Virus record (IMG/VR): IMGVR_UViG_2061766007_002377
Direction: 5' to 3' (one strand)
DNA: 20,000 nt
Origin: an uncultured virus (IMG/VR IMGVR_UViG_2061766007_002377)
Lineage: Duplodnaviria > Heunggongvirae > Uroviricota > Caudoviricetes
Below are positions 1-20,000 of the stretch, piece after piece (within the stretch, counting starts at the first letter, position 1; each line of letters starts with the position of its first letter). The notes under the pieces were generated by a model. It saw only the letters and a program-made list of their open reading frames with translations, searched no databases and was not told the origin of the DNA. Made by a program: the position numbers and the translations under genes.

Positions 1-3
1 CTT

Positions 4-1695
4 GTGCAAGTTCTTGATATGTTTGAGAAGATGGGCGGAGTTGATTCTCGGAACTATGACAGGGACCAGATACTCAAACAGGCCGCCGAAAGTCTTGCCG
101 CAATAGTTCAGCAGCAGAAAGACCAATCCCAAATTGAGAGCAATCTTGGAACAATCAGGTCAATGGTTCAGGGCGCAGATAATTTTATTGAACTGCTTGC
201 ATCCATAACTGGCGCAGGTGGCGGTATAAACGCCCAGAACTTGTCTTGGATGGAGACCCTGAAGTACAACATCAACGGCAAAGAGATTGTCCAGAAGAAA
301 ATTGCAGAATATATCAACGAAAACATAACCGGAGCAATGGAAAGTATAAGCAGTGCAGACCTTGCATCTTGGAGTGACGCAATCTCCGAAGCTCTTGGTG
401 AATCCGACATGGATGCAATGCTCAAGGGCAGAGCCGAATCGTTCAGACAATTCTATGAAGCGTTGCACAACTACTTCAGCAAGGACGGCGTTCTGTCCGA
501 GGATGAAATCTCAAGACTGGGTGACATCCGCATTGCCTATCAGGAAGCCAAGAAAGCCGCAGAAGATTACATGGCATCCCTTCAGGCGCAGGCTTCTCTG
601 CAAAGTTACGGAGACAGACTGAGAACAAGCGCACTTGTGGCAACAGGCATGGATGCTTCCGAGGCAGGTGTGCGTGTTTCATGGGCCAATGAACTTGCGG
701 AAATCGGCAAGCTCTTTAAAGAACTTGGCACAAACACCATTGAAATCAACGGGCAAATGTATAAGCAAAAAGACCTGATTGCCCTTGTGAACGAGCAGTA
801 CAACGAGCAGATAGACAAAATCAAAGAGGCGAACAAGGCAATGACCTCATGGGAAAATGCACTGGCGCAGGTCAAAGACTCTCCCCTCTTTAAGTCCATA
901 GACCAGTTCAAAACAGACTTTGCAGCCGGAAAGGAATGGGCCGCAGGAAAAGGCGCAACAGAAGGCGCGGCAAATGCAGCGGGTGTTGGCGCAGGCATTG
1001 CCGGCTTCCTTGCCACCCTTGCGACACAGACTGAGACATTCCAGAAGTTTATGGACATTCTACAGCCCGCCATAGAAACCATGAACAATTTTCTCAAGCC
1101 GTTACAGCCTGCAATCGAGGCTATTGGCGAGGCAATCAGTTATATGGTTTATGCCATATTGAAGCCTTTATGGGATTCCAAGGTTATTCAAATTATCGCC
1201 ACAGCCCTTCTGACGATTGGCAAAGTCGTTGAAACCATAGCGGCCGCAGTAACCAATGTAGGCCGTGGAATAGGCAACTTCTTCCGTGGTCTGTTTGGCA
1301 TGGAAAAGAAGGCGTATGAAGACATCGGTGCAATATGGGATGACTACTATACAACGCTTGACCAGATTTGGGGCGCAACATTTCAGATTGCCAAGAACAC
1401 TGATCCGAGCAATGACGAGCGTTTGAAAGCCTATCAGGAGATGTATCAAAAACAGATGATAACAGAGTCCGAGTTCTCTGCACTTCTGAGAGGTATTCAG
1501 GGGGCAAGATACGACAGCGTGAGAACATCAGGCTCTTACGCATGGAACAACGGCAGAGCCGGAACAACAAACGTCTATTACGGAGATTTGAAATTCACAA
1601 TCAACGGCACGAATCTTTCAGCCGACCAAATAGCTGATGCGGTTGCCAGAAAAATTGAGTTCAACAACCGCACAGGACATTATTCATACGCATAA
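4..1695 (+). CDS. Tape measure protein, C-terminal part (5' end probably outside the window)
   Basis: Long Ala/Gln/Glu-rich helical ORF with amphipathic repeats (ILQPAIETMNNFLKPLQPAIEAIG) and a TMP-like end (GDLKFTINGTNLSADQIADAVARKI). It lies directly upstream of tail genes. Confidence 0.75.
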   Translation: MQVLDMFEKMGGVDSRNYDRDQILKQAAESLAAIVQQQKDQSQIESNLGTIRSMVQGADNFIELLASITGAGGGINAQNLSWMETLKYNINGKEIVQKKIAEYINENITGAMESISSADLASWSDAISEALGESDMDAMLKGRAESFRQFYEALHNYFSKDGVLSEDEISRLGDIRIAYQEAKKAAEDYMASLQAQASLQSYGDRLRTSALVATGMDASEAGVRVSWANELAEIGKLFKELGTNTIEINGQMYKQKDLIALVNEQYNEQIDKIKEANKAMTSWENALAQVKDSPLFKSIDQFKTDFAAGKEWAAGKGATEGAANAAGVGAGIAGFLATLATQTETFQKFMDILQPAIETMNNFLKPLQPAIEAIGEAISYMVYAILKPLWDSKVIQIIATALLTIGKVVETIAAAVTNVGRGIGNFFRGLFGMEKKAYEDIGAIWDDYYTTLDQIWGATFQIAKNTDPSNDERLKAYQEMYQKQMITESEFSALLRGIQGARYDSVRTSGSYAWNNGRAGTTNVYYGDLKFTINGTNLSADQIADAVARKIEFNNRTGHYSYA

Positions 1696-1707
1696 TTGAG
1701 GTAGCAC

Positions 1708-3158
1708 ATGGCATATACATATTCACTTGTTGTAAACGGAACAGACTACAATCTTGCAGAGTTTGTAGATTCTTCAACACTGTCTATTGTAAAGCCTTTC
1801 TGCTCCAAATCCAAAAAGAGCGGCAAAGGAACCATGAGCGTGACAATCAAAGGTGCGGCAAACAAAACTGCCTATCGCTCTTTCATGCAAGACCTTCTGA
1901 TTCATGCCACTCAGACAAAGCAGGTCAATGACTGTCCTTTGCGTGTCAGTTGTGACGGGACTGTTGTGTTTTCCGGCTACCTTGATAAATCCTGCATAGA
2001 CATCAAGAGCAAGAAGATTCCCGAATGGCTTGTTTTGGCAGGAATTGACAAAAGCCATCTTCTTGACCGCAAAATCCGCATAAACCGCTACTGGGAAAAT
2101 CAGAGCAGAAACACTATTATCAGCGACCTCTTTTCCGCCCTTTCAACAGAGTGCGGCTTGTCGCTTTCCGTTGCCTCAAGCGAGATTCCGAATACAGAAG
2201 TGGTAGGCAACTTCTGCGTAACCGAAAGCAAGGAACAAACCTACAGAGACGTAATTGATACCATTATTTTTGAGGCAATCGGTTACGTTCTTTTCTTTGA
2301 CCCCGCCTCAGATGCGTTCAGAATCAAGAGCATACCTACAAGCGTATCAGGTCTTTCCCCCAGGGAAGTAACATTCCTTATCGAGAACGGCCTTGTGTCA
2401 CGCAGTGTTATCTATGACAATGACGGCATACTTCTTTCCTATCCTACAATCGTGGAAAGGGCAAATACCAACGTGTATGCCGAGAACATAAACCTTTCTT
2501 TTGACGAGAACAACCGTGTTATCGGAGATACCGTCATTCCCGGAGAATACTTCCCTCACGATGCAGATGTGAAGGAAATCTATCAGACCTTCCGCCTTGC
2601 AGACAGACCGTATGTGTCCGGTGAAAGCCGTGTTGAGAATCAGGACCTTTCCCTGTTGTATGCAAAGAATGTCACAGTCAGCATACAGGCAAACCCGGCT
2701 CTGACTCTTGCCCCTGCCCTTCCCAATGTTCACTGGGACGGGACCGTTGAAATCTATCCTGATAAGGCAAGGGCAATCTATGTCAACAATGCCGTGGGAG
2801 AGAACAGCAACGTCACTGTTTTTGGTTACACCGCAACGGCAGTCTACATTGACTACTACAACAAAATCACCTACCCCAAGGCCTGTGCCAATCCGCAGGA
2901 ATACAAGGTGCAAACAATCACCGACCCAAACAAGGCCAAGGCTTTTGCAAACTGGCTGTACAACTCAAACAACTACGGCGCATCCACAAGCCAGTGGAGC
3001 GAGTACAACAGCAGTGCATATCTGGGAGAAGTGGTAAACGTAATTCACAAGGACACAGGCGTACAAATGCCTCATGTCATTGTGCAGATAACGGATGAGA
3101 GCATAGACGGCTCAAGAGTCCGCAAGAGCAACATTGTTGCCATATCCATTTACTCATG
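1708..3158 (+). CDS. Putative tail tip / baseplate hub protein; 3' end lost in the N gap
   Basis: GAGGT RBS before the ATG; beta-rich ORF between the TMP and the fibre; runs into Ns at 3159-3244. Confidence 0.5.
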
Positions 3159-3244
3159 NNNNNNNNNNNNNNNNNNNNNNNNNNNNNNNNNNNNNNNNNN
3201 NNNNNNNNNNNNNNNNNNNNNNNNNNNNNNNNNNNNNNNNNNNN

Positions 3245-6200
3245 CACATCCAAGGATGAGCTTATAGGCGGCACATGGCTTGATGAACTGCCTTCCACAT
3301 ACACAGGCTATGTCTGGTACAGAACAAAATACATCTACTCCAACGGAACCGTCACTTACTCGCAGTACGCTCACTATCTGACCACGGCAGAGATAGACGC
3401 TCCGTGGGTGCTGACTACGTTCTACGCCGTCTCTTCATCTAATGACTGGGAACAGGCAGACACAACACAGCCCCCGGTGCAGGGCGTGACATACTATGAG
3501 AGACTTCTTGACGGCTCTCTGAAAGAGGCAGATGTGTCCGATGGTTGGGTCACGGGCATCTCATATTATTTCATCCCGGACTGCACAGCATGGGGCAATT
3601 CTATTCCTTCTTCATGGAGACATGGGTTGTACGTCTGGACAAGGGACAATATCAACTACACGCTCAACGGCACAACGCAGCGCATGACTCCCGTGTTTTC
3701 GGCCTCTGCCACATCAGATGCAGAGAAAACCTGCAAGTTTGTAGTCACTCCGTCTTCCTACACATGGGCCAAGAACAAGAGAGCCGTGGATTCTGATTCC
3801 GTCATTGTCACATTCGGCTATGAGATTCAGGGTTACGGAGAGAGCGTGGAGCCTTTGATTACCGTTCCTTCCGGGTACGATATAGAGACAGACAACAACT
3901 CCATTAAGTTCAACAGTGCAATAACCTTGGACAGAATGGAAATATTTGTCAGCCTTGCACAGTTCCCGGACGTGACCCCTGTGAAAATAGTTCTGGAGAG
4001 CGTTGACGTCACGGACGAGCCTACATACCTTGGAATACTGAGTGCAATGCCGAGTGCGGACAATACCCGGTTTTCACGTTTCCTTGCAGGAGACCACTTT
4101 GTTGCCAACGGCATCACAGGTAAGACAGACCTCATGCCCTATGTATATGACGGTGTTTCTTGGGTTGCACCGAGCAGAAACGGCGTGTACGGCCCTATGG
4201 CCTACATCCAGATTCTGTACAACTGTGTCCATGACATATTCTCCAACGCACAGGACGTATATACGCTCTGCGGTACAGGGGCAACGGCACAGGAAGGGGT
4301 TTCATACTATCAGCAGATAGACGGAGTGTGGACTGGCGTTGTCGTGCGTACAGGAGAAGATGTATCTACCCTGTACACCAAGGGAACCAACGTGCCTTCT
4401 CAGGTGTTGGAATACTACAACTATCAGGCGGAGATTATCTCTGACTATGTAGCATCCAATGACATTCAGCTTGTCGAGCAGACTGACCCGGTAACAGGCA
4501 AGACCAAGGTAGGCAAGATAAGAAGCGCAGGCTATGAGAAGGGAACGGTCAAGAAGCTCATTGAAACAGCACAGGGCGGTCAGTCTCTTGCCTCTTACAA
4601 GCAGGGATTCTACGGAGACACTGACGGAAACTTTGAGGCCTTTGACGCATGGCTGTACAGAGCCAACATCTACAATGCGAACATTGTAGGAGAACTGCGC
4701 AATGACCTCTTTTTCACAAACCTTGAAGCCAAGGTCGGAGCGACATACACGCAAAGTACACTGACCAATGAATCATGGTCGGGAACCAAAGCTCTTGAGT
4801 CTGTCCGCACTGCTATCGGAAGCGGTAACGTGGAAAAGGTACTGAGCATGGGTGCGCACTATCCCACTCAGGGCAATCAGTACAGCCTTGGAATGTTGGT
4901 GGACAATCCGGCAAGGGCAGTAGAAGCGTCTGTCAATGCAGGGGCAACCTTCACATCTCCCATATTTACGGCCTTTACTGCAAGCCTTCCTTTGTTCAAC
5001 TCCGGCAACGTGCCTGTAAGCGGTGGAGATATCTACTACGGCAGTGTGCTGACCAACCGCAAGAGGTGGGCTATCTCATCCCTGTATGAGAATACCGATA
5101 TTACCGAGAACGTAATCAATGCAAGTGGTATCTCTTGGAACGGCACCAACCTTGGTTTTGCAAGGGTGACTAATCCTGAGGCAACGGCTGTTAACGGATA
5201 TTCTACGAGCCACAGTTCTGGTAACGACAGTCGTTATGACGATTCATGGAGTTTTACTATTCCTAATGGATTCAGAAATGCAACTATGAATTTCTCAGGA
5301 AATAGAAAGCAGGGCCGTCAAACTTCATGGTTCCAGACTTTATATCGTCAGGGTTCAATGAGAATTTCTATAAATGGGGCAAGTTCATATTATATTGGTG
5401 CAACGGAAAACGGTAGTGTTCCGTTTAGTAGCTCTCTCACAGTAAACGCAGGAGATACTATTACTGTTGCATGGGGCAATGCCGCAGGTAGAACGTCTAC
5501 AACAGACGAGGTATGGGGAAGTATCTCTATCTCTATTGCTGCTCAGACCTTTGCCGCTCAGGGAATGGATACAACGGGTTTCTACACCTTCACAACAACC
5601 ACACAGAACGGATATACCCGTGTTGACACAGCCATCAACCGCAACAACCATCCTATCTACTATCAGGAGAACAACACTGACACTTACTACGAAAAGGCAA
5701 CGGTAACGCTTTCCTCTCCCTCATGGAGCAGTGAGAATCATCTTCTGAGCGCAACGGTGAATTATACCTATGAGAAGTACCAGACAGGCTTGAACCTTCT
5801 TAACTCCACCGGAGAGAGACAGCAGACCGTCACCACAGGAGCGCACCCTGTCTCTGAATACTTTGACGTTACCTATGCCGGGACAGTGCGCTACAAGTCC
5901 GACACGGCACAGCACTATTGGCACATTAACAGTGCCGGAATACTGACAAGAAGTGCAACACAAGAAGAACCCGCAAAACAGATTGACAGTGCAAAGATAT
6001 TTGCCATTGACTCCTGTACGGCGTACTACAAACTCTTTGGGGACAACTCAAGGCGCAACATCACAGGCGTTACCGGAGTTATCTGGACAAATACTTCAAT
6101 CATCTTTGAAACAAGTAACGGCAACGTGATTGTCACAACCTCTGACTGGGTGGAAGAGTTCTATGTGAATCTTGTCTCGCAGTCCCAGAGAAGAGGAAAC

Positions 6201-7094
6201 TTTGCGGACACGATTCTGCCGATAATGGGAGAAGAAGACAGGAAAAAGCAAGACCCGGTTAAGGAAATAAATCTCGGCTCTGAGGAAAATCGTTTTGATG
6301 AAGGGTATCTAAAAAGGTTAGGCTCAGGTAATGTTCCCACGGAGATTGTTTATACCGAGAATCTCGGACAACTTGTCTCAGTTCCAGGCTCTTCTATTGC
6401 ATCCTTTGAGCCAAGCCTTGTTTACTATGAGTATGACTCTGCCAAGGATGAATATATTGCCACAACGGACAGCACTCCCAACAGCAGCAAGACCTACTAC
6501 AATGTTTATTCAGTGACTGATGCCTATGTTAAGAATCAGTGGACAGTGACCCCGGAAAAGATTTCCAAGAACGCAGGTGGTGGAAGAATCCCCGGCACTG
6601 TGTTCTGGTATGCAGGGTCAGCAAACGACATTCCTGAAGGAACGCTTTTGTGCAACGGCGCAACTGTGCTCATTGCGGACTATCAAAACCTCTTTGACGC
6701 AATAGGTACAACTTTCGGGGGAAATGGCACTACCAACTTCAAACTTCCTGACTTCTTCCATGCAACTGACCCGGACAACAGTACGGTCAGTACAGGCTTG
6801 TTCATCAGGGCCACAGACGGCAGTTCCTTGGGTGCTGTGGGTAGTAAACAGTATGATGCGATAAGAAACATTACTGGAGACTTCTCCCACCGTACAGACA
6901 ATGAGAGCATTCCTTTTGCAGGTGCTAATGGTGCATTTGCCCTTGACAACTATATATCGCACACCAATACCACAGGTATAGAATCAGGATATAACCGTTA
7001 TTTCAAAGTCACTTTCAACGCTTCAAGAATAGTCAGAACCTCTGTAGATAATCGGCCATACAATATGTCCTTATTACCCCTAATATGCTATTAA
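3245..7094 (+). CDS. Tail fibre / receptor-binding protein with tail-collar domain and exchangeable C-terminal tip; true start hidden by the N gap
   Basis: Open frame from the gap to TAA 7094. It has fibre-type repeats (GGTWLDELPSTYTGYVWYRTKYIYSNG; TTDSTPNSSKTYY), a collar motif PGTVFWYAG...EGTLLCNG...LFDAIGTTFGGNGTTNFKLPD (about 6588-6752) and the typical GSKQYDAIRNITG...FNASRIVRT...NRPYN fibre end. Confidence 0.88.
6862..6878 (+). repeat. Recombination site S1 (expression site inside the fibre gene)
   Basis: TAAGAAACATTACTGGA, read in frame as (I)RNITG. Confidence 0.92.
6864..7094 (+). other. Tip cassette 1 (currently expressed, 76 aa)
   Basis: RNITGDFSHRTDNESIPF...FNASRIVRTSVDNRPYNMSLLPLICY*, in frame with the fibre gene. 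Confidence 0.92.
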
Positions 7095-7334
7095 GGGGAG
7101 CATTGAAATATTATACGGGTGAATATCAAGACTATCTGCATGAGTTGACATAGGGTTGTCTGTAAAATTGCCATTATTGGCATTAGAAAATATTGTTTCC
7201 ATGTTTATATATCCGTAATTACCCGAACCAAACAAATAATTATAGGCATTCGTAATACTATGTTTCCACGAACCTATGCTTGTTGCACTTTGGCGATAAA
7301 CAAACAAACCAGTTGCACTTCCAGTAATGTTTCT
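7080..7334 (-). other. Silent tip cassette 2 (84 aa)
   Basis: RNITGSATGLFVYRQS...NPMSTHADSLDIHPYNISMLPLIAY*; open from S2 to TAG, no start codon before the site. Confidence 0.92.
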
Positions 7335-7336
7335 TA
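7320..7336 (-). repeat. Recombination site S2
   Basis: Exact reverse complement TCCAGTAATGTTTCTTA; its TAA is the stop of cassette 3. Confidence 0.92.
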
Positions 7337-7585
7337 ATATGCGATTAAAGGTAACAGCCCAATATTATATGGCCTATTTTCTAAGGCCGTGCGTACAATG
7401 CGAGACGCATCCATAACTATCCAGTTTAAGTGATTGGAAGAAGATGAAAAACGGTCATTTGTAGAATAAAAAGCCGTGTCTTGATGTATGGCGTACAAGG
7501 CTCCATCCCAGTTGCCGTTGTGCATGATTATACCACCACCAGAGACATCATCCCATGACGTGCGTATTTGTCCAGTAATGTTTCT
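7334..7585 (-). other. Silent tip cassette 3 (83 aa)
   Basis: RNITGQIRTSWDDVSGGG...MDASRIVRTALENRPYNIGLLPLIAY*. Confidence 0.92.
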
Positions 7586-7587
7586 TA
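7571..7587 (-). repeat. Recombination site S3
   Basis: Exact copy on the - strand; its TAA is the stop of the chaperone gene. Confidence 0.92.
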
Positions 7588-8256
7588 TGACTCTTCAATT
7601 TCTGAGAGATAATCGAATGGACTTTCTTCTTCACAGTTGTCCTCAACGGTTTCTGTTCGGAGGTGGTCCAGAGCCTCTTCTCCATACTCTGCCACAATTT
7701 GTGCTTTCAATTCATTGGCCTGTGCTTCCCACAGATTAAGGTTTGGTCTTTCCTGTGCAAGCCTCTGGAGTTCTGATTTGTAGAAGGCTTCCTTTTCTGG
7801 ATCAGAAGCATATCCGTTCTCAAACTCATAAAGTCTCCGGGCGTAATAGTCTGTGTCCTCAAGTTCTTTCTTGAGAGTTTCGTACTGCTCCTCAAGCTCT
7901 ACAACCTGATTGCAGATTTCCGGCTTGTCCATCTTCTCCCATTCTCTGTCGGCAGGCTTGTCTCCGAGGGTGGTCATATATTCCTCTTCAGCCCACCAGA
8001 ACTTCTCAGGGTTGTAGAAAGGCTTACCGCCTGAGTAGGTTCCTGTTTCGTCAAGGTGCTTGCGGTAGTCCGGTTTGATTACCCACTTTTCTCCGTCCCA
8101 ACAAACAGCCTCAAACTCACCCTTTTCAGGTGGTTCCATCCATGTGCAGTTTGCAGGGAGAAGAAACTCTCCTTCATGTTTGGGGTTTTCCTGTGCGTAT
8201 GCGGTTCCTGTGTATTCTCCGTTCTGTGCGTATCTGTAACAAGTTTTAATGGTCAT
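7585..8256 (-). CDS. Tail fibre assembly (Tfa-like) chaperone with coiled-coil C-terminal extension
   Basis: The N-terminus YRYAQNGEYTG...ENPKHEGEFLLPANCTWMEPP...WDGEKWVIKPDYRK matches the Tfa-like pattern; GAGGT RBS upstream; located among the fibre cassettes. Confidence 0.75.
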   Translation of the reverse strand: MTIKTCYRYAQNGEYTGTAYAQENPKHEGEFLLPANCTWMEPPEKGEFEAVCWDGEKWVIKPDYRKHLDETGTYSGGKPFYNPEKFWWAEEEYMTTLGDKPADREWEKMDKPEICNQVVELEEQYETLKKELEDTDYYARRLYEFENGYASDPEKEAFYKSELQRLAQERPNLNLWEAQANELKAQIVAEYGEEALDHLRTETVEDNCEEESPFDYLSEIEES

Positions 8257-8275
8257 GTTTGGTACCTCTAAATTG

Positions 8276-8281
8276 ATTATA
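8276..8281 (-). promoter_or_regulatory. Possible -10 box for the chaperone gene
   Basis: Perfect TATAAT on the - strand about 20 nt upstream of the ATG in an AT-rich spacer; no convincing -35 at 17 bp. Confidence 0.35.
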
Positions 8282-8314
8282 CAATTACTATTAAGATAAC
8301 TCTATATGCAAGGA

Positions 8315-8331
8315 TAAGAAACATTACTGGA
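8315..8331 (+). repeat. Recombination site S4
   Basis: Exact TAAGAAACATTACTGGA. Confidence 0.92.
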
Positions 8332-8532
8332 ACAATCAGGACATACCATGATACTTCATCAAATTATGCTTTTCCGACTGGAGCCTTGTATGCTGCATCA
8401 GGACAAACCAAAGGAAACAGTAATGCTTGGAATACATCATGGGATATTGGACTCGATGCTTCAAGAGTTGTGCCAACAGGGACAGACAACCATCCCTATA
8501 ATATGAAGTTATTACCCCTAATTGTCTATTAA
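8317..8532 (+). other. Silent tip cassette 4 (71 aa; not in the ORF track)
   Basis: Manual translation: RNITGTIRTYHDTSSNYAFPTGALYAASGQTKGNSNAWNTSWDIGLDASRVVPTGTDNHPYNMKLLPLIVY*. Confidence 0.92.
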
Positions 8533-8534
8533 AG

Positions 8535-8551
8535 TAAGAAACATTAGCGGT
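8535..8551 (+). repeat. Recombination site S5 (variant)
   Basis: TAAGAAACATTAGCGGT: first 12 nt identical, 14/17 overall. Confidence 0.85.
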
Positions 8552-8755
8552 TCATTCTATGGTGGTGCTAGGCGAAACGGCAATTCTAGTGACTATTTAG
8601 GGGCATTCACAGGAGCAACAAATTCTGGCGTTAAACTGACAACAGGTAGCAATGCCGATTTGGCAAAGTTTCTCTTTAACGCTTCTGGCTCTGTGCGTAC
8701 AGCCTCAGACAACCGTCCCTATAACATCTCATTGCTCCCCGTAATAAGTTACTAA
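8537..8755 (+). other. Silent tip cassette 5 (72 aa)
   Basis: RNISGSFYGGARRNG...FNASGSVRTASDNRPYNISLLPVISY*. Confidence 0.9.
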
Positions 8756-8769
8756 GAAACATTACTGGA
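8753..8769 (+). repeat. Recombination site S6
   Basis: Exact copy; its TAA is the stop of cassette 5. Confidence 0.92.
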
Positions 8770-8982
8770 GAGTGTGAATTTTCTTTTGTTTGGCCTTCAT
8801 TTGTTGGAGAACCTAATAGCGCAATTTATCTAATAGAAAGAGCTGTAGATAAGACAGCAGCTTCTGGCTCTGCCCTTGGGACTCGAAATGTGAGCATTGT
8901 TTTTAATGCCTCTCGTACAACAAGCACATCACCCGAAAACCGTCCATATAACATTTCTATGCTTCCTCTTATTCACTATTAA
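8755..8982 (+). other. Silent tip cassette 6 (75 aa; not in the ORF track)
   Basis: Manual translation: RNITGECEFSFVWPSFVGEPNSAIYLIERAVDKTAASGSALGTRNVSIVFNASRTTSTSPENRPYNISMLPLIHY*. Confidence 0.92.
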
Positions 8983-8996
8983 GAAACATTACTGGT
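8980..8996 (+). repeat. Recombination site S7
   Basis: TAAGAAACATTACTGGT (16/17); its TAA is the stop of cassette 6. Confidence 0.92.
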
Positions 8997-9251
8997 GTAA
9001 TGAATAAGACCAAGGGTGACAATATGTACCTTAACGCCCAAACTTACGAAATATCAACTAATGGCGTTTTATATATCTCGTCTTCACAATACGATACATG
9101 GGCATCAGGTACTGGCGGTGGAACAGTTGTGAAAGGAATTGGTATCAATGCAAACGCAGGAAGTACATCAAATAACCCAATGTCAGGCCACGCAGTTGGC
9201 CCAGATGTCCGTCCTTATAACATCTCAATGCTCCCGTTAATATGCTATTAA
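8982..9251 (+). other. Silent tip cassette 7 (89 aa)
   Basis: RNITGVMNKTKGDNMY...NPMSGHAVGPDVRPYNISMLPLICY*. Confidence 0.92.
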
Positions 9252-9491
9252 GGGCAACATCTTGATATTATACGGGTGGATGTCGCTTCCCGAAGCATGA
9301 CGATACATTGGGTTGCCATAAGACGAGGTATCAGCATTAGCATTAAGGTAAAGATATCTTCCAGCATGGTTTCCTGCGTTACTTGCAGCTGCCCCGTATG
9401 ATGCTGATGTATAGAAAGCCCCATTAAATCCGGTAGAAGAACCTGCTGCCTCCATAATAATCCATTTCTCTACACTTCCAGTAATGTTTCT
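9237..9491 (-). other. Silent tip cassette 8 (84 aa)
   Basis: RNITGSVEKWIIMEAAG...NPMYRHASGSDIHPYNIKMLPLIAY*. Confidence 0.92.
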
Positions 9492-9493
9492 TA
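9477..9493 (-). repeat. Recombination site S8 (distal boundary)
   Basis: Exact copy on the - strand, about 60 bp from the recombinase stop codon. Confidence 0.92.
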
Positions 9494-9552
9494 TCACCCA
9501 TATCTGTTTAACAAGCGAATCCTTATTAAACAAACTGCTGTCTTTTGTTTAA

Positions 9553-10329
9553 TCACCAATCCACCAACCTACTCATCCTCTTTGACACACTCTGCACAGT
9601 GACCCTGAGATACCTCAAAGTGGTCTGGATATTTCTGTGGCCTAAGAGGTCTTTCACCAAATAGATGTCCCGTGTCTTGGCATAAACCTTCCGTGCAAAG
9701 TACCGCCTCAGCTCATGCGGAGAAACCTTTGCCTTAATCCTTAACTTCTTCTGCAAGGTCTTGAGCTTGACCATGATGTAATTGTCCGGCCACAGCATGA
9801 TTTTCTCTGTGTTCTGACGGCCTTTCAATAGGGGAAGTACATCCTGTCTCATCATAAGCGGAAACCATACAGTCCTTGATTTGGTGCCTTTTCCGACAAT
9901 CTCTTTTCTGGTGCAGTTCCGCAGGTCTCCGACAGTCACCTGATATGACTCCGTGATACGCAGTCCTGTGCCGGAGAGAAGTCTGATTGCAACAAGCCAA
10001 TCTGTTTGCTCGGTGTTTGCTAGAAAGGTCAGTATCTTGCCGTATTCCTTATCCGTCAGCACGTTCTCTGCAAAGATAGGCTCCTGAATACGCACCAAGG
10101 GAATCTCAACATCAAGACCTTTGTATTTGGCGTACTTTCTGATTGCGTTCAGCCGGAGATTGACAGTCATGGGCTTATGGACCTGAAGGCACATCTGACG
10201 GTACAGATAGACATTCTCCGTTGTGACTTCCGGGAAGAAAGAGAAGTAATGAATCATTGATGAGGTGTAGGCTTGCACGGTGGACTCTGACAGTGCTTTG
10301 CTCTGAAGGTAGGTGGGGAAATCTGTCAT
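9553..10329 (-). CDS. Tyrosine recombinase (Xer/integrase family), probable shufflon invertase, 258 aa
   Basis: Full catalytic set: TGLRITE (R), GKGTKSR (K), HELRR (HxxR), LLGH (H), TTLRY (Y). N-terminal core-binding region LSESTVQAY...TVNLRLNAIRKY. AGGAG RBS before ATG 10329. Confidence 0.95.
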   Translation of the reverse strand: MTDFPTYLQSKALSESTVQAYTSSMIHYFSFFPEVTTENVYLYRQMCLQVHKPMTVNLRLNAIRKYAKYKGLDVEIPLVRIQEPIFAENVLTDKEYGKILTFLANTEQTDWLVAIRLLSGTGLRITESYQVTVGDLRNCTRKEIVGKGTKSRTVWFPLMMRQDVLPLLKGRQNTEKIMLWPDNYIMVKLKTLQKKLRIKAKVSPHELRRYFARKVYAKTRDIYLVKDLLGHRNIQTTLRYLRVTVQSVSKRMSRLVDW

Positions 10330-10461
10330 GGGGAGACTCCTGGAATAAAAAGATTGAAAGGCAGAAAAAAGCAATTAGGTTACTGCGCTGCCCTACTTTA
10401 TAATTAAACCAAAAGCACGGCTTTTTTCTGCATGACAGGGCCATGTCGTTGCGGATTTTCC

Positions 10462-10496
10462 AGACCCCTTACGAAGTACAAGAAGGGGTCTTTTTT
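10462..10496 (+). terminator. Intrinsic terminator
   Basis: 9-bp perfect stem AGACCCCTT / AAGGGGTCT, 12-nt loop, followed by TTTTT. Confidence 0.7.
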
Positions 10497-10598
10497 ATGT
10501 CCTTCTGCCTTTTGGGAAATATGCGGAAATATAGGGATATATACGGGTAAGTTATTCAGGTCTCCGGCTTTATATTGAGAGCGTGGAGGTCTTTTGCA

Positions 10599-11060
10599 AT
10601 GGATGAAAGAGCAGAAGAAATAATCAATAAAGCCGAAGATATGAGAGTTGAGGAAATGCGTATGCCTGAAGACCCTATTGAAAGAAGAATATTCCGTCTT
10701 GAGATTTACGAGCGGAACAATACCAAAGATATATCCGAACTCAAAGACCGTACAAAGAACGCACACCACCGCATTGATGAAACACAGCGCGACCTTCAGG
10801 ACTTCAGAACTGAGACCAGAGAGAACTTTAAGAATATCAATACAAAGCTCGACAACATAGGCGTGAACATGGCAAAGAACGCAGAAGCGAACGACAAGAA
10901 ATGGAAGAAGGTTTTTGTCGTAATGATTGTTGTTGCAATCCTAGCACTGGCAGCCTTTGCAGGAACCTTTGCAGAGAGCAGTGAAACGAGAAAGACAGTC
11001 GGAGAGATAGCCGGAAAGGTAGCCACGGTAACGGCAACGGTTGCTCCGGCAGTGTTATAA
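10599..11060 (+). CDS. Coiled-coil protein with C-terminal transmembrane helix (XhlA/holin-like)
   Basis: GGAGGT RBS before ATG 10599; AHHRIDE motif, coiled coil, TM segment VFVVMIVVAILALAAFAGTF. Confidence 0.5.
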   Translation: MDERAEEIINKAEDMRVEEMRMPEDPIERRIFRLEIYERNNTKDISELKDRTKNAHHRIDETQRDLQDFRTETRENFKNINTKLDNIGVNMAKNAEANDKKWKKVFVVMIVVAILALAAFAGTFAESSETRKTVGEIAGKVATVTATVAPAVL

Positions 11061-11089
11061 GCAATCCATTACCTATAGGAGTAAATACA

Positions 11090-11563
11090 ATGGAAAAGAA
11101 AACAATTCTTGATGTACTGGTAGCGTTTTTCGACAAATACGGCGTTACCCTTGCAATCGGACTTGTGGCCTGCATCTGCGTAGGTCTTCTGGTTGAAATC
11201 TTCAAAAAGAGTGCTTTCACGGCCCTTGAAAAGAAGGTTGAAGCAGACGAGAAGAAGAAAGCAAATGTGGCTGCAATCAAGGCAGTGTCTTCACTTGTCC
11301 TTGCCGGAATCCTGACAGCATTTTTCCTCGGATGTATTTGGAAGAGCGACCTTCCCAAGCTCGGAAACGGCGCAGTCCTTCCCATTCATTTCACAGTCAT
11401 GTATCTCTTGCAGATGGTCTTTGACTTGAAGAGTCTCAAGGGCATTGTTGACAGAATCCTTAACAGCTTTGAGAAATCTCCCAAAGAGAAGAAACCCAAG
11501 ATGAAGAAGGTTGTCACATGGGTTGAGGACACTGATTCGGATAAGGGAGATATTGTTCAGTGA
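11090..11563 (+). CDS. Putative holin (about 3 TM helices, charged C-tail)
   Basis: AGGAG RBS; three hydrophobic stretches; Lys/Asp-rich tail; lies upstream of the spanin-like pair. Confidence 0.55.
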   Translation: MEKKTILDVLVAFFDKYGVTLAIGLVACICVGLLVEIFKKSAFTALEKKVEADEKKKANVAAIKAVSSLVLAGILTAFFLGCIWKSDLPKLGNGAVLPIHFTVMYLLQMVFDLKSLKGIVDRILNSFEKSPKEKKPKMKKVVTWVEDTDSDKGDIVQ

Positions 11564-11904
11564 CAGGTTTTATCAACACAGGAACATTATCACTCGCAGG
11601 GGCGGTTATTGCCGTCCTTGCCCTTATTCTTTTTGGCAGAAATCTGGGAAAGAAAGCAGGTGCCAACGCCCTTGCAAAAGAAAAGGCAAAGACCCGTGAG
11701 GCCCAAACTCAGAAACAAGTCTTACAGGCTGTCTCTCAGGCATCAAGTGAAACTGCAAAGGCACAGGGCATAAGTGAAGGCGAATATAGAACAGCACAGA
11801 GCCAGATAGACTATGCAAGGCGCACAGGCGACATTGAGTTTGCCCTGCGTATAGCGTCAAACATGGCACAGAAGGCTCTGGATAAGGGAGCGACAGAGAA
11901 ATGA
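11560..11904 (+). CDS. Putative i-spanin (Rz-like)
   Basis: Single N-terminal TM followed by an Ala/Gln/Lys-rich helical region; 4-bp overlaps with both neighbours. Confidence 0.5.
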   Translation: MTGFINTGTLSLAGAVIAVLALILFGRNLGKKAGANALAKEKAKTREAQTQKQVLQAVSQASSETAKAQGISEGEYRTAQSQIDYARRTGDIEFALRIASNMAQKALDKGATEK

Positions 11905-12206
11905 GAAAGAATATCATCTTGCTTATCCTCGTCATTGTGGCCGTGTTCTCGTTTGTCTCATGCTCAACAACAGACCACTACATCCCTCAGACTGTGGACA
12001 TAAGCAGTCAGACGGCAACACTGTTTGCTCAAAGGCCGGACAACAGCAACTTTGCGGTTCACAGTGAAGTCAAGGATTTCTTTGACATGGTGGACAACGC
12101 TTCATCCTATCTTGCAGCATGGCAGGCATGGGAAAGTTATGCCACAAGTCTTGAAAGCGCACTGAGGTCCATTGAGAACACGCTCAAGGACGGCAGTGCC
12201 ATTTGA
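11901..12206 (+). CDS. Lipoprotein, putative o-spanin (Rz1-like)
   Basis: Signal peptide MRKNIILLILVIVAVFSFVS-C with lipobox Cys; ATGA overlap with the preceding gene. Confidence 0.55.
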   Translation: MRKNIILLILVIVAVFSFVSCSTTDHYIPQTVDISSQTATLFAQRPDNSNFAVHSEVKDFFDMVDNASSYLAAWQAWESYATSLESALRSIENTLKDGSAI

Positions 12207-12246
12207 TTCGGGTTTGCTCCGGATTCAAACCGGAATGAACATAACC

Positions 12247-12263
12247 GACTTTCACTGAAAGTC
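12247..12263. promoter_or_regulatory. Perfect palindrome, operator-like or short hairpin
   Basis: GACTTTCA-C-TGAAAGTC in intergenic DNA. Confidence 0.4.
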
Positions 12264-12283
12264 AGACCTCCTTTTTGAATTGT

Positions 12284-12323
12284 CTCCGCAGTCTTTTTGG
12301 TTTTCCACTGCGGAGGCTCTTTT
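12284..12323 (+). terminator. Possible intrinsic terminator after the lysis genes
   Basis: 9-bp stem CTCCGCAGT / ACTGCGGAG, 14-nt loop, then GCTCTTTT. Confidence 0.45.
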
Positions 12324-12340
12324 CTCACCCCGGAGTGCTT

Positions 12341-12484
12341 ATGGACACCATCATGCTCTGTTATGTATTGCCTCTTGTCCTGTACGGCCTTGTCCGTTTG
12401 CTCTTTGACATTGCAGAGGCTATCCGCAAGAAGAAAAGAGAAAGACGGTGGGCTGATGAAGAATCCTGGAGGGACTTTCTGTGA
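12341..12484 (+). CDS. Small membrane protein (47 aa)
   Basis: GGAG RBS 5 nt before the ATG; hydrophobic N-half (IMLCYVLPLVLYGLVRLLF) followed by RKKKRERR. Confidence 0.5.
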   Translation: MDTIMLCYVLPLVLYGLVRLLFDIAEAIRKKKRERRWADEESWRDFL

Positions 12485-12534
12485 TTAGGTTAGAAAGAGC
12501 ATTGGCGATATAATACAGAATCAGAGGTAACAAG

Positions 12535-12834
12535 ATGTATCAAGTAACTACCCCGACCTTTACATTCACACTTTCAATCGATACGGCAAACATCACTTCC
12601 CTTCTTCTGACATTCAGGCAGAAAGGCAGAAACATTCTCGATCTGACAGAAGATGATGTGACTATGACAGGCAACAATGTGGATGTGACCCTGACACAGG
12701 AGCAGACCAAGTTGTTCTCTGTCGGCAAGGCATTTGCACAGTTTCGTGTGAAGCTCACAGACGATACGGTTGAATCAAGCAATCCTGTCGGAATCACCAT
12801 AAGCGAGACATACAACACGGAGATTATGGAATGA
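12535..12834 (+). CDS. Small beta-rich virion protein (BppU N-terminal-like adaptor)
   Basis: GAGGT RBS; TTPTFTFTL...LTFRQ...VTLTQEQT...QFRVK pattern seen in phage proteins preceding fibres; ATGA overlap with the next gene. Confidence 0.45.
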   Translation: MYQVTTPTFTFTLSIDTANITSLLLTFRQKGRNILDLTEDDVTMTGNNVDVTLTQEQTKLFSVGKAFAQFRVKLTDDTVESSNPVGITISETYNTEIME

Positions 12835-14573
12835 TTGCCTCGCTTGCACAGGAAACAAAGACGGCAATCGGTGCTTCTCTTGACGGGGAGACTTCCCTTC
12901 AGGCGGTCTGTACGGCACAGTCAACGGGCATTACGGCCTTTTTGAACACCTCTGTCAGAATCCCTGACCATCTTGAGATTGAGGGTGATTGGAACGGAGT
13001 GTGTGTATGCGGACACCCTGTTTCGGAGAACATTGAGAATATGGTGTTCAAGTGTGTTTATCGCAACGGCTCATATTCTCTTTGTACTCCGACACCCTCT
13101 CCTGAAATATGGGGAGAAACAGAAGGCGAGCAGGCAATCACTTTCTCCTATGAGGAAGGCGGTGTTGTTATCACGGCAAGTAAGTCTGCTTCTGTATATA
13201 AACCGAAATCTGTCGGTGGTATTTTGTTCTACATAGATAGTAGTGTAGAAGGTTCTTATCAGTTCCTTGATGCAAACGGCAACAGGATTGATACTCCTGC
13301 AATCGGCACAGATTGCACAGGCTATTTCTGTGCTTATGTTCCGATGGAGAAGGATAAGTTCTATCTGTCTTGCAACAAAACCTTTGCACAAGGATGGACA
13401 TATAATAGTATGTTCCATTATTTCCATAATGGTAGAGAAATCGGTGACGGGAAAATAAACACAGAAAAGGTCATGGCCTATGAAGGCGGTATATATACGC
13501 AAGGTGCTTCAATTTGGAGAGATCTAGCAATTATATGCCAAGAAATGCCCCACGGATTTTCCGATTGGTACATACCATCAACCAAAGAGTTTGACAAATT
13601 TAGGGAATCGGGAGTATTGCCTATTGTTACTGGACAAAGTTGGGTTTGGTCATCTTCTGACATATCTAACGATAGAGCGTTGTATTGGGACCCTGTTTTT
13701 CATGATTGGGTTTCTTATGCGGCAAAAGGCGTAGGACTAGGTTGCTGTGTAATCCGTTCATTCGGTGCAGCAGAGCTTGTTTCTCTGTCTGTATCGGGGG
13801 GATGGCAGAATCCGCAATACATGGGTACTGCGGTTGACTTCACAGGACTTGTATTTACAGCAACTTTCTCTGACGGAAGTACACAGACAGCCACATCCAC
13901 AGCCAGTCCTTCTGTATGGTCGGAAAGCGGTATGCAGACAGTAACATTCAGTTATACATTCAATGGCATAACAAAGTCTGTTACTTCTTCTGTTGAAGTT
14001 ATATCCAGATGGGAAGGCTTACCTATCGGTGGAATCATCTTCTACATTGATAACACGGCAGATGGAACATATACCTTCCACAATGCCAATGATGAAGAAG
14101 TATCTGCACCTACTGTCGGTACGGATTGCACAGGATGGACTTATATGGTCGAGGGTGCAACAAAGGACAAGTTTTATGTTGTTTATAATGAACTCTACAC
14201 AGCAAAGAAGTGGGGCGGATATGGTACACAGATTGGTGCTTCTGGAACTACCATAGGGACAGGCAGAAGCAACACAACAACCGCAATAGGCTCTGTTGCT
14301 GATGTATCTGGTTCAATCTGGGAAACAATACGCAACATGAGGGCTAACGCCCTTGGAGGCTGTGACGATTGGTTCGTAGGCTCTGAAGATGAACTAAAAG
14401 CCTTACGGACATCAGGGGCGGGAAACAGCGCAATATGGTTCTCTGGATACAGCATCTGGGCCTCCTCGGAGTCCTCCACCTCTGGTGCTAGGTATTGGTA
14501 TTACAAAAGTAGCACTTGGCCCAACGGCAATAAGCTCACCAATAATTGCGTGTGTGGGATTAGGGCGTTCTAA
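12831..14573 (+). CDS. Adhesin / secondary receptor-binding protein with two tandem (Ig-like + C-type-lectin-like, DUF1566-type) modules
   Basis: Internal duplication: GGILFYID/GGIIFYID, PAIGTDCTG/PTVGTDCTG, KDKFY twice, DWYIPSTKE/DWFVGSEDE, WSSS/WASS, VIRSF/GIRAF. Ig-like signature VDFTGLVFTATFSDGS...QTVTFSY. Confidence 0.7.
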   Translation: MIASLAQETKTAIGASLDGETSLQAVCTAQSTGITAFLNTSVRIPDHLEIEGDWNGVCVCGHPVSENIENMVFKCVYRNGSYSLCTPTPSPEIWGETEGEQAITFSYEEGGVVITASKSASVYKPKSVGGILFYIDSSVEGSYQFLDANGNRIDTPAIGTDCTGYFCAYVPMEKDKFYLSCNKTFAQGWTYNSMFHYFHNGREIGDGKINTEKVMAYEGGIYTQGASIWRDLAIICQEMPHGFSDWYIPSTKEFDKFRESGVLPIVTGQSWVWSSSDISNDRALYWDPVFHDWVSYAAKGVGLGCCVIRSFGAAELVSLSVSGGWQNPQYMGTAVDFTGLVFTATFSDGSTQTATSTASPSVWSESGMQTVTFSYTFNGITKSVTSSVEVISRWEGLPIGGIIFYIDNTADGTYTFHNANDEEVSAPTVGTDCTGWTYMVEGATKDKFYVVYNELYTAKKWGGYGTQIGASGTTIGTGRSNTTTAIGSVADVSGSIWETIRNMRANALGGCDDWFVGSEDELKALRTSGAGNSAIWFSGYSIWASSESSTSGARYWYYKSSTWPNGNKLTNNCVCGIRAF

Positions 14574-14585
14574 AAGGAGATTTAT

Positions 14586-14837
14586 ATGTACGCAATTTAC
14601 GAACTTGACGGCACGCTGATAACCAAGACTGAATATCCTTGTTTTGAACTGTATGATGAAGTTGTAAAGAGCTTCTATGTAGCCACAGAAGAAACAGGAA
14701 GGGCAATTCTCATTGACCTTAATGACTACTCCAAGGAGATTCCACCCGAAGAGTATATCGACCCATATCATGCCAATATCGAAGGCAGAGAGCCTTTCTC
14801 ATGGCTTGAGAAGACGGTTAAGGTTATCAAGGAATAA
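14586..14837 (+). CDS. Hypothetical protein (83 aa, acidic)
   Basis: AGGAG RBS; last gene of the + strand run. Confidence 0.65.
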   Translation: MYAIYELDGTLITKTEYPCFELYDEVVKSFYVATEETGRAILIDLNDYSKEIPPEEYIDPYHANIEGREPFSWLEKTVKVIKE

Positions 14838-14906
14838 AACTCCATTTTTGCATTTATTATGCGGATTTCTGCCTTGATTTGCCAAAAACCGCAAGAATAA
14901 ATAGAA

Positions 14907-14933
14907 AAACCCTCGGCATTACACCGGGGGTTT
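14907..14933. terminator. Terminator between the convergent late and early blocks
   Basis: AAACCCTCGG-cattaca-CCGGGGGTTT stem (one non-Watson-Crick pair) with a T-rich tract downstream on the - strand. Confidence 0.65.
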
Positions 14934-14969
14934 AAAACTTTTCACAAGGCTTTTAGATGCCCTTTTAGA

Positions 14970-15563
14970 TCAGAACCAATAGGTCGCTCCTACCGAGATG
15001 TCTCCGTCAAAGTACAGACGGGCATCAGAGTCCTCTTTCAGCCACTCGGCACTTCCCTTGGCAATGGTGTCAAGACTAATCTTTGTGCCGGGAATCATAA
15101 GAGAGGTCTTGACGTATGTGGCAGGTCCGCCGCCTATTGTATGGTCCTCAATGTTCCATGTCAGTTCAGGTCCCACACCTACTCCGACAATGAAATTGTC
15201 TTTCAGCGTGTATGTTGAATAACCCATAAAGAACTTGGCGGCCTTCTCGTCTGACTGTCCTTCCTTCAGTGCATAGGTCTGCGCCTCAAGCACCTTGCTC
15301 GGATTGTCAAAACTTGCCATGACAGTGATACTCTTGTTATCAGCCATCATGTAGTCAAACCTTGCTCTTGCGACCCAACCGAACTTGTTGTCGTCTGCAA
15401 GCTTCAGATTCTCGCCCTTGTCAAAGACGTTCTCAACGCTCTTGGAATATCCGAAAGATGCTCCAACTCCGTACTGCCCCTTTTCTGCGGTGAACTTTCC
15501 TGATCCGAACACGCAGAAGGCGGCAAGAAAAATAACTGTTGCAACTATAAGAAATTTCTTCAT
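14970..15563 (-). CDS. Outer-membrane beta-barrel protein (about 8 strands)
   Basis: GGAG RBS, signal peptide MKKFLIVATVIFLAAFCVFG, alternating amphipathic strands, C-terminal BAM-type signal ISVGATYWF. Confidence 0.75.
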   Translation of the reverse strand: MKKFLIVATVIFLAAFCVFGSGKFTAEKGQYGVGASFGYSKSVENVFDKGENLKLADDNKFGWVARARFDYMMADNKSITVMASFDNPSKVLEAQTYALKEGQSDEKAAKFFMGYSTYTLKDNFIVGVGVGPELTWNIEDHTIGGGPATYVKTSLMIPGTKISLDTIAKGSAEWLKEDSDARLYFDGDISVGATYWF

Positions 15564-15607
15564 GCTGCTCCTCCTGTGTTCATTCTATTGCAAAAGGACT
15601 TTGCAAC

Positions 15608-16030
15608 CTAATCACAGGGGTTTAACTTGCCTGTAACTTGCTCAGGGGTGTACAGCTTTATCTTCTGCCAAGCAACAAGATAAGGTTCCGTTTCATAATC
15701 ATTTACATGGTCAAACCAATGGCCTTCTTTCCATTCCAAACACATGTAGCATATCCCGTTTTCTTTTCTTCCCCACGGATGAAACGCTATAAGATACCAC
15801 CCTTCTTCTGTTGGTGTTCCTGTGTGCCAAGGATTAGACCGTCTATTCCATCTTTCGATTACTTTCTGTCTGTTCCACTCAAAAGTTTTTGTCATATTGA
15901 CATAAACGCTAACCTCAACTCCACATTCCTTGCATCTAACAACATTATAAATACCGGAAAAAGCATCGGATTCTTCTGTAAGATACGCTTCTCCACCACA
16001 GAAAGGACATGGCTTTAACTCTTCGCTCAT
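15608..16030 (-). CDS. Lar-family (restriction alleviation) zinc-finger protein with extra C-terminal domain
   Basis: ELKPCPFCGG...VRCKECG...IERWNRR, then WHTGTPTEEGWYL...VAWQ. Confidence 0.7.
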   Translation of the reverse strand: MSEELKPCPFCGGEAYLTEESDAFSGIYNVVRCKECGVEVSVYVNMTKTFEWNRQKVIERWNRRSNPWHTGTPTEEGWYLIAFHPWGRKENGICYMCLEWKEGHWFDHVNDYETEPYLVAWQKIKLYTPEQVTGKLNPCD

Positions 16031-16332
16031 TCTGTTGCCTCCAAGATTGTCGGTGCGTTCTCAATGTCCTCAATCTCTACAACCAAATGCCCTTCAAGGT
16101 TGTAGTCCGTTATTGCTGTTGTCGAAAGTTTGCTTCTGTCGATTAAATCTCCATGAGGTTCGGGAAGTTCTACAGCTATTTTCTTATGCTTATAATCCCC
16201 ATAATTACACTCATTATCGTATACATCTCTTCCTTGAATGCAGAAAAGAACAACCTCTCCATTCGGGTATATTGAAAGATTTAAAGGTTTGTCTTTTGGC
16301 ATTTCTATGCCTCTGATTACTATGTCGCCCAT
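16027..16332 (-). CDS. Phage hypothetical protein
   Basis: AGGAG RBS; IRGIEMPK...PHGDLIDR...IENAPTI pattern typical of small phage early proteins. Confidence 0.7.
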   Translation of the reverse strand: MGDIVIRGIEMPKDKPLNLSIYPNGEVVLFCIQGRDVYDNECNYGDYKHKKIAVELPEPHGDLIDRSKLSTTAITDYNLEGHLVVEIEDIENAPTILEATE

Positions 16333-16536
16333 TTAACACTCCTTCGCATAAAGCACTTCATTGACTTTTGTTCCTACATACTGCTGTTCTGTCATTTCGC
16401 AAAAGCCATGCGCGCTTCTTTCAATCTCTATCTCTGCAAGCTGTCTTGCTTCTCGTACTGAGTTAGCATCTACGGACACCTTCCATTTAGTAGTGTGGAC
16501 AGATTTAATCTCCGCATCAAAAACATAGGTTGTCAT
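16333..16536 (-). CDS. Hypothetical protein
   Basis: AGGAG RBS; tightly packed in the operon. Confidence 0.6.
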   Translation of the reverse strand: MTTYVFDAEIKSVHTTKWKVSVDANSVREARQLAEIEIERSAHGFCEMTEQQYVGTKVNEVLYAKEC

Positions 16537-16539
16537 TCT

Positions 16540-16722
16540 TCACGCTCCTGTTACCATTACATCTGAATAGCCAAGATGTTGAACAGCCTCGCCTAACTCC
16601 TCTGGCGTTTGTCCGCAATACCCTAAAGTATTTGATGGTTTTTCAGAGTCATACAATCTATATGACATTAAATAATCCAAACCTTCTGCATTCATGTTGT
16701 CAGCGATTAAAGTCCCACTCAT
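16540..16722 (-). CDS. Hypothetical protein
   Basis: GGAG RBS; fills the gap between neighbours. Confidence 0.5.
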   Translation of the reverse strand: MSGTLIADNMNAEGLDYLMSYRLYDSEKPSNTLGYCGQTPEELGEAVQHLGYSDVMVTGA

Positions 16723-16725
16723 TCT

Positions 16726-17055
16726 TCACTCTCCCCTCTGCGGCATAATTTTGACAGTATGCCTGTCCGGTCCGACCTGAAACAAATCACCACCGAAATC
16801 GTACAGATGAATCACTCCGTCAATACAGTCCATCGAAAGCGAAAAACGGTCGCCCTCGCCTACGCACCACAGTACGTCTGAATCGCCACTGTAACGCACA
16901 AGAGAATCCGTGCCGTCCTCATTCTTCACGCAAGCCACATACACCATGCAGTTGAAACCGCTTTCATGTTTGCGCTTTGTAGGAATAACGTACAAGCTTG
17001 ATACGTTCTTGATTGTGTCTGTCCGGTTTTCTCTTTCCGGTGCAGCCAAAAACAC
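16726..17055 (-). CDS. Hypothetical protein, possibly 5'-truncated
   Basis: Protein-like ORF with a GTG start lacking an RBS and a 92-bp overlap with the upstream ORF. Confidence 0.45.
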   Translation of the reverse strand: MFLAAPERENRTDTIKNVSSLYVIPTKRKHESGFNCMVYVACVKNEDGTDSLVRYSGDSDVLWCVGEGDRFSLSMDCIDGVIHLYDFGGDLFQVGPDRHTVKIMPQRGE

Positions 17056-17245
17056 AAAGCAGAATACCTATGTTTTGCCGAAGCTCCTCAAAGTCCTCGT
17101 CTAACACTTCATGCAGTTCTTCACACTCACGTTCTGTCAAGTTGTCAACAATGTGTTCTCTAAGACGTCTCACGACCTTGTTGTAACTTTTGACAAGATT
17201 ATATCTCATTCCATTCATGCTTACTGTCATTGTTTGTTCTGCCAT
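16964..17245 (-). CDS. Hypothetical protein
   Basis: GGAGG RBS; helical N-terminal two thirds; C-terminus overlaps the next ORF. Confidence 0.5.
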   Translation of the reverse strand: MAEQTMTVSMNGMRYNLVKSYNKVVRRLREHIVDNLTERECEELHEVLDEDFEELRQNIGILLCVFGCTGKRKPDRHNQERIKLVRYSYKAQT

Positions 17246-17279
17246 TTTTTCTTCCCCTCCAAAACTTTTCCACAGCCTT

Positions 17280-17960
17280 TTAGACGCCCTCTTTCTGTGC
17301 CATCAGCATGGCTCTCTTATCCGATGCAATCTTCATGGCGTGTTCCTTGTCTTTGGCAAAGACAAACATACCCCAGATTGTGCCATCCTTGTTATCCCAA
17401 TGGGTTCCCCTCACGGCATATTCAATGCCGTCTTCCCTTACCGTGCCTTTTTCAAAGTTCACAAAGTACGCAGTCAGTGTTTCATTAATGGGTTTCCCAT
17501 CTTCGTATTCCTCGATGTCGCACTTTTCATAGCCCTCTTCCCTGTTTATGCGCTCTGCAATCTTCTCGGCAACAGTTCTGTCTGAACATACGGCAACAAT
17601 GCGATAGTCAGAATACTCGCCTCTTGTGACAACATAATGCTTTGCACACTCCTGTTTGTCCTGTCCGTATTCCTGTTTGTTGGGAATAAGGTACAGAATT
17701 TCATCGTTTGCCGTAGTATTGAGAAGATACTCACATTCAAGATTGCTCTGAAGCAAGCGGTAATCCCACGTTGATATGTGGCCCGTATAATCAACGGAGT
17801 AATCGCCGTCTTTCCAATCAAGTGTCATTGAACACTCATCTCCGTTCTCGTATGAGTAACGACCGCAAATGCCGTTAATCTTTACAGGAACACACTCGGA
17901 TTCCCTGTGCGGAAAAAGAGCCTTGAACTCGTGCTTTGATATTAGCTTTATGAATTTCAT
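17280..17960 (-). CDS. Phage hypothetical protein (two-domain)
   Basis: GGAGG RBS before ATG 17960; C-terminal YVVTRGEYSDYRIVAVCS...IEEYE motif typical of small phage proteins. Confidence 0.65.
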   Translation of the reverse strand: MKFIKLISKHEFKALFPHRESECVPVKINGICGRYSYENGDECSMTLDWKDGDYSVDYTGHISTWDYRLLQSNLECEYLLNTTANDEILYLIPNKQEYGQDKQECAKHYVVTRGEYSDYRIVAVCSDRTVAEKIAERINREEGYEKCDIEEYEDGKPINETLTAYFVNFEKGTVREDGIEYAVRGTHWDNKDGTIWGMFVFAKDKEHAMKIASDKRAMLMAQKEGV

Positions 17961-17972
17961 GCCCTTGCCTCC
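17957..17972 (-). repeat. 16-bp direct repeat, copy 1 (GGAGGCAAGGGCATGA)
   Basis: Identical to 18579-18594; contains RBS and ATG. Confidence 0.8.
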
Positions 17973-18400
17973 TACGCATACCACTTGTCCGTGTTCTCAA
18001 ATATCTCCACGCCTTCTCCGTAGCCAAGAGCTTTGAGTGTTTCGCACATCAGATTGTCCATAGGCCCATGCGCAGATTCAACGTAATTCATCTCGGAAAG
18101 TTCTCGCATCTTCTCGGCAAACTCCTGCGGTGTGAGAACACTGCTTGTCATGCGTTTGTCACCAAGCCATGTGACGGAAATGCCACAGATGTAAGTACCG
18201 CCATGCTCGTTGTCGCTTATATTCTCATTGAAACAAGTGACAACTACTTCATCGCCGACCTGAACATCATCTCTTGACCATGTTGCGCCCATTGTCATGT
18301 GGATGTAGGTGTCATCGATAACAAGATTTCTGAAAACGGTTCCATGCTTCTTAACCGGACAGATTTCCTTGATAACGCCCTGAATTGTGTAGTAGTCCAT
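17972..18400 (-). CDS. Phage hypothetical protein
   Basis: GGAGGT RBS before ATG 18400; C-terminal TPQEFAEKM...AH..MDNLMCETLKALGYGEGVEIF..KWYA motif. Confidence 0.65.
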   Translation of the reverse strand: MDYYTIQGVIKEICPVKKHGTVFRNLVIDDTYIHMTMGATWSRDDVQVGDEVVVTCFNENISDNEHGGTYICGISVTWLGDKRMTSSVLTPQEFAEKMRELSEMNYVESAHGPMDNLMCETLKALGYGEGVEIFENTDKWYA

Positions 18401-18582
18401 TATCCCTTTACCTCCCTGATGGAATTGCGGTTCATATAATCCTTGCCCATGGACTCCATCATTTTTTCCCATGCAACAATTCTTCCCCATGCAAGCCTGC
18501 TATGTTCACGCATCCTGGCAATAGTTTTGCACCGCCTTTTAGCCTTCCTGTTTGCTTTCTTCATTGTAGGGTAGATAATCAT
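18400..18582 (-). CDS. Small basic hypothetical protein
   Basis: GGAGG RBS; TAATG overlap with the next gene. Confidence 0.55.
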   Translation of the reverse strand: MIIYPTMKKANRKAKRRCKTIARMREHSRLAWGRIVAWEKMMESMGKDYMNRNSIREVKG

Positions 18583-18594
18583 GCCCTTGCCTCC
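18579..18594 (-). repeat. 16-bp direct repeat, copy 2
   Basis: Identical to 17957-17972. Confidence 0.8.
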
Positions 18595-18898
18595 CTTGCC
18601 TTTGCCTTGCTTCCGACAAACAAGCCTTTGTCTGTCTGTATCATCTCTGATATGTCCTTGACCGCCTGCATACCTACAAGCTGCGGAAAACGCTCTCCTG
18701 TGTCACGGATCGTGATAAGGCTGTTGTTGAACAGGACATAGCCTACCTTGTGTCCCTGCGCCCAGAAAGTCTTGTTTCCGTCTGCGGTNNNNNNNNNNGC
18801 GGATCGTGATAAGACTGCCGTTGAAAAGAACGTAGCCTACCTTGTGTCCCTGCGCCCAGAAAGTCTTGTTTCCGTCTGCGGTNNNNNNNNNNAGTCAT
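18579..18898 (-). CDS. Hypothetical protein broken by assembly gaps (not in the ORF track)
   Basis: GGAGG RBS and ATG at 18898; after the gaps it reads TADGNKTFWAQGHKVGYVLFNNSLITIRDTGERFPQ...AREARA* with an ATGA overlap at 18579-18582. Confidence 0.55.
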
Positions 18899-19119
18899 GT
18901 TTCCTCCAAAGTGTTTTGGGCAGGTTTTAGAGGAAGTTTGTTCAGCATTGCTTTTACAAGACCCTGGCACTTATGCTCTCCCTCGCAAGCTTTGTAAAGA
19001 GGACATTTTCTACTACACTCTCCGTGCATAGAAAGAATGTTGCATAGATCCAAGTCAGAGAAATGGGACTCAAGGTAGGTTGTGAACTTTCTGTTGTTCT
19101 TTCCAACCTCTCGCATCAT
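18895..19119 (-). CDS. Small Cys-rich hypothetical protein; start uncertain
   Basis: C-x8-C-x3-CPLY-x2-C-x5-C; ATGA overlap with the downstream gene. Confidence 0.45.
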   Translation of the reverse strand: MMREVGKNNRKFTTYLESHFSDLDLCNILSMHGECSRKCPLYKACEGEHKCQGLVKAMLNKLPLKPAQNTLEET

Positions 19120-19133
19120 TTCGGAATGTTTGT

Positions 19134-19304
19134 TTACTTTCGGTCTTCCAGGAAAGTCCTTCNNNNNNNNNNNNNNNNNNNNNNAGACATACCAAGCTCG
19201 TTAGCTGCATCTCGCTCTGTAATCTCGCCTGCATAGACTTTCTCTGCGAGTTCATAGTATCTTTTCGGTCTTTCGGTCTTAACTGGTCTTCCAAGTTTAG
19301 CCAT
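19134..19304 (-). CDS. Small helix-turn-helix DNA-binding protein (not in the ORF track; 3' end uncertain because of Ns, may extend to 19070)
   Basis: GGAGGT RBS, ATG 19304: MAKLGRPVKTERPKRYYELAEKVYAGEITERDAANELGMS then Ns. GRP arm plus AAxxLGMS HTH pattern. Confidence 0.6.
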   Translation of the reverse strand: MAKLGRPVKTERPKRYYELAEKVYAGEITERDAANELGMSXXXXXXXXRTFLEDRK

Positions 19305-19986
19305 TTAATTTTACCTCCCTTCTGTGTGTAGGGGAAACGCTAATAAGTGCATCCTCTGCATAAATCCACCTTTGGACAAACAGTTCCCTAAAGGGATAAA
19401 CCGTTTCCTCGTCATAATCACTATTGAGAACTATGTTCCAATCTGCCATTGCAAGCAGCACTTCTTCGGCATACTCAAATACCTCTACAAAGTCCTCGGC
19501 AGGCAATTCGGAATAGCCTAAAACAAGATTAACAACCTTAAATGGGACTTTTAGAGCCTGTGCCGTATCGAGCTTATTAACACCAAATAAGGCAGCAAAA
19601 GTTTCTCCCATCCTTTTAGTGGTACAGAGGGCAGAATATTCCCATTCATACCACCATTCGACCTTGCCAATATCCAGGCTAGGATCTGCAATGCTTGCAA
19701 TTCCCTTGCCGGGGTAATCACGGCAAATTGCTGAAAAGGCATTTCTTATCCTCCTTGCATCCGATGAATCGACCCAAATGCAAATCTCTTTGAACTTCGA
19801 TGCTCTGACATCCGTATCAGACAAGACCCTCAAATCGGTCTTGAAGTCCATCATGAAGTCATACAAGGCTACACTTCGACCAAGCAGAGCTTCTGCCTTA
19901 TCCGTGGTATCAAATCCTCTTTTAGTGAACTTCAGCATCCCATAACCCTTGTTATTCGGCTGAAACAAATCGTCAAATCGTGACAT
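19297..19986 (-). CDS. Hypothetical protein (229 aa)
   Basis: AAGGAG RBS; long ORF; no motif recognised. Confidence 0.7.
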   Translation of the reverse strand: MSRFDDLFQPNNKGYGMLKFTKRGFDTTDKAEALLGRSVALYDFMMDFKTDLRVLSDTDVRASKFKEICIWVDSSDARRIRNAFSAICRDYPGKGIASIADPSLDIGKVEWWYEWEYSALCTTKRMGETFAALFGVNKLDTAQALKVPFKVVNLVLGYSELPAEDFVEVFEYAEEVLLAMADWNIVLNSDYDEETVYPFRELFVQRWIYAEDALISVSPTHRREVKLNG

Positions 19987-20000
19987 TCTTTATCTCCTTT

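Follow-up and report, generated by a model that had tools for sequence, protein, structure and literature searches.

An eight-cassette locus beside a Xer-like tyrosine recombinase, very probably a multiple-inversion switch for a phage tail-fibre tip

Results

Organization of the fibre locus

The 20-kb stretch of DNA from an uncultured cattle-gut phage that we analysed (hereafter the window) carries a tail-fibre gene, eight short tip cassettes that each open at a copy of the same 17-bp site, a fibre assembly gene lying among the cassettes and a gene for a small tyrosine recombinase (Table 1). The join between the two readable parts of the fibre gene, the 1708..3153 ORF and the ORF ending at 7094, falls inside a run of N and is unreadable in the window; it is continuous in the relative P0177. 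In the downstream ORF, of 1312 aa, a collar domain (PF07484, E 7e-17) covers residues 1147-1200, and the ORF also matches phrog_19618 (tail collar protein). The first crossover site lies 36 residues beyond this domain, in frame, and corresponds to codons 1236-1241.

Table 1. Features of the fibre locus, with positions in the window
Feature	Position	Strand	Remarks
N-terminal part of fibre protein	1708..3153	+	P0177 (1788 aa) matches the ORF over 482/482, then runs on into the downstream ORF
Constant part of tail fibre (readable part)	3246..6860	+	ORF runs to 7094; tail-collar domain ~6594-6755
Cassette 1 and site S1 (6862-6878)	6861..7094	+	Tip fused to fibre in the window
Cassette 2 and site S2 (7320-7336)	7080..7337	-	Silent; final 15 nt shared, on opposite strands, with the end of cassette 1
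Cassette 3 and site S3 (7571-7587)	7334..7588	-	Silent; stop codon coincides with the first 3 nt of S2
Tail-fibre assembly (chaperone-like) gene, 223 aa	7585..8256	-	phrog_1807, phrog_105 and phrog_7290 on residues 2-67, E 7e-9 to 1e-5
Cassette 4 and site S4 (8315-8331)	8314..8532	+	Silent in the window; fused to fibre in relative P0177
Cassette 5 and site S5 (8535-8551)	8534..8755	+	Silent
Cassette 6 and site S6 (8753-8769)	8752..8982	+	Silent; adjoins recombinase in runs X3 and X5
Cassette 7 and site S7 (8980-8996)	8979..9251	+	Silent; end overlaps the end of cassette 8
Cassette 8 and site S8 (9477-9493)	9237..9494	-	Silent in the window; fused to constant part in run X5
Xer-like tyrosine recombinase without arm-binding domain, 258 aa, presumed invertase	9553..10329	-	PF00589 (E 8e-18) and PF02899

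All eight cassette frames are open from (I/L/V)RNI(T/S)G to PYNxxxLP(L/V)IxY and a stop. Cassettes 1 to 8 measure 77, 85, 84, 72, 73, 76, 90 and 85 aa with the first codon counted; an earlier note on this DNA had reported uninterrupted frames of 71-89 aa, one less than our 72-90 because it counted from the R. The variable middles, 32-46% identical to cassette 1, stay open in the seven silent cassettes (joint shuffle probability 5e-13), and the other two reading frames of these middles contain 0-7 stops each. Cassette 1 is the sole cassette in frame with the fibre ORF, and its fusion to the fibre gene after the collar is as previously described. The profile of A2 matched solved short tail fibres (9cuy, E 2e-30; T4 gp12 1ocy, E 5e-13) over the collar, DAIRNITG and the C-terminus, and by this measure the tips correspond to the end with which short tail fibres of the T4 gp12 type bind their receptor. 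A structural model of the tip (pLDDT 74) gave gp12 chains as its top Foldseek matches (probability 0.99), with TM-scores of about 0.3; the low scores reflect the folding of a single chain from an intertwined trimer and are insufficient for fold claims alone, so the gp12 homology rests on the sequence profile.

The 17-bp site occurs eight times with no mismatch, at all eight of the positions reported earlier, five on the plus and three on the minus strand, and no further copy was found elsewhere in the 20-kb window. The chance expectation is 0.03, and none of 200 shuffles reached eight copies. The eight copies agree fully over the first 12 bp only and almost fully over the following 5 bp, S5 being the GC/T variant. 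The site is asymmetric: its 17 bp are conserved and its 5' flank is unconserved at all eight sites. It falls in the codons of DAIRNITG, a peptide widely conserved in this fibre family.

The assembly gene and the recombinase

The earlier description of the array was right about the cassettes and sites and overlooked the tail-fibre assembly gene inside it. The stop codon TAA of this gene is the first 3 nt of S3. The 223-aa protein had no match in Pfam or NCBIfam, and it is 34% identical (E 6e-26) to an ORF at the corresponding position in L120, a locus from a bird-gut spirochaete genome bin. A TATAAT hexamer was noted 20-25 nt ahead of the chaperone ATG. Scanning 6500-10600 for promoters gave 7 where 9.1 are expected, and for terminators 4 where 3.5 are expected; as both are background levels, we claim no promoter. 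No tRNA genes were found.

The recombinase residues R124, K147/K150, H205, R208, H231 and Y240 are invariant across 21 aligned relatives. The protein ends 18 residues past the catalytic Y240, and its stop codon lies 59 bp from site 8; the intact R-K-HxxR-H-Y enzyme about 60 bp from the last site, noticed before, is thus borne out. Its best NCBIfam match is XerA, at 103 bits and under the 220 cut-off, and its best PDB matches are XerC-like 4a8e and XerA 5hxy. Neither a serine recombinase nor another integrase was found among the 21 window ORFs scanned. The nearest recombinase records in the phage collection show 29% identity; a single-sequence search of IMG/VR matched 11 stretches with no relative among them, and a profile search gave nine loci at 24-30% identity, none of which (0/9) bears the tip end motif. 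Contigs of 5 kb or less hold 18 of the 22 recombinase relatives; we rejected this as a sign of assembly breaks, most metagenome contigs being short.

Cassette order in relatives and source samples

Comparison of the cassette order in related phage contigs, a check suggested in the earlier note, revealed orders different from that of the window, with cassette 4 (P0177) and cassette 8 (X5) fused at the exact site. In P0177, whose source sample may not be independent of that of the window, cassette 4 follows DAIRNITG with 2 residue differences; ahead of the site, from P0177 residue 1424 onward, more than 300 consecutive residues match the window fibre without a difference. An identical constant end carrying a different tip argues for a recent switch. 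In X5, another cattle-gut run, 6697-6859 (+) runs directly into 9495-9364 (-) in one record (24), the two sharing 18 letters, so that the constant part is fused to cassette 8; another record (25) has the order cassette 2, site, cassette 6, site, recombinase. In run X3, 8330 is joined to 9477 on opposite strands, again with 18 shared letters, and the recombinase end adjoins cassette 6 as in X5. The relatives in X3 and X5 are only 90-95% identical to the window and leave cassettes 4-5 and the greater part of cassettes 1 and 7 uncovered, so their junctions could be old, fixed rearrangements; we did not accept the uncovered cassettes as proof of absence. P0026 pairs the same constant end with a ninth tip, and P0031 a free-standing cassette-1-like ORF.

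Each of the two runs of the probable source sample has one contig across the array in the order of the window, over 6047-9922 (run X1) or 6198-9922 (run X2), and no alternative joint was listed among their contigs. All four runs (X1, X2, X3 and X5) were examined as contigs, which drop rare variants. The alternative fusions at the site in relatives (P0177, X5 and X3) are consistent with the tip switching proposed earlier; the contigs of the probable source sample show the window's order only, and switching within one population is thus putative.

Distant loci

A blastn search of 6000-10400 against 50,697 phage records returned no match, and an IMG/VR search with the constant part of the fibre only matches at 35-36%. 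A scan of IMG/VR with the 15-nt site core gave 119 loci, which we take as chance hits because each has a single match and the 11-mer reaches at most 2 copies, in 3 of the 119. L120 contains eight sites with the core GAGACATTA and eight tips bearing the same end motif; it also has a chaperone ORF homologous to that of the window, and its collar fibre lies beside a recombinase 38% identical to the window enzyme. L207 encodes a recombinase 53% identical and has a different but related site containing AAGAAAC (CAAGAAACGCTATTA). The tip end motif is carried by only 2 of the 121 loci L120-L240, namely L120 and L208, and the recombinase sits at the array edge in both of these and in the window.

Discussion

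These results indicate that the locus is very probably a shufflon, a multiple-inversion switch that would exchange the receptor-binding tip of the tail fibre, an interpretation already offered in the earlier note and one that withstood all the tests run. The constant part of the fibre ends in a gp12-type collar, and the distal head with the last strand returning to the collar is encoded eight times, each copy starting at the common 17-bp site in the DAIRNITG codons. In the mechanism that we propose, the small tyrosine recombinase next to the array would exchange strands between two oppositely oriented sites, inverting the intervening DNA so that the constant part reads in frame into a different tip; we infer this catalysis, as well as a switching rate and an effect on host range. 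One inversion would bring cassette 2, 3 or 8 onto the fibre, and two would bring cassettes 4-7. An explicit inversion model reproduced these previously proposed step counts and reached 13,440 orders, and the junctions of P0177, X5 and X3 are all pairs of upstream unit and cassette that it permits. The single chaperone within the array would serve all tips, perhaps via the invariant C-terminal segment. The five directly oriented sites could yield deletions; the one-armed site pattern resembles that of the R64 sfx sites, which are thought to favour inversion over deletion.

The array might instead be frozen, built by past inversions and left with a dead recombinase or dead sites, the orders in relatives being old fixed states. 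The single order in the contigs of the probable source sample would fit this account, as would the fact that the relatives with other orders also differ from the window in backbone sequence and in the cassettes they hold. However, the catalytic residues are all intact and invariant, the eight sites are exact over 12 bp, the seven silent frames have been kept open, and P0177 points to a recent switch; we therefore regard a frozen array as improbable. Less probable still is a recombinase that acts as the phage integrase or in another role, with tips swapped by homologous recombination or template switching at the DAIRNITG codons: this peptide is conserved widely enough for short DNA identity without site function, and the ORFs scanned include no other integrase, but the 258-aa enzyme has no arm-binding domain and keeps to the array edge in three loci, the site varies in step with the enzyme (GAGACATTA at 38% identity, CAAGAAACGCTATTA at 53%), the 17-bp identity extends to non-coding junctions upstream of the chaperone gene and beside the recombinase, free of peptide constraint, and general recombination usually takes longer shared stretches than 17-18 bp.

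Within the multiple-inversion switch, the sites may also act as exchange points where related phages trade tip cassettes in an integron-like manner, a possibility that we hold as tentative and rather doubtful. In X3 and X5, cassette 6 differs at only 3 and 2 positions in 244 nt (about 99% identity), whereas their backbone is 90-94% identical (61 differences in 626 for the recombinase, 29 in 448 for the chaperone gene and 14 in 163 for the constant part). Relatives carry differing cassette sets, and P0027 has the same collar-site-tip module on an unrelated collagen-like shaft. Together these observations hint at cassette trading; if it takes place, the single chaperone and the invariant C-terminal strand would make any incoming tip compatible.

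The underlying principle was already known. A shufflon at this locus would show how eight receptor specificities for a long fibre fit into about 2.6 kb, through exchange, at a conserved peptide (DAIRNITG), of only the 70-90-residue head of a gp12-type tip. The locus also extends the tyrosine-recombinase fibre shufflon past the prophages of Actinobacteria, to rumen phages and to one spirochaete genome bin from a bird gut. Virome studies should bear in mind that loci of this type interrupt assemblies and obscure the prediction of hosts; in phage engineering, the tips, being short and self-contained and having fixed junctions, lend themselves naturally to swapping.

Comparison with known systems

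T4 gp12 and the solved 'Short tail fiber' structures 9cuy/9mjn align with the window fibre over the collar, the DAIRNITG-type motif and the C-terminal ...RPxNI...I(K/Y) segment, but they have a single fixed tip where the window has eight. In Mu, a fibre assembly gene lies within invertible DNA, in the G segment, and the window array is alike in this. The Gin, Cin and Min systems of Mu, P1 and p15B likewise alter the C-terminal part of a tail fibre, and hence host range, by DNA inversion. These three are, however, serine invertases (PMC6109161), whereas the window has a tyrosine recombinase, and one chaperone accompanies its eight tips.

The R64/IncI shufflon, with its recombinase Rci, sfx sites and PilV tips, shares with the switch proposed for the window multiple inversions among many sites and the swapping of adhesin C-terminal tips; the sfx site, with a conserved core, one conserved arm and a variable other flank, is built like those of the window (PMC11852207). 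Rci has an additional C-terminal domain, credited with its inversion-only behaviour (PMC11852207), which the 258-aa enzyme of the window is without. The target in R64 is a pilin; in the window it is a phage fibre.

The Rin shufflon was described in Bifidobacterium breve/longum prophages (Mavrich et al. 2018, PMC6109161), and a Rin-type shufflon has been reported in Eggerthella lenta prophages too (PMC8778435). The window system shares with it a crossover site inside a constant N-terminal receptor-binding gene, promoterless variable C-terminal cassettes that each follow a copy of one short, asymmetric repeat, an XerD-like tyrosine recombinase that flanks the array and has no arm-binding domain (the enzymes being likened by description) and different fusions in different genomes, which for the window system means in relatives. 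In the window itself we found the in-frame crossover site, start-less cassettes in both orientations (5 plus, 3 minus) and a recombinase with core-binding and catalytic domains only. The window differs in having gp12-type collar/head ends and not TP901-1-like or H-type-lectin ends, eight cassettes against five, a 17-bp site in a conserved peptide motif against one of 11 bp, a chaperone gene inside the array and convergent cassettes that overlap by 15 nt. The earlier note had not recognised this combination as described; that judgement was wrong in kind, the Rin shufflon being a shufflon of phage receptor-binding proteins with a small Xer-like tyrosine recombinase (PMC6109161). This kind of system has been known in other phages since 2018, and the locus adds a member to the Rin-shufflon kind.

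Sites, cassettes and recombinase

The observation in the earlier note, eight sites that each open a reading frame next to a tyrosine recombinase, was confirmed. All eight 17-bp copies (S1 to S8) were recovered in position and strand with 0 mismatch, and the pattern search found 0 copies elsewhere in the window; 0.03 copies were expected by chance, and 0 of 200 shuffles reached eight. Twelve bases are identical in 8/8 copies, the next five are nearly so, and the 5' flank is unconserved in 8/8. An uninterrupted frame of 72-90 codons runs from each site (8/8), starting with (I/L/V)RNI(T/S)G and ending in PYNxxxLP(L/V)IxY-stop in all eight cassettes, and the middles align with that of cassette 1 at 32-46% identity. 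Two tip sub-types were recognized, (N/D)AS(R/G)..(V/T).T..(D/E)N(R/H)PYN in cassettes 1, 3, 4, 5 and 6, and NPM..HA..(S/P)D(I/V)(H/R)PYN in cassettes 2, 7 and 8. Cassette 1 is indeed the only one in frame with the fibre ORF, in which the site lies 36 residues after the Pfam Collar match. In each of the seven silent cassettes the variable middle is free of stops (joint shuffle probability 5e-13 for all seven), with 0-7 stops in each of the other two frames. The packing is tight: each tandem cassette stops on the TAA with which the next site begins, and the convergent pairs 1/2 and 7/8 have their last 15 nt in common, read from opposite strands, a consequence of the near self-complementarity of the LIxY-stop codons.

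The recombinase residues described as intact (R, K, HxxR, H, Y) are all invariant among the aligned relatives, and its stop codon lies 59 bp from site 8, in line with the earlier figure of about 60 bp. A large protein collection yielded 22 relatives at E up to 1e-10, and annotated phage records gave only 29% matches. X3 and X5, two other gut metagenome runs with related DNA, lack the spacer between recombinase and site 8, and their recombinase stop codon is about 5 nt from a site; in L120, a related locus, a site begins with the recombinase stop codon. A putative tail-fibre assembly chaperone ORF is embedded in the array; matches to three PHROG families (tail fibre or fibre assembly) cover its residues 1-67, and the three bases that open site 3 serve as its stop codon.

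Features of the window and of the related loci L120 and L207
Feature	Position	Strand	Remarks
Sites S1-S8	6862, 7320, 7571, 8315, 8535, 8753, 8980, 9477	+, -, -, +, +, +, +, -	each opens the cassette of that number
Overlap, cassettes 1/2	7080-7094	opposite strands	shared ends
Chaperone ORF	7585-8256	minus	223 aa; between sites 3 and 4; absent from the earlier note
Cassette 6	8752-8982		
Overlap, cassettes 7/8	9237-9251	opposite strands	shared ends
Spacer	9494-9552		recombinase stop to site 8
Recombinase	9553-10329	minus	258 aa; SAM-like and catalytic domains
Lar-like protein	15608-16030	minus	PF14354, E 6.5e-15; phrog_599
L120 overlaps	9738-9752, 11157-11171	opposite strands	as in the window pairs
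L207 locus	4453-6239		

The Lar-like restriction alleviation protein supports a phage origin of the window.

Inversion model and rearranged relatives

We then considered a model in which inversions occur only between oppositely oriented sites. It reaches 13,440 cassette orders and reproduces the proposed step counts, cassettes 2, 3 and 8 arriving at the fibre in one inversion and cassettes 4-7 in two. The public runs holding window DNA are gut metagenomes, from cattle gut where the record names the animal, and were compared as contigs only. Junctions of the constant part to cassettes 2-8, which the earlier note had predicted, were found for cassette 8 in X5 but not in the contigs of the probable source sample: in each of its two runs, one contig covers the array in the window order (6047-9922 in one run, 6198-9922 in the other), and the joints listed include no alternative. 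In X5, which is an independent run from cattle gut with 90-95% identity to the window, 6697-6859 is joined to 9495-9364 (opposite strand) over 18 shared letters, which places the constant part in frame with cassette 8; another X5 contig runs from cassette 2 through a site, cassette 6 and a further site to the recombinase. In X3, the chaperone upstream region and site 4 are joined to cassette 8, and a loose end carries the last codons of the recombinase beside cassette 6. Cassette order varies among related contigs, both runs differing from the window. All these junctions are pairs of upstream unit and cassette permitted by the model, in which each set lies three or more inversions away from the window state. 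Among database proteins, P0177 (1788 aa) shows no difference from the window fibre for >300 residues before the site and continues into cassette 4 with two substitutions, P0026 joins the window's constant end to a ninth tip, and P0031 is a free-standing, cassette-1-like ORF. Tip switching by inversion at the sites, probably catalysed by the adjoining recombinase, is supported as the likely reading.

Cassette 6 shows 3 and 2 differences in 244 positions in X3 and X5, against 6-10% for the recombinase, the chaperone gene and the constant part; recent lateral transfer of the cassette could account for this, as could strong constraint on it.

L120 comes from a bird-gut spirochaete genome bin. There, a recombinase with 38% identity to ours is followed by eight sites (core GAGACATTA, 5 plus and 3 minus), and eight tips share the end motif of the window, the convergent pairs overlapping; its chaperone ORF is 34% identical to that of the window, with the stop likewise inside a site, and its fibre has a collar domain and DAIRDIT at the site. 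L208 holds one such tip adjoining a recombinase 58% identical. In L207, the recombinase is 53% identical, and the 24-bp site is palindromic, with 8-bp inverted arms around TCAAGAAA, and shares AAGAAAC; its four tips belong to another family, beginning RNAI. The site therefore varies along with the enzyme, and its position in the protein is fixed. The symmetric sites of L207 beside a close asymmetric-site relative could bear on inversion-versus-deletion control.

Nature of the tips

The last 230 residues, searched against 1.84 billion representative proteins (E up to 0.001), matched 9,503 proteins. In an alignment of 34 chosen sequences, mostly matches running in one stretch to the protein end, the conserved parts are DAIRNITG and the C-terminal FDAS.VVPT..ENRP.NI...PLI.Y, with variable sequence between them. 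The profile of this alignment matched the solved short tail fibre 9cuy (E 2e-30), whose chain itself carries GDAIRNITG, and the T4 gp12 receptor-binding domain 1ocy (E 5e-13), through to the C-terminus. An AlphaFold model (pLDDT 74) had gp12 chains as top Foldseek matches (probability 0.99) with TM-scores near 0.3, so the gp12 homology rested on the profile. By this profile, the tips are predicted homologues of gp12-type short tail fibre ends. Each cassette encodes the distal head and the last strand, and the crossover site lies in the conserved codons where the chain exits the collar; this is why both cassette ends are conserved.

Upstream of the tips, P0177 covers in a single protein the ORF from 1708 and the fibre ORF to 7094, the first part being 482/482 identical; in the window these ORFs are in two different frames whose join falls within a run of N. 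The mid-shaft (about 5150-5650; P0177 residues about 1170-1300) is strongly diverged between nearly identical flanks, and is a second mosaic module of the fibre gene, unrelated to the shufflon sites. P0027, from another metagenome, carries the collar-DAIRNITG-tip module on a collagen-repeat shaft (PF01391); the module therefore moves between unrelated fibres.

Comparison with known systems

The Gin/Cin/Min systems were rejected as models, since those are serine invertases, as was Rci, since the window enzyme is without the extra C-terminal domain. The site layout is that of R64 sfx, described in PMC11852207 as a variable left arm, a 7-bp core and a conserved right arm. A survey of programmed inversions includes a PilV-tail-collar fusion among the targets (PMC9881135); collar-type tips had therefore already been seen in pilus shufflons. 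Among the papers matched by literature searches on the Rin shufflon and on metagenomic phage receptor-binding protein (RBP) shufflons, titles and abstracts mention no gp12-type or rumen example.

The shufflon reading is supported by the inversion model and by the junctions in relatives, but the combination, which the earlier note did not recognise as described, is of a kind already known. According to PMC6109161, the Rin shufflon of Bifidobacterium prophages combines a constant RBP gene with five variable cassettes and an 11-bp asymmetric repeat, with inversions seen in reads, and its tyrosine invertase is XerD-like and lacks an arm-binding domain; PMC8778435 places this shufflon in Eggerthella prophages too. 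The window locus follows the Rin logic. Five points set it apart from Rin: another tip fold, a different number of cassettes, a site lying in a conserved peptide, a chaperone gene inside the array, and cassettes whose ends overlap. The locus is a well-preserved member of this known kind, with some instructive details.

Follow-up and report, generated by a model that had tools for sequence, protein, structure and literature searches.

A tail-fibre shufflon of an uncultured phage with stop codons at the edge of its recombination sites

We analysed a stretch of 20,000 nucleotides (the window), the final 20 kb of the 71.9-kb virus record IMGVR_UViG_2061766007_002377. In this region several genes end exactly where a repeated 17-mer begins. 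Does one short sequence serve at once as crossover site, coding sequence and translation stop, and why do the stop codons lie on the site? The original prediction held that the 17-mer combines all three uses, so that any rearrangement leaves each gene terminated and the next cassette out of frame. We find that eight alternative tips are swapped onto one tail-fibre gene by inversion. What is seen is a densely packed version of a switch of known type and not a new mechanism, and the idea of a designed triple-use 17-mer as a new principle does not hold.

The array and its sites

The 17-mer is present in eight copies between positions 6862 and 9493, five on the plus and three on the minus strand, that is at least three sites in both orientations as in a shufflon. 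By chance 0.08 copies are expected, and none of 200 shuffled sequences reached eight. A search of the complete 71.9-kb record for further copies with up to three mismatches gave none; two stretches have four mismatches. The features of the region are listed below with window coordinates and strand.

3156..6863, +, tail-fibre gene, constant part (PF07484 tail collar, E 7e-17; phrog_19618)
6862..6878, +, S1, expression site; coding, I-R-N-I-T-G; joints 6859/8313 and 6861/7589
6864..7094, +, cassette 1, 76 aa, the tip used in the window isomer (phrog_523 tail collar fibre, E 9e-4)
7080..7334, −, cassette 2, 84 aa; 15-nt tail-to-tail overlap with cassette 1
7320..7336, −, S2; TAA (7336-7334) is the stop of cassette 3
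7334..7585, −, cassette 3, 83 aa
7571..7587, −, S3; TAA (7587-7585) is the stop of the chaperone-like gene; joint 6861/7589 in runs X3 and X4
7585..8256, −, chaperone-like gene for tail-fibre assembly, 223 aa (phrog_105 tail fibre assembly, E 9e-8)
8315..8331, +, S4; no gene upstream terminates there; joints 6859/8313 and 8330/9477
8317..8532, +, cassette 4, 71 aa; fused to the constant gene in run X3
8535..8551, +, S5; three mismatches (positions 13, 14 and 17); joint 8534/9493
8537..8755, +, cassette 5, 72 aa
8753..8769, +, S6; TAA (8753-8755) is the stop of cassette 5
8755..8982, +, cassette 6, 75 aa
8980..8996, +, S7; one mismatch; TAA (8980-8982) is the stop of cassette 6
8982..9251, +, cassette 7, 89 aa
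9237..9491, −, cassette 8, 84 aa; 15-nt tail-to-tail overlap with cassette 7
9477..9493, −, S8, site on the recombinase side, separated by 59 nt from the recombinase stop upstream of it; joints 8330/9477 and 8534/9493
9553..10329, −, tyrosine recombinase, 258 aa from ATG (PF00589, E 8e-18; weak PF02899)

The tail-fibre reading frame comprises 1312 aa up to position 7094, with a start that is uncertain owing to a run of N. Its tail-collar domain directly precedes S1, and its last 174 aa, DAIRNITG included, match the solved short tail fibre 9cuy (E 3e-6). The bases of S1 are thus read as I-R-N-I-T-G within this frame, as had been proposed. S1 lies inside the constant gene and the remaining sites open the same frame into C-terminal cassettes which lack a start. 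The eight cassettes are 35-46% identical to cassette 1, share 12 invariant columns and have both ends in common; Pfam matched none of them. Cassettes 1, 2, 7 and 8 end tail-to-tail and not at sites. At these ends (7080-7094 and 9237-9251) 15-nt near-palindromes encode the last four residues and the stop on both strands.

At base level the predicted stop assignments are exact: the first three bases of S2, S6 and S7 are the stops of cassettes 3, 5 and 6, the TAA of S3 ends the chaperone-like gene, and S5 (from 8535) follows the stop of cassette 4 (8530-8532) after a gap of 2 nt. TAA opens all eight sites but is a stop codon in only four of them (S2, S3, S6 and S7), or in four of the six sites which have an upstream gene on the same strand. 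GA precedes the TAA at S1, S4 and S8. The left flanks of S1 and S8 (6845-6878 and 9477-9510) form a 34-nt inverted repeat with 79% identity, and S8 looks as if it had been derived from a copy of the expression site.

The chaperone-like gene sits on an invertible segment between the back-to-back sites S3 and S4. Compared with 11 of 12 aligned homologs it carries about 22 extra, acidic C-terminal residues (7585-7653, minus strand), the last of which abuts the TAA of S3; the gene may have lost its stop and been rescued by the site. On this segment (7585-8314) the single chaperone gene opposes the tail operon in the window isomer and in half of all isomers. Expression of the chaperone may vary with the isomer or rely on a promoter of its own; scans for promoters and terminators gave chance level only.

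The recombinase next to S8 has a core-binding and a catalytic domain only and no arm-binding domain. Its residues R124, H205, R208, H231 and Y240 are invariant in 21 aligned sequences, so that the catalytic residues of the adjacent enzyme are intact. It is likely the invertase of the array. The record encodes two other PF00589 proteins, both longer integrases and outside the array. Similar repeat-like stretches (G000:C1:16194-16210 and 39524-39540) each lie near one of the longer integrases and are possibly the own sites of these enzymes. Further downstream in the window, two tandem 93-nt copies (18706-18892) lie beside runs of N and may be an assembly artefact.

Are the stored cassettes silent because the next frame is wrong, as originally suggested? 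In the window each of the five junctions that lie no more than 5 nt from a stop is indeed out of frame. In-frame starts within the first 20 codons of the cassettes have weak ribosome-binding scores (−2.1 to −4.0), compared with −6.5 to −7.1 for clear genes; cassette 3 is an exception with an ATG at codon 21 and a score of −6.2. Judged from these scores, the stored cassettes are probably silent for want of a good start and not because of the frame, and cassette 3 may escape this silence. We also considered programmed read-through in the window and rejected it since no slippery heptamer precedes any site and no −1 frameshift sequence is found at any junction.

Rearranged joints and the position of the crossover

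Rearranged forms were sought in four of the 21 listed sequencing runs, all of them as contigs and with alignment at 85% likeness, a threshold at which joints may stem from other organisms or from repeats; depth in the RNA runs is contig-level and gives no information on expression. We found five joints within the array, four of which fall within the repeat and share 12-19 letters. These four, S1/S4, S1/S3, S4/S8 and S5/S8, were found in three of the four runs (X3, X4 and X5), which belong to three other studies, and they bear out the proposal that the crossover lies inside the repeat. The fifth joint (8996/9257 in X5) shares no letters; it probably comes from a related phage with a different cassette and was set aside. 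Run X1, the probable source of the window, contains the window order only, on one contig covering 6047-9922, and no rearranged joint. As the rearranged joints come from other populations, switching inside one population was not observed.

By inversions between opposed sites alone the array can adopt 13,440 isomers, and any cassette reaches S1 in at most two steps. The three joints of X3 fit one isomer which is four inversions away from the window (24 of the 13,440 isomers). Because they fit an inversion isomer, the joint between sites in direct orientation needs no deletion, and the X3 joints are compatible with inversion alone. The presumed invertase, with its very short asymmetric sites, bears on the question how enzymes of this type avoid deletions.

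Could the array be frozen and the joints be assembly artefacts caused by the repeats? The lack of a rearranged joint in the probable source run and the use of contigs at 85% likeness would fit such a reading. We nevertheless consider it extremely improbable. In the joined pieces the cassettes show only 0-3 mismatches to the window, the S1/S3 joint (6861/7589) recurs in X3 and X4 from separate studies, the catalytic residues of the recombinase are kept and the joints are consistent with a complete inversion isomer. The array is a rearranging shufflon.

Where within the 17-mer do the strands exchange? The S5/S8 joint (8534/9493) shares 12 letters and combines the left flank of S5 with the right end of S8. 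Since S5 and S8 differ at positions 13, 14 and 17 and the right end comes from S8, positions 13-17 move together with the cassette. This shows that in the window phage the crossover takes place within positions 1-12. The eight window sites are identical at positions 1-3 and so give no means of mapping the left limit in this phage. For the window we infer it from homologous loci, whose recombinases are about 36-38% identical to the window enzyme. In genome G013 one cassette start, identical in 77 of 77 nucleotides from position 4 onwards, occurs in two contexts: preceded by A at position 3 within the tail-fibre gene, which gives an Arg codon, and preceded by T in storage, which gives TGA. The exchange there must consequently lie to the right of position 3. 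Likewise, loci L084 and L192 have A at position 3 of the expression site and T at several storage sites, giving TGA. Positions 1-3 vary within six of the seven homologous loci with at least five sites.

Taken together, the crossover would map to about positions 4-12 of the 17-mer. Tyrosine recombinases have spacers of 6-8 bp, with which this bracket agrees. For Rci a spacer of 7 bp is given in the consulted part of PMC11852207. The overlap of stop and site thereby acts as a natural marker, which, with no experiment, narrows the crossover down to some 8-9 bases. The crossover lies within the repeat, which at S1 is coding sequence, and stops touch the repeat here and in the homologs. The repeat is not an indivisible triple-use unit, however: positions 13-17 go with the cassette, and in the homologs positions 1-3 stay with the left flank.

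Related arrays and the origin of the overlap

Related loci were retrieved with an alignment query built from 21 recombinases; a query with the single recombinase found no related loci among viral or metagenome contigs, and a class-wide search added only more distant recombinases. Among the 20 regions that were fetched, 12 with window-type sites were counted, three have other repeats (L191, L200 and L201) and five have none; locus L208 has one site and was left out of the counts. The homolog set comprises 14 loci from nine genomes of the family of Ca. Ornithospirochaeta and one metagenome contig, which are not independent of each other. The location of these arrays suggests that the host of the phage may be a spirochaete. 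There are 80 homologous sites (four of them reclassified by hand), and 67 have an upstream gene on the same strand. The sites were picked on positions 4-11; invariance at these positions is partly by construction and was not used as evidence.

Viral sequences gave less. The viral loci L203 and L204, which have chaperone homologs, contain no array with a window-type core (open reading frames were examined in L203). A scan of viral contigs for a 16-mer of the site gave 39 single matches and no array; in two of the 39 the 16-mer occurs once as plain coding sequence, in unrelated tail fibres with the same tip motif. A degenerate pattern for the cassette end had one match, which is unrelated.

In all 67 homologous junctions the upstream stop starts between position −10 and position 3, and in 56 of them it starts at positions 1-3. 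Its form varies: TAA at position 1 (11 cases), TGA at position 1 (3), TAG at position 2 (5) and TGA at position 3 (37). The remaining 11 stops do not overlap and lie at −1 to −10. The overlap as such is thus conserved as predicted, but not as a TAA. The two largest arrays contribute 32 of the 67 junctions; without these, 24 of 35 junctions overlap, 11 of them with TAA, and eight are in frame. In 11 of 13 homologous loci the stop of the recombinase gene overlaps the first site, which is not the case in the window. All 45 sites whose core starts with GA show the overlap and so do 11 of the 22 starting with GG. No gene terminates with the TAG at positions 11-13 that 19 of 79 homologous sites offer. 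From these comparisons, the overlap of stop and site is a family trait with a variable form.

The largest array (L184:70-4946 together with L205:65-78) has at least 21 sites, all with an in-frame TGA; the expression site, on the other contig, reads AGA there, a difference of one base between storage and expression. Transposase-like reading frames interrupt the array of L186 (8415-8990 and 9927-10550), and the recombinase of L192 is frameshifted. Locus L041 (3800-7360) encodes a recombinase 53% identical to that of the window. The array it serves is of another kind: its sites are symmetric, with a 6-bp centre between 9-bp inverted arms, cassettes lie to either side, and there seem to be two constant genes.

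We suggest the following origin of the layout. A tyrosine recombinase would recombine inverted copies of an asymmetric site that is embedded in the codons for D-A-I-R-N-I-T-G. The part to the right of the crossover, that is the rest of the site and the cassette, would move, and the left part would remain with the upstream gene. The stored cassettes, which lack a start, would be expressed only on fusion at S1, and the exchange of tips would alter the host range. In a tightly packed genome the spacer between gene and site would have been shortened until only bases indispensable to one or the other were left, and the stops would thus have come to lie at the left edge. The packed unit could subsequently have been copied along with each cassette. 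The other genes of the phage are tightly packed, since 21 of the 58 gaps under 150 nt are overlaps. In the homologs positions 1-3 vary and remain with the left flank; the stop is therefore most likely a flank that touches the core and not part of the crossover. Being made of the left flank and of core bases which are invariant within a locus, the stop is unchanged by the exchange, and the overlap is tolerated and not needed. It is true that every isomer keeps its genes terminated, as had been claimed, but a stop anywhere left of the crossover remains attached to its gene and the overlap is unnecessary for this. Gaps between stop and site are tolerated, 2 nt at S5 and up to 10 nt in the homologs. 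We infer trimming as the cause of the overlap and regard this origin, with subsequent copying of the unit, as probable. Copying of one ancestral unit does not account, however, for three unrelated types of genes (cassette, chaperone and recombinase) having this edge as their common end.

The main competing explanation gives the TAA of this phage a function within the site, as spacer or preferred contact; the TAA would derive from the Ile-Arg codons of S1 and have attracted the upstream stops. The TAA may belong to what the window recombinase reads: it opens all eight window sites, of which four are not stops, as well as all five sites of locus L196, of which two are not stops, and it is present at all five expression sites of the homolog stop tally. 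The run-on of the chaperone to the TAA of S3 would fit, and so would the symmetric site of L041, whose 6-nt centre aligns with window positions 1-6. A required TAA is hard to reconcile, however, with the variation of positions 1-3 in six of seven multi-site homologs and with the AAA at the expression site of G013. Moreover, in 37 homologous sites position 3 is a T, whose exchange would place a stop inside the tail-fibre gene. We therefore judge this explanation unlikely. Selection of the overlap for translational control, with stop and frame shift blocking read-through or re-initiation into stored tips that are potential poisons of fibre assembly, appears highly improbable to us. The five out-of-frame junctions of the window and the absence of slippery heptamers agree with it, but 39 of the 67 homologous junctions are in frame (21 of 21 in L184), so that the frame shift, seen in the window, is not required in the family. 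A stop a few bases upstream would serve equally well, and 11 of 67 stops do lie at −1 to −10.

Returning to trimming, the invertase itself might do it by recombining a true site with a pseudo-site which shares only the first core bases (G or GA). The enzyme would read mainly the right side of the site, and stop codons supply exactly G or GA. Cuts further upstream would kill the gene; cassettes, chaperones and, in 11 of 13 homologous loci, the recombinase gene would thus have been welded to sites at their stops. We consider such a role of the enzyme rather doubtful. If it does trim, new tips could be captured by the same route. In some arrays a single base at position 3, A or T, distinguishes the expression site from a storage site.

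Comparison with known inversion systems

Closest in organization are the Rin systems of Bifidobacterium (PMC6109161) and Eggerthella (PMC8778435) prophages. Their target is a phage gene for receptor binding whose N-terminus is constant and whose C-termini are stored; a short armless tyrosine recombinase adjoins the array, and a short asymmetric repeat stands ahead of each cassette. By domain content the 258-aa window enzyme likewise is an armless tyrosine recombinase, which would act on a receptor-binding gene. The rix site (11 bp in PMC6109161, 8 bp in PMC8778435) differs, as printed, from the window site, and the Rin tips are TP901-1-like or H-lectin whereas the window tip is of the tail-collar DAIRNITG type. 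The window array further includes an invertible chaperone gene, and its relatives are found in the family of Ca. Ornithospirochaeta. In both Rin papers a site directly follows the end or stop of the gene; in the consulted parts they describe no stop overlapping the site, and their supplements may show such overlaps.

The R64/IncI1 shufflon (Rci, sfx, pilV) also uses a tyrosine recombinase for the exchange of C-terminal cassettes by inversion at many sites (PMC11852207). Its sfx site is asymmetric, the core and right arm being conserved and the left arm variable, and the per-position counts give the same picture here. The window enzyme has no significant BLASTP match to Rci (E 0.38) and, with 258 aa compared with 384 aa, no room for the extra C-terminal domain of Rci. 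The target of R64 is a pilus adhesin and not a tail fibre. None of the seven sites of R64 (NC_005014) overlaps a stop, and at its sole tandem junction the stop lies about 30 nt upstream. We assign the array to neither Rin nor R64, since its site is unlike rix, a significant match to Rci is lacking and R64 shows no overlap of stop and site.

In the Min system of p15B and P1-like phage-plasmids, tail-fibre tips are stacked head to tail behind crossover sites, but according to the consulted part of PMC6109161 the enzyme is a serine invertase with longer sites of its own. The enzyme adjacent to the window array is of the PF00589 tyrosine type and not a serine-family invertase as in Min, Cin or Gin. 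More similar in setting is the shufflon of BV01-like phages (PMC13596623, a preprint), which combines a gut-phage tail fibre, a recombinase, a short directional motif and several tips with activity in reads. It has three two-headed cassettes and another motif, and the part of the preprint consulted does not describe an overlap of stop and site. In a survey of programmed inversions, genes for phage tails and for tail assembly are listed among the enriched targets or neighbours (PMC9881135); the term 'stop codon' is absent from its main text.

A literature search, mostly of listings, found no paper on tyrosine-invertase tail-fibre shufflons of this family, which is probably undescribed so far. 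The locus thus adds a family of such shufflons from animal-gut phages, with related arrays, the largest of 21 or more sites, in genomes of one spirochaete family. With 258 aa, very short asymmetric sites and no Rci-type tail, the invertase could be a compact tool for DNA shuffling. The related recombinases of L191, L200 and L201 are accompanied by other repeats and other tip families, and some of the stops there touch the site or lie close to it.
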